Positions 1 through 64,000 of a DNA stretch of 64,000 nucleotides are shown here, in pieces. Position 1 is the stretch's first letter; each line of letters starts with the position of its first letter. Location: positions 35,944 through 99,943 of the forward strand of contig JAQVUX010000005.1 of the NCBI GenBank assembly GCA_028699255.1, written 5' to 3'. Both the position numbers and the translations under genes were made by a program. Below the pieces are notes generated by a model, which saw only the letters and a program-made list of their open reading frames with translations, made no database searches and had not been told where the DNA came from. The DNA comes from Candidatus Omnitrophota bacterium. GTDB lineage: Bacteria; Omnitrophota; Gorgyraeia; 2-01-FULL-45-10.

Positions 1-257
1 GCGAGTATTATGATGATACCTCCCATAGTCGGTGTGCCCTGTTTATGTTTATGGAGATCGTATAACTGCTCGACATGTTCGCGCCTTATATTCTGTCCGA
101 AGTTTATTTCCTTGAGCCATCTGATTATCATCGGCCCGAATATAAGCGATATGAGAAATGCCGTCAAACTGGCCATCGCGGCCCTGAAGGTTATATACTT
201 GAATACGTTAAAACCGAACCAAAGATCGCGTAACGGATATAGTAAATAGTATAACAT
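1..257 (-). CDS. mraY: phospho-N-acetylmuramoyl-pentapeptide transferase MraY, N-terminal fragment (runs off window)
   Basis: Reverse-complement translation from the ATG at 257 gives MLYYLLYPLRDLWFGFNVFKYITFRAAMASLTAFLISLIFGPMIIRWLKE...GTPTMGGIIII. This matches the MraY N-terminus (FNVF.Y.TFRA...GTPTMGG). It lies directly downstream of murF, as in dcw clusters. Confidence 0.85.
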   Translation of the reverse strand, partial: MLYYLLYPLRDLWFGFNVFKYITFRAAMASLTAFLISLIFGPMIIRWLKEINFGQNIRREHVEQLYDLHKHKQGTPTMGGIIIIL

Positions 258-268
258 TTTTCTTCCCC

Positions 269-1648
269 TTAAATCTTTTGAAACTTCTCCAAAACCCGCT
301 CCATCTTCATACTGCGCGAGCCTTTAAATAATACTACGTCCCCTTTTTTTACCATCTTCTTCAGAAGCTTTGCTATCTCGTCATGCGATGAACAGTGCCA
401 CAACCTGTCGGGCGCCATCCCGCTCGACTTCGCCTGAGACAGCGTATATTTCGAGAGTTCCCCGAACGTCATAAGCCCGTCTGCGCCTGACTTCGCTATC
501 GCTTCACCTATCATTCTGTGAAACTTCTCGCTCTCCCGGCCCAATTCCAGCATATCGGCGCTCACGATCCATCTGGCGCGCGCCGGATAATGCTTAACTA
601 CTTCGATCGCGCGCATCATCGAAAGTGGATTAGAATTATATGAATCGTTTATTATGTCGACCCCGCGCGTCTTTACCGGCTCAAGCCGCATATTGGCCGG
701 CCTGTAATCCGACAGCGCCTCTCGCATAGCTTTATGCTCGATACCGAAATTGAGCGCGACCGCGATGGCCGCCAGCGCATTATAAACATTATGCTCACCT
801 AGGACGTTAAGGTCAAACTCCATCTTATTATTTACGATAAAACTTGTCTTCCAACTGCCGGAAGCAACCATCTTCGCCTTTAAAAAATTAGCGGCGGTAA
901 AACCGTATTTTACTATATCCAGGTTTTTATTTTTAATATTAGACAGAAATTTATCATCGCCGTTCAGGATAAGAAGGCCGCCTTTACGGATATACGGGAA
1001 TATCTCCGACTTCGCCTCGAATACGCCTCTAAGGCTCCCGAGAAATTCCAGATGCGACGGGCCTATGTTCGTCATCACCGCCGTAGTCGGCCGCGCGATC
1101 GCGGCGAGCAGGGCTATTTCGCCGTTGTGATTGGTGCCGAGCTCCAGCACGCATATCTGGTGGGTCTTATTAAGCCTCAAAAGCGTCAGAGGCACGCCTA
1201 TATGGTTATTCTGAGTGCCCTCGTTACGCAGTACATTATATTTCGTCGACAAAAGATGCCAGGCCATGTCCTTAACCGTCGTCTTGCCGTTCGAGCCGGT
1301 AACACACACAACCGGTATATTGAATTGCGCGCGATGATACGCGGCGATATCCTGTAAAGCCTTCGTCGTATCTGCGACCTGGATAATAACTTTGCCGTGC
1401 CGGGATCGAGCATAAAAATCTTTTACGCGACCCTGGTCTGACGATACGATAGCGCCGAGGGCGCCTTTCTTCAGGACCTCGGCGACGAAATCATTGCCAT
1501 CAAAGTTCGCGCCTTTAAGCGCGACGAATAGATCTTCCTTCGATATATTTCTGGAATCGGTAGATATGCGCGACGGGCCTATCGCCGATTCCGGATCGCC
1601 CGATAATAATTTCCCGCGTGTTATACTTACAATCTCTTTTACCGTCAT
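269..1648 (-). CDS. murF: UDP-MurNAc-pentapeptide synthetase (D-Ala-D-Ala adding enzyme)
   Basis: 459 aa ORF with a Mur ligase P-loop (GSNGKTT). It overlaps murE by 4 nt and sits in dcw-cluster order. Confidence 0.9.
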   Translation of the reverse strand: MTVKEIVSITRGKLLSGDPESAIGPSRISTDSRNISKEDLFVALKGANFDGNDFVAEVLKKGALGAIVSSDQGRVKDFYARSRHGKVIIQVADTTKALQDIAAYHRAQFNIPVVCVTGSNGKTTVKDMAWHLLSTKYNVLRNEGTQNNHIGVPLTLLRLNKTHQICVLELGTNHNGEIALLAAIARPTTAVMTNIGPSHLEFLGSLRGVFEAKSEIFPYIRKGGLLILNGDDKFLSNIKNKNLDIVKYGFTAANFLKAKMVASGSWKTSFIVNNKMEFDLNVLGEHNVYNALAAIAVALNFGIEHKAMREALSDYRPANMRLEPVKTRGVDIINDSYNSNPLSMMRAIEVVKHYPARARWIVSADMLELGRESEKFHRMIGEAIAKSGADGLMTFGELSKYTLSQAKSSGMAPDRLWHCSSHDEIAKLLKKMVKKGDVVLFKGSRSMKMERVLEKFQKI

Positions 1649-3114
1649 TTCCGCCTTGCGCTCCTCGATCCCAAATTTTCTTTTACAACTTCACGATCGT
1701 CGAAATGCAGTACCTTATCCTTCACGATCTGATAATTCTCGTGGCCTTTGCCGGCTATGACAACTATACTGCCGTCTCCGGCGATACTCAACGCCTTACC
1801 TATCGCCTTTCGCCTATCCGGTTCCGTTTCGTAATTTAAAAAACAACCCTTCACGCCGGCCAAAATATCGCCGATTATGGCATCGGGTTCTTCGAATCTC
1901 GGATTGTCGGAAGTTATTATAACACGATCTGACAATTTACAGGCGACTTTGCCCATGAGCGGCCGCTTTGTCTTGTCTCTATTGCCGCCACAGCCGAATA
2001 CGGTCACCACGGGAGCCTTCGAGACCTCTTTTATCATCGACAACATATTATACAGCGCGTCTTCCGTATGGGCAAAATCGACAAATACTTTAAACGGCCG
2101 ATCACATTCCACCGTCTCGAGCCTGCCCGGCACGTTCTTAAGCGCTTCTATGCCTCTTTTTATCGTTTCAAAATCCAGTCCGGCGTCGTAACATACAGCG
2201 GTCGCGGCAAGAATATTCGAGACGTTATACCTTCCCACCAACGGACTTGAAACATTAAAAACGCCTTTCGGCGTCACGACGCAAAAGCGCGAACCATCAA
2301 GCGACAATCTGATATCCCTGGCCATTATGTCAGGATTACCCGCCAATCCGTAAGTGATCGTACGCTTGAGCGTCGCGCCTTTCAGCGACGCGACTTTCGG
2401 GTCATCCGTATTCAGTATCGCAACCCCTCCACCCTTCAATCTTTCGAATATTCCGGCCTTCGCCTTAAAATAATCCTCGACCGTCTTATGATAATCAAGA
2501 TGTTCGGGCGTTATATTCGTGAACACAGCCGCGTCATACAGGATAGAATCAACGCGCCCCTGGTCCAGCGCGTGACTCGATACCTCCATAACTACGTGCG
2601 TAACCGCCTCCTGCGCCATGCCGGCGAGTATCGACTGCAGTTCGAGCGGGCCCGGCGTCGTATTTACCGCCGGCGTTACCTTGCCGAGCGCTCGATAGTT
2701 TATCGTGCCGATCACTCCCGGTTCTTTACGCGCCGCGCGCAATATGCTCTCGATCAGATACGTTATCGTCGTCTTGCCGTTTGTGCCGGTAATGCCCACC
2801 ATCTTCATCCTGCGTGATGGGTGGCCATAAAAATTATCCGCCATTACAGGCAGAGCCTTGCGCGTATCTTCAACCAGTATCTTTACTATATCGTCAGGCG
2901 CGTTAAAATCTTTTTCCGACACTACCGCGGCCGCGCCTTTCGCCAGAGCGTCGCCTATAAAAACATATCCGTCTGCGCCGTACCCACGAAACGCCACGAA
3001 AAGATCGCCGCTACGGACAGATCTAGAGTCGTTCGTCATCCGGCCAAAAGATGTTTCCGCGGGGCCGCCTGACAGCTTATATTCAATTCCCTTTAAAAGT
3101 TCTACCGGGAGCAT
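1645..3114 (-). CDS. murE: UDP-MurNAc-tripeptide synthetase (adds the diamino acid)
   Basis: 489 aa Mur ligase with GTNGKTT and a DNPR motif at the C-terminus. It lies between ftsI and murF. Confidence 0.9.
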   Translation of the reverse strand: MLPVELLKGIEYKLSGGPAETSFGRMTNDSRSVRSGDLFVAFRGYGADGYVFIGDALAKGAAAVVSEKDFNAPDDIVKILVEDTRKALPVMADNFYGHPSRRMKMVGITGTNGKTTITYLIESILRAARKEPGVIGTINYRALGKVTPAVNTTPGPLELQSILAGMAQEAVTHVVMEVSSHALDQGRVDSILYDAAVFTNITPEHLDYHKTVEDYFKAKAGIFERLKGGGVAILNTDDPKVASLKGATLKRTITYGLAGNPDIMARDIRLSLDGSRFCVVTPKGVFNVSSPLVGRYNVSNILAATAVCYDAGLDFETIKRGIEALKNVPGRLETVECDRPFKVFVDFAHTEDALYNMLSMIKEVSKAPVVTVFGCGGNRDKTKRPLMGKVACKLSDRVIITSDNPRFEEPDAIIGDILAGVKGCFLNYETEPDRRKAIGKALSIAGDGSIVVIAGKGHENYQIVKDKVLHFDDREVVKENLGSRSARRK

Positions 3115-4792
3115 ACACGCCCTTCGCGTTCAAATATTTGAGAGAATCATCCACAACTTTTTTAAATACCGGCGCCGCCACGTCTCCGCCGTAATACACC
3201 GGGCGCGGCTCATCCACACATACCGCCACAGCCAATACCGGGTTCTCGACCGGCGCAAACCCTATAAACGACGCCACAAACCGGTCGTGCGAATAAACGC
3301 CTCCCGGCTCCACCTTCTGCGCGGTCCCCGTTTTACCTCCGGTGGAATAATCTTCTATGCGCGCCTTCTTACCGGTGCCGCTGGTCACAACCCCCATCAA
3401 TATACTGCGCATCTTCATCACAGTCTGCGTCGACAGCACCCGCCTCCGTATAACCGGTTGAATATCCTTCACAATCTGACCCTTGGGATCAAGTATCCTT
3501 TTTACAACTCTGGGCCTGACCAGATAACCATTATCCGCGATTACCGCGATGGCACACGCAAGCTGGATCGCAGTAGTGGTAACCTCCTGCCCCATCGGTA
3601 TCGCGTACATGCTCGAACCGGACCATTTCGATATATTTCTGTTCATCCCGGAAACTTCACCCGGGAGATCTATACCCGTCTTTTCGCGAATGCCGAATGC
3701 CTCAATGTACTTGAACATACCTTTCGCGCCCAGAAGACTGGCCGCCTTTACCGTACCTATATTACTGGAAACTTCTATCACTTCTTTAAACGGCAGGACG
3801 CCATGCGGCGTATGGTCATGCAATATCCTTCTGCCGATCTTCCACTGTCCATTTTCACAATCGAACTTCGTCTGGAATGTAACCAACTTCTCCTCCAGAA
3901 GGCCGCTCGCCGCGACTATTTTGAAGACGCTTCCCGGTTCGAAGAAATCGTTGATGGCCCTGTTACGTACCGCGTCGGCGGCGCGCTTGCCCGGATTATT
4001 GAGGTCAAAATTCGGAAAGTTCGCGAGCGCCAGGATATCCCCGGTCCGCGGATCCATCACCACTATAGACGCGCCCTTGGCGTTGTATTTGTCGTACATC
4101 TTGTAGAGTTCGCGTTCAGCGATATTTTGTATCACCTCGTCGATGGTGAGCACCAGCCCAAAACCGTCTTTGGCGGGTATGAATTCATACTGGTAGGATT
4201 CGAGTAGTTTTCTTTTCGCATCCTGAGTGGATATAAGCCAACCGCTCTCACCCTTCAGATATTTATTGTATAAAAGCTCCAAACCTTCGAGGCCTACGTT
4301 ATCTATATTGACGGTCCCTATCGCATGGCAGGCCAGGGACTTGTCGGGATAAAACCTCTTCGACTCCTTTATTACCGCCACTCCGGGTATCTTAAGCTTT
4401 TTGATCTCGAGCTCTTCCTGCGGCGATATCTTCCTTTTTATCCACACGAAGGCCTTGTCCCTGGAAAGACGCTGGAGAATATACGAGTCGCTTAAATTTA
4501 ATATTCCGGCAAGTTTTTTTGCTACAGCTTTCTTATCTTTGACCTCGCGGGAATTGACAAAGACGGAATTGCTGTTGAGGTTCACGGCCAGAACGCGCAT
4601 CGAGGAATCGTATATGGTACCGCGCGTGGGAGGTATTTCGACTGAAACGGTATGTTGCTCGTTGGCCAGATTATAATAGAACTTGTGCTTTAATACCTGG
4701 AGATAGAAAAGACGTATGATAAGAACCGCGAGGGCTATGAAGAACAGGACAAATACGGCGATCTGCCGTGATCGGGACTTTCCGCTATGCAC
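3083..4792 (-). CDS. ftsI: class B penicillin-binding protein / peptidoglycan D,D-transpeptidase FtsI
   Basis: 569 aa with an N-terminal TM helix, an SVFK (SxxK) motif, an SSN-like (SxN) motif and KTG(T). It sits in the dcw position after ftsL. Confidence 0.9.
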   Translation of the reverse strand: MHSGKSRSRQIAVFVLFFIALAVLIIRLFYLQVLKHKFYYNLANEQHTVSVEIPPTRGTIYDSSMRVLAVNLNSNSVFVNSREVKDKKAVAKKLAGILNLSDSYILQRLSRDKAFVWIKRKISPQEELEIKKLKIPGVAVIKESKRFYPDKSLACHAIGTVNIDNVGLEGLELLYNKYLKGESGWLISTQDAKRKLLESYQYEFIPAKDGFGLVLTIDEVIQNIAERELYKMYDKYNAKGASIVVMDPRTGDILALANFPNFDLNNPGKRAADAVRNRAINDFFEPGSVFKIVAASGLLEEKLVTFQTKFDCENGQWKIGRRILHDHTPHGVLPFKEVIEVSSNIGTVKAASLLGAKGMFKYIEAFGIREKTGIDLPGEVSGMNRNISKWSGSSMYAIPMGQEVTTTAIQLACAIAVIADNGYLVRPRVVKRILDPKGQIVKDIQPVIRRRVLSTQTVMKMRSILMGVVTSGTGKKARIEDYSTGGKTGTAQKVEPGGVYSHDRFVASFIGFAPVENPVLAVAVCVDEPRPVYYGGDVAAPVFKKVVDDSLKYLNAKGVYAPGRTFKGN

Positions 4793-4805
4793 GAATTTTT
4801 ACCGC

Positions 4806-5189
4806 CTATCGCTCCCTGGCCTGAGCCTCAGCCCTTGGCCCTAGGAAGTCGACGATACCTGAAAAACTAAACCTTCTGTCGATTGAACTTGCGCGAACAC
4901 CTTCCGAAGCGCTCCCCGAAGTCAATCTTGCCACTTTAACGACGTTATGCCTGCCGGGAAGCCCTACATCTATATTCTTTGATAACAAAACTTTCTCCAA
5001 ACGGGAAGGCGCCTCAAGATTATTGATATTATAATCCAGGCGGCCCTTATGGTCAAGCATCTCCTTGAGTTTTTTCTCTTTGGTCTCGATAGAATAACTC
5101 AATTTTACGAGTTCCACCTGCTGGTGCACATATACCAGCGCGACAAGCGTCATGACCATTATGCCTGCTACCGATTTCAATAACCTCAT
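4806..5189 (-). CDS. ftsL: cell division protein FtsL-like (small bitopic membrane protein)
   Basis: 127 aa with one N-terminal TM helix and a coiled-coil segment, located between rsmH and ftsI. Confidence 0.6.
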   Translation of the reverse strand: MRLLKSVAGIMVMTLVALVYVHQQVELVKLSYSIETKEKKLKEMLDHKGRLDYNINNLEAPSRLEKVLLSKNIDVGLPGRHNVVKVARLTSGSASEGVRASSIDRRFSFSGIVDFLGPRAEAQARER

Positions 5190-5194
5190 TATCT

Positions 5195-6076
5195 CTATAT
5201 CCTTTCCGCGATCCTCAACCGGCCGCTTCGCGACCTGGGATTCCGGACTATCTCTTCGGGCGAAGCGCCAAGCGGCTTCTTCGTTATAATCCTGAGGACT
5301 CCGAGAGCCGCATAACCTTTAAACAGGTTTTTGACTATTCGATCTTCAAGAGAATGAAACGATATTACCGCTATTCTTGCGCCTATATCAAGCCAGGAAA
5401 CGGATTTTTTTATACCTTCTTCCAGCGCCGCAAGTTCATCGTTGACCGCTATCCTTATCGCCTGAAATGTCCTGGTGGCGGGATCTATCTTAAAATTCTT
5501 GCGGTTGCGCCCTATCGCCCGCCGCACTATCTCCGCCAATTCCGTTGTCGTCTCTATCGGCTTTTTCGAACGTTCTTCGATTATTCGTTTTGCGATCTTT
5601 CTCGAAAGCCGCTCTTCGCCATATTTATATATAATATCAGAAAGATCCTGCTCTTTGTACCTATTTATTATCTCAAACGCGCTTATTTCAAGATTCCGGT
5701 TCATCCTCATGTCCAGGCGCGCATCGTCTTTTATGCTGAACCCTCTGGCGCTGTCATCAAGCTGGAATGATGAAACGCCCACATCTAAAATCACCGCGTT
5801 GAGCATCTTTACATTTTCTTTAGAAAGAACCCTGTCGATATTTCTAAAATTTTCATTTATAAGCCGGAAACTACCGGTAAATTCTTTCAGGTTTTCGGAA
5901 GCCGTTTTTATGGCAACCTCATCTGCGTCCAATCCTATCAACAGACCGCCGGGCGTTATCCGCCTTAATATCTCTTTAGAGTGCCCGCCCCCGCCTACCG
6001 TGGCATCGAGCACAACATCCCCGCGTTTCAAGTTCAAAGAACTTATAACTTCCTCAAGCATCACCGGCTGGTGCAC
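5195..6076 (-). CDS. rsmH: 16S rRNA (cytosine1402-N4)-methyltransferase RsmH/MraW
   Basis: 293 aa with a DATVGGGGHS SAM-binding motif. It is the second gene of the dcw cluster. Confidence 0.9.
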   Translation of the reverse strand: MHQPVMLEEVISSLNLKRGDVVLDATVGGGGHSKEILRRITPGGLLIGLDADEVAIKTASENLKEFTGSFRLINENFRNIDRVLSKENVKMLNAVILDVGVSSFQLDDSARGFSIKDDARLDMRMNRNLEISAFEIINRYKEQDLSDIIYKYGEERLSRKIAKRIIEERSKKPIETTTELAEIVRRAIGRNRKNFKIDPATRTFQAIRIAVNDELAALEEGIKKSVSWLDIGARIAVISFHSLEDRIVKNLFKGYAALGVLRIITKKPLGASPEEIVRNPRSRSGRLRIAERI

Positions 6077-6111
6077 AACGCAAGACCCTTCATTATTATA
6101 GCTTCATTATC

Positions 6112-6291
6112 TTACTTCAGTAAAAGGCTCATCCGGTTCGAAACCGGCTTCCTGGACGCCTGACTGTCAATACCCAGATATGAAAGGTCACAGCCAAGAG
6201 CCCTCGCCTTCCGGATCCTCTCGATGCACGTCTCGTTGTCCGTGTTACAATAGCGTTCGGCTTTTTCGACCCTTGTTTGCCTGGGACTCAT
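6112..6291 (-). CDS. hypothetical small basic protein (59 aa) between mraZ and rsmH
   Basis: An internal ATG at 6291 is preceded by GGAGG (6298-6302) at a 6-nt spacing. It encodes MSPRQTRVEKAERYCNTDNETCIERIRKARALGC..., which fills an otherwise unexplained 260-nt gap inside the dcw operon. Confidence 0.35.
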   Translation of the reverse strand: MSPRQTRVEKAERYCNTDNETCIERIRKARALGCDLSYLGIDSQASRKPVSNRMSLLLK

Positions 6292-6336
6292 AACGCACCT
6301 CCACGGCTTAACCTGAAACATCGCTTCCGGTTAAGC

Positions 6337-6780
6337 TCAGCTTTCTTCGGTCATCAGCTTTTCTGCTATGTCTTCGAACGACTCTTTAGAGCTATTATAA
6401 TACTCACGCCACGCGTCTTGGGACCAGACCTCTATCCTGTTCGATACTCCGATTATCATCACGTCTCTTTTAATCGAGGCGTAATCTTTCAAATACTTCG
6501 GTATCAGTATCCTCCCCTGCTTGTCGCACTCGATCTCGCTCGCCCCGGAAAAATATAACCGGTTGAACTTTCTCGATTCGGACTTGGTAAAGGACACCGA
6601 CTTGAACTTCGACTCCTGAGTTTTCCATTCGTTCTCCGTAAATAGAAAAAGGCATTTATCCAATCCTCTGGTTATATAGAATTTCTCTATGTCATATTCC
6701 TTGAAGGATTCGCGGAATTTGGAAGGTATGATAAGCCTTCCCTTTTTATCTATGGTGTGTTCATATTCACCATAAAACAT
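6337..6780 (-). CDS. mraZ: transcriptional regulator MraZ
   Basis: 147 aa. It is the first gene of the dcw cluster, GGAGG lies 8 nt upstream of the ATG, and the protein shows a duplicated MraZ-fold arrangement. Confidence 0.85.
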   Translation of the reverse strand: MFYGEYEHTIDKKGRLIIPSKFRESFKEYDIEKFYITRGLDKCLFLFTENEWKTQESKFKSVSFTKSESRKFNRLYFSGASEIECDKQGRILIPKYLKDYASIKRDVMIIGVSNRIEVWSQDAWREYYNSSKESFEDIAEKLMTEES

Positions 6781-6828
6781 ATTTTGCGCTCCTCCATTTT
6801 AAACCACTTTCAACCACTATATGGTAGA

Positions 6829-6857
6829 AGTATACACTATATGCATTTTCTTGTCAA
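6829..6857 (-). promoter_or_regulatory. sigma-70 promoter of the mraZ/dcw operon (TTGACA-N17-TATACT)
   Basis: On the minus strand, TTGACA maps to 6852-6857 and TATACT to 6829-6834, with a 17-nt spacer. It lies 48 nt upstream of the mraZ RBS. Confidence 0.7.
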
Positions 6858-6868
6858 CAAAAGATACA

Positions 6869-6896
6869 AAAAAATGTAGGGCACCTTTAAAGATGC
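6869..6896 (-). terminator. rho-independent terminator of rnpB (hairpin TGTAGGGCA...TGCCCTACA plus a T7 run)
   Basis: A 9-bp stem with a 10-nt loop is followed on the minus strand by TTTTTTTGTATC. It lies immediately 3' of the rnpB P1 helix and overlaps the -35 region of the mraZ promoter. Confidence 0.6.
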
Positions 6897-6910
6897 CCTA
6901 CATTTAATTA

Positions 6911-7386
6911 TTTGAAGAAGTCGGCCTATAAGCCGGGTTCTGTCCGCCATATACCATTCGGCGCAATGCGCCTCAAATACATGACAGGATATTCATCTAT
7001 CTGGCCCCGCCATTACTGACGGGGTCTAGCGACCTTACCCGCCTCGACACCGACGTATTTTCGATAGGAGCGAGCAACTCCTGATTCGAGGCCTATTTGG
7101 TCTTGCTCCGCGCAGAGATTGCCTCGTTTCACCCTGTCCCGCTTTTGGCGAAACAGACTCGTCTCTGTGGCTCTTGCCGTCGTCAAAAACGACGGCACGC
7201 GCTATAACGCTTTGTCGACGTCAGAGACGTCGACATGCGCGGGCAATATCAGAGATATTGCCCAGCACAATCCTCACCTTTCGATGGGCGGTCGTTAACC
7301 GCTGCGCCGCTCTCCGGAGCCCGGACTTTCCTCCCTAACCCTTTACTTCCGTAAAGCGCAAGGCGAATATCCGGCCGGCTTCTTCA
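6911..7386 (-). ncRNA. rnpB: RNase P RNA, bacterial type A
   Basis: The minus strand carries GGGAGGAAAGTCCGGGCTCC (P4 5' half) near 7320-7340, AGGGTGAAACGAGG, and ACAGAACCCGGCTTATAGGCCGACTTCTTC near 6914-6945. The 3' P1 strand pairs with GAAGAAGCCGGCC at the 5' end. No ORF is required to explain this region. Confidence 0.9.
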
Positions 7387-7454
7387 AAATAAACTTGGCC
7401 TCGGTCAGAGACCTCGGCACTTAGCCATCACTGTGGCTTATAAACTTTGAAATT

Positions 7455-7871
7455 TTATATAAGAAATTTAAGATTGATGGCTTTGTTTACGAGCTTATCC
7501 GCTTCTTTATTCTGCGAGCGATCTATGTGCCGGATTTCAAAAGACCCGAAATGCTTAAGAGCGGTTACCGCTTTTTCAAACAACGGCTTTATGTCTACGC
7601 TCTTTACCTTATATTCACCGCTCAACTGCTTAACCACCAGTTCGCTGTCGAGATTAATGACAATTTTATCAGCTCCCAGCTTTCTGGCCTCTTCGAGACC
7701 GCATATCAACGCATTATATTCCGCGTTGTTATTAGTAGCCTCACCGATATATTTGTAAACCTCACCGACTCTCTTCTTTTTAGAATCGAATATTACGGCA
7801 CCTATGCCGGCTGGCCCGGGATTACCTCGCGCACCGCCATCGGCATATAGGAAAAATGTTTCATTCTTCAA
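7455..7871 (-). CDS. rnhA: ribonuclease HI
   Basis: 138 aa with LYADGGARGNPGPAGIGAVI and NNAEYNALICGLE motifs (DEDD catalytic core). Confidence 0.85.
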   Translation of the reverse strand: MKNETFFLYADGGARGNPGPAGIGAVIFDSKKKRVGEVYKYIGEATNNNAEYNALICGLEEARKLGADKIVINLDSELVVKQLSGEYKVKSVDIKPLFEKAVTALKHFGSFEIRHIDRSQNKEADKLVNKAINLKFLI

Positions 7872-8574
7872 GATACAATATCCTCGAGCAGTTGTCGCAT
7901 AGGACGAGCTCGCTATTCATCTTCACTTCATTAACCACCTGAGGCGGAAGCACCCTGAAACAGCCCTGACAGACTTCATCGGCAATAGTAACTACGGCCA
8001 GGCCGCCCTTATTTTTTACTATAATTTCATATTTTTTCAATATGTTTTTTTCGACCTTTGCGGCGAGACCTTCCCGCTGGGCCTTTAAAGCTCCCATTTC
8101 GGATTTTATGCGCGAGGATTCATCGGCGAGGCGCTTCTTCTCTTCGTTGAATTTTGCCTCTTCCGATTTTAAGAACTCTTTCTCTTTGGCTATCCGCTTA
8201 TTCTCCGCGTCCACCTGGTCGAATATATTCAGGATCGCTTCTTCTATAATCGAATTGTCGGATTTTATGCGCCCTATCTCTTCCTGTAGCGCCGTATATT
8301 CTTTGTTCGTCTTTACCTGGTTGAGTTGCTGTTGATATTTCTTTATGTTTCCTTCTTTCGCCTCAAGGTCGCCCTCTTTCTCTTTGCGCTTTAACTGGAG
8401 CGTTTTCAGCTCATCCTCAAATTTTTTTAATTCAACACTCTTATCTTTAAACTCCGCTTCCTTATTTTTGATAATCTCCGGGATAGAGTCAAACTCATCC
8501 TGAAGCCTGAATATATTGGTATCCAGCCCCTGCAGTTCAACGAGTAATTTTATTTGGTCTTTTAAGTTTTCCAT
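7861..8574 (-). CDS. COG1579-type zinc-ribbon coiled-coil protein
   Basis: 237 aa. It is almost entirely heptad-repeat coiled coil and has a C-terminal C4 zinc ribbon (CQGCFRV...CDNCSRIL). Confidence 0.7.
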   Translation of the reverse strand: MENLKDQIKLLVELQGLDTNIFRLQDEFDSIPEIIKNKEAEFKDKSVELKKFEDELKTLQLKRKEKEGDLEAKEGNIKKYQQQLNQVKTNKEYTALQEEIGRIKSDNSIIEEAILNIFDQVDAENKRIAKEKEFLKSEEAKFNEEKKRLADESSRIKSEMGALKAQREGLAAKVEKNILKKYEIIVKNKGGLAVVTIADEVCQGCFRVLPPQVVNEVKMNSELVLCDNCSRILYLEE

Positions 8575-8583
8575 AATTTTAGA

Positions 8584-8660
8584 TGGTGGACGCGAGGGGA
8601 CTTGAACCTCTGACCTCTGCGATGTGAGCGCAGCGCTCTAACCAGCTGAGCTACGCGTCC
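8584..8660 (-). tRNA. tRNA-Val (anticodon CAC)
   Basis: The reverse complement GGACGCGTAGCTCAGCTGGTTAGAGCGCTGCGCTCACATCGCAGAGGTCAGAGGTTCAAGTCCCCTCGCGTCCACCA folds as a cloverleaf with one A-C mismatch in the T stem. The CCA end is encoded. Confidence 0.85.
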
Positions 8661-8699
8661 CCAGGGTTTTTATTTTCTGAACCCTCGGTTTTCCTCAAA

Positions 8700-8932
8700 A
8701 TTTCCGGAGAAAATTTCATAGAAAATCGAAGTATCTTAGACTCCAGGACCCGAAAACTTTCTTCGAAAAGTTTTATCAATATACCGATTTTTCAGAGAAA
8801 AATCGGTATATCTTAGACTCCAGGACCTGAAAATCTTTTTCGAAAGATTTTCGTTAATCCTAATTTTTCGGAGAAAAATTAGGATATCTTAGACTCCAGG
8901 ACCCGAAAACTTTCTTCGAAAAGTTTTCGGAG
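8700..8932. repeat. array of 3 units of a tRNA-proximal structured repeat (hairpin - TATCTTAGACTCCAGGACC core - hairpin)
   Basis: Three about 80-bp units lie between tRNA-Met and tRNA-Val. The core is identical in all three. The hairpin stems differ but stay complementary: ccgatttttCAGAGaaaaatcgg versus cctaatttttCGGAGaaaaattagg, and gaaaactttCTTCGAaaagttttc versus gaaaatctttTTCGaaagattttc. Confidence 0.8.
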
Positions 8933-8934
8933 TA

Positions 8935-9011
8935 TGGTGGGCCCGCAAGGATTTGAACCTTGGACCAAGAGATTATGAGTCTCCTGCTCTGCCAGACTGA
9001 GCTACAGGCCC
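8935..9011 (-). tRNA. tRNA-Met (anticodon CAT; elongator type or possibly tRNA-Ile2, not initiator)
   Basis: The reverse complement GGGCCTGTAGCTCAGTCTGGCAGAGCAGGAGACTCATAATCTCTTGGTCCAAGGTTCAAATCCTTGCGGGCCCACCA is a perfect cloverleaf. G1-C72 rules out an initiator tRNA. Confidence 0.85.
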
Positions 9012-9050
9012 ACGAAACACTATCAATTAAAACAACAAACAACAGATAAA

Positions 9051-9140
9051 GCTACGGCTCTGCCAGACTGCCCCGCCATCGGTCTTACTCGAAGCGGGGT
9101 CCCGCCCCCTGTCAAACTCCTGGCGGGAAGCTACAGGCCC
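9051..9140 (-). pseudogene. tRNA-Met 5'-half pseudo-copy interrupted by a 57-nt GC-rich palindromic insert
   Basis: The minus strand reads GGGCCTGTAGCT[57 nt]CAGTCTGGCAGAGCcgtagc. This reproduces nt 1-12 and the D-loop of the adjacent tRNA-Met, but it lacks the anticodon and T arms. Confidence 0.5.
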
Positions 9141-9309
9141 TATAAATTTTCTATGAAATTAGAGGTTATTATACTCAAACCACAGCAGGATGTAAAGATG
9201 ATTTTAGAGGAGATACTACTTGCGTATCCTTCGGCGTTTAAGGCGGCGCGTTGCGAGGCGTCTCATCTTTCTGGTGTTTTTCTTTGGCATATGGTAGTCC
9301 TTTCTTTAA

Positions 9310-9630
9310 TTAGACGGCGAAATCGCCGCTATATTCAACATTTATTATCTTTGCCCTGAGATTGCCCGAGGCATCTATATAATACCTAACTCTTGCCGAA
9401 TCACCTTCATGTATCTCGCTAAAACTTACGGCGTCTTCACCTTTATATATCTTTGTATCGGACGTCACCGATATTCTCACATCATTTATGACTATAACAG
9501 ATCCTACCCAATCGATGGAAACGATTGTGCCTTCAATAACTTTAATAATCCCGGATCCTTCGCTATCCTGACATAAGCCGGGTGTGGCAAAAACGGTTAT
9601 CGCGATTAGAATGAAAAGTATTAATTTCAT
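9310..9630 (-). CDS. hypothetical small secreted protein (signal peptide)
   Basis: Start at MKLILFILIAITVFATPGLC, with a GGTGGA RBS 6 nt upstream. The longer track ORF start lacks an RBS. Confidence 0.5.
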   Translation of the reverse strand: MKLILFILIAITVFATPGLCQDSEGSGIIKVIEGTIVSIDWVGSVIVINDVRISVTSDTKIYKGEDAVSFSEIHEGDSARVRYYIDASGNLRAKIINVEYSGDFAV

Positions 9631-9722
9631 CTTCCACCTTTTGCGGCCGCTATAAAAAACCCCGCATCTTCTCGACATTCGTTTTGTGAATTTAAAGAAG
9701 ATGCGGGGTTATTGTGTCAATG

Positions 9723-9923
9723 TTACAACTTTACGACATTGGTGGCCTGCTCACCTTTGGGACCTTGTGTGATCTCAAACTGAACTTCCTGGCCTTCTTT
9801 CAACGTCTTGAAACCCTCACCCTGAATTGCGCTGTGGTGAACGAAGACATCCTTACCCTCTTCAGGAGTAATAAAGCCGTAGCCCTTTGCATCATTGAAC
9901 CATTTTACTTTTCCTTTTGGCAC
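9723..9923 (-). CDS. cspA: cold-shock protein CspA family (GTG start)
   Basis: 66 aa with [16 protein letters not shown] (RNP1) and VFVHHSAI (RNP2). GGAGG lies 7 nt before the GTG start. Confidence 0.9.
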
Positions 9924-9967
9924 TGTAAATACCTCCTTTCAGTGAAATTATAATGTCGATGGTCAGA

Positions 9968-10008
9968 AAAAAAACCGCAAGGCGAAAGCTTCTCTACCAT
10001 GCGGTTCA
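9968..10008 (-). terminator. hairpin plus U8 in the csp leader, also downstream of rpoD (attenuator/terminator)
   Basis: The minus strand reads AACCGCATGGTAGAGAAGCTTTCGCCTTGCGGTTTTTTTT. It lies about 25 nt after the predicted csp transcription start and about 135 nt after the rpoD stop. Confidence 0.55.
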
Positions 10009-10038
10009 AGATTTTCCTGCCTTCTTCACTATGGCGTA

Positions 10039-10067
10039 AGTATACACTATGAACTGAAAATTGTCAA
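10039..10067 (-). promoter_or_regulatory. sigma-70 promoter of csp (TTGACA-N17-TATACT)
   Basis: On the minus strand, TTGACA maps to 10062-10067 and TATACT to 10039-10044, with a 17-nt spacer. It is a near twin of the mraZ promoter (shared ATAGTGTATACTT...CCATAGTG). Confidence 0.65.
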
Positions 10068-10143
10068 CTATTATTTTATATTTCTAAAAACTTTTCAAAG
10101 AAAGTTTTTAGATACTGGAGTTTGAGGTATTTTCCGAGAAAAC

Positions 10144-11790
10144 CTACTCACCTATCCCCATCGCCAGAAAATTCTTAAGTTTCCTCGACCGGGTCGGGTG
10201 CCTGAGTTTTCGCAGGGCCTTCGCCTCTATCTGCCTGACGCGCTCGCGGGTAACTTTAAATACCGAACCTACCTCTTCCAGCGTTCTTGGATAACCATCG
10301 CCTATACCGAATCTAAGGCGCAAGACTTTTTTCTCGCGCTCGGTAAGAGTATCCAGAACATCGTCCATCTGCTCTCTAAGCATCGAATACGCCGTCGCGT
10401 TCGCCGGCGATATCGCGCGCTTATCTTCGATGAAATCACCGAAATGTGTATCGCCCTCGTCACCTATCGGTGTCTGCAGGCTTATCGGTTCCTGCGCTAT
10501 CTTGAGTATGCCCCTCACCTTCTCGACGGGCATCCGCATCTTATGCGCGATCTCTTCCGGGGTCGGCTCCTTGCCGTTCTGCTGGACAAGCGTCCTGGAG
10601 ACTTTTATCAGCTTATTGATCGTCTCCGTCATATGGACGGGTATCCTTATGGTGCGCGATTGGTCGGCTATCGAGCGCGTGATCGCCTGGCGTATCCACC
10701 AGGTGGCGTAAGTCGAAAATTTGTATCCGCGTTTATATTCGAATTTGTCTACAGCCTTCATGAGGCCTATGTTGCCTTCCTGTATAAGGTCGAGGAAAGA
10801 GAGGCCTCTATTGGTATACTTTTTCGCTATGCTTACGACGAGCCTTAAGTTCGCGGCGACAAGCTCTTTCTTCGCTTTATTGAATTTTACCTCGGCACTG
10901 CGGACAAGCTTGAAGTGTTCCCGGACAGCGCTTATCGACTCGCCAAATTCGTTCTCGATCTTTCTCTTGCGCTTCGAGTGCTCCTTAACCGCTTCCCTGT
11001 CCTTTTTCTTGCGCGCGCTCGCTATCTTCGCGAGAACCCTGGAATATTCTTCGAGATACTCTTCTATCTTCTTCACCATCTCCTCGACGACATTCATGCC
11101 GAGGTTCATCTCTTTTATAAGTGCGGCTATGCGTTCCTTACTGCGCGCCTGCTGTAGACCGCTTATGAGACGCTCAAGCTTCTTCTTGAACCGGCCGCCT
11201 TTGAACCGCGCGTCGATATTCATAAACTCTTCTTCGTTGAGTTCACTGCGGAGTATTTTTTCGGCCACTTCTATTGCTTTATATTTGGAGATCCTGACGG
11301 CAAGAACCGCGTCCCGGAATTTATATTCGGCTTCTTTTATTCGCTGGGCTATTTCGAGCTCTTCTTTTCGTGTCAAAAGCGCTATCTGCCCCATCTGCCG
11401 CAGATACATCTTAACCGGGTCATCGACATGGGCCAACTTAACAACCTCTTCTTTTTCCGGCTCTTCCTTCTTCTCTTCGGAGCGCTCTTCTTCGACAGCC
11501 TCTTTGGCCAGATCCTCTTCACTGTCCACGAGCCGTATATTCTCATCCCCGAGTATGCCCAGTATCTCATCGATCTCTTCGGATGATACAATATTCACCG
11601 GGAGTATGTTATTAACCTCCTCGAACGTAAGATGGCCCTTCTCTTTACCAAGGGCGATAAGCTCGGTTAAACCTTTTACGCGCTTCTTTTTACCCTGAAG
11701 ATCGGCGTTGTTTTCACCGGAAGCTTTATCGACAGCCTGAAAAACAGCCGGCTTACTTTTCATCTTTGCGGGTACTCTCTTTTTAAACAT
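10144..11790 (-). CDS. rpoD: RNA polymerase primary sigma factor sigma-70
   Basis: 548 aa with an acidic region 1.1, regions 2-4 and the C-terminal helix-turn-helix ([18 protein letters not shown]). It follows dnaG. Confidence 0.95.
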
Positions 11791-11794
11791 AACC

Positions 11795-13552
11795 TTACGC
11801 TTTCTTTGCTTTTACCAGTTCGTTGTATTCGGCGACCAGTTCCTTCACCTTGTTGTCATCCTTCTGGCTATGAGCTATCCTGATCGCATCCTGTATCATG
11901 GCCTTGCGCTCTTTTACACTATCGCTCTTCATCTTCGCGATACAATCAACCAGGGCTCTATCCTTATCCCCAATCGTTTCCGAGACGCTCACCGCTTCGG
12001 TTATAAGGGTAGCCGCATCCGGACTAAGTGAAAAGTGATTTATAAGCCGCGACGGCGTTACCTCTTTATTCTCTTCGTTAAATTTGAAGGCCGCGCTTAC
12101 GATATCCCGTATAGAAGAGTTCCTGAACTCATCCGGCGACAAGGCCTGTTTTATCTTTTCTATGAACGAGCCGCCCTCCATCAGCATGGCGAGTATCGTT
12201 ATCTCCGCGCTCTGCGCCGGAGCCTTCTGTCTGGCCTCCGGAAGAGCCGCTACGTGACGACGCTCGGAGTAATCTCCTTTAACCTTCTTTAGCTCCGTCT
12301 TTATCGACTCTTCATCAACCGCCAGACAATCCGCAAGCTTCTTTATGAGTGTCGCCTTGAGAACAGCGTTATTGATGCGCGCTATCGTCGGCAACATCTC
12401 GGCGGCTATACCCATCTTGCCGTGAGGCGTATTTATATTGTACCTATTGGAAAGCTTACTGAGCTTGTAATCGAAAAGATTCTTGCTCGATTTTTTAAGC
12501 TTTAAAAACTCGTCCACGCCGAATTTCCGGATGTAACTGTCCGGATCGAACCCCGCCGGAAGTTCGGCAATATACACGCTTACGTCTTCGCTTATGAAAA
12601 GATCCAGATTGCGAAGGCTCGCCGCTTCACCGGCCTCGTCAGGATCGTAAACCATCACCGCCGTGCCGGCAAAACGTTTTAACAATTTTATCTGATCCGC
12701 CGTTAACGCCGTACCCAGCGTCGCTATGATATTGGTAATACCCGCCTGATACGGAACGATGAAATCGAGATATCCTTCCACAACGAGAAAATGACCGCTC
12801 TTTTTTATATCGTCCTTCGAAAAATTAAGCCCGTACAGGTTACGCCCCTTCGAATATATCGGCGTCTCTGGGGAGTTTAAATATTTCGGCAGGCTGGAAT
12901 CGAGCACTCTCGCTCCGAAACCTACGACCCTTCCTTTAAGGTCGATTATAGGAAATATCAGCCTGTTCCTGAACCTGTCGTAGTGGCCCCCTTTGTCGTT
13001 GGCAACCACAAGACCGGCCTTTTCCAGCAGGGCCGGTTCGATCGAATTCTTTTTAAAAAATGTGATAAGCGCATCCCATGAATCCGGAGCGAAGCCGATC
13101 TTAAATTTCTTCAGCGCTTCAAAACTGACACCGCGCGATCTTATGTAGTCACCCGCGGTTTTATTTCCGCCAAGCCCTGCCTGAAAAAACCGGCAGGCAA
13201 GTTCATTTATATTATAGAGCTTGTCGGCCAGAACGCTATCGGCGCCGCGTGCGAATGAGCTTTTTGGAAGTACGACACCGCAATCCTTCGCAAGCATCTC
13301 TATAACTTCGGGAAACTGCAAGCTTTCGTGCTTCATCAGGAACGAGAATACGTTCCCGCCCGCGCCGCATCCGAAACAATGATATATCTGCTTATCCGGG
13401 CTTACAATGAACGACGGCGTCTTCTCGTTATGGAATGGGCATGGCGCCTTATAATTTCGGCCGAATTTTTTAAGCGGAAGATAGCGTGAAATCACTTCCA
13501 CTATATCGGTCTTTTCCTGTATCTGGTCTATCAGCGTATCCGGTATTGCCAT
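11795..13552 (-). CDS. dnaG: DNA primase
   Basis: 585 aa with an N-terminal [11 protein letters not shown] zinc finger, a TOPRIM domain (EGYLD) and a C-terminal helper domain. Confidence 0.95.
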
Positions 13553-13570
13553 GTATCCTAACTTACGGGA

Positions 13571-14539
13571 TTACCTTCTCACCCTGACGAAACCTGAACA
13601 CGGGATTATATTAAGCTTCTCGACCTTCTCAACCTCATCCAATAGAAGATTCAACCCCAGGTTATCGCTCGCGATGTGTCCGGCTATCACTATGTTTATA
13701 TGCTCATCCTTAACTTGTCTCAAATGCGCTTCGCTAAGATGCATGCACACTATGGTTCCCACTCCCGCCTGCGAAAGGCGCGGATATACTTTTTTGGACC
13801 CTTCAGTGCCTCCGGTCATATCGACAAATATTTTGCCGGCAGTCTTACCCGGGTCACCGGCAAATATCCTCGGGCCGGCGGCTTTTGCAAGACCATCGGC
13901 GTATTCGGGTATGCGTTTCAAGATTGCCAGTACGCCGGAAAGTTTCAACGGCTTTTCTTTATCAAAAATTTTCTGCAGATACGCGGTAACGTGATTATCG
14001 GCCGGCGTATGTACGCACATAAACGGTATATCCAAAAGTCTCGCTATATCCACCGGCCTGGAATGGTTCAGCGGCGCAAGCGACCTCGAAACCTCGTCGG
14101 AGCGCTCCTTGAGAAGCCCCTCGCCTATCTTCAGAGGAAGCCCGAGCCTGTCCATGAGATTCGCCTGAAGCCCCATAACATCGTTCAGCCTTGCCAGAGC
14201 AAGCCCTTCGGGATGATGCGCCATCACAAGATCGATCCCGTCAGCCCCGGTACGGCGCAACCTATCGGCTAACAAAAGTTCCGGCCCTTCCATGTCCACG
14301 CCCAACAGTATGGTCTTAACATCCGTGTTGGGATCGCCGTACAATATCCTGGTATCCGCGTAAGGATTAGTAAGCCGCCTCACATCGAACGCTTTTTTAT
14401 CAACGCCCTTCGATTTCCTGTATTCTTTTTTCGCTCCGTCGAGGACAGCTTTTATCTCGGATCTTTTACGCAGATCTTTCTCAATACCCTTTTTTACAGC
14501 CAATTCGTATAAGGCTTTTAATTTCATGAACCCCTCCAT
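13571..14539 (-). CDS. Nif3-family dinuclear metal center protein
   Basis: 322 aa with conserved His/Asp metal ligands (AHHPEG, HTPADNH and a C-terminal GHIASD). Confidence 0.7.
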   Translation of the reverse strand: MEGFMKLKALYELAVKKGIEKDLRKRSEIKAVLDGAKKEYRKSKGVDKKAFDVRRLTNPYADTRILYGDPNTDVKTILLGVDMEGPELLLADRLRRTGADGIDLVMAHHPEGLALARLNDVMGLQANLMDRLGLPLKIGEGLLKERSDEVSRSLAPLNHSRPVDIARLLDIPFMCVHTPADNHVTAYLQKIFDKEKPLKLSGVLAILKRIPEYADGLAKAAGPRIFAGDPGKTAGKIFVDMTGGTEGSKKVYPRLSQAGVGTIVCMHLSEAHLRQVKDEHINIVIAGHIASDNLGLNLLLDEVEKVEKLNIIPCSGFVRVRR

Positions 14540-14559
14540 CTAAATAATATTTATTAGAA

Positions 14560-15078
14560 CTATTTTTTCGCTTGGGCAGGCAGTATATTATACGTCTTCT
14601 CGTAAATCGAATGGCCGATATTCAGAAAATAAGGGCCTGTCAACGACCTGTCCACGACAGACCACTGAAGATAAGGTAATGGGATAAGCGTCAGCAATAT
14701 CAGGATCGTGCATGTAAGCACAATACCCCTGACAACGCCCGCAAGAAGCCCGCCGAATTTTTCCAATAGCGGGTGCCAACTCACTTTTACGATCTTATCC
14801 ACGACCGCTTTGATCAATCTGAACAAAACACCTACGCATACGGCGGTAAATATAAAACCGGCCAAATCCAGGATACTCATTGGCAGGATAAAACCGAGAT
14901 TATGTAAAAATACCGCTATTTTATTAAAAAAATGGAGGGAAAACACCAACATGCACACGGAACCGATAAGCGGAAATATCTCGTGGCTCAATCCATCCTG
15001 CAAAGATACATAACTTGTTCGTAGTATTAGAATTACGACTAAAATATCGACCCAGTTTATCTTTGACAGTATCTCCAT
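14560..15078 (-). CDS. cvpA: CvpA-family membrane protein (colicin V production protein homolog)
   Basis: 172 aa with four TM helices in the CvpA topology. Confidence 0.7.
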   Translation of the reverse strand: MEILSKINWVDILVVILILRTSYVSLQDGLSHEIFPLIGSVCMLVFSLHFFNKIAVFLHNLGFILPMSILDLAGFIFTAVCVGVLFRLIKAVVDKIVKVSWHPLLEKFGGLLAGVVRGIVLTCTILILLTLIPLPYLQWSVVDRSLTGPYFLNIGHSIYEKTYNILPAQAKK

Positions 15079-15130
15079 AATTCCCCTTGTTGAAAAGGAA
15101 TATGAAGTATATCATATATTATTTGGAAAG

Positions 15131-15823
15131 TCAAGGCAGGTTAATTTTGCCGTCTTTCATGCGTATGACCTCATCGGTCCTCTTAGAAAGCTTCTCATCG
15201 TGAGTAACTATTACAAGCGTAAGAGCGTAGCTCTCCTTAAGGCCAAATAAAAGCTCATAAACCGATTCGCTGGTCGCGGAATCGAGATTACCGGTAGGTT
15301 CATCACACAATAAAACCTCAGGCTTATTTATGATCGCCCTTGCGATAGCTACGCGCTGAGATTCTCCTCCGGATAATTCGCCCGGTCGATGCGTCATCCT
15401 GTTCGTAAGCCCCACAAGCTTCAGGGCCTCCCCAGCTCTTTCTTTTACATTTCGATCTTTACTTTTTAACTTTTGATTTTTTATTATCTCCGGCATCATA
15501 ACATTTTCGAGCGCCGTAAATTCAGGTAACAGGTGATAGAATTGAAATACGAACCCGACACGCCTATTCCGTATAGAAGCTCTCTCCCTGTCCGGCAGTT
15601 TGTAGATATCAACCCCGTCCAGCATCACATGCCCGGATGTGGGCCGGTCGAGACCGCCCAGAATATGAAGCAGAGTAGATTTGCCCGCGCCCGACGGGCC
15701 TATAAACGCCGTCGATCTTCCAGCGTTTAATTGAAGATCGATACCATCGACAGCCTTTACCCTTTTACCGTTATTGTCGTAAGATTTATGTATTCCTTTT
15801 GCGAGAAGAAGGCCGTTATTCAT
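15131..15823 (-). CDS. lolD: lipoprotein-releasing ABC transporter ATP-binding protein LolD-like
   Basis: Walker A GPSGAGKST, the signature LSGGESQRVAIARA, and Walker B LLCDEPTGNLD. The likely start is MNNGLLL at 15823. It overlaps the permease gene by 8 nt. Confidence 0.8.
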   Translation of the reverse strand: MNNGLLLAKGIHKSYDNNGKRVKAVDGIDLQLNAGRSTAFIGPSGAGKSTLLHILGGLDRPTSGHVMLDGVDIYKLPDRERASIRNRRVGFVFQFYHLLPEFTALENVMMPEIIKNQKLKSKDRNVKERAGEALKLVGLTNRMTHRPGELSGGESQRVAIARAIINKPEVLLCDEPTGNLDSATSESVYELLFGLKESYALTLVIVTHDEKLSKRTDEVIRMKDGKINLP

Positions 15824-17039
15824 ATCGGAGCGCCTCCACCGCTTCGAGGCGTGAAGCGCGATATGCCGGATAGATCGCGGCAATAAGGCTTAACAACATG
15901 CTCGCTATTATTATCAGTATTATCTCCGACGGATCCATCCTCACAGGAAGCTTGTCGAGATAATATACGTCCTTGGGCAGGTCAATGAATTTATACGTCT
16001 TGAGACACCAGCACGCCAAGAATCCGAAAATGGCGCCCAGGGCGGTGCCGAAAAAACCAATCAACGCGCCTTCGAGCGCGAATACCGCCATTATGTCGGA
16101 GTTGGCGGCGCCTATAGCCTTGAGTATGCCGATATCTTTCGTCTTCTCAAGAACGGTCATTATGAGGGTGCTGGCGATATTGAAACATGCGACCATTACT
16201 ATCAATATCAATATTATGAACATGACCGTCTTTTCGAGTTTGATGGCTTCGAGGAGATTACGATTGAGATCGGCCCATGTCCGCACATCATACGACGGGC
16301 CCATCTTCATGCGAAGAGCGCTCTTGACGCCGTCTATATTAAAAGCATCGTCGACCTTTATCGATAGCCCTGTCGCCATGTCTCCTACCGCCAATAGTTC
16401 CTGAGCGCCGGATAGCCCTATATACGCCAGATTGGAATCATATTCATACATGCCCGATTTAAACACACCCGCGACTCTGAAATCCTTACCTTCGACGGAA
16501 AATACTCCGGACGGTTTAAACTTTTTATCCCGTATAAGCGCCGGTGAAACGAGAGTTACCATGCCACCGACATCTACGTCCAGCTTGTCGGCAAGTTCGC
16601 TTCCCAGTACCACCTCATTATCTTTCAGGGGATTGAGGGTGCCTCGCGTCATATATTTACCCAGATTATTGACACGAACCTCTTTTGCGGCGTCTATACC
16701 TTTTACTATGACTCCGGCGACACTTTCATCTTTACGTATCAAAGCTTGTCCATTCAAAAAATATGCGCACGCCATAACATGAGGAGTGCTTAAAATCTTA
16801 TCCGTAAATTCCTGTGAAGGTTTGACGCCATAATCGGAGACGATCTCTATGTGGGAATAAGTACCTATTATTTTAGTTCTGAGATCCTGGTCGAAACCGC
16901 TCATTACCGAAATAACTATTATGAGAGCGGCAACGCCTACAGCGACACCGAAGACCGATATCAGGCTTATGATAGATATGAACTTCTCTTTACGTTTCGC
17001 TGTAAGATACCTGAGGCTTACGAATAGTTGCCAGATCAT
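15816..17039 (-). CDS. lolE: LolC/LolE-type ABC transporter permease (FtsX/MacB family)
   Basis: 407 aa with TM1, a periplasmic domain and a C-terminal FtsX four-TM bundle. Confidence 0.8.
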   Translation of the reverse strand: MIWQLFVSLRYLTAKRKEKFISIISLISVFGVAVGVAALIIVISVMSGFDQDLRTKIIGTYSHIEIVSDYGVKPSQEFTDKILSTPHVMACAYFLNGQALIRKDESVAGVIVKGIDAAKEVRVNNLGKYMTRGTLNPLKDNEVVLGSELADKLDVDVGGMVTLVSPALIRDKKFKPSGVFSVEGKDFRVAGVFKSGMYEYDSNLAYIGLSGAQELLAVGDMATGLSIKVDDAFNIDGVKSALRMKMGPSYDVRTWADLNRNLLEAIKLEKTVMFIILILIVMVACFNIASTLIMTVLEKTKDIGILKAIGAANSDIMAVFALEGALIGFFGTALGAIFGFLACWCLKTYKFIDLPKDVYYLDKLPVRMDPSEIILIIIASMLLSLIAAIYPAYRASRLEAVEALRYE

Positions 17040-18514
17040 GTTTGCGGCTTTAACTGCGGAAATAGTATCACATCTCGTATGGACGGAGAATTTGTCAGTA
17101 TCATAACGAGGCGGTCTATGCCTATCCCAAGGCCTCCTGCGGGGGGCATGCCATATTCCAGAGCGGTCACGAAGTCCTCATCGATATTCCTTTTACCGTC
17201 TTTGGCGCCCTGAAGTTCGTCCTCAAACCGCTTCTTCTGTTCTATCGGATCATTGAGCTCCGAATAAGCATTGGCTATCTCCATGCCGCCCATGTAGAGT
17301 TCGAACCTATCGGTCAGGTCCGGATTACCGGGCTTCGTTTTAGCGAGAGGGCAGAGTTCTTTGAACATATCCACGACAAAGACCGGATGGTTACCCGCTT
17401 TCGGCTCGACGAGATCGCCGACTATATTTATTATCTGCGTTCTCGAAACATCCTTACCCTCCATCTCGATCCCTTTTGTCTTCAATTTTTTAATCCACTG
17501 CTCGCGGCTGTCGGACGGAATGATACCGAACTGTTCTTTCATCAGATCTGCGAAGGATACCCTCTCCCACTTCGAGAGATCTATAGTTTTTCCCTGATAC
17601 TCTATTTCAATGCGCCCCAAAACTTTTTGCGCAAGCCCTCTTACGAGATCCTCGGTCAGCTTCATCATGCCTTCGCAGTCGGAGTAGTTTTCGTACACTT
17701 CAAGCATCGTAAACTCTGGATTATGCTTTATCGATATACCTTCGTTCCTGAAGCTTCTGTTTATCTCATAAACTTTCCCTAATCCTCCCACCAGAAGCCT
17801 CTTCAGGTATAACTCCGGCGCTATCCTCAGGAACAGGTCTATCCCGAGTGCCTCGTGGTGCGTCTTGAACGGCTTTCCGGCCGCACCCCCAGACATCGCC
17901 TGCATCATGGGCGTTTCGACTTCGATGAACCCTTTCTCGTCGAGGAATCGCCTTATCTCGCTCGTTATACGCGAGCGCGTTACGAATACCTCCCTCACAT
18001 CGTCATTAACGATAAGGTCTACATATCTCTGCCGGTATCTGGTTTCAACATCCTTCAACCCGTGCCATTTTTCCGGAAGCGGACGTAAGGATTTCGCCAG
18101 TATTGTAAATTCTTTTACGATTACGGTAGCTTCGCCGGTGCGCGTCTTGAATGTATCGCCTTTGACGCCTATGAAATCACCGATATCAAGATCCTTTAAC
18201 AGCGAGAACGCTTCGGGCCCGACGATATCTTCTTTTAGATATGCCTGCATCTTTCCGGTCGAATCTTTAATATCATAGAAAGAGCTTTTACCGTGCGAAC
18301 GCACTGCCATTATCCTGCCCGCCACAGACACGCTCCTGCCTTCGGTAAAATCATCCTTCAGGGCCTTTATCGTAGAAGTTGTGTCATATCTTCCGCCGTA
18401 TGCGTAAATACCTTTCCTTGTAATGTCATCGAGCTTCGCCCTACGCTGTTTTATAAGTTCGCTCTCTTCTACGTGTTCCTGGTGTTCTTGGTGTTCTTGT
18501 GAATGTGCGGACAT
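17036..18514 (-). CDS. lysS: lysyl-tRNA synthetase (class II)
   Basis: 492 aa with an OB anticodon-binding domain and class II motifs (FRNEG...). The N-terminus carries QEHQEHQEH, encoded by three 9-bp tandem units. Confidence 0.95.
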   Translation of the reverse strand: MSAHSQEHQEHQEHVEESELIKQRRAKLDDITRKGIYAYGGRYDTTSTIKALKDDFTEGRSVSVAGRIMAVRSHGKSSFYDIKDSTGKMQAYLKEDIVGPEAFSLLKDLDIGDFIGVKGDTFKTRTGEATVIVKEFTILAKSLRPLPEKWHGLKDVETRYRQRYVDLIVNDDVREVFVTRSRITSEIRRFLDEKGFIEVETPMMQAMSGGAAGKPFKTHHEALGIDLFLRIAPELYLKRLLVGGLGKVYEINRSFRNEGISIKHNPEFTMLEVYENYSDCEGMMKLTEDLVRGLAQKVLGRIEIEYQGKTIDLSKWERVSFADLMKEQFGIIPSDSREQWIKKLKTKGIEMEGKDVSRTQIINIVGDLVEPKAGNHPVFVVDMFKELCPLAKTKPGNPDLTDRFELYMGGMEIANAYSELNDPIEQKKRFEDELQGAKDGKRNIDEDFVTALEYGMPPAGGLGIGIDRLVMILTNSPSIRDVILFPQLKPQT

Positions 18515-21500
18515 CTATCTCTTCTCCTTGCCTATTAGTTTTAAGAACATATCTACGACCTTCGGATCAAAATGCGTCCCCGAATCTTTTCTTATCATAT
18601 CCATAGCCGCCTTTTTCGAGAACGCTTTTCGATACGGACGGTTTGATGTCAGCGCCTGGTAAACATCGGCCACAGCTATTATACGGGCGCCTAACGGTAT
18701 CTCTTCGCCTTTTAAACCGGCCGGATATCCCTTACCGTCCCATCTTTCATGGTGATACAATACCAGCGGAATTATGTCATGCATGAACTGTATCGGTCTT
18801 ATAATATCGGCCGCGATCTGCGGATGCCGCTTTATTGCGTCAAACTCTTTTTTGGTAAGTTTTGATTTCTTAAGCAGTATCTTATCGCTTATCCCTATCT
18901 TTCCAAGGTCGTGCAGTATAGACGCCTCTTTTATATTCTCTATATCGTCCTGCGGGAGATGAAGCTTGGAGGCCAGCTGAGTCGCGTAATGGACGGTGTC
19001 CTCTACATGTTCACCCGTATAATGATCTTTCAACTCTATCGTTTTGGCGAATGCGAATATGAACTCCACCAAACTCTGCTTACCGCTACGACTCAACTTA
19101 TCTATCTTCTCCTTAAGGAACCTGATATCGGTCGGCTCCACACCTTTCGGCATCATGTCCTTCTTGTTGGAGAGATCGTATGAGGAGAAAACCCTGTTGC
19201 CGCCGACTTCTTTAACCTTGGAAAGTATTTTATCGGCGGTATTTATAAGATCCAATCCGCGCGCCATACCGGTATCCGGATATGCCGCCACGGCAACGCT
19301 CAACTTTAATTTGACAACATGGCTCTTATTGCCGAAATTGTACAACCCGACCGCGTCCAGGATCCTCTGGGCCATTATCTGTCCTTTACCCTGATCCACA
19401 CCGGGAGATATTATAAGAAATTCTTCTCCTCCGTAACGTATCACGGTATCGTATTTGCGCACCATCTTCGTCAGGTAGGCGGCAAACTGTTTTAATACTA
19501 TATCACCGAACTCATGGCCGTATACATCATTTATAGATTTAAAATAATCTATATCGAGCATAACTACGGACAGCGATAGTCCATATCGTCTGGCACGGTA
19601 AAACTCGGCTTCTATAACTTCCTTCAGGTATTGATGGTTATATAAACCGGTCAGCGTATCTTTTAATGCGAGTTTCTCGAGACGCGCATTTGACTTTATA
19701 AGTTCTTTATTCAACTTGACGCGTTCCGATTCGGCCTTATTTCTTTCCGCGATCGTCTTGGCGTTCTCCAATGCGACGGCGGCGCTGGCGGCAAGACCCT
19801 GCAACATAAATACGTCTTCCGCATCAAACGGCAACCCCTGATTCTTATTATGTATCTCGAAACAACCCAAGAGCTCACCATTGCGATTAAGCACCGGTAC
19901 ATTGACGAGATTACGCAACGAGAATGTCTTCTGAAAATCCACGGCAACATGGCTGTCGTGTTCTGCATCATTAGCTATGTACGGTTTCGATGTATCTATA
20001 ACCCAGCCCGGCAAACTTGGCCCATGAGAAAAGGAATAGTCAACCGGCTCTATCTTCCCCTCTCTTACGTATTCCACAAATTTCATTTTGCTGTCTTCAA
20101 GCAACCCCGCCATGCCCCCCGAGGCATCAACAAGCTCCATGGCGGCGGTAACGAGCGTTCGCATAATAACCGGTATCTCCAAAATAGCATTTATGTGCTG
20201 ACTCGTGCGGGATAGTATCTCCAGCTGGTAATCGCGGCGCAATATCGCCTCTTCCTGCAACTTACGCTTGGTTATGTCTCTCGCGGTCGCGAAATTATAC
20301 TCACTGCCTTCGTATTCGAGATAATTCACGCACACCTCGACCGGCAGAAGTATACCGTCCTTTTTCCTATGGGCGGTCTCGAATGTAAAAGACCTGCGTT
20401 CCTTTAACTCCTTCCAATGCTCCGACCATCTTTCTTTTTGGAAATCCGGATCTATGTCGGCTATCTTCATGGAAAGCAACTCGTCCTGAGAATAGCCGAG
20501 CATCTTACAGGCCATTTCATTTACATACATGATCCGCGCGTCAACTCCTACCCAAAAGATAGCATCCGAAGCGTTATCTATGGAAAACCGCGCCAGATGC
20601 GATATATCTTCCGCGCTACGGCGCTCTTCCTCTACGCCGATTGCGGAAGCTATTATCTCCATTATCTTTTTATCATCATCGGCAGGCTCAAAATCATATT
20701 TATAAAGAGCGCAGAGAGAGCCTACATAAGTGCCGCCAAATTTTACCGCACAGCCAAGATACGTCCTTAATTCGTAGGCTGAAATGCTCTTATCTGTCCC
20801 GGCATACTCCGTATCCGGAAGGTTACCGACAACCAATACGCCGGCGGACTGACGTTTAATAACTTCATAGCATACATGGCCTTCGGCACTATCCTTCTGC
20901 GCAAAACCTTCCGGCACCCGCCACTGACCGCACGCGCGTAAAACCCCTTCCTCAAGCCGATTATACAATGCATAATCGGCACCGAGAAGATCGCCGCACA
21001 AGGCGGTAAGGCGATTTATGTTTTCGACGGGATTAGGACCAAAAGCAAGAAATGTTTCATTTATCTTCGCCAGACTCTCTTCGAGTTTTTTGCGCTCGCT
21101 TATGTCGCGGACTACCGAAAGAAGATGGTATTTACCGCCCACTACGGCGCGCCTCAAATTGACCTCGACCCAGAACTGCCTGCCAACCTTATCTTTGCAC
21201 ACCCATTCAAATAACTGCGGCTCACCGTTTACCGCCTTATTCATAAGACGTTTTGCCTCCTGGGCGGTGAAAGGCTCCTGGAGTATCCCGAGGTCGTAAA
21301 TGGTAAGTTTAAGTATCTCTTCCTTGGGGTAGCAATACATCTCGCAGGCCTTCTCGTTGGCATCTATTATCCTGGCCTGCTCGATCTCGCTTATGAATAT
21401 GGCGTCGCTGGCGGCATTGAATATGGCGCTATACGTGGATTCGCAAAAACGATTCAAAACATCATCTATGCGCTTACGGGCATCGTCGCCGGATTCCAGG

Positions 21501-21571
21501 CTCGCGATCTTGCGACGCAGGGCCTCCAGGTCCAACTCCAATTCTTCTACCGAACGCTTTTTTTCATCCAT
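18515..21571 (-). CDS. multidomain c-di-GMP turnover protein (PAS/GAF sensors, GGDEF with GGEEF motif, C-terminal HD-GYP)
   Basis: 1018 aa with RYGGEEF (an intact diguanylate cyclase site) and HD...HHERWDGKGYP (HD-GYP phosphodiesterase). Confidence 0.85.
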   Translation of the reverse strand: MDEKKRSVEELELDLEALRRKIASLESGDDARKRIDDVLNRFCESTYSAIFNAASDAIFISEIEQARIIDANEKACEMYCYPKEEILKLTIYDLGILQEPFTAQEAKRLMNKAVNGEPQLFEWVCKDKVGRQFWVEVNLRRAVVGGKYHLLSVVRDISERKKLEESLAKINETFLAFGPNPVENINRLTALCGDLLGADYALYNRLEEGVLRACGQWRVPEGFAQKDSAEGHVCYEVIKRQSAGVLVVGNLPDTEYAGTDKSISAYELRTYLGCAVKFGGTYVGSLCALYKYDFEPADDDKKIMEIIASAIGVEEERRSAEDISHLARFSIDNASDAIFWVGVDARIMYVNEMACKMLGYSQDELLSMKIADIDPDFQKERWSEHWKELKERRSFTFETAHRKKDGILLPVEVCVNYLEYEGSEYNFATARDITKRKLQEEAILRRDYQLEILSRTSQHINAILEIPVIMRTLVTAAMELVDASGGMAGLLEDSKMKFVEYVREGKIEPVDYSFSHGPSLPGWVIDTSKPYIANDAEHDSHVAVDFQKTFSLRNLVNVPVLNRNGELLGCFEIHNKNQGLPFDAEDVFMLQGLAASAAVALENAKTIAERNKAESERVKLNKELIKSNARLEKLALKDTLTGLYNHQYLKEVIEAEFYRARRYGLSLSVVMLDIDYFKSINDVYGHEFGDIVLKQFAAYLTKMVRKYDTVIRYGGEEFLIISPGVDQGKGQIMAQRILDAVGLYNFGNKSHVVKLKLSVAVAAYPDTGMARGLDLINTADKILSKVKEVGGNRVFSSYDLSNKKDMMPKGVEPTDIRFLKEKIDKLSRSGKQSLVEFIFAFAKTIELKDHYTGEHVEDTVHYATQLASKLHLPQDDIENIKEASILHDLGKIGISDKILLKKSKLTKKEFDAIKRHPQIAADIIRPIQFMHDIIPLVLYHHERWDGKGYPAGLKGEEIPLGARIIAVADVYQALTSNRPYRKAFSKKAAMDMIRKDSGTHFDPKVVDMFLKLIGKEKR

Positions 21572-21735
21572 TTACATGCCCTTTACGCTTAGGTTTGGTA
21601 GTGATTAGTATACTATCTTTTCCAATGCGTGTCAAATAAAGCGGCTATCATATGATAAATTAGGCAAATTTGCATATTTTATTTAAATTAAAATTGATTT
21701 GACTTTTTTGCATATTTTATGCTACCCTTTTATCT

Positions 21736-22338
21736 ATGAGAAATAGCATTAAAAACGATGATGCGCCGCTGGTTGAGGCTTGTATACAGAAGGATGCCGA
21801 GGCGTGGACCGCGCTGATAAGCAAATATTCCTCCCTGGTAAACACGTCCATATCCAACCGGCTCAGAAAATACGGCTTCAACCCGTCGTGTGAAGAGACT
21901 GAAGATATACGCCAGAACCTGTTCGTTTCCATCTGGACTTCCGGGAAGCTTGAAAAAGTACGGAATAGGCGCAATATTGCCTATTGGCTCGCGATCGTCG
22001 CCGGCAATGCCGCCATAGCGCACATGCGTCAAAAGATGGGCGCGGAAACAATTAAATTCGTACCGCTACTCGAAACCGAAGAGACTGAGGCTCTAATAAC
22101 CACCCCAGTAATCGACGATCTTGGCCCAGGTTTATTGGATCATGAAAATCTGGTCGAAACGATAGAGCGCTCTATAGAAAAACTGCCGCCGAAGGAACAA
22201 TTAGTCACAAAACTGAACCTTTTGCATAGCATGGGGTATCGCGAGATAGCTGAAATGTTAAAAATACCGACCGGGACAGTTTCAAGTTATATTAAGAGAG
22301 CAAAAGATAAGCTAAAAGAAGAATTAAAAAAAATATGA
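21736..22338 (+). CDS. ECF-family RNA polymerase sigma factor (sigma-70 regions 2 and 4 only)
   Basis: 200 aa with region 2 (DAEAWTALISKYSSLV) and a region 4 helix-turn-helix (YREIAEMLKIPTGTVSSYIKRAK). Confidence 0.85.
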   Translation: MRNSIKNDDAPLVEACIQKDAEAWTALISKYSSLVNTSISNRLRKYGFNPSCEETEDIRQNLFVSIWTSGKLEKVRNRRNIAYWLAIVAGNAAIAHMRQKMGAETIKFVPLLETEETEALITTPVIDDLGPGLLDHENLVETIERSIEKLPPKEQLVTKLNLLHSMGYREIAEMLKIPTGTVSSYIKRAKDKLKEELKKI

Positions 22339-22343
22339 ACTAT

Positions 22344-22384
22344 TTTTGCAACAAAATCCTGTTTTGACCGTCTATATAGTGAGG
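22344..22384 (+). promoter_or_regulatory. ECF-type promoter motif, copy 1 (GCAAC-N16-CGTC then TATATAGTGAGG)
   Basis: The sequence TTTTGCAACAAAATCCTGTTTTGACCGTCTATATAGTGAGG lies 27 nt upstream of the anti-sigma ATG. It is identical over 41 nt to copy 2 at 23137. Confidence 0.6.
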
Positions 22385-22410
22385 AGACATATTTTTAAGA
22401 AAGGCGCATT

Positions 22411-22857
22411 ATGAAAAATACAAAAGATACGATTGGTGATCATCCGGACGCAATAAAACTTGCGGACTATCTGGATAACCTATTATCCGGCAAGGAGATG
22501 CGCGATATTGAAAAACACGTAGCCTCTTGCAATGAATGTCGCGTTCGACTGATATCCTCATATGAATCGGTAAAGCAGTTCAAGGGATCGACTCGCAGTG
22601 ATAAAAGAAAGGCTAAAAACATGGGAAGGGTCAACTTCTATCTTATTTTGGCAATAATATCTTTCTCGCTATCCTTTATTCTCCCCCACCACTTCCTACA
22701 GTTACTGGTAGCTACTCTGCTTTTGGGCGCAAAGTGGGTTGCTGACTCAAAGTCTACAAAGATGCTCGTCATGATCCATGAGGCATGGAAGACGGGCGGA
22801 GAACGCGGCGCATCGGAAGTCATTAAAAGATTCGATCGCGTCGGCCATAAGGTATAA
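22411..22857 (+). CDS. membrane-anchored zinc-finger anti-sigma factor (zf-HC2)
   Basis: HVASCNEC (HxxxCxxC) at the N-terminus, one TM helix (VNFYLILAIISFSLSFIL), and a position directly downstream of the ECF sigma gene. Confidence 0.7.
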   Translation: MKNTKDTIGDHPDAIKLADYLDNLLSGKEMRDIEKHVASCNECRVRLISSYESVKQFKGSTRSDKRKAKNMGRVNFYLILAIISFSLSFILPHHFLQLLVATLLLGAKWVADSKSTKMLVMIHEAWKTGGERGASEVIKRFDRVGHKV

Positions 22858-22861
22858 AAAA

Positions 22862-22935
22862 AGAAGAAGCGGTTTAACCTTTCCGAAAGAAATCCTTCGC
22901 TGATCAATTCTTCTGGCTTTTTGCCACCCTCTTTC
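22862..22935 (+). terminator. candidate terminator of the sigma/anti-sigma operon
   Basis: The imperfect hairpin GAAGAAGCG...CGC..TTCTTC is followed by TGGCTTTTTGCC. Confidence 0.3.
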
Positions 22936-23136
22936 AAGGACCACCGATCAGCTTGGCGCTCTATCCAATTATCGGATATCGCATTCGGACCGTTTGTTTG
23001 GCCCGTACTTCCTTCGTAAGGCTAAGCCCCTCTTCTACTATTAATGATATCACATACCATAAACATTTGCAATACCTATGCTGTTAACTTTTTCATTATT
23101 AACATTTCCATCCTGTGGCGAAAAAAATATCACTTT

Positions 23137-23180
23137 TTTTTGCAACAAAATCCTGTTTTGACCGTCTATATAGTGAGGGG
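23137..23180 (+). promoter_or_regulatory. ECF-type promoter motif, copy 2, upstream of spoVG
   Basis: GCAAC at 23142-23146, a 16-nt spacer, then CGTC at 23163-23166 followed by TATATAGTGAGGGG. It lies 68 nt upstream of the spoVG ATG. Confidence 0.6.
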
Positions 23181-23230
23181 AGTTGTAAACTCGCAAGCGA
23201 TAGTTAACAGAAATAACTTATCGAAAGGAG

Positions 23231-23500
23231 GTGATCAGTATGATGGAAGACTTAAAACTCACAGTGACCCGGTTACACAAGCTGGACGGAACAGGCGCGA
23301 CGAAAGCATTTTGCGACCTATCCGTATTCGATAGCATCGTGATAAACGGACTGAGAGTCGTTGAAGGCAAGGACGGGCTGTTTGTAAGCATGCCCAGAGA
23401 GGAAGGAAAGGACGGCAAGTGGTACAACACCGTCTTCCCGCTAAAACGGGAGGTTAAAGACGAGATCGAGCGGATAGTGCTCGAAGCGTATGGAGGATAG
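23231..23500 (+). CDS. spoVG: SpoVG-family nucleic-acid-binding protein
   Basis: 89 aa (LKLTVTRLHKLDGTGATKAFCDLSVFDSIVINGLRVVEGKDGLFVSMP) with a GGAGG RBS. Confidence 0.85.
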   Translation: MISMMEDLKLTVTRLHKLDGTGATKAFCDLSVFDSIVINGLRVVEGKDGLFVSMPREEGKDGKWYNTVFPLKREVKDEIERIVLEAYGG

Positions 23501-23505
23501 TTGAA

Positions 23506-23880
23506 GTGGGCCGAGAGAACAAAATGATCGGGGCGATGGGCGAAGACGCGGCTTGCCGGTTTCTGGAAAAAAACGGCTACGAAATACTGGAGCGGAACTT
23601 CAGGACGGTCTTCGGTGAGATCGACATAATAGCCAGGCGGCGCGGAATAACCGTATTCGTTGAGGTTAAAACCCGAGCTTCATCCTCTCTCGGCCCGCCC
23701 TTCATTTCGATAACGAAGATAAAACAGTTGCACATGATACGAAACGCTCTGGCATATCTGAAGATACGCGGCAGAGTATATTCTGATTGGAGGATAGATG
23801 TGGCATCGGTGATATTCGACAGCATGCATAATCTTAAATCTGTAGAAATGATCGAGAACGCCGTAACGGAGGATAACTAA
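23506..23880 (+). CDS. yraN: YraN/UPF0102-family predicted endonuclease
   Basis: The motifs GEDAACRFLEKNGYEILERNFR..GEIDIIA and VEVK are present. It lies immediately upstream of comM/yifB, as in many genomes. Confidence 0.8.
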   Translation: MGRENKMIGAMGEDAACRFLEKNGYEILERNFRTVFGEIDIIARRRGITVFVEVKTRASSSLGPPFISITKIKQLHMIRNALAYLKIRGRVYSDWRIDVASVIFDSMHNLKSVEMIENAVTEDN

Positions 23881-25413
23881 ATGATAGCGAAGGTATTTTC
23901 CAGTTGTGTTATAGGTGTAGACGCTTACGAGGTAGCGGTAGAGACAGATACGGGCGGAGGGTTGCCTGGAATAAATATTGTGGGATTACCAGACGCTTCC
24001 GTAAAGGAATCGCGCGACAGGATAAAATCGGCGATAAAAAATTCGGGATTCTCCTTCCCCACCAGAAAAGTAACGATAAACTTAGCGCCCGCAGATGTGA
24101 AGAAAGAAGGCGCTTTATTTGACTTACCCATCGCGTTATCGGTGATCATGTCCGAAGGCCTGATAGAACGCGCGAACCTGGAAGATTTCGTATTTCTCGG
24201 AGAGCTTTCGCTCGACGGCCGGATAAAGCCGGTAAAAGGGGCTTTACCTATCGCCATGGCTTTAAAAAACATGAAGAAAAAAATACTCGTCCTCCCCGCC
24301 GATAATTCCCGGGAGGTTGCGATGGTAACGGATGCAAAGATATATCCGGTAACTGCATTAAAAGATGTGGTCGAATTTTTAAACGGCAAACTCGAAATCA
24401 AACCGCAGGAACAGAATGCCGGTTGCATAGTAAAACGCGTCCCGAAATACCGCGTGGATTTTAACGACGTCAAAGGGCAGGAACATGTAAAACGCGGACT
24501 GGAAGTCGCGGCCGCCGGATCTCACAACGTCCTGCTGATTGGGCCGCCGGGTTCTGGAAAGAGCATGTTGGCAAAGCGCCTTCCTACCATACTCTCCGAT
24601 ATGACGCTCGAGGAAAGCCTGGAAACCTCAAAGATACAGAGCGTGGCCGGATTATTGCCGCCAAATAAAGGCTTGAGCATAACGCGACCGTTTCGCTCTC
24701 CGCACCACACGATTTCGGATGCCGCGCTTGTCGGAGGCGGGACGAATCCAGCACCAGGAGAAATAAGCCTGGCTCATAACGGCGTATTGTTTTTAGATGA
24801 GCTTCCGGAATTCAAAAAAAGTGTCCTCGAAGTCATGAGACAACCGCTCGAGGACGGCACCATAACCATATCTCGTGTAGCCAACCGGCTAACTTTCCCT
24901 TCGAAATTCATGCTCGTCGCCGCCATGAACCCCTGCCCGTGCGGATATTTTACCGACCCGAAACGCGAATGCCACTGCTCCCCTTTCCAAATACAGTCCT
25001 ATCTTTCAAAGATATCCGGGCCGCTTCTGGACAGGATAGACATCCACCTCGATGTCCCTCGCCTGAAATTAGAGAATCTGACGGACAAGCGCCGGGGCGA
25101 ACCGTCCGAAGAGATACGCAAGCGGGTTGATATCGCAAGAGATATTCAAAAACAGCGGTACAAAAGCGAAGGCGTGCATTTCAACGCGCATCTCGAGTCG
25201 AAGGAACTGGAAAAATTCTGCGTTCTCGCTAAAGAAGGTGAGGAGCTTCTAAAGCTCGCGATATTGGAACTTGGCATCTCCGCCCGGGCTTACGACAAAA
25301 TACTTAAAGTCGCGCGCACGATCGCCGACCTCGACGGTAAAGAGATCATTGAATCTCATCACATATCGGAGGCGATATCATACAGGAGCCTGGACAGGAA
25401 TTTGTGGGGATAA
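23881..25413 (+). CDS. comM: Mg-chelatase-like AAA+ protein YifB/ComM
   Basis: 510 aa with an N-terminal Lon-like domain, Walker A GPPGSGKS, Walker B/sensor (FLDELPEF) and a C-terminal helix-hairpin-helix region. Confidence 0.9.
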
Positions 25414-25433
25414 ACAAAAAAAGGATAAATATA

Positions 25434-25973
25434 ATGGTAAAAGAAGAAATAAAGAATAGTATGCTTGTGCCTCAAGAAATCGTGGAAAGCAAAATATTTA
25501 TATTTCGAGATAAAAAAGTTATGTTTGATAAAGACTTGGCTACACTTTACGGAGTTAGCGTTAAATATTTAAAACGACAGGTGCGCAGAAATATGGTCCG
25601 TTTTCCCACGGATTTTATGTTTCAGCTGACACAAGAAGAGTTAAAAATTTGGAGGCGCCAATTTGGCACCTCCAATTCAGCTGATAAAATGGGGCTACGC
25701 TACCCACCGTTTGCATTCACCGAGCCTGGAGTAGCCATGCTTTCTTCAGCTCTTAATAGTAAAAGGGCCATTCAGGTAAATATTCAGATCATAAGGACAT
25801 TTATTAAATTGCGCGAGATGTTATTAACACATGCTGAATTAAAACGTAAAATAGAGGAAATGGAAGGAAAATATGACCAGCAGTTTCAAATTGTATTTGA
25901 CGCAATAAGAGAGCTTTTAACACCTCCGGAGAAACTAAAAAGGCGTATAGGATTTCATACATACGATGATTAA
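25434..25973 (+). CDS. ORF6N-domain protein (KilA-N-like, phage anti-repressor-associated fold)
   Basis: 179 aa with FRDKKVMFDKDLATLYGVSVKYLKRQVRRNMVRFPTDFMFQLTQEE. The coding sequence is markedly AT-rich (about 35% GC) against about 50% in its neighbours. Confidence 0.7.
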   Translation: MVKEEIKNSMLVPQEIVESKIFIFRDKKVMFDKDLATLYGVSVKYLKRQVRRNMVRFPTDFMFQLTQEELKIWRRQFGTSNSADKMGLRYPPFAFTEPGVAMLSSALNSKRAIQVNIQIIRTFIKLREMLLTHAELKRKIEEMEGKYDQQFQIVFDAIRELLTPPEKLKRRIGFHTYDD

Positions 25974-25983
25974 AATTTAAAAT

Positions 25984-26012
25984 TAGTAGGACGCCCTTAA
26001 GGGTGCTCCTAC
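25984..26012. terminator. bidirectional terminator hairpin between convergent ORF6N and SemiSWEET genes
   Basis: GTAGGACGCCCTTAAGGGTGCTCCTAC is an imperfect stem of about 11 bp with a bulge. It is flanked by A/T tracts on both sides. Confidence 0.45.
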
Positions 26013-26038
26013 ATTGGAAACTTAGAAGGGAATTGGGG

Positions 26039-26290
26039 TTAGCGGTATTTGAGTTTCATCGCGATGATGATGGAGCTGAGGATAAGGGTAATGCCATTGG
26101 CAAGGATAACGGGCCATTCCATGATCACGATACCGTAGATCAGCCAAAAAAATACGCCGCAGAAAAATATACAGAACGTCGCCAGAGATAAGTCTTTCGC
26201 GTCCTTTGTCTTGTATATTTTTATAACTTGCGGCACAAATGCAACCGTGGTTAAAGTTCCGGCTATGAGCCCCAATATTAAATGTGCCAT
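26039..26290 (-). CDS. SemiSWEET/PQ-loop small membrane transporter (three TM helices)
   Basis: The likely start is [11 protein letters not shown]. Three TM helices and a PQ-loop-like motif (VPQVIKIYKTK) are present. Confidence 0.6.
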   Translation of the reverse strand: MAHLILGLIAGTLTTVAFVPQVIKIYKTKDAKDLSLATFCIFFCGVFFWLIYGIVIMEWPVILANGITLILSSIIIAMKLKYR

Positions 26291-27852
26291 TTTTTCCTTT
26301 TCAATAGCAGAGTATAACCTATAGTTATCAATACACACATATACGCGAATACATCCCCATAAAGCGTATAGAACGTCTTCGTCCTTGTAAGGGTTATCTC
26401 GTGAACCGCAAATCCATCTACAAATACCGATTCTCCCCCAGATAATACACTATCTATAATTTCACCCTTTTGATTAATAAAACACGAAACCCCTGTATTC
26501 GCCGCTCGTATCACATTAACCCTGTTCTCCACCGCGCGAAAGATGGAACTTTCGGCGTGCTGATATGCCGCGCTTGTCTTCCAGAACCACGCGTCATTCG
26601 TCATGTTCACCAGAAAATTGGCTCCGCCGGCGACAAATTTTCGCGCAAGGCCGGGGAATATATCCTCAAAGCATATAAGCGTCGAGAACCTGGCCTTCTT
26701 CGCGCTATGCCATACCCCATCTTTGTCCCTGGCGCTCTTTTTTACAAAAATCTCAAATACCGTATACTCTTTTCCGGCGGAAAAATCCCCTATCGGCGAC
26801 GGCGCGAAGTTCTCGACGAACGCGAATAATTTCCTGAGCGGAACATACTCTCCGAACGGGACAAGATGCATCTTGTCGTAACGGCCTACCACACCTCCGA
26901 CGGAATCAATCAGCACGGCACTGTTATAATACGCCTCCATCCGGCCCGGGTCTTCACGCGGGGTACCCACAAGTATCGGCACACTGATATCCTTCGCGAG
27001 TTTCGTCACTCTCGTTAAAAGCTCCGGCTCCGACTCCATAAAACCGGGCACAGATGTCTCCGGCCATATTATAAGTTCGGGATCGCGGGCAACGGCCAGG
27101 CGCGTCAGGTGTTCATATTTATCCAGGATGTCTTTTTGAAAAGACGGATCCCACTTTTTTGCCTGAGGTATGTTGCCCTGAACCACGGCAACCTTAAGCG
27201 TATTGCCGGTAAAAACGTTGCGCGTCCTCATGACACCGTAATACAGAACCGCGAACAAGAGGATCGTCGCCAACATGAGTGAGGTAAGCTTGTAATCCTT
27301 CTTCCGGATCTCTTTTATAGTCAGGAATATAGCGGCATTGACAAAGACTACCAGAAAACTGACTCCGTATACGCCGGTATAATCGGCGATCTGTATTACC
27401 GGCAGGGTAAAACTCTGCGAGTATCCCAAAAGCGCCCATCCGAATCCCGTAATAAAATGCGACCTGACAAGTTCCAGCGCTACCCACACGGCGGGAATGG
27501 ATAAAAGCAGGTGCAGGCGTTTTATGGATCCTGAATCGTAGTTTACAGACCGGAAAAACCTATTGCAGGCAAGTCCAAAAAGGCCAAAGTATAACGCGAG
27601 GTATAGAACTATTATTATCATTCCGGGAAGAGTTACATGAATGAGCCAGTATATCGTACCGAGAAAAAACAGGATACCCGCTATGTATGATATGAGGAAG
27701 GCTTTGAACGGTCTTTTATTTTCAATAGCAAAAAATAATGGGACAAAACCGAACCACGCGAGGCCCTCGAAATTGAAATCGGGAAATGAGAGCGTTAATA
27801 ATACGGCGGATATTATCGGCAATACTATACGTTTCATCATTTGCCGCAACAC
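26278..27852 (-). CDS. lnt: apolipoprotein N-acyltransferase
   Basis: 524 aa with an N-terminal multi-TM domain and a C-terminal nitrilase-like CN hydrolase domain (catalytic triad context IWPETSVPG; C in LICFE). Confidence 0.85.
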
Positions 27853-30584
27853 TTCTTATATTTCTTGCCGCTACCGCATGGGCACGGATCGTTCCTGCCG
27901 ACCTTGGGTTCTTCCCTCTCATATTGCTGGACATGCTCTTCAGGGAGCTGTCCTTTGTATGAAGCGGTGGAGCTCTCCGCTCCCGCGGCCGGAACATCCT
28001 GGAACTGGCTCTTCTCTTCATGTAAAAGCTGTTGGCGGGCAGGATTAAAGACGGGCGGCTCCCTCTCTTCCTTTACGGCCTTTATCTTGAATAGATATTC
28101 CAAAGTCTCTTCTTTAATACGGTCGATCATATCCATAAACATCGCATACCCTTCGTGCTGGTATTCGACGAGCGGATCACGCTGGCCGTATGCGCGTAAA
28201 CCTATCCCCTCTTTGAGGCTGTCCATGGCATACAGGTGGTCTTTCCATTTCGAGTCGACAACCTGTAACAGTATCATCTTCTCCATATATCTTGCCATAC
28301 CTTCGCCCATCGATTTTTCTTTTTCCTCATAAGCCTTCTTCATGGCATCGAAGAATATATCCCTGATCTGAGGCTTACGCATCTCTTCGAGTTTCACATC
28401 ATCCGTTCGTATCATAAACTTCGACTCGAAATACTGACGCAAGCCGTCAAAATCCCATTGGTCCGCGCTCGCTTTATCGTTAATATATGTATCAAGCGCG
28501 TAATCAAGCACCTCTTCCGTTATTTCATAAATATAATCCTTAAGGTTCGCGCCCTGCAATATTTTACGGCGCTCGTCGTATATGACCTCGCGCTGTCTAT
28601 TCATGACATTATCATATTCGAGAAGATGTTTGCGCACTTCGAAATTATGCTGTTCCACACGCTTCTGCGCAGTCTCAATCGCTTTGGTAATAAAAGGATG
28701 CTGTATATCCTGCCCTTCTTCCATACCCAGATGATCCATAACCGTCTTTATCCGGTCTGAACCGAATATTCTCATAAGATCGTCTTCAAGGGAGAGATAG
28801 AACCTGCTCGACCCCGGATCGCCCTGGCGGCCGCTTCTACCGCGCAACTGATTGTCTATCCGCCTGGCCTCGTGCCGTTCCGTACCGAGGACATGCAATC
28901 CGCCCTTTTCGGCGACACCCTCGCCCAGCACTATATCCGTTCCGCGGCCCGCCATGTTTGTCGCGATAGTAATGGCGTATGGCGCTCCCGCCTTCGCGAT
29001 TATCTGGGCTTCCTCTGCGTGATATTTGGCGTTCAGCACATGATGCGGTATGGTCATTCTCTTCAGTAAATTGCTTAAATGCTCCGACTTTTCTATAGAG
29101 ATCGTTCCGACCAGCACAGGCCTTCCGCTTTTGTAAAGCTCCGCGATCTCCCGGCACACCGCATTAAACTTTTCCCGCTCGCTCTTATATATTACGTCAG
29201 GATAGTTGGCCCGCTTCATCGGCTTGTTCGTCGGTATCACGACGACATCGAGAGAGTATATCTTGCCGAATTCCACCGCCTCGGTCTCGGCCGTTCCCGT
29301 CATACCCGCGAGTTTTTTGTACATACGAAAATAGTTCTGGAAAGTTATGGTGGCGAGTGTCTGGTTCTCCCGCTCTATCTTCACGCCTTCCTTCGCCTCG
29401 ACCGCCTGGTGCAACCCGTCCGACCAGCGCCTGCCCGGCATAAGACGGCCGGTGAACTCATCGACTATCAGCACCTCTCCGTCCTTCACGACGTAATCAA
29501 CGTCTTTCTGATACAGCTGGTGCGCGCGTATCGCCTGGTTTATATGGTGCGCCCATTCGGATTGTATATCATCATAGAGATTGTCGACACCTATAAGCTC
29601 CTGGCAACGCTTAACACCTTCCTCGGTAAGATTCACGGTATGGTTCTTCTCATTCACCATGTAGTCAATACCTTTTTCGATATCAAAACCTTTATATTTC
29701 GCGTCAATCTCGTCCTTGTCCGTTATCTTTTTCCCTTTAAGTTTCGGTATTATCTTGTTAATAATGTAATATTTGTCGGTAGATTCTTCGGCGGGGCCGG
29801 AAATAATAAGCGGCGTCCTCGATTCGTCGATAAGTATGGAATCGACTTCGTCCACTATAGCGTAGTTGAGCGGCCTCTGCACCATATCCTCGGCGTTAAC
29901 CACCATGTTGTCGCGCAGATAATCGAAACCGAATTCATTATTTGTGCCGTATGTGATATCACAGGCATAAGCCGCTTTTCTCAATCTCTGATCCATGTCG
30001 TGCTGGATGGCCCCTATCGTAAGGCCCAGGAATTCATATACCGGCCCCATCCATTGCCTGTCCCTGTTGGCGAGATAATCGTTAACGGTAACTACGTGAA
30101 CGCCTTCGCCTGTAAGCGCGTTAAGATATACGGGCAGTGTCGCGACAAGCGTCTTGCCCTCTCCCGTCGCCATCTCCGATATCTTACCCTGATGCAGGAC
30201 AAGCCCGCCCAGGATCTGAGTATCAAAATGGCGCAGGCCGATCGTCCGCTTTGCGGCTTCCCTGACTACCGCAAACGCCTCGGGCAGGATGCCCTCGAAT
30301 ATCTTATTCTTCACATCGCGGGCTTTATGTTTTATTTTCTCTTTCTCCGCAGGAGACGTCGATTCTTTAAACGCTTTATCGAGGCTGTCCAGCTCTTCCT
30401 GATGCGTCTTGCGCGCTTCCGCTATCTTAAGCCTGAACTCATCCGTCTTCGCCTTCAGCTCCTGGTCGGACAGTTTGGATATCTGCGGCTCGAGAGAGTT
30501 TATCGCTTCAACGATCTCCCTCAAAGGATTGAGCGCGCGCTCATTCTGTGTTCCAATTATTTTTTTCAGTATGAAATTTATCAT
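27837..30584 (-). CDS. secA: preprotein translocase ATPase SecA
   Basis: 915 aa with a DEAD-like motor ([25 protein letters not shown]) and a C-terminal zinc finger ([14 protein letters not shown]). Confidence 0.95.
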
Positions 30585-30586
30585 TT

Positions 30587-31685
30587 TTACCGGCCTTTAG
30601 CCCATTTTAAATACGCTTCGATAAAACCGTCTATTTCTCCGTCCAGCACCGCCTGAGCCTTCCCCGTCTCGTGGTCGGTCCTGTGATCTTTTACCATTGA
30701 ATACGGATGCAGTACATAAGATCGTATCTGACTGCCCCACGCGATCTCTTTCTTCGCGTCATAAGCGCTCTCGATCGCCTTCGCTTTCTTCATGCGCTCA
30801 ACTTCGTACAGTTTCGCTTTAAGAATTTTGAGCGCCACAGATTTATTTTTGAATTGCGAACGCTCGTTCTGGCATTGCACCACTATACCCGTAGGTATAT
30901 GCGTAATGCGCACGGCAGAGTCGGTTTTATTGACATGCTGTCCGCCTTTGCCGCCGGCGCGATACGTATCTATCTTGAGATCCGGTTCTTTTATGTCCAG
31001 CTGTATATCATCCGAAACCTCGGGGATAACATCTATGGACGCAAAAGAGGTATGCCGTCTTTTATTTGAATCGAACGGCGATATCCTCACCAGGCGATGG
31101 ACGCCGGTTTCGGACTTGAGAAAACCGTACGCGTATTCACCTTTTATGATAACGGTCGCATTCTTTATCCCGGCTTCTTCACCGGGAAGCTGGTCTATAA
31201 CCGTTATCTGATTCCCCCTGGATTCGGCCCACTTCACGTACATCCTCAAAAGCATCGCGGCCCAATCGCATGACTCCGTACCGCCCGCCCCGGCATTGAC
31301 GCTCAATATAGCGCTCGATCTGTCGGCTTCACCGCTCATGAGCGTTCGAAACTCCAAAAGATCCAGCCTTCGCCGAACATCAACGAGGTCATTCTTAAAA
31401 TGTTCCAAAGACGCGGCATCTTCCGGGCCGGCTATAAAAATGACGTCCTTTATACCATTAAATTCATCTTCAAGTTTTATAAACGGTTCAATGTCTGACT
31501 TTAGCTCTTTTAATTCCTTAAAAAGATCTTTAGAACGCGTTTCGTCGTTCCAAAAACCCTCCGCCGCGCTCTCCGCCTCAAGGGCCGCCATCTTCCCGCG
31601 CTTCTTATCGACGTCAAAGATAACCTCTGAGGTTTCTGAACTTCTCCTCGAGTACGGTTATCTCTTCTTTAAGCTCTAAAAGCAT
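30587..31685 (-). CDS. prfB: peptide chain release factor 2, requiring a programmed +1 ribosomal frameshift
   Basis: Frame 0 starts at 31685 ([23 protein letters not shown]) and ends at an in-frame TGA inside CTT TGA C (complement of 31613-31619). An SD-like AGAGGT lies 3 nt upstream. The +1 frame continues [22 protein letters not shown]... into the 334-aa track ORF, which carries the GGQ motif. Confidence 0.85.
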
Positions 31686-31728
31686 ATTTTCATCCTTTTA
31701 AGGATTATAACAACGGTTCATCTTACAG

Positions 31729-33003
31729 TCAATCCTTTCGGCGCGCTTTACCAATCTCGTCGAAAGAAGCCTTCAATTTTTTTGAGCGTAATTTTTTGTG
31801 ATATGATATCGCGAATCGGTGCGCCTCATCCCTTATTCTTTCCAAAAGATGCAATGCCTTGGATTCTCCTGGTAATACTATAGGGGATTTTTTACCGCGT
31901 ACATATATATGTTCGAACTCCTTGGCTATCCCTATAGCCGGTATATTCGCAAGACCAAGTTGCTCAAGCTCACCTGAAGCCGCCGCCAGATGCCCCCTGC
32001 CACCGTCTATCAATATCAAGTCAGGCATGCGTCCGTGTTCTTCGGAAAGCCGGGAATATCTTCTGCGCACGATCTCGCGCATCATCGCGTAATCATCTAT
32101 CCCGGAAACCCCGGCAATCTTAAAGCGCCTGTATTCGTTTTTATTCGGCTTTCCTTTATGAAAACATACCATCGAACCGACCGCTTCACTTCCCATAATA
32201 TTCGACACATCGAACGCCTCTATCACGTCGAGAGAGCGGCCTATCTCTAATATCTTCCTCAGCTCGTCGAGCTCGCCCAAAGGTTTGTAGCTTATATGAT
32301 CCTCTTTTATAGCACTTAAAGATTCGATCCTACCCCTCAATTCCGCCGCCTTCTCAAAGTCCTCTTTAACGGACGCCGCGGCCATCTTCTTGGCCAGCGA
32401 TTTCAGAAGCTCCGCGCGCCTGCCCTCGAGGAATAATTTTAATTCCGCCACGATCCCGGCATATTCCGCATCGCTGACATATCCGGCGCATGGCCCGAGA
32501 CACTGCTTTATGTGATAATCGAGGCATACGCTCTTTGGCATCTTCCCGCAAGTTCTAAGCGGAAAGATCTGCCGCAATATTATGACGGCCTGCTTTAAAA
32601 GTTTAGCGTTGGAATAAGGGCCGTAATAGACAGCGCCGTCGTCCGATCTTTTTCTGGTTATGAACAGGCGAGGAAATGTCTCATTTGCGGTGAGCTTAAG
32701 CATCGGGTAGCTCTTGTCGTCCCGCAAAGCCACATTATATTTAGGATCCAGGCGCTTTATCAGGCTATTCTCGTATATCAGCGCCTCCGCTTCGGTAGAA
32801 GCCGGCAGGTACTCTATGTCCTTTACACTACGAACGAGGCGCTCCAACCGCTCGTTGAGTTTTTTGCCGAGCTGGAAATAACTCGACACCCTCTTCTTCA
32901 GGTTGCAGGCCTTGCCCACATACAGCACCTGCCCGTCATCGTCCTTCATTATATATACGCCCGGCGAACCCGGCAGGGCTCTTACTTTCGCTTTGAGATC
33001 CAT
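31729..33003 (-). CDS. uvrC: UvrC-family excinuclease subunit, compact form lacking the C-terminal (HhH)2 domain
   Basis: 424 aa with GIY-YIG (GVYIMKD...YVGKA), a UVR segment (FEKAAELRGRIESL) and an RNase H-like endonuclease domain (LILIDGGRGHL). Confidence 0.75.
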   Translation of the reverse strand: MDLKAKVRALPGSPGVYIMKDDDGQVLYVGKACNLKKRVSSYFQLGKKLNERLERLVRSVKDIEYLPASTEAEALIYENSLIKRLDPKYNVALRDDKSYPMLKLTANETFPRLFITRKRSDDGAVYYGPYSNAKLLKQAVIILRQIFPLRTCGKMPKSVCLDYHIKQCLGPCAGYVSDAEYAGIVAELKLFLEGRRAELLKSLAKKMAAASVKEDFEKAAELRGRIESLSAIKEDHISYKPLGELDELRKILEIGRSLDVIEAFDVSNIMGSEAVGSMVCFHKGKPNKNEYRRFKIAGVSGIDDYAMMREIVRRRYSRLSEEHGRMPDLILIDGGRGHLAAASGELEQLGLANIPAIGIAKEFEHIYVRGKKSPIVLPGESKALHLLERIRDEAHRFAISYHKKLRSKKLKASFDEIGKARRKD

Positions 33004-34514
33004 GTTATAAGGTCTTTCATCTCCCGGACTTCGAAGAGATAGCTTGCGGATAAAAATACGAATATGCCTGTGACTATCGCGAAGGCAAGTGAAACGAATG
33101 TGAAATTCGCCACACGGATCATCAGAAACATAAGAACGATACCCATAACCACCCCGGCGAGCGTAACCCTTACAAAAGAGTCGATCATCGCCCTGGTATC
33201 AAGCTGTCCTATGCGCCGGGCCAGCATAATATAAAGCGCGCAGAAATTGAAAACAGCCGATATCGAGGTGGCCAATGCGAGGCCGCCCAACTTCATCGGA
33301 AACATCAACGCCAGATTCAGTATAACGTTCAATACCAACGCCGCCAAGGCAGTCTTCACCGGCGTCATCGTGTCATGCATCGAATAGAAAGTGTTTACCA
33401 GTATCTTGACTCCGCCGCAGGCAACAAGCCCGATAGCGTAATAGAGAAGCGCTATAGAAGTTATCCCGGTGGAATAGGCCGTAAATGCGCCGCGTTCGAA
33501 CAGGACTTTTGTGATTGGCTCGCGCATCACGGCAAGCCCTATGCTCGAAGGTATCAGTATGAAAAACAATATATTAAGAGAAAACCGCAGAGTATCTTTG
33601 AGCTTGTCCTTTTCGTTCAACGCAACATGGCGTGACATCATAGGAAGCGCGGCCTGAGCCAGGGCAATGCCAAATATCGCCAGAGGCAACTGCCACACCC
33701 TGTTCGCGTAATACAGAGCGGCGACAGCGCCTTCACCGACTATGCCCGACAGCGACGCCAGTATAGTACTTACAAATACGTTGACCTGATAGACACACGC
33801 GCCCAGAGCGCGGGGAACGAGTAATATCCCTATCTTGTGCGCTTTCGGATGAGTAAAATCATTCGTCAGGCGCGCCTTCCACCCTGCGGCATACAGGGAC
33901 GGGAATTGTATGGCAAGCTGAAAAAACCCGCCTGCCAGAACGCCCGCCGCGAGGCCGAATATATTCTCCCCAAACCATACGGCGCACAATATCATCGATA
34001 AATTCATGATGCTCGGGCCAAAAGCCGGGGCGGCAAAATAGCCGAGAGAATTTAATACGCCCATGGCATACGCCCACAAGCCTACCAAAAACAGGAATGG
34101 AAAAAGGATCCTCGTAAGCTTTACGGTAATTTCGAATTTTTCGACATCGGCGGAAAATCCCGGCGCGATCAGACGAACTATAAGCGGCGAAAGAAGAACT
34201 CCCAGCACGGTCAATATCAAAAGGGCCCAGAACATTATATTAAGGATAACCTGGGCTAATTTAAAAAAATCCTGCTTTCCCTTCTTCGTAAGTTCATCGG
34301 TAAGGACGGGCACAAAGGCAGAGTTGGTGGCGCCCTCACCCACGAGGTCCCGTAATAGGTTGGGTATCCTGAAAGCGATAACGAATGCCTGAGCGAACAT
34401 CGCGGTCCCAAAAAACCCGGCTATGACAATATCGCGGATAAAACCAAGAACCCTGCTGGTCGCGGTCGCGAAACCTATTACGCCTGTCGATCTCAATAAA
34501 CTTTTTTTACTCAT
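32982..34514 (-). CDS. murJ: lipid II flippase MurJ
   Basis: 510 aa with 14 TM helices and the MurJ/MviN N-terminal signature (GFIRDIVIAGFFG). Confidence 0.85.
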   Translation of the reverse strand: MSKKSLLRSTGVIGFATATSRVLGFIRDIVIAGFFGTAMFAQAFVIAFRIPNLLRDLVGEGATNSAFVPVLTDELTKKGKQDFFKLAQVILNIMFWALLILTVLGVLLSPLIVRLIAPGFSADVEKFEITVKLTRILFPFLFLVGLWAYAMGVLNSLGYFAAPAFGPSIMNLSMILCAVWFGENIFGLAAGVLAGGFFQLAIQFPSLYAAGWKARLTNDFTHPKAHKIGILLVPRALGACVYQVNVFVSTILASLSGIVGEGAVAALYYANRVWQLPLAIFGIALAQAALPMMSRHVALNEKDKLKDTLRFSLNILFFILIPSSIGLAVMREPITKVLFERGAFTAYSTGITSIALLYYAIGLVACGGVKILVNTFYSMHDTMTPVKTALAALVLNVILNLALMFPMKLGGLALATSISAVFNFCALYIMLARRIGQLDTRAMIDSFVRVTLAGVVMGIVLMFLMIRVANFTFVSLAFAIVTGIFVFLSASYLFEVREMKDLITWISKRK

Positions 34515-34523
34515 ATAAAAATA

Positions 34524-34552
34524 TTGACCTCAAATTGCGGACGTGCTATAAT
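34524..34552 (+). promoter_or_regulatory. sigma-70 promoter of rpsT (TTGACC-N17-TATAAT)
   Basis: TTGACC at 34524-34529 and TATAAT at 34547-34552, with a 17-nt spacer. Confidence 0.7.
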
Positions 34553-34602
34553 TTTCCTTCGATTAACTACAATCAAATAACAGCAAATCGGAGGGTTTAA
34601 AA

Positions 34603-34878
34603 TTGCCAAGAGAACGGACTGCATACAAAGAACTCAGAAAAGCGAAAAAAAGGCACTTCAGGAATATCTCGACAAAATCAGACCTGAAAACACTGGCTAA
34701 AAATTTCGAACGGCTCGTTAAAGAGAAAAAGACCGCCGAAGCGAAGAAAGCTTTATCGACGCTGGTATCGAAATTAGACAAAGCCGTTTCAAAGGGTGTC
34801 ATCACCAAGAATACTGCGGCACGAAAAATATCCCGCCTTATGAAAAGGCTTTCATCTCAAGCCAACCCTTCAGTATAA
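34603..34878 (+). CDS. rpsT: 30S ribosomal protein S20 (TTG start)
   Basis: 91 aa (PRERTAYKELRKAKKRH...) with GGAGGG 7 nt before the TTG start. Confidence 0.9.
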   Translation: MPRERTAYKELRKAKKRHFRNISTKSDLKTLAKNFERLVKEKKTAEAKKALSTLVSKLDKAVSKGVITKNTAARKISRLMKRLSSQANPSV

Positions 34879-34879
34879 C

Positions 34880-35866
34880 TCAGGGGTGGTACCGAGCATT
34901 TGTTGAGGTACCAAGGCATAATTTAATAACCGCAAATTCCAGCGCAATCTCCGGATCATACCTGGATCTTTTGATATCCATGTCCGCATCCAAAAGCGCC
35001 TTCCTGCCTGTCTCTATCCGCGGCAGATCGAACGCTTTTACCTGGGCAAAAAATCTGTCATAATGATGCCTATTTATCTTGAGCTCGGAAGCTATACGGC
35101 TATCGGGCACCTTTTTCTCAAAAAGTATCCTGCCCTTGAAAAGCCTTTTTATCTGCCAGCATAGCAAACCAACTATCTCATAATGCTTCTTACCGCAAAG
35201 CACCAATTCCGCTATTATCGAAAGCGCCTTCGCGACATCGGCTATCTCAATCGCATCCGTAAGATCAAACACGGAAGAGGTAATATTGCCTCCCGATACC
35301 TCATCCACATCGCCACACTCTATGTTGGGACGGTCTCCTACAAAAGAGGCAAGTTTCTGCAATTCCTGAGATACCGACCCTATGTCATCTCCATAAAGCT
35401 CTTTGAGGGCCAGGGATGCTTCCGGGCTTATCTTCTTGCCGCCGCCCATCGATAACAATAACTCTGCTGTTCTTGCATGGAATTGCGGGCCGACCAATTC
35501 ACCAAACCTGCTAACCACGGCACAGCGCGAAAGCTCGGGATATTTCTTTATAACGGAATCGTCTTCGGCGTCCAGTACGATACAGGCGGATTTTGGCGGA
35601 TTTTTTAAATGGCTTACTATGCGCGCGCCGTCTTCTGCGGAAAGTTGAGCGAAATTCTTAATTACTATCAGACGTTTTGAGGCAAGGAGAGGCATTGTGG
35701 AAATATGATCAAGAATATCTCGGGGGTTTGCGTCGACGCCGTCAAATACCTTGCTATCAAGTTCCCGCGTCTTTGCGTCCAGGAATGCGGAGCTTATCTT
35801 TTTTATAGCCTGTTCTTTGGAATAAACGTCGGTGCCTATTAATAAAAAAACCGCCTGCGCCGCCAT
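34880..35866 (-). CDS. holA: DNA polymerase III delta subunit
   Basis: 328 aa with a delta-subunit AAA+-like fold (LLIGTDVYSKEQAI...). It converges on rpsT with a 1-nt gap. Confidence 0.7.
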   Translation of the reverse strand: MAAQAVFLLIGTDVYSKEQAIKKISSAFLDAKTRELDSKVFDGVDANPRDILDHISTMPLLASKRLIVIKNFAQLSAEDGARIVSHLKNPPKSACIVLDAEDDSVIKKYPELSRCAVVSRFGELVGPQFHARTAELLLSMGGGKKISPEASLALKELYGDDIGSVSQELQKLASFVGDRPNIECGDVDEVSGGNITSSVFDLTDAIEIADVAKALSIIAELVLCGKKHYEIVGLLCWQIKRLFKGRILFEKKVPDSRIASELKINRHHYDRFFAQVKAFDLPRIETGRKALLDADMDIKRSRYDPEIALEFAVIKLCLGTSTNARYHP

Positions 35867-36421
35867 TTACCATACCTCAACGGTTCTCTCCACTACCCTC
35901 CTGGCAAGGTCATCTATGGCCGCGGTCACAGCCGCCGTTTCGCTCTTAGCCTGGCTTCCGACCGAAAAGTATGTGGTCTCACCGGCAAACCCGCTCTCCG
36001 TCCACATAACAGCGCCCGTCTTCCGGTTCGTCATCTCCAGGTTGACTATCAATTTTATTCTATATTCTTCGACATTATCGTTTGCGTCATACCTCAAAGG
36101 TTCCCGCCTAAAGTCCACGAGTTCGCCTTTAAGTATTAAGTCGGCGGAAGACTCGCTGGCTATCTTAAGGGTTCCGTCCAGAAGGAACTTATTTATAACG
36201 GTAGTGGTAATATCTATTTCCATGCCGGGCCTGTACCCTCGGTACATTCGTATATTGCTCTGTTCCGCCGCGACATTAACGGAATTTTTGAAATTATCGA
36301 CCCTTATGGTTTTTATATCGGACGGTAGAAGCGAACGCGTAGTGTAGCCGCAACCTCCTAATATAACAGCAAGCAACAGAACCGGCAATAACAGATAATT
36401 TAGAACCGATCTATTTACCAT
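35867..36421 (-). CDS. lptE: LptE-like LPS-assembly lipoprotein
   Basis: 184 aa with a lipobox LGGCGYT, located next to holA (conserved leuS-lptE-holA neighbourhood). Confidence 0.65.
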   Translation of the reverse strand: MVNRSVLNYLLLPVLLLAVILGGCGYTTRSLLPSDIKTIRVDNFKNSVNVAAEQSNIRMYRGYRPGMEIDITTTVINKFLLDGTLKIASESSADLILKGELVDFRREPLRYDANDNVEEYRIKLIVNLEMTNRKTGAVMWTESGFAGETTYFSVGSQAKSETAAVTAAIDDLARRVVERTVEVW

Positions 36422-36432
36422 AACTATGCTCC

Positions 36433-38676
36433 TTAAAAATATTCCGATCGCTCTATCTCGTCTTCAGGATTATCGTCTTTAGCGACAGTTTCATCCTGTA
36501 CGGGCGGCGTGGCAGGCTTTACGTCATCTTCATTGGTAGTGAGCCGTATCTGGCTCGGCTCTTCGCCTGAACCTTGAGCAGGAATAACGATCTCTTCTTT
36601 GGTTTTTTTGATTTCCGGAGTTTCAGCCGCAACTTCAGTGGCGCCGGTTGTGGTATCTGCCACAACAACGGCTTCCTTCTCAGCAGGTTGAGCTTCAGGC
36701 GTAATCTGAGGCGCGGAGGCAGTTGAAGCTTCCGGGGTAACCGGAGTTTCGGAAACAGCCGGAGCTTCAGAAACGATCGGAGTTTCGGAAATTACCGGGG
36801 CCTCTTCCTTAATCAGCTCTTGCGTCTTCGCTTTTTTGGTAAAAGGATTCCATAATTTCATTCCAGAGCTTTTTGATTTTTTTGATTCTTCGGTAGAAAC
36901 AGCTTCCGCCTTAGCTTTCTTGGCAAACGGATTCCACATCTTCACAGGTTGCGATTTCGGTTTTTCCTGTTCCTGGGTAACTACCGGCTCGCCCGTCTTC
37001 TTAGGCTTATCGAAGCTGAAAGGTGCCCACGCCTTCTTGGCAGGCTTCGCGCCTTCCACATTCGCGCTTTCCGTTTCGGTGGAAACAGTTTCCACCCTGG
37101 CTTTCTTGGCAAAGGGATTCCACATCTTCACGGGTTGCGATTTCGGCTTCGGCTCTTTATATGCGGCCACCGACTCTTCCTGAGAAATTGGCGCCGCCTC
37201 TACCTTCTCGGACTTGTCAAAACTTAAAGGAGTCCATGGTTTTTTGGTTGGCTTCGCGCTTTCCGCTTCGGTAGAAACAGTTTCCGCCTTAGCTTTCTTG
37301 ACAAACGGGTTCCACATCTTCACAGGTTGCGATTTCGGTTTTTCCTGTTCCTGGGTAACTACCGGCTCGCCCGTCTTCTTAGGCTTATCGAAGCTGAAAG
37401 GTGCCCACGCCTTCTTGGCAGGGTTCGCGCCTTCCACATTCGCGCTTTCCGTTTCGGTGGAAACAGTTTCCGCCTTGGCTTTCTTGGCAAAGGGATTCCA
37501 CATCTTCACGGGTTGCGATTTCGGCTTAGCATCTTCCGCCGCATCAGCAGTTTTCGCCTGCTTTTTAAAACTAAACGGCGCCCACGCTTTCTTCTTGGTC
37601 ACTTCTTCACCGGTGGAATCTTTTTTAGCCGATTTTTGTGACTTTACAAATTTTAAAGAGAACGGGCTGGTCTTCCTCTCAAGCCTCTCCGTTAAAGCGC
37701 TTATCTTCGAATTCGCCAGGTCCACATACGAACTTTCCGGATATGTACTGAGAATATCTTTGTAATATATTATCGCGGCCTGGTAACGCCCCTGCTTCTC
37801 GTAAAACTGCGCTGTAAGAAGCGATTTTTCCGAAGCCTTGTCCTTCAGGCGCTGTATTGTTTTGTCCGCTTCCTTAGATAAGGACCTGTCCCTATTCTCC
37901 CGGCTAAAATCTTCGAAAGCCCTGATAGCCTTTTGCGTCGGCTCAACGTCATAAGCCGGCTTAAGAGACGCTTTGTATGCGCAATCGGCCACCTCAAACT
38001 TCGCCTTATCCACAAACGTCGATGTGGGATAATCGTCAAGTATCTTCTGGAAAGCCTGTATCGCTTCGTCGTAACGCTCGGCCTTCTTCGTCGCAAGACC
38101 CATCCTGAACTGCGCCTCATCGGCAAGTCTGCCATACGGGGCGTTCTCCACTACCTTCTTATATATCTCGATAGCTCGGTCGAGCGAAGTCAATATATCG
38201 GCTCCAAGAACCTTGGGACTTTCTTTGACCATAAACATATTCGCTATATTAAACTCCCGGGCCACTATCTCGTCCAGGTTCTCGATGTGCGGGAAATTAT
38301 CTATGGCTTTCTGGTAATTCTGGTAGGCAATAAAAAACTTGTTCATGCTTTCATAACAGAGGCCCACATAATACTGGGACTTGGAGGCATATTCGGAATA
38401 TTCGTATTGTTTTGTGAGTTTTTCGAATTCGGTAGCGGCGCGCTGAAAATCCTTGGAGTTATAAAATGTCATCGCCCACTCGAACTGTTCTTTCGGAGTG
38501 TCTTTAACGGCATTCTTGGGATTTATGAATTTTTTAGTTCCGGGCGTCCAGACCCAGTAGGCCAGGGCCGTATTGGAAAAGAGAAATAATAAAGCTACTG
38601 CGGCTATCGCTATACTTCTGCAAAAAAATTCTTTTTTCATCCGCAAATTATACCACAGGCTGGAGTGTTTAGTCAA
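36433..38676 (-). CDS. BamD/YfiO-like TPR protein with a roughly 450-aa lysine-rich repetitive C-terminal extension
   Basis: The N-terminal 300 aa are TPR repeats. The C-terminus carries KPKSQPVKMWNPFAKKAKAETVSTE five times and KKAWAPFSFDKPKKTGEPVVTQEQE three or four times. Confidence 0.7.
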   Translation of the reverse strand: MTKHSSLWYNLRMKKEFFCRSIAIAAVALLFLFSNTALAYWVWTPGTKKFINPKNAVKDTPKEQFEWAMTFYNSKDFQRAATEFEKLTKQYEYSEYASKSQYYVGLCYESMNKFFIAYQNYQKAIDNFPHIENLDEIVAREFNIANMFMVKESPKVLGADILTSLDRAIEIYKKVVENAPYGRLADEAQFRMGLATKKAERYDEAIQAFQKILDDYPTSTFVDKAKFEVADCAYKASLKPAYDVEPTQKAIRAFEDFSRENRDRSLSKEADKTIQRLKDKASEKSLLTAQFYEKQGRYQAAIIYYKDILSTYPESSYVDLANSKISALTERLERKTSPFSLKFVKSQKSAKKDSTGEEVTKKKAWAPFSFKKQAKTADAAEDAKPKSQPVKMWNPFAKKAKAETVSTETESANVEGANPAKKAWAPFSFDKPKKTGEPVVTQEQEKPKSQPVKMWNPFVKKAKAETVSTEAESAKPTKKPWTPLSFDKSEKVEAAPISQEESVAAYKEPKPKSQPVKMWNPFAKKARVETVSTETESANVEGAKPAKKAWAPFSFDKPKKTGEPVVTQEQEKPKSQPVKMWNPFAKKAKAEAVSTEESKKSKSSGMKLWNPFTKKAKTQELIKEEAPVISETPIVSEAPAVSETPVTPEASTASAPQITPEAQPAEKEAVVVADTTTGATEVAAETPEIKKTKEEIVIPAQGSGEEPSQIRLTTNEDDVKPATPPVQDETVAKDDNPEDEIERSEYF
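36843..37560. repeat. intragenic tandem DNA repeats (about 378-bp period with about 186-bp sub-period) inside the TPR gene
   Basis: 36890-37150 and 37268-37528 are about 97% identical over about 260 bp. A 60-nt motif TTTCTTGGCAAASGGATTCCACATCTTCACRGGTTGCGATTTCGG occurs at least four times. Confidence 0.85.
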
Positions 38677-38692
38677 AAAATAATACTTAAAT

Positions 38693-39058
38693 TTATACGG
38701 CCGCGCTTGGTAAGTTTTTTACGAAATCCATTATCTGCGTTTTGTCGGATTTCGTTATTTCCAAAAACTGATTGCCGAGCTCGTATTGGTCGGATTGCGG
38801 CAACCGACGTATCCACGCGACTTTCGATATCGCTTTTATTGGGGCGGAATTATTCGGAAGACTTATTGTAAGGACGAGACGACAAGCCAAAGACATGAAC
38901 TTGCTGGAGCTGAAGCACGCTCCGCCTTCGCTTATATTGCGAAGCGACGAGCCCTTCGGTAATTCTACCGAGTTCTTGAGATCGCGGTATTCTACAGGTA
39001 AACTTGCGTCTACTCTCTTATACCTTCTCTTCTCTATCGCCGGTATATTGTTTTCCAT
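38693..39058 (-). CDS. PilZ-domain c-di-GMP-binding protein
   Basis: 121 aa with RRYKR (RxxxR) and NISEGG (D/NxSxGG) motifs. Confidence 0.75.
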   Translation of the reverse strand: MENNIPAIEKRRYKRVDASLPVEYRDLKNSVELPKGSSLRNISEGGACFSSSKFMSLACRLVLTISLPNNSAPIKAISKVAWIRRLPQSDQYELGNQFLEITKSDKTQIMDFVKNLPSAAV

Positions 39059-39113
39059 TTTTATGTCGCTCTCCTTAAAATTTTTAGTATAAGGACATAT
39101 TTCATTTCACAAA

Positions 39114-39142
39114 ACTATATCATACAATTACACTTTTGTCAA
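39114..39142 (-). promoter_or_regulatory. sigma-70 promoter of the pilZ-domain gene (TTGACA-N17-TATAGT)
   Basis: On the minus strand, TTGACA maps to 39137-39142 and TATAGT to 39114-39119, with a 17-nt spacer. Confidence 0.6.
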
Positions 39143-39159
39143 GGTAAAGTATAAAAAAG

Positions 39160-41637
39160 TTAGTTTTTGTTAAGAGTTTTTATCAATTTTTTGTTCGACT
39201 TAGGATTAACATCGACCTCGATTGCGCCTGTGGATTTTGTAACGTAACACTTTGATTTTAAATAAGTTAACATATTAATCACATCCTCTGACGGCATCCT
39301 GTATTTACCGGTTGAGCCCACACTTACCACCGATATCTCCGGGGAGACGAGCGAATAAAAACTTTCAGCGACCTTTCGATTGCCCGGATTCCCGCCGTGA
39401 TGAGGAACCTTCACAATATCAGATCGCAGAAAATCTCCGACGGGAAGAAGACGCGACATCGCCCTGTCTTTTATGTCGCCGCAGAAAAGAAACGCGATAT
39501 TTTTGTATTCAATTTTCAACACGATGGAGTTGTCGTTAGAATCCATAAGCTCTTTTTCTCCGGTGGGATTCAGTATAAAAATACTTGTGTCCGCAAACGC
39601 CCGGAGCACATCTCCTTCACTGACGACAAGGCGCCTTATGCCCTTTCGCTCGACGAGCCGCGTATACTTCGAGTATTTTTTCCGGCTCTCCGCGGCCGGA
39701 GTCGCTCCGTTATCGACGACACATCCTACATTAAAATTTTCCAGCACATACAGAAGCCCGCCCATATGATCCTCATGGAAATGCGTCACTACCACGAGGT
39801 CAATCGTCTTTATTCCTTTATTCCACAGGAATGGAGCGATGACAGACTTCCCAACGTCGAACCTGTCCTCCTCTCCGCCGCTACCGCCGTCTATAAGCAT
39901 ATTGCCGCCGCCCGGGAATTCCACAAACGCGCAATCCCCCTGCCCCACATCGAGGAACGTCGCTTCGAGGCTTTTCCGTCCCGTATCCAGAGCCGAAGGC
40001 CAGATCGTAAGATTAAAAAGAATGAGAACGATTATGGTAATGCGCCGTTTTGTTATTTTCATCCTCCCTATTTCAATAATCGGCGGCATGATAAAAATAA
40101 TGGCGAGCGCATAGTAGGCTACCATAAATAACGCTGAGGGTTTGCCGATCCTGAAAAAAGCAAAAGGAATACCCGACAGGTATCCGTTTATAGCAAATAG
40201 AAGTTTTTCCGTAAATTGAAGGATCGACCCGAACCAGAAAGCTATGGATGCCGATAAAAGTGACGCCGCAAAGAAAAGAAAAAATCCGGCGGTAAGGAAA
40301 AATAGTATCGGTATGACTATAAGGTTCGCCACCACGGACACCGGCGATATTATATTAAAATAGGTAGCGACGATCGGAAAACTGCCAATCCACGCGGCGA
40401 TTGACACGGAGACGCCCGTGGTAATGTAAACGTAAATTATAGCGAACCAGTTTCGCTTCTTCCTCTTTCCCTGAATAACGGGAAAGAATGAATTTAATTT
40501 TGTCGTAAATAAAAGCGTGCTCGCTATCGACACGAATGAAAGCTGGAAGCTGGGATCGTAAAGTTCTTTCGGGTTCCATAGAAGTATCGCTATGGCGGCT
40601 ATCGCCAGAGAGTTTATAGCGTCGGCTTCCCTGTTTATGAAATAGCCCAGGACATACATCGCGAACATCACCACCGACCTTATTATAGGAGGGTTCGAAC
40701 CGGCAACGAACGCGTAGAATACCAGAAGTATGGTTGTGATGACAAGGTTGACGCGCTTAGGGATGCGCAGGACGCCGAACACCGCGAGAAATACGGCCGC
40801 GATAAGGCCGACCTGAAGGCCGCTTACGGCGATCACATGCACCGTGCCCGTCTGTATGAACGGGTCCTGTATGCTGTCTTTCAGATCCGTCCTGTCGCCC
40901 ACCAGTATCGCCTTTAAAAAACCGCTGTAAGGCATCGTAAGATATTCGTCTATGAGCGAGGACATCCTGTGGCGGATGCCGAACGATATAGTTTTTATCC
41001 TATCGAGCAAATGATAAGCCGGATTTGAACCTGACTTATCACCATCCCGGCTCAATACCTTAAACCCATCCTTATTTTTGACACGGATGCGGCAATATAT
41101 ATCTTTATTTTCGAGATATTCGGCATAGTCGAATAGGCCGGGGTTCTTCAGGCCTTGAGGTTTAGATATGGCCCCTTCCAATATTACATCGTCGCCAAAC
41201 GACACGCCAGCCATGCTATTTGAAAATATATCGGCCCTGGCTAAACCGCTCACATTCTGCCAGGACGCGTCCTCCTTCAGCATCTGAGCCTTCAGCAGGA
41301 AACTCGTCTTTACAGTATGATATATGGTAGGCGCCGCGACAGGGTCGTCGATAACGCGTCCTTTTAGAACTACGAAATTATTACCGCAGGACGCTACGGA
41401 ACGGGATACGTGATCGGAAGAAATGATCCTTGAATTAAGATGAACGGCCATCCCTGCAAACAGGATCGCCAGGAATAACGCTGTGTGAGCAAGCGCTCTA
41501 TTTTTGGAAAAGAAACCGGAGAGTACGCTGAAAAAAATGGCGGAGAGAATCGTTAAAATTATCGGGATGACGCATATCCCGGAAAGCGCTATGCCAAGGC
41601 AGAACGGTATGAGGGCGTATAGCGCAGGGCGCTTCAT
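39160..41637 (-). CDS. comEC: DNA internalization channel ComEC/Rec2 with a C-terminal metallo-beta-lactamase domain
   Basis: 825 aa with an N-terminal OB domain, a central competence multi-TM domain and a C-terminal MBL fold (HFHEDHMGG). Confidence 0.85.
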   Translation of the reverse strand: MKRPALYALIPFCLGIALSGICVIPIILTILSAIFFSVLSGFFSKNRALAHTALFLAILFAGMAVHLNSRIISSDHVSRSVASCGNNFVVLKGRVIDDPVAAPTIYHTVKTSFLLKAQMLKEDASWQNVSGLARADIFSNSMAGVSFGDDVILEGAISKPQGLKNPGLFDYAEYLENKDIYCRIRVKNKDGFKVLSRDGDKSGSNPAYHLLDRIKTISFGIRHRMSSLIDEYLTMPYSGFLKAILVGDRTDLKDSIQDPFIQTGTVHVIAVSGLQVGLIAAVFLAVFGVLRIPKRVNLVITTILLVFYAFVAGSNPPIIRSVVMFAMYVLGYFINREADAINSLAIAAIAILLWNPKELYDPSFQLSFVSIASTLLFTTKLNSFFPVIQGKRKKRNWFAIIYVYITTGVSVSIAAWIGSFPIVATYFNIISPVSVVANLIVIPILFFLTAGFFLFFAASLLSASIAFWFGSILQFTEKLLFAINGYLSGIPFAFFRIGKPSALFMVAYYALAIIFIMPPIIEIGRMKITKRRITIIVLILFNLTIWPSALDTGRKSLEATFLDVGQGDCAFVEFPGGGNMLIDGGSGGEEDRFDVGKSVIAPFLWNKGIKTIDLVVVTHFHEDHMGGLLYVLENFNVGCVVDNGATPAAESRKKYSKYTRLVERKGIRRLVVSEGDVLRAFADTSIFILNPTGEKELMDSNDNSIVLKIEYKNIAFLFCGDIKDRAMSRLLPVGDFLRSDIVKVPHHGGNPGNRKVAESFYSLVSPEISVVSVGSTGKYRMPSEDVINMLTYLKSKCYVTKSTGAIEVDVNPKSNKKLIKTLNKN

Positions 41638-41640
41638 TCT

Positions 41641-42012
41641 TTATTCCACCGTTATTTTATTGCGGATCTTCTCGAAGAGCGCCACGCCGACGCCTTTCAC
41701 ATTCTTGACATCGTCTATCGAGGCGAAACTCCCGTTCCTGTAACGATATTCCACTATGCGCGCGGCCCTCTTCGCCCCTATGCCTTTTATAGCCGCCAGC
41801 TCTTCGGCGCCGGCAGAGTTTATATTAACCCTCTCCCGCGCAGTCGTGTCGGCGCCTTCCGCAGTGTCGGCATATTTTAATGGATCGAATTTTTCTACAG
41901 GTACCTTGACGGGGGCACGTGATTTTCGCAACGCGGAGACGGCAACTCCTGCGATGAGCGCGGCCACGAGAAATATCAGTATGGCCCTCTCTATGCGCTC
42001 AAGATTTATCAT
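41641..42012 (-). CDS. comEA: ComEA-like DNA-binding protein (helix-hairpin-helix)
   Basis: 123 aa with a signal anchor and a C-terminal HhH (LAAIKGIGAKRAARIVEYR). It lies directly upstream of comEC. Confidence 0.8.
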   Translation of the reverse strand: MINLERIERAILIFLVAALIAGVAVSALRKSRAPVKVPVEKFDPLKYADTAEGADTTARERVNINSAGAEELAAIKGIGAKRAARIVEYRYRNGSFASIDDVKNVKGVGVALFEKIRNKITVE

Positions 42013-42015
42013 CCG

Positions 42016-44538
42016 TCACGTCACTATGTTGACGAGTTTCCTGGGGATTATTATGAAGTCTCTGGCCGGCTTACCGCCCAGCCACGTCTTTACCTTAGGA
42101 TCGGCTATAACCAGCGCCTTGAGCGCGTCGTTATCGATACCTGCGTCTACCTCTATCTTAGACCTGAGCTTTCCGTTTACCTGTATGGGTATGGTCAAAA
42201 CTTTCTCGATGATCGCACCCTTATCGTAAGAAGGCCACTCGTGCTTGAATATACTATTCTCTTTACCCATCATGCGCCACATCTCTTCGGCCATATGCGG
42301 AACGAACGGCGAAAGTAGTATAACAATAGCTTCTACCGCTTCGTTCAAACGTTTTACTAAAACATCATTTTTGGCGGTGATCTTGGTTTTAACATCGCCT
42401 GCTTCATTGGCAAGTTCCATAATCGCGCTTATGGCCGTGTTAAAATGAAATCCTCCCTCCAAATCATCGGTAACCTTCTTGATTGTTTGATGGATTTTAC
42501 GCTTAAGGCCTTCCGCTAATTTATTCTGGATTTCACTATCAGGGTTGTTGTCTACGCCCCGGGTACCGGTAACGTCTCCTACCCCCTTATTTAAAAGAAC
42601 CGCGCCTTCCACTAACCGCCAAACTTTTCCCAGGAATCTGTATGCGCCCTCAGCGCCTCGATCCGACCACTCTGCGTCCTTCTCAGGAGGCCCGATAAAG
42701 AGCGTGTATAGCCTGACGGTGTCGGCGCCATAGTCTTTTATCAACCCGTCGGGAGACACGACATTTCCCTTCGATTTCGACATCTTCGCGCCATCTTTTA
42801 TTATCATTCCCTGAGTAAAAAGATTTTTAAACGGTTCGTCGAAACTTATCGCGCCGATATCATGCAAAAACTTCGTTATAAAACGCGAATACAATAAGTG
42901 CAATATCGCGTGCTCTATCCCGCCTATGTACTGATCGACCGGAAGCCACTTATTCACAAGATCCGAATCGAACGGCCTGTCTTTAAGATGCGGGGAAACA
43001 TATCTAAGGAAATACCAGCTCGAATCGACGAACGTATCCATCGTATCGGTATCTCTGGTGGCCGGGGAATGGCACTTCGGGCATTTGGTGTCCACAAAGC
43101 CCTTAGCGAACTTCAAAGGCGATTCGCCCGTCGGTCTGAACTCCACGTTCTCGGGAAGAAGTACCGGCAGGTCTTTCTCGGGCACGGGAAGCACGCCACA
43201 CTTTGGACAATATATTATCGGAATCGGCGCGCCCCAATACCTCTGTCGCGATATCAGCCAATCCCTTAGCCTGTACTGCACCATCCGCTTACCAAACTTC
43301 TTCTCTTCGAAATATTCCGCTATCTTTTCTAACGCGTCCTGCGACCTTAAGCCGTTGAATTGGGCGGAGTTTATCATCACACCTTCTTCGGTATATGCCT
43401 CTTTCATCCTGTCGGGATCGAGATGGTTTTTCGGATCGTCTATCACTACTTCTATCGGAAGCTTGTACTGTTTCGCGAAATCAAAATCGCGCTCATCGTG
43501 GGCGGGAACCGCCATGATAGCGCCGGTGCCGTATTCCATCAGGATGTAGTTCGCGATCCATATCGGGATCTTGCGGCCGTTTACCGGGTTTATCACGTTC
43601 TTGCCGGTAAAAACGCCTTCCTTCGCGGCCTCGGACTGCGAGCGCGATATCTTCGACTCGTCGCGCATCTTCTGTATGGCCTTCAAGGATACGGCCTCGT
43701 CTGTCGAGCCTTTGATTAAGGCGCCGACAAGCGGATGCTCGGGCGCCAGAGCTATGAACGTAGCGCCGTATATCGTATCGACCCGCGTCGTGAAACATTT
43801 CAGGCTTTCATTCATGCCGTCTATTTTAAAATCTATCTCGACGCCGGAAGATTTGCCTATCCAATTGGACTGCATCGTCTTGACGCGCTCGGGCCATTCG
43901 GTAAGTTTTTCCAGGTCATTCAAAAGGCGGTCGGCGTAATGGGTTATCTTGAAAAACCACTGCTCGAGCTCCTTCTGGTTCACTTCTGTGGAGCACCGCT
44001 CACAGTTGCCGTTCACGACCTGCTCGTTCGCCAAAACGGTTTTGCACGACGGGCACCAGTTGACAAACGCCTTCTTCTTGTAAGCAAGGCCCTTCTCATA
44101 AAGTTTTGTGAATATCCACTGTGTCCACTTATAATATTCAGGCAGGCAGGAAATGACCTCGCGCTCCCAATCGTACTCGACGCCCCACTGGTTGAGCTGG
44201 CGCTTCATCGTGTTGATGTTATTGAGTGTGGATGTTTTTGGGTGGAGACCGCCTTTTATCGCGGCATTCTCGGCGGGTAACCCGAACGAATCGAAGCCCA
44301 TCGGCGCCAGGACGTTGAATCCGCGCATCATCTTGTAACGGGCGACGACATCGCCAATAATATAATTGCGGCCGTGGCCCACGTGAAGCGCGGCCGACGG
44401 ATACGGGAACATCATAAGGCAGTAATATTTATTCGCGGTGTTCTTCGTATCGACATTGAACAGTCGTTTATCGCGCCAGAACTTCTGCCATTTCGGCTCT
44501 ATCGTATCGAAGGGGAAAAGTTTTTCGTCTTGTGTCAT
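42016..44538 (-). CDS. leuS: leucyl-tRNA synthetase
   Basis: 840 aa with HVGH and KMSKS motifs and a CP1 editing domain. Confidence 0.95.
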   Translation of the reverse strand: MTQDEKLFPFDTIEPKWQKFWRDKRLFNVDTKNTANKYYCLMMFPYPSAALHVGHGRNYIIGDVVARYKMMRGFNVLAPMGFDSFGLPAENAAIKGGLHPKTSTLNNINTMKRQLNQWGVEYDWEREVISCLPEYYKWTQWIFTKLYEKGLAYKKKAFVNWCPSCKTVLANEQVVNGNCERCSTEVNQKELEQWFFKITHYADRLLNDLEKLTEWPERVKTMQSNWIGKSSGVEIDFKIDGMNESLKCFTTRVDTIYGATFIALAPEHPLVGALIKGSTDEAVSLKAIQKMRDESKISRSQSEAAKEGVFTGKNVINPVNGRKIPIWIANYILMEYGTGAIMAVPAHDERDFDFAKQYKLPIEVVIDDPKNHLDPDRMKEAYTEEGVMINSAQFNGLRSQDALEKIAEYFEEKKFGKRMVQYRLRDWLISRQRYWGAPIPIIYCPKCGVLPVPEKDLPVLLPENVEFRPTGESPLKFAKGFVDTKCPKCHSPATRDTDTMDTFVDSSWYFLRYVSPHLKDRPFDSDLVNKWLPVDQYIGGIEHAILHLLYSRFITKFLHDIGAISFDEPFKNLFTQGMIIKDGAKMSKSKGNVVSPDGLIKDYGADTVRLYTLFIGPPEKDAEWSDRGAEGAYRFLGKVWRLVEGAVLLNKGVGDVTGTRGVDNNPDSEIQNKLAEGLKRKIHQTIKKVTDDLEGGFHFNTAISAIMELANEAGDVKTKITAKNDVLVKRLNEAVEAIVILLSPFVPHMAEEMWRMMGKENSIFKHEWPSYDKGAIIEKVLTIPIQVNGKLRSKIEVDAGIDNDALKALVIADPKVKTWLGGKPARDFIIIPRKLVNIVT

Positions 44539-44563
44539 TTTCTTTCACCATACCAATCGCGGT

Positions 44564-44612
44564 CAACCGCGTAGGTTAACCATGCGTTGACCTCGAACAA
44601 CCTACGCGGTTG
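44564..44612. repeat. REP inverted pair (CAACCGCGTAGGTTA ... AACCTACGCGGTTG)
   Basis: Two 14-15 nt REP arms are separated by a 20-nt loop. The element lies between leuS and nfo and overlaps the nfo stop region. Confidence 0.8.
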
Positions 44613-45456
44613 TTTCGCGGTGCGCCAGTTTCCTCGCAACGGCCAAATTTCTTTTGTCGTCTTTTTCCGTTTCTTTCGGCGTTTCCATTATAAAGGCCGC
44701 GTGTTTTAATTTCGGATGGCGTATTATCCGGGATAGCGCCTGCTCACCTATATTGCCTTTGCCGATATGCTGATGCCTGTCGACATGTGAGCCGAAAGCG
44801 GACAGGCTGTCATTAAAATGTACAACTTTCACAGCGTCCAACCCTACTGCTTTATCAAGCTCCTTCAAAGTCCTATCCAAACCGGCCTTCGATCTTATAT
44901 CGTAACCGGCCTCAAACGTGTGGGCTGTGTCCAGACAAACGCCTAATTTATAATCGCCGCCCACATTATCTACTATACGCTTTATGTGCTCGAATTTGTA
45001 ACCGATCCATGAACCCGAGCCAGCGGTATTCTCTAAAAGTATCGTCGTCTTTGGTTTGGCGCGGCCTATTATCTCGCCCAGAGCATCGGAGAAGCGTCTT
45101 ATGCCGCTATCTTCCCCGCTCCCGACGTGGCTTCCGAGATGCGTAACAAAATATTCCGCGCCGAGCTGATCCGCGCGTTTAACATCTTCGATGTATGCCT
45201 CGATCGACATCTTGTACAATCGATCGTCGGGTGTAGCGAGATTTATGATATACGGTATATGAACTACTACCGGGCTTATATCGTATTTCGTTTTGAGCCG
45301 CGCGAACTCTTTTACATCCTCAGCGGCAAGCTTCGTTACCTGCCAGCCTCTCGGATTACGGCTGAATATCTGCATCGCGTCGCATCCTAACGCATGCGCC
45401 CTGTCGAGTGATTCGTAGATGTGTCCCGCGATGGATACGTGAACGCCGATACGCAT
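44602..45456 (-). CDS. nfo: endonuclease IV (AP endonuclease, TIM barrel)
   Basis: 284 aa with histidine-rich metal-binding motifs (VHIPYIINL, THLGSH, HFND). Confidence 0.9.
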   Translation of the reverse strand: MRIGVHVSIAGHIYESLDRAHALGCDAMQIFSRNPRGWQVTKLAAEDVKEFARLKTKYDISPVVVHIPYIINLATPDDRLYKMSIEAYIEDVKRADQLGAEYFVTHLGSHVGSGEDSGIRRFSDALGEIIGRAKPKTTILLENTAGSGSWIGYKFEHIKRIVDNVGGDYKLGVCLDTAHTFEAGYDIRSKAGLDRTLKELDKAVGLDAVKVVHFNDSLSAFGSHVDRHQHIGKGNIGEQALSRIIRHPKLKHAAFIMETPKETEKDDKRNLAVARKLAHRETTA

Positions 45457-45461
45457 AAAAT

Positions 45462-45730
45462 TTCTCCGAAATTTCCAAAACTTTCTTTGAAAAGTTTCGT
45501 GAGTGCTTCTATTTTTCAGAGAAAAATAGAAGTATCTGAAACTCCAGGACCTGAAAACTTTCTTCGAAAAGTTTACTCAGTATACCGATTTTTCAGAGAA
45601 AAATCGGTATATCTTAGACTCCAGGACCTGAAAACTTTCTTCGAAAAGTTTTCAGAGTACTTCGATTTTTTCTCCGAAAAAATCGAAACTTGTCAAACCC
45701 CAGGACCCCAAAATTTCCCGAAATTTTGGG
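45462..45730. repeat. array of 3 units of the tRNA-proximal structured repeat, 3' of tRNA-Leu
   Basis: The unit cores are TATCTGAAACTCCAGGACC, TATATCTTAGACTCCAGGACC and ACTTGTCAAACCCCAGGACC. Each core is flanked by hairpins with covarying stems, for example CCAAAATTTCCCGAAATTTTGG in place of GAAAACTTTCTTCGAAAAGTTTTC. Confidence 0.8.
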
Positions 45731-45733
45731 CTT

Positions 45734-45820
45734 GTGGTGCCGAGGGAGGGAGTTGAACCCTCATATCCGTGAGGAAATCGGTTTTTGAGACCGACGCGTA
45801 TGCCAGTTCCGCCACCTCGG
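45734..45820 (-). tRNA. tRNA-Leu (anticodon CAA)
   Basis: The reverse complement GCCGAGGTGGCGGAACTGGCATACGCGTCGGTCTCAAAACCGATTTCCTCACGGATATGAGGGTTCAACTCCCTCCCTCGGCACCA is a class II tRNA with a long variable arm and an encoded CCA. Confidence 0.85.
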
Positions 45821-45834
45821 CACGATTATGCATG

Positions 45835-45892
45835 TCAAAACAACCGCGTAGGTTATCTATGATTACCGCATGCAAACCTACGCGGTTGTTTT
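45835..45892. repeat. REP inverted pair forming a 19-bp stem hairpin
   Basis: CAAAACAACCGCGTAGGTT and its complement AACCTACGCGGTTGTTTTG are separated by a 20-nt loop, just 5' of tRNA-Leu. Confidence 0.8.
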
Positions 45893-46047
45893 GCAATACG
45901 GTTATTCCACAATATTCCTTGACGGAAAGTATAACACACCGCCGCCAATTCCTCAACTACAAACCGCCGCAATATTGCCACAACACCGCCACCTTGTCAA
46001 ACCGCCGCCTACACGCAACCGCGGAGGTTGGCCAGTTATTTCAGTCA

Positions 46048-46064
46048 GATAACCTACGCGGTTG
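46048..46064. repeat. solo REP copy (GATAACCTACGCGGTTG)
   Basis: An exact REP core lies 11 nt beyond the stop of the 1089-aa ORF. Confidence 0.7.
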
Positions 46065-46074
46065 TACCGACAGG

Positions 46075-49000
46075 TTACGCCGCGGACATCACGTTATCGC
46101 TTGCCATCTTATTAAACCGGCGTTTGTCATTATCCAATAATTTTGCGGTTGGCAGTTTGAATGGCACGCTTCGCACGAAATTATTGATATCGGCCTGGGA
46201 CTGCTCTTTCATGGATAACGGCCGGCGGGCAAGAAACTCAAATATTGCTTTTAGACGGCCAATATCATCCAGACGGCGAATTCTTAACGCAAGGATAATC
46301 CCCTCGGGTTGAACATCGTTTTGGCAAGGATCAAAGGCAAGCGCCCTTATACCAATGCCGCTATCCAGGACTTTGTTAACGATCTCCGTACTCGGACAAG
46401 CAACATCGAATTCCACCTCGTAACCCGGGTATTCTATCGCGTAATCAGCTCTCTTCCTATCGATCAATCTCTTCACCTCGTCCACAAAATCGGATGGGCC
46501 ACAAACCGGCAGTAAGGCAACCTTTTCGCCGCATTTCGCGTCCTTTTCCATCTCCTGCTGAAGCAGGGCCCTTAACATATCTCTTTGTATATAAGGAAAT
46601 ATTTCCTCCGCGGCTATATGGCACAGTATCGTTTTCGTTTTCCCGAGATCCTTTGGCCGATATTTTTTATTCTCTTCGTGTATCCGACCGGCCTCGGCAA
46701 CGGCAGAATCGGTTATAATAGCCGGTTGCCCGTTCGGCGTTCTGCGTACTGTGTTCTGGGTCATGCCCGCTTTGCCGCGCCCGGCCGCGGCTTCCGTTTC
46801 CCCTTGCCCCTGAACCTTTGACACTACCTGTCCCGCCTCCCTCTCCATGGGCAGGAGCCCATTTTCCGTCGGGGCGGCCTGTCTTACATGTACATGCGCC
46901 GGTGCATGCACATGTAGAAGAGCGTCATTATCATACGTCAATGGCTGATCCGACGGTTTTAAAGCGCCCGGCTTCTTCGGCTGTTTATAATAACGATTGC
47001 CATCTAAGGGCCCGCCATTCCCGAGCGGCCCGGGATCGGCGCCGGGGCCGTGGGGAAGATTAATATAACGGACACCGTCGAATTTACCGGAGGCGCGATC
47101 ATACATGGATATCGCGAAAGGGCGCTCGGAAAGTCGTATCATTCCCCCACTCCCTTCTTCATAAAATTGAACTACGAGATGCGCTTTTTCGGTCGTCAGA
47201 CACGCCCTGACACTGCCCGCCGGTCTTGCGGCACAAAAATTATCTCTTAACTCGATGGCCGCGAAAAGGATATGCGCCACCCCCGATAGTCCGACATCAT
47301 CGCCGGTATCTATAAACTGAATAGCGTCCGCACCGTCCATATACAGGGTGGCACTGCCGCATGGATATTCTATTTGGCGAAAATTTTTCTCAATCATCTC
47401 TGAAAGAATTTTCGCCAGTACTTCCCGCTCCCCGGGATTTCTGACCAAAGAATACGGTATATTTTCAAGTAAAGGCTGATTTCTTTCTTCCTCATTACTA
47501 TTATCAAGATAAAGGCTGAAAGTATACCCACCGGACTGATTCGTTTGTACAAAATGGGGATGCATTTTTTTAAATGTAACCCCGCCGGACAAGAGTAAAG
47601 GCGTTATGGTATCGATAAACTCATGGGTAGGCGCTCGCATATCTTCATCCAGAAGCGGCATATACATCAGAAATTTATACTGCGACTCTGCGCCGACGGC
47701 GTTGATATACGCAACCTGATAATCATAAGTTCCTCGCGCCACTACGTCCTGCCATCTCTCAGCCTTCTCTATCTTGTAGTCCAGATACTTTTCCTGTTCT
47801 AATACATCCAACACCATCATCTTGGCTAATACATACCTAAACTCATAGCTGTTCTTCTCCGAAAGTATAAATAAGTGCCTTATGCGCTGATGCAGATATT
47901 TGGCATTTAAAAAAGCTATTAGTTGCTCTAAGGCAATTTTAGTCTCATATTTCTGCCCAGGATCCATATCATAATTATATAAGTTGTCATGAGATTCTTT
48001 TAATAAACGATAAAAATCCGGTTCATATACTTGATCATTAATATCCGGATGAGAGACCTTCCGAAAGTGCTCATAGTTTTCCTCAAAAACTCCAACCATC
48101 CCGTCTTGATCATTTACAGGGATCGGCCTGATGAAATCCTCAAACTTTTTAAAGCAATCCGGAGGAAGCGCTTTCCTGAGAAAAGTAGTTTCTATCTTTC
48201 TTGGTTGAATAGGTATGTTGGAAGGGACGGATACGGCCGATGATAACGAATCTGTTAATCGAAGTATTATTTTAACAGCCCATCGGGAGTAGCTGGCAGG
48301 AAAAAATCGGCCCTGGAAAATTGTATCCGATATCCGGTAAGCCCGGGGATGATTATCGATCAACATCCGGCAGAATTTTTCACTTTCCAGTAAGCCTGAC
48401 ATGACGTCGTTTATTAGTACAAAAAATGCCATCGATACCACACTTAAAACGCCTCCTGCGGCGAAATCTAAAACCGGCGCTAACGCAAAAACCCCTGCCC
48501 TGCGTTCAAAATCGGACGGCCCCGTCCGCTCGCCGTATATTGCTTTCATCCTAACCGCGTAAGTATTACCGGAGGGATATTTGGGGTCAACTTCCTGACG
48601 AGAGGTTTCGTCCGCACGCCCGAACACTGACCGATCCGGCGACATTGAGTCGCCCTCAACCTCCGGCGGTCGTAAATATCGCCTGACGCCAGAGTTGCTC
48701 CCGGGGTCCGTCGGGCCGGGCAGGCCTTTAGGCATGTTGGCATAGGAAACCATTCGTGTATCGTCTGCCGAGTCACGCCTTTTGCGGAACCACAGCCCTT
48801 TGAGGCCGGGGAGATCCGTGGACTCGAGATTACGCCGGTCATCCGGAGTTTTAATTCCAAATTTTACCAACTCTTCGTGGGCAATATTTTCATAATCCTT
48901 TATAAAAAATAGATCAATCATCTTTCCGTCGTTCGCAAATTTAAAGGTAACGTATTTATAATCCTTCCCTGCCACCTTGCGGGATCGCCACGTTTCATCA

Positions 49001-49344
49001 ATAAACACGGATTGGTCGGGAAATAATTCGCTATTGAGGCGATTGATCGTTCTTCGAATAATCACATCGTCCGGAAGGTTCGGGGCCATAAATAATTTGC
49101 CCAGCGTATCGGCCGCCAAATTCAACTTCGCCCTGTATTTAAAATCTATTTCGTTTTTAATATCGAAAAGGGTGAAGCGGGATTGCGGGGCAAGTGTTGC
49201 CTGTTGCGGCGTTTGGACTTGCGGCGCCGCCCAGGATAGGTCGTTGAGCAGGAATAGGCAGACCAGGATTAGTGAGATTATTTTATATAGATTGCTTCGC
49301 CGCCACGCCTTAGGCGTATCGTCTCGCAATGACTTTTTATACAT
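46075..49344 (-). CDS. large orphan secreted or membrane-anchored protein (1089 aa) with no recognisable domain
   Basis: It has an N-terminal signal or anchor (IISLILVCLFLLNDLSWAAP) and a His-rich segment HVHAPAHVHV. No catalytic motif is identifiable by eye. Confidence 0.6.
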   Translation of the reverse strand: MYKKSLRDDTPKAWRRSNLYKIISLILVCLFLLNDLSWAAPQVQTPQQATLAPQSRFTLFDIKNEIDFKYRAKLNLAADTLGKLFMAPNLPDDVIIRRTINRLNSELFPDQSVFIDETWRSRKVAGKDYKYVTFKFANDGKMIDLFFIKDYENIAHEELVKFGIKTPDDRRNLESTDLPGLKGLWFRKRRDSADDTRMVSYANMPKGLPGPTDPGSNSGVRRYLRPPEVEGDSMSPDRSVFGRADETSRQEVDPKYPSGNTYAVRMKAIYGERTGPSDFERRAGVFALAPVLDFAAGGVLSVVSMAFFVLINDVMSGLLESEKFCRMLIDNHPRAYRISDTIFQGRFFPASYSRWAVKIILRLTDSLSSAVSVPSNIPIQPRKIETTFLRKALPPDCFKKFEDFIRPIPVNDQDGMVGVFEENYEHFRKVSHPDINDQVYEPDFYRLLKESHDNLYNYDMDPGQKYETKIALEQLIAFLNAKYLHQRIRHLFILSEKNSYEFRYVLAKMMVLDVLEQEKYLDYKIEKAERWQDVVARGTYDYQVAYINAVGAESQYKFLMYMPLLDEDMRAPTHEFIDTITPLLLSGGVTFKKMHPHFVQTNQSGGYTFSLYLDNSNEEERNQPLLENIPYSLVRNPGEREVLAKILSEMIEKNFRQIEYPCGSATLYMDGADAIQFIDTGDDVGLSGVAHILFAAIELRDNFCAARPAGSVRACLTTEKAHLVVQFYEEGSGGMIRLSERPFAISMYDRASGKFDGVRYINLPHGPGADPGPLGNGGPLDGNRYYKQPKKPGALKPSDQPLTYDNDALLHVHAPAHVHVRQAAPTENGLLPMEREAGQVVSKVQGQGETEAAAGRGKAGMTQNTVRRTPNGQPAIITDSAVAEAGRIHEENKKYRPKDLGKTKTILCHIAAEEIFPYIQRDMLRALLQQEMEKDAKCGEKVALLPVCGPSDFVDEVKRLIDRKRADYAIEYPGYEVEFDVACPSTEIVNKVLDSGIGIRALAFDPCQNDVQPEGIILALRIRRLDDIGRLKAIFEFLARRPLSMKEQSQADINNFVRSVPFKLPTAKLLDNDKRRFNKMASDNVMSAA

Positions 49345-49423
49345 AGCGAGAAGATTATAACATAGAATTATGTTAAAACAATATAAAGATAGCCATCTTT
49401 TTTCTACCTAACACTTTAACCCA

Positions 49424-49456
49424 TTCGACCTCCGAGGTGCGACCTCGGAGGTCGAA
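49424..49456. repeat. perfect 15-bp palindrome TTCGACCTCCGAGGT-gcg-ACCTCGGAGGTCGAA
   Basis: Seen directly in the sequence. A half-site copy (AGCGACCTCCGAGGTC) is also present at 52449-52466. Confidence 0.8.
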
Positions 49457-49467
49457 AATAACCATGT

Positions 49468-49506
49468 CAACCGCGTAGGTTACCGCGTAGGTTACCTACG
49501 CGGTTG
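49468..49506. repeat. REP cluster (two direct copies and one inverted copy) followed by a T7 run
   Basis: CAACCGCGTAGGTTA CCGCGTAGGTTA CCTACGCGGTTG ATTTTTTT, lying upstream of tRNA-Ala and the 1089-aa ORF. Confidence 0.8.
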
Positions 49507-49559
49507 ATTTTTTTAGTAGCTTGCTGGAGGAAGGTTGTGCTATACTATTTTTCCAAATT

Positions 49560-49633
49560 GGGGCTGTAGTGAAGAGGGATCACGACACAATGGCATTGTG
49601 TAGTCACGAGTTCGATTCTCGTCAGCTCCACCA
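49560..49633 (+). tRNA. tRNA-Ala (anticodon GGC) with the G3:U70 identity pair
   Basis: GGGGCTGTAGTGAAGAGGGATCACGACACAATGGCATTGTGTAGTCACGAGTTCGATTCTCGTCAGCTCCACCA folds as a cloverleaf. It has a 7-bp acceptor stem with G3:U70, a 4-nt variable loop and an encoded CCA. Confidence 0.75.
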
Positions 49634-49635
49634 TA

Positions 49636-49850
49636 CTCTGAAAACTTTTCGAAGAAAGTTTTCAGGTCCTGCAGTTTCAGATACTTCTATTTTTCCTGAA
49701 ATTTTCGGAGAAAATTTCGAGAAAAATAGAAGGACTCAGGAAACAATACGAAGGAAATTTTAGGGGCCTGGGGTTTGACAAGTTTCTATTTTGCTCCGCA
49801 AAATAGAAGAACTCGAGAAACTTTTCGAAGAAAATCCTCATTCCGCAAGA
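49636..49850. repeat. array of 2-3 units of the tRNA-proximal structured repeat, 3' of tRNA-Ala (opposite orientation on +)
   Basis: GAAAACTTTTCGAAGAAAGTTTTC-AGGTCCTGCAGTTTCAGATA-hairpin, then GGGGCCTGGGGTTTGACAAG-hairpin. These units mirror units 1 and 3 of the array next to tRNA-Leu. Confidence 0.75.
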
Positions 49851-50404
49851 TGCAAGTCTACGTATGACGCCAATAACTCCCTTATCTTTTCCGGAGGTAT
49901 AACATTGAAATAGTGGTCGACTATCGCGTGGGCCATCTCATGCGCTATGATCGAATCGGATATGTCCTCTTCTGAAATATATATAGTGTTGAACTTGTGC
50001 ACATAAAATGATTTTATACCGCTTTTATATTCTTCGACCGGCGCGGGGGTTCCGAATATCTTAACGTATTCGGCCTCCACATCCGCTCGGGCGGTAAATA
50101 TCATTATCTTCACATGAACATTGGCGGGATACATATCGAGAAGCTCTTCGGCGCGCCTGAATAGAGCGTCAAGCTGATAGCGCACCTTCTCTTCGACGGG
50201 AGCATCCTCGCCGGGCATCTCGCTCGTAAAATATGTCGCGCGTTTCCGCAGATTGGATTCGACCGCGTCCAGGTCTGCCCCCGGCATATAGCAAATGGTG
50301 AGATAGCCGGTCTCGAGAATGATCCATTCCTGCCCGGCCGCAAAAACGGGAGCGGCTATTGTGAGGATTATGAGTAATGCCGATATCGCGGCGCGGCGGA
50401 TCAT
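49838..50404 (-). CDS. secreted protein with an HExxH (HEMAH) putative zinc-metallopeptidase motif
   Basis: 188 aa with a signal peptide (ALLIILTIAAPVFAAGQ) and HEMAHAIVDH. It overlaps the upstream HAMP gene. Confidence 0.55.
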   Translation of the reverse strand: MIRRAAISALLIILTIAAPVFAAGQEWIILETGYLTICYMPGADLDAVESNLRKRATYFTSEMPGEDAPVEEKVRYQLDALFRRAEELLDMYPANVHVKIMIFTARADVEAEYVKIFGTPAPVEEYKSGIKSFYVHKFNTIYISEEDISDSIIAHEMAHAIVDHYFNVIPPEKIRELLASYVDLHLAE

Positions 50405-50405
50405 C

Positions 50406-50948
50406 CTATGTCCTGAACTTATCCAAGCCGGACTTCAGCGCCTTTATCTTCTGCTTAACTTCGCCCGGCAGATCGTTCGCCGCCGGTAATGCTTCAAGTT
50501 CCGCGGCTGTTTTTTTAAGCGCGCTTATTTCGTTCTTCAAAAACCGCACCATTGCGTTCAAGCCTTCCGCGATAGGCCTTATTTCGTCCCCTTCCCGGAG
50601 ATTGAACTCTCTGCGAAGGTTGCCGGAAGCGACGTCTTCGATGTCTTTCTCGATCCTGTAAAGCGGCCCGGCTATCTTGTGTGAAGTGAATAGCGTGATG
50701 AATATCGTGGCTATGCCCGTCGCTATTATCACCACCGCGCTCGATAATAATACAGCGGGAAGTATGTAATCGGCGGTGCTTTTAATGCCGAGGCGCAGGT
50801 TCTCGAATGATGTTGTTACTGTAGCCCTGGATAAAAGATAGATCGTAACACCCGATATGGCCGACCCGGCCAACACGATAGCACAGAATTTCAATATAAA
50901 ATTCCGCTGGAACTCTTTCTTTATATAATAATTTTTTCGCCTGTTCAT
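50406..50948 (-). CDS. two-TM membrane protein with a cytoplasmic HAMP domain and no output domain
   Basis: The start at MNRRKNYY lies immediately after the stop of the upstream lipoprotein gene. Two TM helices are followed by a HAMP-like amphipathic segment (AGPLYRIEKDIEDVASGNL...). Confidence 0.55.
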   Translation of the reverse strand: MNRRKNYYIKKEFQRNFILKFCAIVLAGSAISGVTIYLLSRATVTTSFENLRLGIKSTADYILPAVLLSSAVVIIATGIATIFITLFTSHKIAGPLYRIEKDIEDVASGNLRREFNLREGDEIRPIAEGLNAMVRFLKNEISALKKTAAELEALPAANDLPGEVKQKIKALKSGLDKFRT

Positions 50949-51430
50949 TTCAGGTTCTCCCTGTATATCCGGACCTTTGCCGAAGCGCGCAAGCCCGATA
51001 CCCATTTCGTAAGCTCGTCCTGAAGCATCTTTTGCCTGTCTTCAACGCTCAGATCGGCTGGAAGTTTTTTCGAGAAGTCGTCGATCTTTTTATTTATCAA
51101 AAGTTTCAAAAGCGCCTGCTCCCAATACCGCTCGATCTCCTTCATGAACTTTTGGTCTTTGTCGAAAGATTCTCTCTGCGCTTCCTGAAGCAGTATCTTC
51201 TTGGTTATGAGTTTGTCGAGCGCGTCCTCCTTCGCCTTAACGGCATCCGATGCGGCAAGCTTATCCGGTAGCATAAACCGCGCCTCTTCCTGAAAATCAT
51301 TTAAAGTCAGATCGTAATCATTTATCCTGACGATAACCCGGCTCTTATCGGCGTCGCATTTCTCTGTCCTGCCGCAACAGCCGGACATAAATAAAGCCGC
51401 GATAATCACGGCCAAAATAAAATGCTTCAT
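50945..51430 (-). CDS. lipoprotein with a SurA-N-like chaperone domain
   Basis: 161 aa with a lipobox FMSGCC and a helical PpiC/SurA N-terminal-like region. Confidence 0.5.
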   Translation of the reverse strand: MKHFILAVIIAALFMSGCCGRTEKCDADKSRVIVRINDYDLTLNDFQEEARFMLPDKLAASDAVKAKEDALDKLITKKILLQEAQRESFDKDQKFMKEIERYWEQALLKLLINKKIDDFSKKLPADLSVEDRQKMLQDELTKWVSGLRASAKVRIYRENLK

Positions 51431-51445
51431 GAAAGCCCCCTTTTG

Positions 51446-52414
51446 CTATTCCTTATACACACCGATCGCGCGGATCTTGTTATAGCGCATCTCTATAAGT
51501 TTATTCTTATCTATCGCTTTGAGCGCGGCGATATCTTTTTTGATTATCTTTTTGATATTATCGGCCACTTCCTGCGGATTCCTGTGCGCCCCGCCCAGCG
51601 GCTCTTTGACTATACCGTCGATTATCTTCATCTCGAGGAGGTCTTTACCCGTCAACTTGAGCGCCGCGGCCGCATCCGGAGACTTCGAGCGCTCTTTCCA
51701 CAATATCGCGGCGCACCCTTCCGGTGATATGACGGAATAATACGCGTTCTCGAGCACATACACCCTGTCTCCAATGCCGATACCGAGCGCGCCGCCCGAG
51801 CCGCCCTCACCTATCACGAATACGAGTATCGCGGTCTTGAGGTCGGCCATCTCGCGCAAATTATACGCGATCGCCTCGGCCTGCCCTCTCTCCTCAGCGC
51901 CTATCCCGGGGTATGCGCCGGGCGTATCTATGAGCGCTATTACCGGCAGATTGAACTTCTCCGCCATCTTCATGACCCTCATCGCCTTGCGATAGCCTTC
52001 CGGATGGGCGCTACCGAAACTTCTCTCGAGGTTCTCTTTGGTGTCTCTGCCCTTCTGGTGGCCGATAACTACCACCCGCTCGCCGTTCAGTTTCGCGAAG
52101 CCGCATATGAGAGCCTTGTCGTCGGCAAAATGACGGTCACCGTGTATCTCGATAAAATCGGTCATCATCATCTCAATGTAATCGAGCGTGTACGGGCGCT
52201 TCGGATGACGCGCAAGCTGGACCCTCTGCCAGGGCGTCAGGTTGTCGTAAACGTCCTTCTTTATATGGGCGAGCTTCTCTTCGAGCCGCACGATCTCCCC
52301 GGATATGTCGATATCCCTGCCGGATGTGAAGCTCTTCAGCTCCTCGATCTTGCGCTCCAGCTCCATTATGGGACGTTCGAAATCAAGGCCGGATATATGT
52401 GTATGTGTAGCCAT
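51446..52414 (-). CDS. accA: acetyl-CoA carboxylase carboxyltransferase alpha subunit
   Basis: 322 aa with characteristic AccA motifs ([11 protein letters not shown]..., [13 protein letters not shown]). Confidence 0.9.
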
Positions 52415-52484
52415 ATTTTACGACTTGCCTCTCCTCCGCAGTCGCTAAAAAGCGACCTCCGAGGTCAATTTTACGGTCGCTCCT

Positions 52485-53342
52485 CTAATCTATTATAACG
52501 ATTTCCGTGCCGATAGGCACTATCGAGTACAACTCCTCAACTTCGGAGTTCTTCATCCTCACACAGCCCTCGGTAACGCTCTTGCCGATGGATTCCGGCT
52601 CGATGGTACCGTGTATGCCGTAACCTTGTTTGGATATGCCCAACCAGCGGGAGCCGAGCACATTTTTCGGATCTTTGGCAGGTATCATGCCTCCTGCGGA
52701 AGGATACCATGGCGGGTCTATAAGCTTGTTGGTGATCTTAAATGTTCCGACGGGGGTGCAGGAGTTTTTACCGGTCGATACGCGGTAGGTCTTCACGATC
52801 TCCTGGTCGTTTTTCAATGTAAGGATATTCTGGGACTTGTCCACGGCGATACTGAATTTCGCTTTGGTTACTTTCAGCTTCTTGCCGGATCTTACCGCCG
52901 CGTCTTTCAGGTTATTCGCCTTCATTATAAGTTCGGACGTGGTGTTGAACTTCTTCGCTATCTTGTTAAGGGTGTCACCTGGCTGAACTTCATAAAGCAT
53001 CGAATCGGGGGTTATTACTGAAGAAAATAGTATTTTAATATTCAGATTATCGAGGGATTCCTGTACCTTTGCGGCATTTCCCGAGGCTGGATACTTTTCT
53101 GTAAGTTTTTGATATGCGTCTTTAGCTTTTACGAGGTCACCCTTCTTCTCGGATTCTACGGCCGTGGATAAATAATCCTGCTCGCTTTCTCCGGGCGCGA
53201 CAACCGCTTTGGGCTCGATGGTCTTGGCCTCCTCGTTAGGGACGCCTGAATTTCTGATGATCCCCAGGATAAGAAGCCCCGCGCATATAAGCATCACGGC
53301 AATAACCGCTATCAAAAGAATGTTTTTATTCACTTTAAGCAC
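52485..53342 (-). CDS. L,D-transpeptidase (YkuD domain) with a LysM domain
   Basis: LysM (YEVQPGDTLNKIAKKF), and YkuD catalytic motifs HGT and GCVRM. Confidence 0.8.
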   Translation of the reverse strand: MLKVNKNILLIAVIAVMLICAGLLILGIIRNSGVPNEEAKTIEPKAVVAPGESEQDYLSTAVESEKKGDLVKAKDAYQKLTEKYPASGNAAKVQESLDNLNIKILFSSVITPDSMLYEVQPGDTLNKIAKKFNTTSELIMKANNLKDAAVRSGKKLKVTKAKFSIAVDKSQNILTLKNDQEIVKTYRVSTGKNSCTPVGTFKITNKLIDPPWYPSAGGMIPAKDPKNVLGSRWLGISKQGYGIHGTIEPESIGKSVTEGCVRMKNSEVEELYSIVPIGTEIVIID

Positions 53343-53348
53343 CCTTCG

Positions 53349-53798
53349 CTATTTGTAGAGCAGTAACGAAACTATTATACCAAGAAACGCGCCGGCGAAT
53401 ACCTCTACCGGTGTGTGACCTATAAGTTCCTTTAATTCCTCTTCGTCCATCTTCTTCTTCCAATAAATGTCATCGAGCATCTTATTCAATATCTCGGCCT
53501 GCCTGCCGGTAGCCAGCCGGACGCCCTGGGCGTCAAACATGACTATAAGCGTAAATGTGAGCGCTATCGCAAAGACTGCCGAATCAAATCCGTAGGTAAC
53601 GCCTATCGAGGTCGCGAGCGCCGAGACCCCGGCCGCGTGGGAGCTGGGCATGCCGCCGGTTCCTAAGAACCAGCGAAAATCAAACCGCTTCTCCCTGAAA
53701 ACGCCAAGAGCCACCTTTATCGATTGCGCTATGATCCAGGCGGCGGCTGATGTCCAGAATATGTAATTTTTGCTGAATTCTATAAAATAGTTCATTGT
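53349..53798 (-). CDS. DUF212/divergent PAP2-family membrane protein
   Basis: The segment GGMPSSHAAGVSALATSIG is present. The start is ambiguous: MTMNYF at 53798 or an upstream ATG at 53873. Confidence 0.55.
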   Translation of the reverse strand, partial: TMNYFIEFSKNYIFWTSAAAWIIAQSIKVALGVFREKRFDFRWFLGTGGMPSSHAAGVSALATSIGVTYGFDSAVFAIALTFTLIVMFDAQGVRLATGRQAEILNKMLDDIYWKKKMDEEELKELIGHTPVEVFAGAFLGIIVSLLLYK

Positions 53799-53871
53799 CA
53801 TTGCTTTTATTTGTTTAGGTATTATAATATATCCATCGGTTACTTTCAATATAAATAAAGGAGGGGCGGAC

Positions 53872-54420
53872 ATGGTGAAGAAGCTTTTTGTGTCGCTGAT
53901 TACAGCAGTACTGCTTTTCGCTTATGGCACGGCATCGGCTGAGGAGGGCCAACTCTGGCGCCTGGCGGATGATAAAGGCTGTATAAAAGTATTCATCGCT
54001 CAACCTGTAAACGAATCCGATCAGGCGCAGATCCTGCCCGATAACCTGAAGAAAGCCATAGAAACAACTCTATTGAACAGAAAATCCACGAAGTTCGTTA
54101 TAACGACCGATCCAAAAGATAGCGACATACAGGTCTCTTCTATAATAAAGCAATTCAAATATCTGGATAAAGGCCCGTTCAAACCGACGCCCGGGATAGG
54201 CACTACGCTCCTTGACGCCGCCGCATCGATGACCGCGAATTATGTCGAAATGACGACGCTCTTTACGGTAACCAGGACGAGCAACGGTGAAATACTATGG
54301 CAGGACACGTTGAATCCTTACATAAAACAGCGCATGACGCCGCAGGAGAGCATATCGGTCATTGCCGAAAAGATGGCAAGGCATTTTCTGTGGAAGTGTT
54401 TCGGTAAGCCGACTAAATAA
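53872..54420 (+). CDS. hypothetical secreted protein (signal peptide)
   Basis: 182 aa with LITAVLLFAYGTASA-EEG. No domain is recognisable. It is the only plus-strand gene in this stretch. Confidence 0.5.
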   Translation: MVKKLFVSLITAVLLFAYGTASAEEGQLWRLADDKGCIKVFIAQPVNESDQAQILPDNLKKAIETTLLNRKSTKFVITTDPKDSDIQVSSIIKQFKYLDKGPFKPTPGIGTTLLDAAASMTANYVEMTTLFTVTRTSNGEILWQDTLNPYIKQRMTPQESISVIAEKMARHFLWKCFGKPTK

Positions 54421-54435
54421 AAAGACGGGGGTTTT

Positions 54436-54996
54436 TTACCAACCTTTAATAAGCGCCATCGCCTCAGCGCGCGTCTTCTCATTTTTACGGAATATGCCCC
54501 TTACGGCGCTTGTCACGGTCATAACACCCGGCTTCTTTACTCCCCGCATCGACATACAAAGGTGCTCCGCCTCTATTATGACCATTACCCCCCTCGGTGA
54601 TAATTTACGCATTATAATATCGGCTATATCCGTCGTAAGCCTTTCCTGAACCTGCAATCTCTTGGATAGCGTATCCACCACCCGCGCAAGTTTGCTTAAA
54701 CCGGTAACTTTATTATTACTGGGAATGTAAGCGACGTGCGCCCTGCCTATGAAAGGCAATAGATGATGTTCGCAGATAGAATATAATGGTATGCCTTTAA
54801 GAAGCACTATCTCGTCGTGCTCCTTCTCGAATACAACCTCCAGCTCCTTCTCGGGATTTACTTTAATGCCGCCCAATATCTCTTCATACATCTCGGCTAC
54901 GCGTCTGGGCGTATCCTTTATATCAGGCCTGGAGGGATCTTCTCCTACCGCGAAAAGTATCTCCTTTACCGCTTTCTCTATACGTTTCTTGTCCAC
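54436..54996 (-). CDS. folE: GTP cyclohydrolase I
   Basis: 186 aa with [10 protein letters not shown] and a zinc-binding Cys/His context. Confidence 0.9.
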
Positions 54997-55013
54997 CGCG
55001 CACCCTTCCCTCT

Positions 55014-56453
55014 CTATTTACCTATACAGAACTGACCGAATATACGGTCGAGCATGTCGTCCGATACGGATTTACCTATTACCAGCCCAAGATTGAATAT
55101 AGCCTCTTTCAGGTCGATCGCCACAAGTTCAGGCGAGAGTTCCTCCCCTATCGCTCTTTTTACAGATAACATGGCGGACACCGCGTTGTCAAGCGCCTCC
55201 TTATGGCGCGCATTGCTTACAACCGCGCTCTCGCCCTGAACGTAACCGCCGCCTAAGACCGCGTCGCGTATCGCGCCCTCGAGCGCGTCAATATTGCGCC
55301 TGTCTTTCACGGATATTTCCACTACCGCATTATCGCCGAGAGCATTTTTTATACCGCTTAAAACGCGGCTTTCGGCCAAGTCGATCTTATTTAACACTAC
55401 TATCTTCTTTTTACCACCAACAAGATTAAGCATATCGCGATCCGCCCCGTCGAGCGGTGTCGAAGCATCGAACATTAGAATGGCGATATCCGACATATTA
55501 AGATACGACTTACTTTTCCTGACCCCTTCTTTCTCAAGCGCATCCCCGGCAGACGATATACCTGCAGTATCGACCAATCGTATCGGTACGCCATTCAAAT
55601 TTATGGTCTCCTCGACCGCGTCGCGCGTGGTCCCGGGTATCGGCGAGACGATAACCCTGTCTCTCTTTAGCAAGAGATTCATCAGGCTGGACTTCCCGAC
55701 ATTAGGCTTACCGCATATTATAGCGAGGACGCCCTCTCTGAACACCACACCGTTCTTGTAGCTTTTTGCCAGAAGCTCAAGTTCTTTTACTACGCTATCG
55801 GCCTTTTCCGCAAGCTCCTGCCGGCGGGGCAGTTCCAGCCCCTCTTCAGGGAAATCGATCGATGCCTCCACCTCGGCAGTTATATTCATAACCTTTTCCA
55901 GTATGGCGTTCACGTTCCTGGAGAGTTCACCCTCAAGCTGGCCCATCGCGACCTTTAAAGATCCTTCGGTCTTGGAGCGTATGACATCGAGGACGGCTTC
56001 GGCCTGCGACAGATCTATCCGGCCGTTGAGAAACGCCCGCCTGGTAAACTCGCCGGGCGCGGCGAGCCGGGCGCCGTGCTTTAAGACGAGCTCCATGACG
56101 CGCTCGAGGGCGCGTATGCCGGCGTGGCAATTTATCTCAACCACGTCTTCTTTTGTGTAGCTTCCGGGTGCGCGCATCACGGTAAGGATGACTTCGTCGA
56201 CAACCGCGCAGGTTGGCCGCGCGTTGCCCCGCCGATAAGGCGCGCGGTTATCTTTCGATTCACCATCGACTATGTGCCCATAATGCATCGTGTACGTTTT
56301 AAGCTTTAACGGCGCCTGGCCGTTTTTCGTCCGAAATAGCTCCGAGGCTATTTTTACCGCATCAGGCCCGCTTAAACGCACTATCCCTATCCCGCCCTCG
56401 CCGGGCGGAGTAGCTATAGCGACTATTGTTTCGGATTGGTCGTATCTACTCAT
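55014..56453 (-). CDS. mnmE: tRNA modification GTPase MnmE
   Basis: 479 aa with a G domain ([14 protein letters not shown]) and the C-terminal CIGK motif. Confidence 0.9.
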
Positions 56454-57753
56454 ATCTTAATTGTTTCGCTTCCCCTACCACAAAAAGTGAACCGGTAATT
56501 AACACAAGGTCTTCGGGCCCGGCGAATGATCTGGCGCTATCCACGGCTTCCGCTACCGTACCGGTAATATGGATATTTTTATAATCGGGCGGGATAAAAG
56601 ACCTTATCCTCTCCGGCTCCGCGGCCCTTTCCTTTATCGTTGCCTTTGTCAAAAACACTTCGTCCGCCAAAGGAAGAAGCTCGTCGAGAATGCCTTTTAT
56701 ATCCTTGTCGCCCGACACGCCGAGAACCAGAAAAAGTCGCTCATATTGAAACGCTCTTCTAACGGCTATCGCGAGCGCGTTCGCGCTGGCGCGGTTCTGG
56801 GCGCCGTCCAAAACAATCAGCGGACGCCGCGCCGCTACTTCCATCCGTCCCGGCCACTTTGCGCAGGCGATCCCGCGCTCCACCACATCTTTCCCTACTC
56901 TGATGCCGCGCATCGATAGCGCTTCGACAATCCCGACGGCAGTAGCCGCGTTAACAATCTGGTGTGCGCCCAAAAGAGACATCGTAAGCGCCGGATATTC
57001 GTTAACCAACCCATGCACTTTGAACACCTCCGATGAATCGTCGTGCTTAAGCTCTTCGAACTTCACGTCGCGCCCTATAAGGATAGCCTTTGCGCGCTTC
57101 TGGCCGCATATTTTCACAATAGCGTCGAGCGCCTCTTTCTCTTGCGGGGCTATTACACAAATCGAATCATCTTTTATTATCCCCGCCTTTTCGGAGGCAA
57201 TGCTCGTAAGTGTATTCCCGAGTTTATCGGTATGCTCGTAACTTATCGGCGTTATGCACGCGACGAGCGGTGCGAGTATATTGGTCGCGTCGAGGCGTCC
57301 CCCCAGGCCCGTCTCGAAGACGGCAAAGTCGACAGCTTTCTCTTTAAAATACAGGTACGCTAAAACGGTGCACACTTCAAATAGCGTCGGCGCTTCACCG
57401 CCCATCTTTTCCACGGCAGGACGTATTTGTGAAATGTGCCGCGCCACATCGCCTTCAGTAATAAGTTCACCGTTTATCATTATCCGCTCGCGGAATGAGA
57501 TCAGGTGGGGCGATGTGTATAGCCCGGTCTTAAAACCTGCTTCTTTTAAAATGGAATATGTGATAGCGCAGGTGGAACCTTTTCCTTTAGTCCCCGCTAT
57601 ATGGATGGATTTAAAACTTTTTTGCGGGTCGCCTATCTCCGAGGCAAGGCGCCGCATCCGGTCGAGCCGGAAGGAGCGCTCGTAATCATAACCATCGCGC
57701 TTTTCATAATTGACAAATGTATCGAGATATCGAAGAGCTTCTTCGTAAGTCAT
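56446..57753 (-). CDS. folC: bifunctional folylpolyglutamate synthase / dihydrofolate synthase
   Basis: 435 aa Mur-ligase-like protein with IHIAGTKGKGS. Confidence 0.85.
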   Translation of the reverse strand: MTYEEALRYLDTFVNYEKRDGYDYERSFRLDRMRRLASEIGDPQKSFKSIHIAGTKGKGSTCAITYSILKEAGFKTGLYTSPHLISFRERIMINGELITEGDVARHISQIRPAVEKMGGEAPTLFEVCTVLAYLYFKEKAVDFAVFETGLGGRLDATNILAPLVACITPISYEHTDKLGNTLTSIASEKAGIIKDDSICVIAPQEKEALDAIVKICGQKRAKAILIGRDVKFEELKHDDSSEVFKVHGLVNEYPALTMSLLGAHQIVNAATAVGIVEALSMRGIRVGKDVVERGIACAKWPGRMEVAARRPLIVLDGAQNRASANALAIAVRRAFQYERLFLVLGVSGDKDIKGILDELLPLADEVFLTKATIKERAAEPERIRSFIPPDYKNIHITGTVAEAVDSARSFAGPEDLVLITGSLFVVGEAKQLRYE

Positions 57754-57754
57754 C

Positions 57755-59332
57755 CTAGTGCTTAAAATGCCTGACCCCCGTAAAGACCATCGCTATGCCT
57801 AAACGGTCGGCCGCCTTTATCACTTCCGCGTCGCGGATCGATCCGCCCGGTTGTATTATAGCCGTGATGCCGCCCTGATGAGCCTGCTCGATCCCGTCTT
57901 CCTTCGGGAAGAACGCGTCGGACGCCAATGTCGAGCCGGAAGCTCTCTGGCCCGCTTTTTTGCACGCTATCATTACCGAATCGACCCGGGACATCTGGCC
58001 GGCGCCGACACCGACGGTCTTAGTGCCGCGGCAGAGCACGATAGCATTGGATTTTACATGTTTAGCCACCACCCAGCCGAATAGTAAGGACGCAAGCTCT
58101 TCCTTGGTCGGCTTAATTTTTGTAACGAATTTCAGATCCGACTCTTTAAGCGTTACAACGTCCCTATCCTGAATAAGCAGGCCTCCGACGACCTTTTTTA
58201 TATCCTTATCAAAATTGGCAGGCTTCGCGCCGAAATTCTTAACCTCGACCAGGCGCAGGTTCTTCTTTACTTTAAGCGATTCGAGCGCCTGCGCGTCATA
58301 GGATGGGGCGATTATGCACTCGACGAAATCCGCTTCTTCCAATATCGTTTTTGCTACCTCCGTATCGATGGGCCTGTTAAACCCTACGATACTGCCGAAG
58401 GCGCTCAGCCGGTCGCAATCGAGCGCGTCGATATATGCCTGCTTCAGGCTCGTAGACGTAGCCGTACCGCACGGATTGGTATGTTTTATTATGGTCGCGG
58501 CGGGTTCTTTGAACTCTTTGACTATCTCGAGCGCGGCATTAAGATCAATGATATTATTGAATGAAAGCTCTTTTCCGTGCAACTGCACGGCTCCGGAGAC
58601 GCTCGGCTCGGCAGACGCTTCATCTTTATAAAATGCCGCCTTCTGGTGCGGATTTTCGCCGTATCGCAGATCCTGTAGCTTCTTATACTTCAAATTCAAA
58701 ACTTGCGGGAACTCACCGGCAGGCTCCTGGCTCGACGCTGTCGCCCCTTGCCTTTGAAGATATTCGTATATCGCCGCGTCATACGTCGATGTCTTCTGGA
58801 ATACTTTGACACCAAGCTCGACCAGAAGAGCCTCCGCCACGCTACCGCCGGATTTTTCCATTTCGGCTATCACTCTGCCATAATCGGCAACGTCGCAGAT
58901 GACGCATACCGACCTGTGGTTCTTCGCCGCGCTCCTCAACATCGACGGCCCGCCTATGTCTATATTTTCTATCGCCTCTTCCAATTTGACGCCCGCTTTC
59001 GCGACCGTCTTCTCGAATGGATACAGGTTTACGACCACCATGTCTATGAGGCCGATGGCGTGTTTCTTTACGATATCCATGTGCTCTTTATTCTCACGCA
59101 GGGCGAGAAGCCCGCCATGTATCATCGGATGCAGGGTCTTGACCCTGCCGTCGAGCATCTCGGGAAAACCCGTATGCTCCGACACGTCTTTCACCGGTAT
59201 GCCGAGCGCCCTTATCGCTTTGGCGGTGCCGCCCGTCGACAATATTTCCACCCCGAATTTATTTAATGTCTTCGCGAGTATATCGAGACCCGTCTTATCG
59301 GATACGCTTATGAGCGCGCGTTTTATCTTCAT
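57755..59332 (-). CDS. purH: bifunctional AICAR transformylase / IMP cyclohydrolase
   Basis: 525 aa with an MGS-like N-terminus (RALISVSDKTGL) and a C-terminal AICARFT domain. Confidence 0.95.
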   Translation of the reverse strand: MKIKRALISVSDKTGLDILAKTLNKFGVEILSTGGTAKAIRALGIPVKDVSEHTGFPEMLDGRVKTLHPMIHGGLLALRENKEHMDIVKKHAIGLIDMVVVNLYPFEKTVAKAGVKLEEAIENIDIGGPSMLRSAAKNHRSVCVICDVADYGRVIAEMEKSGGSVAEALLVELGVKVFQKTSTYDAAIYEYLQRQGATASSQEPAGEFPQVLNLKYKKLQDLRYGENPHQKAAFYKDEASAEPSVSGAVQLHGKELSFNNIIDLNAALEIVKEFKEPAATIIKHTNPCGTATSTSLKQAYIDALDCDRLSAFGSIVGFNRPIDTEVAKTILEEADFVECIIAPSYDAQALESLKVKKNLRLVEVKNFGAKPANFDKDIKKVVGGLLIQDRDVVTLKESDLKFVTKIKPTKEELASLLFGWVVAKHVKSNAIVLCRGTKTVGVGAGQMSRVDSVMIACKKAGQRASGSTLASDAFFPKEDGIEQAHQGGITAIIQPGGSIRDAEVIKAADRLGIAMVFTGVRHFKH

Positions 59333-60081
59333 TATCGCTGTGCCTTTCCCTGATTAGCTACAGCTTCCATTGCTTTTTTCACCTCTTCCGGATCGCCCAT
59401 GTAGTAACTCTTTATCGGCTTAAGGTCGTCGGTCAATTCATACACGAGCGGCAGTCCGGTCGGTATGTTCAGACTGACTATGTCTTTGTCGGAAACGTTG
59501 TCGAGATATTTCACGAGTGCCCTCAAGCTATTCCCGTGGGCCGCGATTATCACGCGCTTGCCGCCCTTCACCGCGGGCGCGATAGTCTCGTGCCAATACG
59601 GCAGGAACCGCGCGACGGTATCTTTCAGGCATTCAGTAAGTGGAAGCTCTTTGGGTGTCAGGTTTTTGTAACGGAGATCGTTGCCCGGATAGCGCGGGTC
59701 TTTCTTTTCCAGCACCGGCGGGGGTACGTCGTAACTACGCCTCCACACAAGCACCTGTTCTTCGCCGAACTTGGCCGCCGTTTCGGATTTGTTCAGCCCC
59801 TGCAAAGCGCCGTAGTGGCGTTCGTTCAGCCGCCATGAATTGTAGACGGGTATCCACATGAGATCCATCCCGTCGAGCGTCATCCATAAAGTCCGTATAG
59901 CTCTCTTCAGCACCGATGTGTAAGCAACGTCGAAAACAAACCCTTCCTTCTTCAATACCTCTCCGGCCTTCTTCGCCTCGCCCATGCCTTTTTCGGAAAG
60001 ATCTACGTCGGTCCATCCCGTAAACCTGTTCTCCTTGTTCCAGACACTCTCGCCGTGACGCAGTAAAACAAGCTTCTTCAT
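59332..60081 (-). CDS. gpmA: 2,3-bisphosphoglycerate-dependent phosphoglycerate mutase
   Basis: 249 aa with [18 protein letters not shown] (RHG phosphohistidine motif). Confidence 0.95.
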
Positions 60082-60152
60082 ATTATTCGTCTCCCTTAAT
60101 ATTATTTTTTACGAGATTCGATTATAACACAAAACCAATTTTTTTTAAAATA

Positions 60153-60195
60153 TTTTGCAACAAAACCACGTTTTAAGCGTCTATATAGTGAGGGG
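60153..60195 (+). promoter_or_regulatory. ECF-type promoter motif, copy 3, upstream of the RAYT gene
   Basis: GCAAC at 60157-60161, a 16-nt spacer, then CGTC at 60178-60181 followed by TATATAGTGAGGGG. The spacer sequence differs from copies 1 and 2 while the -35 and -10 elements are conserved. Confidence 0.55.
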
Positions 60196-60216
60196 ACAGT
60201 TAACAATTAAACCATT

Positions 60217-60267
60217 CAACCGCGTAGGTTACCGCGTAGGTTACCGCGTAGGTTACCTACGCGGTTG
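60217..60267. repeat. REP cluster 5' of the RAYT gene (three direct copies and one inverted copy)
   Basis: CAACCGCGTAGGTTA CCGCGTAGGTTA CCGCGTAGGTTA CCTACGCGGTTG, lying 14 nt before the RAYT ATG and inside its predicted 5' UTR. Confidence 0.85.
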
Positions 60268-60281
60268 ACAAGGAGGGCATT

Positions 60282-60896
60282 ATGATTTATCATATTTTTA
60301 ACAAAAGTATATCGAATTTTACAATATACAACGATGCTTTTGAGTACTTGCGGATGCTCACAGCTATTCAGTATTACCAATCAAATCCGGGGAAAACCAG
60401 TTTTTCGCGATTTATTAGTTTATTAGAAAAAGAAAAAACGCAAATTCCAACAGAAAATAAGATTGTTGATGTAATCGCGTATTGTCTTATGCCTACCCAC
60501 TTCCATTTCATCTTAAATGAACAAAAAGAAGGCGGAATAGCTTCTTTTACTAACAACCTGCTTAATAGCTATACTCGTTATTTCAATATAAAACATAATA
60601 GAAAAGGGCCTTTATGGCAGGGAAGATCCCGAAGGGTATTAGTAAAGACCGATGAACAACTGCTACACCTCACAAGATACATACATTTGAATCCTGTTAC
60701 GTCATATTTGGTTGACAACCCGGGGAAATGGCCATATTCCTCTTATGATGAGTATTTAAAAATACCAAAAGATCTACAGATATGTAAATATGCTGATTTA
60801 ATAGATATGCAACCAACAATATATATGAATTTCGTAACCGATAGAATTAATTATCAGCGAGAATTAGCAAAAATAAAGGACTTACTCCTTGAGTGA
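60282..60896 (+). mobile_element. REP-associated tyrosine transposase (RAYT; IS200/IS605 TnpA Y1 family)
   Basis: 204 aa with the HuH motif CLMPTHFHFIL and a catalytic Tyr in LTRYIHLNPV. An AGGAGGG RBS is present. The gene is flanked by inverted REP clusters and its coding sequence is AT-rich (about 33% GC). Confidence 0.85.
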
Positions 60897-60902
60897 CCTG
60901 TC

Positions 60903-60941
60903 AACCTACGCGGTAACCTACGCGGTTACCGCGTAGGTTGA
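60903..60941. repeat. REP cluster 3' of the RAYT gene (mirror image of the upstream cluster)
   Basis: CAACCTACGCGG TAACCTACGCGG TTACCGCGTAGGTTG. Confidence 0.85.
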
Positions 60942-60960
60942 TATAGGTTTTTATGGTTGA

Positions 60961-62139
60961 CTACAGTAACGCGGTGGAGACGGTGTCGCAGAAGAGGAAA
61001 CCTTTGCGCTTGAGGCATATTCCGGTTATGGCGTCGCCAGCCCTCTTGTATTTGATTAAATCGTCAGCCAGTAACGCGGGTAGCGCTTTCTTCTCGAGCT
61101 CGCAAAAGTCAAATCCCGTCTTATCCTTAAACCAGGCGAAGTCGATACCCGGCTTCGTCCTTATCTTGACGGCGGCCGTCTCCATAGCCCGCTCAATCGG
61201 CGAGAGCTTCTCGCTGAACCCCGTAACACTCTTGCGCGAACTCACCCTCCCGACATACTCTTTCACATCAGACACATTCCTCGACCTGACGCCGTCCAGA
61301 TACGAAGCGGCCGATGGGCCCAGCCCTATATAAGGATTATTCTCCCAGTAGTTCGTATTGTGCTTCGATTCGAACCCTGCGCGGGCAAAATTTGACACCT
61401 CGTATTGCTTGAAACCGCGCAGGCTTAAAATATCTATCGCGTCTTCATACATCACCGAGGTTATGTCGTCGCATAGAGGCTCGACGCTCCTATTTGCCAC
61501 AGCCACAGCCAACGGCGTACCCTTCTCATAAGTAAGGTCGTAACACGATACGTGCGTTATCGGCAAGCGCGTTATTCCATCAAGCTCTTTCTTCCACGAA
61601 TCGATCGTCTCATCCCACACGCCGAAGATAAGATCGGCGCTTATATTCTTGAACCCCATCCTATGGGCGAGCGCGACACACTCTTCCCCCCTTTTCGCGG
61701 AATGTATCCGGCCCAACTTCTTTAATTTGCGGTCATCCAGCGACTGAACACCCACGCTCAGGCGTCCGACTCCCCGATCGAGGAGAAACTTCATCTTATC
61801 GCCATCCATGCTTTCGGGATTCGCTTCAAATGTAAACTCGCCGGATGTTATGGAAAAGTTTTTTAACGCGTCCAGAAGTTTTCCCAGAAGTTTTGTAGAC
61901 AAGGCGCTGGGTGTCCCACCGCCTATGTATATCGAATAAACTTTCGGATCTATGTCTTTAAGCTGGAGAATAACGGTATCTACCAAAGCGCCCGCCGCAT
62001 CCTCATCGTATATGCGGCTGTAAAAATTGCAATAGATGCACTTTCTTTTGCAGAATGGGATGTGTATATACAGGGAAGGTTCCATGAATGACATTATAAA
62101 GGAAGTCGCGCCATAAAACAAGTAGGGCACCTCTTCCAC
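60961..62139 (-). CDS. hemW: radical SAM heme chaperone HemW (HemN-like, oxygen-independent coproporphyrinogen oxidase family)
   Basis: CxxxCxxC in HIPFCKRKCIYCNF and a HemN C-terminal domain. The true start may be the internal MEPSLYIHIPFC. Confidence 0.8.
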   Translation of the reverse strand: MEEVPYLFYGATSFIMSFMEPSLYIHIPFCKRKCIYCNFYSRIYDEDAAGALVDTVILQLKDIDPKVYSIYIGGGTPSALSTKLLGKLLDALKNFSITSGEFTFEANPESMDGDKMKFLLDRGVGRLSVGVQSLDDRKLKKLGRIHSAKRGEECVALAHRMGFKNISADLIFGVWDETIDSWKKELDGITRLPITHVSCYDLTYEKGTPLAVAVANRSVEPLCDDITSVMYEDAIDILSLRGFKQYEVSNFARAGFESKHNTNYWENNPYIGLGPSAASYLDGVRSRNVSDVKEYVGRVSSRKSVTGFSEKLSPIERAMETAAVKIRTKPGIDFAWFKDKTGFDFCELEKKALPALLADDLIKYKRAGDAITGICLKRKGFLFCDTVSTALL

Positions 62140-62227
62140 GCCGTCGCTATCGCTTTGGCGGAATCCCGCCCGTGCGAAACCGATGGCGGGAAAAGGTGCC
62201 CTACCGTTATTTATATATCCGAACTTA

Positions 62228-62902
62228 CTATTTCTTCATGTCGTTGATAACGTCCTGAACGAACTTGCCGGCTATGTCCTTGCATCCAAGGCCGAATGCC
62301 AACGCTATGCCTATGCCTACGGATATGAGAACTATATTGACGGCCAGAACTATCAGCGTCGAGGCGATCTTAAGCTGTTCTATCGCTATGACCACTGCAA
62401 AGATAACAAGTACCGTCTTCGTAAGCTTGGCAAGCATGCTCGCCTTTTTCAATCCGGCGTTGCCAGCGGTCGTCCGCACTATCGTACTGACAAAATCGGC
62501 CACGAACGATCCGACTATAAGGATGAATATCGCGCCCAGTATGTTAGGCACATATTCAATGAGCCTCTGCACCATGTCTGCCGCTACCGTAAGGCTTAGC
62601 GTACCTAATGCGGTCGCTATAACTACAAGTATAATTATCCAATATACCACTGCGCCTATAAGTTCCGATACGGTCAACCGTATCTCGCCCTGCGCCAGGA
62701 CATTCGATACACCCGCTTTGTCACTTGCCGCATCTAAGCGGATGGCCTTCAAAACCCTTACTATTACCGTTTCTATAAGCTTGGCTACAAGCCAGCCTAT
62801 TACCAGGATGACAATCGCGCCTGCTATGGCGGGAATATAACCCCATACTCTTATAAACATAGCCTTAACAGGGTCAACTACAACGAACGTCAGCCAATCC
62901 AT
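62228..62902 (-). CDS. membrane protein with conserved TM-helix repeats (MscS-N-terminal-like)
   Basis: 224 aa with repeated amphipathic TM helices (AIAGAIVILVIGWLVAKLIE..). Confidence 0.5.
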   Translation of the reverse strand: MDWLTFVVVDPVKAMFIRVWGYIPAIAGAIVILVIGWLVAKLIETVIVRVLKAIRLDAASDKAGVSNVLAQGEIRLTVSELIGAVVYWIIILVVIATALGTLSLTVAADMVQRLIEYVPNILGAIFILIVGSFVADFVSTIVRTTAGNAGLKKASMLAKLTKTVLVIFAVVIAIEQLKIASTLIVLAVNIVLISVGIGIALAFGLGCKDIAGKFVQDVINDMKK

Positions 62903-63055
62903 ACAGCACCTCCGATTTGTTGTAATTCAACTCCGGCAAATCGTCCCGCCTCTAATCTTAGTCCGGGCGGAACTATCGCCATTGAATAAAGTTTACCACA
63001 ATTTTACATTTTGGCAAGTTAAAATCTGACTTTTTTTGACTTTTTTACTCTGTTT

Positions 63056-64000
63056 CTAACCGCACTTAGAGTAACCGCAGGAGTTGCATACCATGCAACC
63101 CTCAACGTGCCGCAGTGAACTGCCGCAATCGGGGCAGACGCCTACTATGTTGCCCGTCTTCGCTTTAACCGCCTTCTGAGTATTGACTGCCGAAGATTCG
63201 GATTGAGACAGGCCCGACTCCTGAGCCGGCGAGGACGAGGCCTGAGAGACGGCATCGGCGGCCGTCCCGGATTTCGGCTTGGCCGCGCCCTTCTTCGCTT
63301 CGACTATCCTGCGCTCCAAAACGCGCGCGATAGCGTCACTGCATGAGAATATCCTGCCGCCCTTCTCCCAGCTTGGCGAGGGGCATCTGATACCGCGCAA
63401 CTGCTCGATTATGGAGTTGGTATCTATTCCGCTTCGTAGCGCAAGAGACAAAAGCCGCCCCATCGCTTCGAGCTGGCTCATCGCGCATCCGCCCGCCTTA
63501 CCCATCGACATGAAAACCTCGAACGGCTGACCCTTCTCGTCTTCGTTTATCGTTACGTACAGATTGCCGCAACCGGTCGCTATCTTTGTGGTAGTGCCGA
63601 CTGTAACGTTTGGCCTGGGCCGCGGGCTTATCTTAGCGCCCACCAACTGCTGTTTCGGCTCTGTGGCCGCAGGTATGCTCAAAACCTGCTCGTCTCTGGA
63701 ATGATCACGATAGATGGTAACACCTTTACAACCGCCCTCATAAGCAAGCTTATATATCCTACCCACATCCTCGACGGTGGCGGACTGCGGGAGATTGACC
63801 GTTTTGGAAACGGCATTATTCGTATATTTCTGGAACGCGGATTGCATCGTTATATGAGAAACCGCGTCGATATCGTGCGCCGTAACAAAAACCTTCTGTA
63901 TTCTCTCCGGCACCTCGCTAAGCGACTTGAGCGACCCCTTTTGGGCGATGATATTCATAAGTTCAGGCGTAAAGAACCCGCCCTTTACCGCGACTTCCTT
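63056..64000 (-). CDS. nrdJ: class II (adenosylcobalamin-dependent) ribonucleotide reductase, C-terminal part (gene continues past the window end)
   Basis: The C-terminal zinc ribbon CPDCGSSLRHVEGCMVCNSCGYSKC and RNR barrel-end motifs (AYEGGCKGVTIYRD) are present. The reading frame stays open to position 64000. Confidence 0.75.
   Translation of the reverse strand, partial: KEVAVKGGFFTPELMNIIAQKGSLKSLSEVPERIQKVFVTAHDIDAVSHITMQSAFQKYTNNAVSKTVNLPQSATVEDVGRIYKLAYEGGCKGVTIYRDHSRDEQVLSIPAATEPKQQLVGAKISPRPRPNVTVGTTTKIATGCGNLYVTINEDEKGQPFEVFMSMGKAGGCAMSQLEAMGRLLSLALRSGIDTNSIIEQLRGIRCPSPSWEKGGRIFSCSDAIARVLERRIVEAKKGAAKPKSGTAADAVSQASSSPAQESGLSQSESSAVNTQKAVKAKTGNIVGVCPDCGSSLRHVEGCMVCNSCGYSKCG

Follow-up and report, generated by a model that had tools for sequence, protein, structure and literature searches.

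A RAYT-like transposase gene bracketed by short palindromic repeats in an Omnitrophota genome

The transposase gene and its flanking arrays

The window, by which we mean the whole 64-kb stretch of DNA that was analysed, has one copy of an intact, full-length open reading frame (ORF) for a Y1/HuH transposase with the motifs MPTHFHFIL and RYIHLNPV. The gene is preceded by a strong ribosome-binding site and bracketed by arrays of a 12-nt unit.

60217-60267, plus strand: upstream REP array, CAA followed by three direct 12-nt units (CCGCGTAGGTTA) and one inverted unit (CCTACGCGGTTG)
60270-60276, plus strand: Shine-Dalgarno sequence AAGGAGG, strong, 5 nt before the ATG, as read from the sequence
60282-60896, plus strand: RAYT-like Y1/HuH transposase gene, 204 aa, ATG start, GC 0.33; HuH histidines H73 and H75, catalytic Y133, and N137
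60899-60943, plus strand: downstream REP array, two inverted units followed by one direct unit

Both arrays have strong computed hairpin potential as single-stranded DNA (ssDNA). The upstream array folds at -20.9 kcal/mol (z -5.7), with 2 nt left between its hairpin and the Shine-Dalgarno sequence. The downstream array folds at -24.7 kcal/mol (z -10.4) into a stem of about 19-20 bp with the loop TACGC; because a T-run follows, it also resembles an intrinsic terminator and scores as one. Read along the plus strand, each array is a tandem array followed by a hairpin, with the unit strand swapped between the two and the flank loops inverted relative to each other. Unit junctions within the arrays read TTAC. 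An earlier note on this DNA had described three direct copies and one inverted copy upstream, which is what we read at 60217-60267. Its mirror arrangement downstream is only loosely right: the unit strand is indeed swapped, but the two inverted units and one direct unit are one fewer than upstream and are not the reverse complement of the upstream array. The best match in a sigma-70 promoter scan, TTGACA-17-TATCAT (60265-60293), has its -10 element within the coding sequence, and weaker matches were found upstream of the 60217-60267 array.

The only NCBIfam model that matches the 204-aa protein is REP_Tyr_transpos (NF047646, E 3.7e-16), which is also the only one matched by all 28 family members tested; the IS200/IS605 NCBIfam models gave no match to the protein at E up to 0.1. 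The score of 59.3 bits misses the equivalog cut-off of 80 bits, which counts against a RAYT/REP reading and makes the protein a divergent relative, not a textbook RAYT. Pfam Y1_Tnp is barely passed (23.8 bits, cut-off 23), and since that model covers both IS200 TnpA and RAYTs it does not discriminate between them. The comparison with TnpA_REP and Y1_Tnp models that had been proposed thus came out as foreseen, short of the equivalog cut-off. The top PDB match by sequence is Escherichia coli TnpA_REP (4ER8; E 0.0034 with the single sequence, 5.8e-6 with the family profile). H73/H75, W112, Q113, Y133, and N137 align with H59/H61, W94, Q95, Y115, and N119 of 4ER8, which bears out the claim that THFHFIL and RYIHLNPV hold the RAYT catalytic positions. 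Searching with an AF2 model of the protein (pLDDT 85, pTM 0.82), Foldseek returned 4er8_A first, ahead of the TnpA proteins of IS608 and ISDra2.

Every residue that is invariant across the 28 family members is kept in the window protein, including the HuH histidines, Y133, and N137. The distance from HuH to Tyr is 60 aa, and a conserved helical region of about 50 aa (aa 154-203) forms the C terminus. The protein's 90%-identity cluster contains one sequence from one contig, the next relative among 5.8 billion proteins is 59% identical, and all relatives in a plasmid collection are below 42% identity.

Repeat copies elsewhere in the window

The 12-nt unit CCGCGTAGGTTA has 15 matches in the window at up to one mismatch, compared with 0.29 expected (0 of 100 shuffles reached 15), and the 15-mer has 17 matches at up to three mismatches, compared with 1.22 expected. 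All copies lie within 44.5-61 kb of the window, the extra loci at most 16 kb from the gene, and none were found in the first 44 kb. The loci beyond the gene are listed without strand.

44564-44612: REP inverted doublet with a 19-nt spacer, between an nfo-like gene and leuS
45841-45888: REP inverted doublet with an 18-nt spacer, just upstream of tRNA-Leu (minus strand)
46016-46064: REP inverted doublet with a 19-nt spacer, just past the stop codon of a 1089-aa ORF
49468-49506: REP array of two direct units and one inverted unit, between the start of the 1089-aa ORF and tRNA-Ala
56201-56215: REP-like 15-mer CAACCGCGCAGGTTG with one mismatch, inside the mnmE coding sequence, membership uncertain

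Five further REP loci had been proposed; we find four, all extragenic, so the repeat is not confined to one locus, and in addition the doubtful one-mismatch 15-mer within mnmE. The repeats at 44564-44612, 45841-45888, and 49468-49506 lie where the earlier note had put them, and the neighbours that it mentioned are all present: leuS, the nfo-like gene, tRNA genes (tRNA-Leu and tRNA-Ala), and the 1089-aa ORF. The hairpin assigned to 46048-46064 does contain a repeat at 46050-46064; overlooked was its partner at 46016-46030 (CAACCGCGGAGGTTG), a degenerate left arm in which GTAG has become GGAG, so this copy, too, belongs to an inverted doublet. The 1089-aa ORF has no Pfam match, and an Rfam search at the REP loci found no known RNA families.

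As ssDNA, every locus is predicted to fold far more stably than its shuffles (-14 to -24.7 kcal/mol, z -4 to -10.4), and the four extra extragenic loci form hairpins of 14-20 bp. The stem of the 45841-45888 doublet reaches 45836-45893 and folds at -23 kcal/mol (z -8.5). The nfo-like ORF ends within the 44564-44612 doublet, whose right arm provides its three final codons and its stop codon, TAG. At the REP loci, the 15-mer cores have zero to one mismatch, and internal tandem units are identical except for their junction bases.

The protein family and its hairpin signature

More than 3,600 sequences (protein clusters), mainly from MAGs labelled Omnitrophota and Elusimicrobia, make up the family of this protein. 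At 80 homolog loci, hairpins with the apex ACC-N5-GGT, often with CGTAG, usually lie on either side of the gene. A perfect stem of at least 9 bp is present in 42% of the upstream flanks and 46% of the downstream ones, compared with 2% of control windows, and 54 of 75 loci have ACC-N5-GGT in their flanks, compared with 4.4% of controls. Apex positions are 89-95% conserved and the lower stem is variable. The flanks show a strand bias, with GTAG upstream and CTAC downstream (Fisher p 0.0095); among 37 comparable loci, 11 have flanking hairpins in direct orientation. No extra copies were found more than 250 nt from the gene, up to 5 kb per side, in 26 of 37 homolog loci of at least 5 kb.

The 15-nt core CAACCGCGTAGGTTG is identical in at least 10 species labelled as two phyla, at loci of 37-51% GC, and the stems around it vary by compensatory substitutions. 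A scan of a genome collection for the 14-mer gave at least 120 matches, which are a sample; the source genome was not among the matches listed. Among those listed, the 14-mer occurs on several RAYT-less contigs of other Omnitrophota MAGs (e.g., four of PPR_0461), and the matches outside Omnitrophota are mostly single and at a chance-like level. The identical 14-mer also stands on both sides of a homolog (52% identity) in a MAG labelled Endomicrobiales (L062). In a further locus (L172), a doublet-gene-doublet unit separates purH from an orf435 homolog, and in the window these genes are immediate neighbours; the unit thus occupies different sites of a conserved operon. Loop type and protein identity showed a negligible co-evolution signal (54.5% identity for same-loop pairs, 53.7% for the rest). 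Tandem arrays were considered as a family trait and rejected, as the only clear case besides the window is L181 (13 nt x3.8), and a few loci have two-copy repeats.

Base composition

The transposase ORF has a GC content of 0.33 (GC3 0.31), compared with 0.48-0.53 (GC3 0.50-0.66) for the neighbouring genes and 0.48 for the window. The earlier note had correctly described the gene as AT-rich and had suggested either recent acquisition or strong AT-biased codon use. Recent acquisition finds no support here: in 51 of 52 homolog loci the flanks are richer in GC than the gene, the mean difference being 9.3 points. The shift is thus characteristic of the family, and the low GC content is no sign of recent horizontal acquisition, which we reject as a conclusion from it. 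Gene GC tracks flank GC across the homolog loci (r 0.80, slope 0.58). The low GC content of such transposase genes should not be taken for recent transfer.

Comparison with known systems

TnpA_REP of E. coli K-12 (YafM, 4ER8) is the best match in sequence and fold, with counterparts for its HuH motif, W94/Q95, Y115, and N119, although identity is only about 15-20%. As in the E. coli REPtron and BIMEs (Messing et al. 2012, PMC3479197), the gene's own palindromic repeats bracket it and also occur extragenically, and the gene is single-copy, here within the 64-kb window. The E. coli enzyme requires GTAG at the 5' foot of the hairpin, which is contacted by E100, H101, and R104 (PMC3479197, PMC6006769), whereas the window protein has R118, V119, and K122 at these positions, and its GTAG lies at the apex, running from the loop into the 3' stem. 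Canonical REPs have GT[AG]G 0-2 nt 5' of the hairpin foot, a stem of 7-20 bp, and a loop of 2-5 nt (Di Nocera 2013; Quentin 2018, PMC6006769). In the window, GTAG lies at the apex of single units (loop GCGTA plus the first bases of the 3' stem) and mid-stem in doublets; a near miss is the tandem-array GTAG, which precedes by 3 nt a 10-bp hairpin whose loop has 3 nt. The absent 5'-foot GT[AG]G and the substituted E100/H101 contacts count against a RAYT/REP reading. The systems also differ at the C terminus, where E. coli TnpA_REP has a short inhibitory tail in place of the helical region of about 50 aa, and in the REP core (15 nt here, about 35 nt in E. coli).

The window resembles the REPIN/RAYT system of Pseudomonas fluorescens SBW25 (PMC3116915, PMC5581495) in that inverted doublets make long hairpins (44564-44612, 45841-45888, and 46016-46064), the RAYT is single-copy (here in the 64-kb window) and flanked by its own repeats, and flanking k-mers are over-represented. 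A REPIN is copied in one piece, both arms together with a conserved spacer (Bertels & Rainey 2011, PMC3116915; Bertels et al. 2017, PMC5581495). In contrast, the three window doublets have a common spacer length (19, 18, and 19 nt) and unrelated spacer sequences, a pattern at odds with whole-unit replication. Copy density appears low and local in the 64 kb seen, and the 12-nt tandem arrays that adjoin the window gene are rare even in its own family.

Subclass 2.6 and class 3 of TnpA_Y1 are RAYT-like, with flanking structures that lack a 5' GT[AG]G and were found by manual inspection (Quentin et al. 2018, PMC6006769). The window locus shares atypical flanking hairpins with them, and some members have C-terminal extensions. 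Subclass 2.6 is mainly from Bacteroidetes and class 3 from Planctomycetes and Acidobacteria (PMC6006769), and the window protein was compared with both by description only. Its HuH-to-Tyr distance of 60 aa is typical of most TnpA_Y1 subclasses; the median in subclass 2.6 is 82 aa.

Like IS200, IS608, and ISDra2, the window has a Y1 HuH fold and hairpins near both gene ends. Its upstream hairpin directly adjoins the ribosome-binding site, which is also the case in IS200. IS200 left-end stem-loops limit transcription and translation, and a regulatory role is conceivable for the hairpin found here, as is the autoregulation through a putative 5' UTR that the earlier note had raised. The TTAC at the unit junctions is the IS608 target tetranucleotide, possibly by coincidence. 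Unlike IS200/IS605 elements, the locus has no match to the models of that family, a single gene copy in the window, dispersed gene-free hairpins, and inverted flank loops.

Interpretation and alternative explanations

We consider it likely that the locus is a REP/RAYT system, of a known kind but from a divergent family. That a Y1/HuH RAYT is bracketed by cognate REPs, with further REPs in extragenic DNA, is supported by every test run. The protein has the Y1 HuH fold with Tyr and Asn in the expected positions, is nearer to TnpA_REP than to IS200/IS605 TnpA, and has repeats on both sides of its gene; the repeat itself is short, palindromic, multicopy, and extragenic. The small number of copies and their local distribution in the 64-kb window count against this reading, as do the unrelated spacers of the three doublets and the 26 of 37 homolog loci in which no copy lies beyond 250 nt of the gene.

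The locus could instead be an autonomous IS200/IS605-type insertion sequence with tnpA only, whose ends are the flanking hairpins and whose MITE-like derivatives or solo ends are the gene-free hairpins. IS608 and ISDra2 TnpA have the same fold and chemistry, the L172 unit sits at a different site in a conserved operon, hairpins occur at the gene only in 26 of 37 homolog loci, 11 of 37 have the direct flank orientation of IS200/IS605 ends, and an AT shift relative to the host is frequent in mobile genes. We nonetheless regard this explanation as improbable. The RAYT model is the sole match for all 28 members and the IS200/IS605 models are unmatched, 4ER8 ranks above every IS TnpA in both sequence and fold, and the flank loops in the window are inverted, not direct. 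Moreover, the gene has one window copy, its 90% cluster is a single sequence from one contig, its nearest relative among 5.8 billion proteins is 59% identical, and gene-free repeats outnumber the gene in the window and, among the matches listed, in other MAGs.

Two further explanations would leave the hairpins to the host. A RAYT/REP system that is now inactive, its relatives real and its hairpins kept as host terminators or mRNA stabilisers, would account for the few copies, the degenerate arm at 46016-46030, the terminator-like score of the downstream array with its T-run, and the REP arm that provides the stop codon of the nfo-like gene. Yet the ORF is full-length with all family-invariant residues retained, the 15-mer cores have zero to one mismatch, the internal tandem units are identical except for junction bases, and unit number differs among the arrays (3+1, 2+1, and 2+1), which suggests ongoing turnover; we judge an inactive system very improbable. 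That the hairpins have nothing to do with the transposase, being regulatory or terminator elements of the host that lie beside it by coincidence, strikes us as barely credible. Every copy is extragenic or at a gene end and one has a terminator-like T-run, but most copies lack a T-run, the identical 14-mer brackets the 52%-identical L062 homolog, and around homologs on dozens of unrelated contigs, hairpins with the shared apex are 10 to 20 times as frequent as in controls.

Under the REP/RAYT reading, the protein would be a single-domain HuH/Y1 nuclease-ligase related to E. coli TnpA_REP, with an added conserved C-terminal helical region. By analogy with TnpA_REP and the TnpA proteins of IS608 and ISDra2, it would bind ssDNA hairpins of its cognate repeats, and Tyr133 would cut the strand, with His73 and His75 holding the metal, to form a 5'-phosphotyrosine link. 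Strand rejoining could then spread, amplify, or remove REP units and doublets in extragenic DNA, as proposed from the same relatives, and the transposase gene, framed by its REP arrays, would remain single-copy. Sequence-specific contact is probably made with the hairpin apex ACC-N5-GGT (here AACC-GCGTA-GGTT), unlike the 5'-foot GTAG of E. coli. It is a tentative and rather doubtful extension that Omnitrophota and Elusimicrobia share a distinct RAYT clade that reads the apex, with GTAG in the loop, in place of a 5'-foot GTAG; the identity of the 15-nt core, the putative recognition sequence, in at least 10 species points in this direction. The enzyme may be able to act on TTAC-bounded units as small as 12 nt, which would explain both the 12-nt tandem arrays and the doublets, whose arm sequences and spacer lengths agree and whose spacer sequences differ. 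In that case, what moves or recombines would be a much smaller element than a REPIN, and REPs would spread locally.

Most work on REP/RAYT systems has been done in Proteobacteria. The partnership of gene and repeat is now seen in an uncultivated phylum and within a large family (>3,600 protein clusters). A literature search found no paper that links Omnitrophota with REPs or IS200, and the family is undescribed in the papers that could be searched. The ACC-N5-GGT apex is a simple, testable DNA signature for the family, and the 15-nt core and the 12-nt units form a compact substrate set with which RAYT recognition of an apex can be compared with that of a 5' guide tetranucleotide. In annotation, "transposase" genes of this type in such MAGs would be better named RAYT-like.

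A second palindrome type occurs twice in the window, again listed without strand.

49424-49458: doublet (CGACC-TCCGA-GGTG / CGACC-TCGGA-GGTCG), separated by 10 nt from the REP array at 49468-49506
52454-52466: single intergenic copy of the second palindrome type, GACCTCCGAGGTC

This palindrome may be a second REP type: it fits the ACC-N5-GGT apex signature, and its loop also flanks RAYT homologs in two other loci (L139 and L141).

The transposase gene and its flanking arrays

The RAYT-like gene lies between two arrays of a short palindromic repeat (REP) composed of 12-nt units, which we call direct on the + strand and inverted when reverse-complemented.

Features at the gene
60217-60267 (+), upstream REP array, CAA(CCGCGTAGGTTA)x3 then CCTACGCGGTTG: three direct 12-nt units, one inverted
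60270-60276 (+), Shine-Dalgarno sequence AAGGAGG, 5 nt 5' of the RAYT ATG
60282-60896 (+), RAYT-like ORF, 204 aa, with the motifs MPTHFHFIL and RYIHLNPV
60899-60943 (+), downstream REP array, CAACCTACGCGG-TAACCTACGCGG-TTA-CCGCGTAGGTTG: two inverted units, one direct, starting after 2 bases past the stop codon

The earlier note had named the HuH and catalytic-tyrosine motifs of this ORF, as well as three upstream units followed by an inverted copy, and all of these are present. The mirror arrangement that it described holds only loosely, since reverse-complementing the upstream cluster does not give the downstream one. Both run, on the + strand, from a tandem array into a hairpin, with the strand of the units swapped and one unit fewer downstream.

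In the window, the 12-mer unit occurs 15 times with up to one mismatch (0.29 expected; 0 of 100 shuffles reach 15), and the 15-mer CAACCGCGTAGGTTG 17 times with up to three mismatches (1.22 expected). As single-stranded DNA, every REP locus forms a long hairpin (-14 to -24.7 kcal/mol; z -4 to -10.4 against its own shuffles). The downstream hairpin reads CAACC-TACGCGGT-AACC [TACGC] GGTT-ACCGCGTA-GGTTG; its lower stem repeats the apex sequence, which gives the 12-nt periodicity. Together with a T-run, the downstream array scores as an intrinsic terminator. The 12-nt units at 60228-60257 join at TTAC (GGTTAC|CGCG). IS608 TnpA cleaves and integrates 3' of this tetranucleotide, a match that may be coincidental; if it is not, the 12-nt unit would be the spacing of two cleavage sites.

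The upstream array ends 2 nt from the ribosome-binding site, and most RAYT homologs have a hairpin in the equivalent place, so that a regulatory effect on the gene is plausible from the sequence. The top sigma-70-like match near the gene has its -10 element within the ORF; the matches 5' of the array are all weak. The end of a REP and its flank recurrently give TTGACA (GGTTGACA), the sigma-70 -35 consensus, at 60265-60270, 60898-60903 (-), and 49467-49472 (-), and also in several REPs of other MAGs.

Relationship to E. coli TnpA_REP

Profile searches matched the protein to Pfam Y1_Tnp, barely above the cut-off (23.8 against 23 bits), and to REP_Tyr_transpos, its sole NCBIfam match (E 3.7e-16), at 59.3 bits and thus below the 80-bit equivalog cut-off; all 28 aligned relatives likewise match REP_Tyr_transpos alone. 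Among solved structures, the top match is E. coli TnpA_REP (PDB: 4ER8), with an E-value of 0.0034 when the sequence is searched alone and 5.8e-6 with the family profile. The catalytic residues align with RAYT positions: H73/H75 of the HuH motif with H59/H61, Y133 with the catalytic Y115, and N137 with N119; W112/Q113 align with W94/Q95. The misalignment of catalytic residues that the earlier note had named as counting against a RAYT is thus not seen. An AlphaFold model built from the family alignment was confident (pLDDT 85.4, pTM 0.82), and a Foldseek search with it against the PDB ranked 4er8_A first (E 8e-5, TM 0.63 on the target), ahead of the IS608 and ISDra2 transposases. Residues 154-203, beyond the part aligned with 4ER8, are predicted helices conserved in the family.

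At E 1e-3 or better, 3,695 proteins match, and those with a named source carry Omnitrophota/Omnitrophica labels, except for one labelled Elusimicrobia. A Candidatus Omnitrophota MAG encodes an identical protein, annotated as a transposase. The 90% cluster comprises one sequence from one contig, and in 5.8 billion proteins the nearest other relative shares 59% identity. The existing annotation of the family is only "transposase".

Gene-free REP loci

Further copies of the REP occur apart from the gene, three of them as doublets, in which two arms are inverted across a spacer.

Features elsewhere in the window
6913-7382 (-), RNase P RNA, bacterial class A, 183 bits
8584-9011, tRNA-Val and tRNA-Met, like the RNase P RNA ordinary housekeeping RNAs
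44564-44612, REP inverted doublet, 19-nt spacer
45841-45888, REP inverted doublet, 18-nt spacer
46016-46064, REP inverted doublet, 19-nt spacer, left arm degenerate
46075-49344, 1089-aa ORF without Pfam match, GC3 0.50 against ~0.62 in most neighbours
49468-49506, REP array, two direct units and one inverted
56201-56215, small palindrome CAACCGCGCAGGTTG within mnmE (N-terminal domain region), differing from the 15-nt REP core at one position

The earlier note counted five further loci; the four that it listed stand, all of them extragenic, and the one reported at 46048-46064 proved to be a doublet whose degenerate left arm at 46016 had been overlooked. A fifth match, in mnmE, is very unlikely to resemble the core by chance, but its membership of the REP system is doubtful. 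Neighbouring genes are as first described and include leuS, an AP-endonuclease-2 (nfo-like) gene, tRNA-Leu, the 1089-aa ORF, tRNA-Ala, purH, a gpmA-like gene, and a radical-SAM (hemW-like) gene. Rfam has no match at the REP loci.

All REP loci lie within 44.5-61 kb, and the first 44 kb has none. The four gene-free loci fall within 4.9 kb (chance probability ~0.002), where they flank the orphan 1089-aa ORF and two tRNA genes. The segment 45822-49560 places this ORF between REP loci and between tRNA-Leu and tRNA-Ala; this region may have been inserted or may be a preferred target. The spacers of the three doublets are equal in length to within a nucleotide and unrelated in sequence. The doublets are therefore not copies of one whole doublet, unlike REPINs, in which the whole doublet is copied.

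The nfo-like ORF (44602-45456, -) terminates (...HRETTA*) within the right REP arm at 44598-44612; the TAG of the REP GTAG is its stop codon, and the three codons before it also come from the repeat. A second palindrome, (C)GACC-TCCGA-GGT(C/G), forms an inverted doublet at 49424-49458, 10 nt from the REP array, and recurs in another intergenic gap at 52454-52466 (6 strand-matches in the window, 0.95 expected). It agrees with the ACC-N5-GGT apex of the family, and its loop also flanks RAYT homologs at two metagenome loci (L139, L141). Possibly it represents another REP type, with a cognate gene beyond the window.

Hairpins across the family and the same core in other species

Among 80 metagenome loci encoding RAYT relatives (47-58% identity), 42% have a perfect stem of at least 9 bp in the 110 nt upstream of the gene, and 46% have one in the 95 nt downstream; in 1,228 control windows drawn from these loci the rate is 2%. 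The stems vary and the apex is constant: the 5' arm ends in A (91%), C (95%), and C (89%), and it carries another ACC-like motif ~9-12 nt further down, an architecture with which the downstream hairpin of the window agrees. Of 75 homolog loci, 54 have ACC-N5-GGT in their flanks, against 4.4% of control windows. Most loops read TCGTA, GCGTA, or the complement of one of these, so that CGTAG extends from the loop into the 3' stem. GTAG tends to fall on the coding strand in upstream hairpins, and CTAC in downstream ones (16:7 against 4:12, Fisher p 0.0095), as in the window. Flanking hairpins are direct, not inverted, in 11 of 37 comparable loci, and gene-adjacent tandem arrays are rare outside the window. 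Extra hairpin copies more than 250 nt from the gene are absent, within the up to 5 kb covered on each side, from 26 of 37 loci of at least 5 kb; the others have up to nine (L200).

Scanning one genome per species (596 Gb) for CAACCGCGTAGGTT gave at least 120 matches. Among the matches listed, at least 17 fall in at least ten Omnitrophota-labelled and two Elusimicrobia-labelled MAGs (locus GC 37-51%); the rest are single, in unrelated taxa, and chance-like in number for a 14-mer in 596 Gb. Because binning can mislabel contigs, "two phyla" rests on record labels. In these MAGs, the core lies either at a hairpin apex, above lower stems with compensatory changes (AACCGTGT/ACACGGTT, ACCAGTAC/GTACTGGT, AACCATTA/TAATGGTT), or mid-stem in perfect doublet hairpins of 20-27 bp. 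Four contigs of MAG PPR_0461 carry doublets without a RAYT gene, and an Endomicrobiales-labelled MAG (L062) has a 52%-identical homolog between core copies inverted as in the window. An identical 15-nt core, with other stem positions differing yet fully complementary, was seen in L062, the PPR_0461 contigs (L019, L027, L079, L100), and three more loci (L053, L088, L083). Quasipalindrome template switching can yield such stems without selection; this process and selection for hairpin formation are both possibilities.

Base composition

The RAYT gene has a GC content of 0.33 and a GC3 of 0.31 (neighbour genes: GC3 0.50-0.66). Its low GC had been taken to suggest recent acquisition or strongly AT-biased codon use. 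Of 52 homolog loci with sufficient flanking DNA, however, 51 have a gene that exceeds its surroundings in AT content (mean difference 9.3 points), which makes the offset a family property and no evidence of late arrival. Gene GC follows flank GC over the homolog loci (r 0.80, slope 0.58), and the offset in the window, ~17-20 points, is above the family average. Codon-level bias keeping expression low and frequent host-to-host exchange are possible causes.

Interpretation and genomic position

The locus is most probably a REP/RAYT system: the fold, catalytic residues, bracketing repeats, gene-free copies, and single gene copy in the window fit the features of RAYTs (PMC5581495, PMC6006769). E. 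coli TnpA_REP is a monomer that binds the REP hairpin and GTAG and cuts at CT (PMC3479197), the model from which the enzymology proposed for the window protein is drawn. The locus differs from canonical systems in having GTAG at the hairpin apex instead of the foot, a very short conserved core, 12-nt tandem arrays beside the gene, a different C-terminal region, and a score under the NCBIfam cut-off. Residues E100, H101, and R104, reported as 5' GTAG contacts in E. coli TnpA_REP (PMC6006769), are changed to R118, V119, and K122. The locus may also represent something more novel, with recognition of the apex, conservation of the core between phyla, and an acting unit of 12-15 nt. RAYT/REP systems in general are already well known; our literature search found no paper on REPs or IS200 in Omnitrophota.

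The chief alternative would be an element of IS200/IS605 type that moves together with its gene. It would account for a metagenome locus (L172, 1428-2299) where a homolog with an identical 50-nt doublet on each side, in direct orientation, lies between purH and the homolog of window ORF orf435, and for the many homolog loci without dispersed hairpin copies. The family-model matches, the single gene copy in the window, and the gene-free repeats argue against such an element, which we consider unlikely. That the system is a fossil is improbable, and that the hairpins are host elements unrelated to the transposase is more improbable still.

In the window, purH and orf435 abut (57753-57755) with no RAYT between them, and the unit has thus occupied different sites of a conserved operon over a long time.

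Three other homolog loci (L177, L165, L156) have single neighbour genes in common with the window (the gpmA-like gene, orf300), arranged otherwise.
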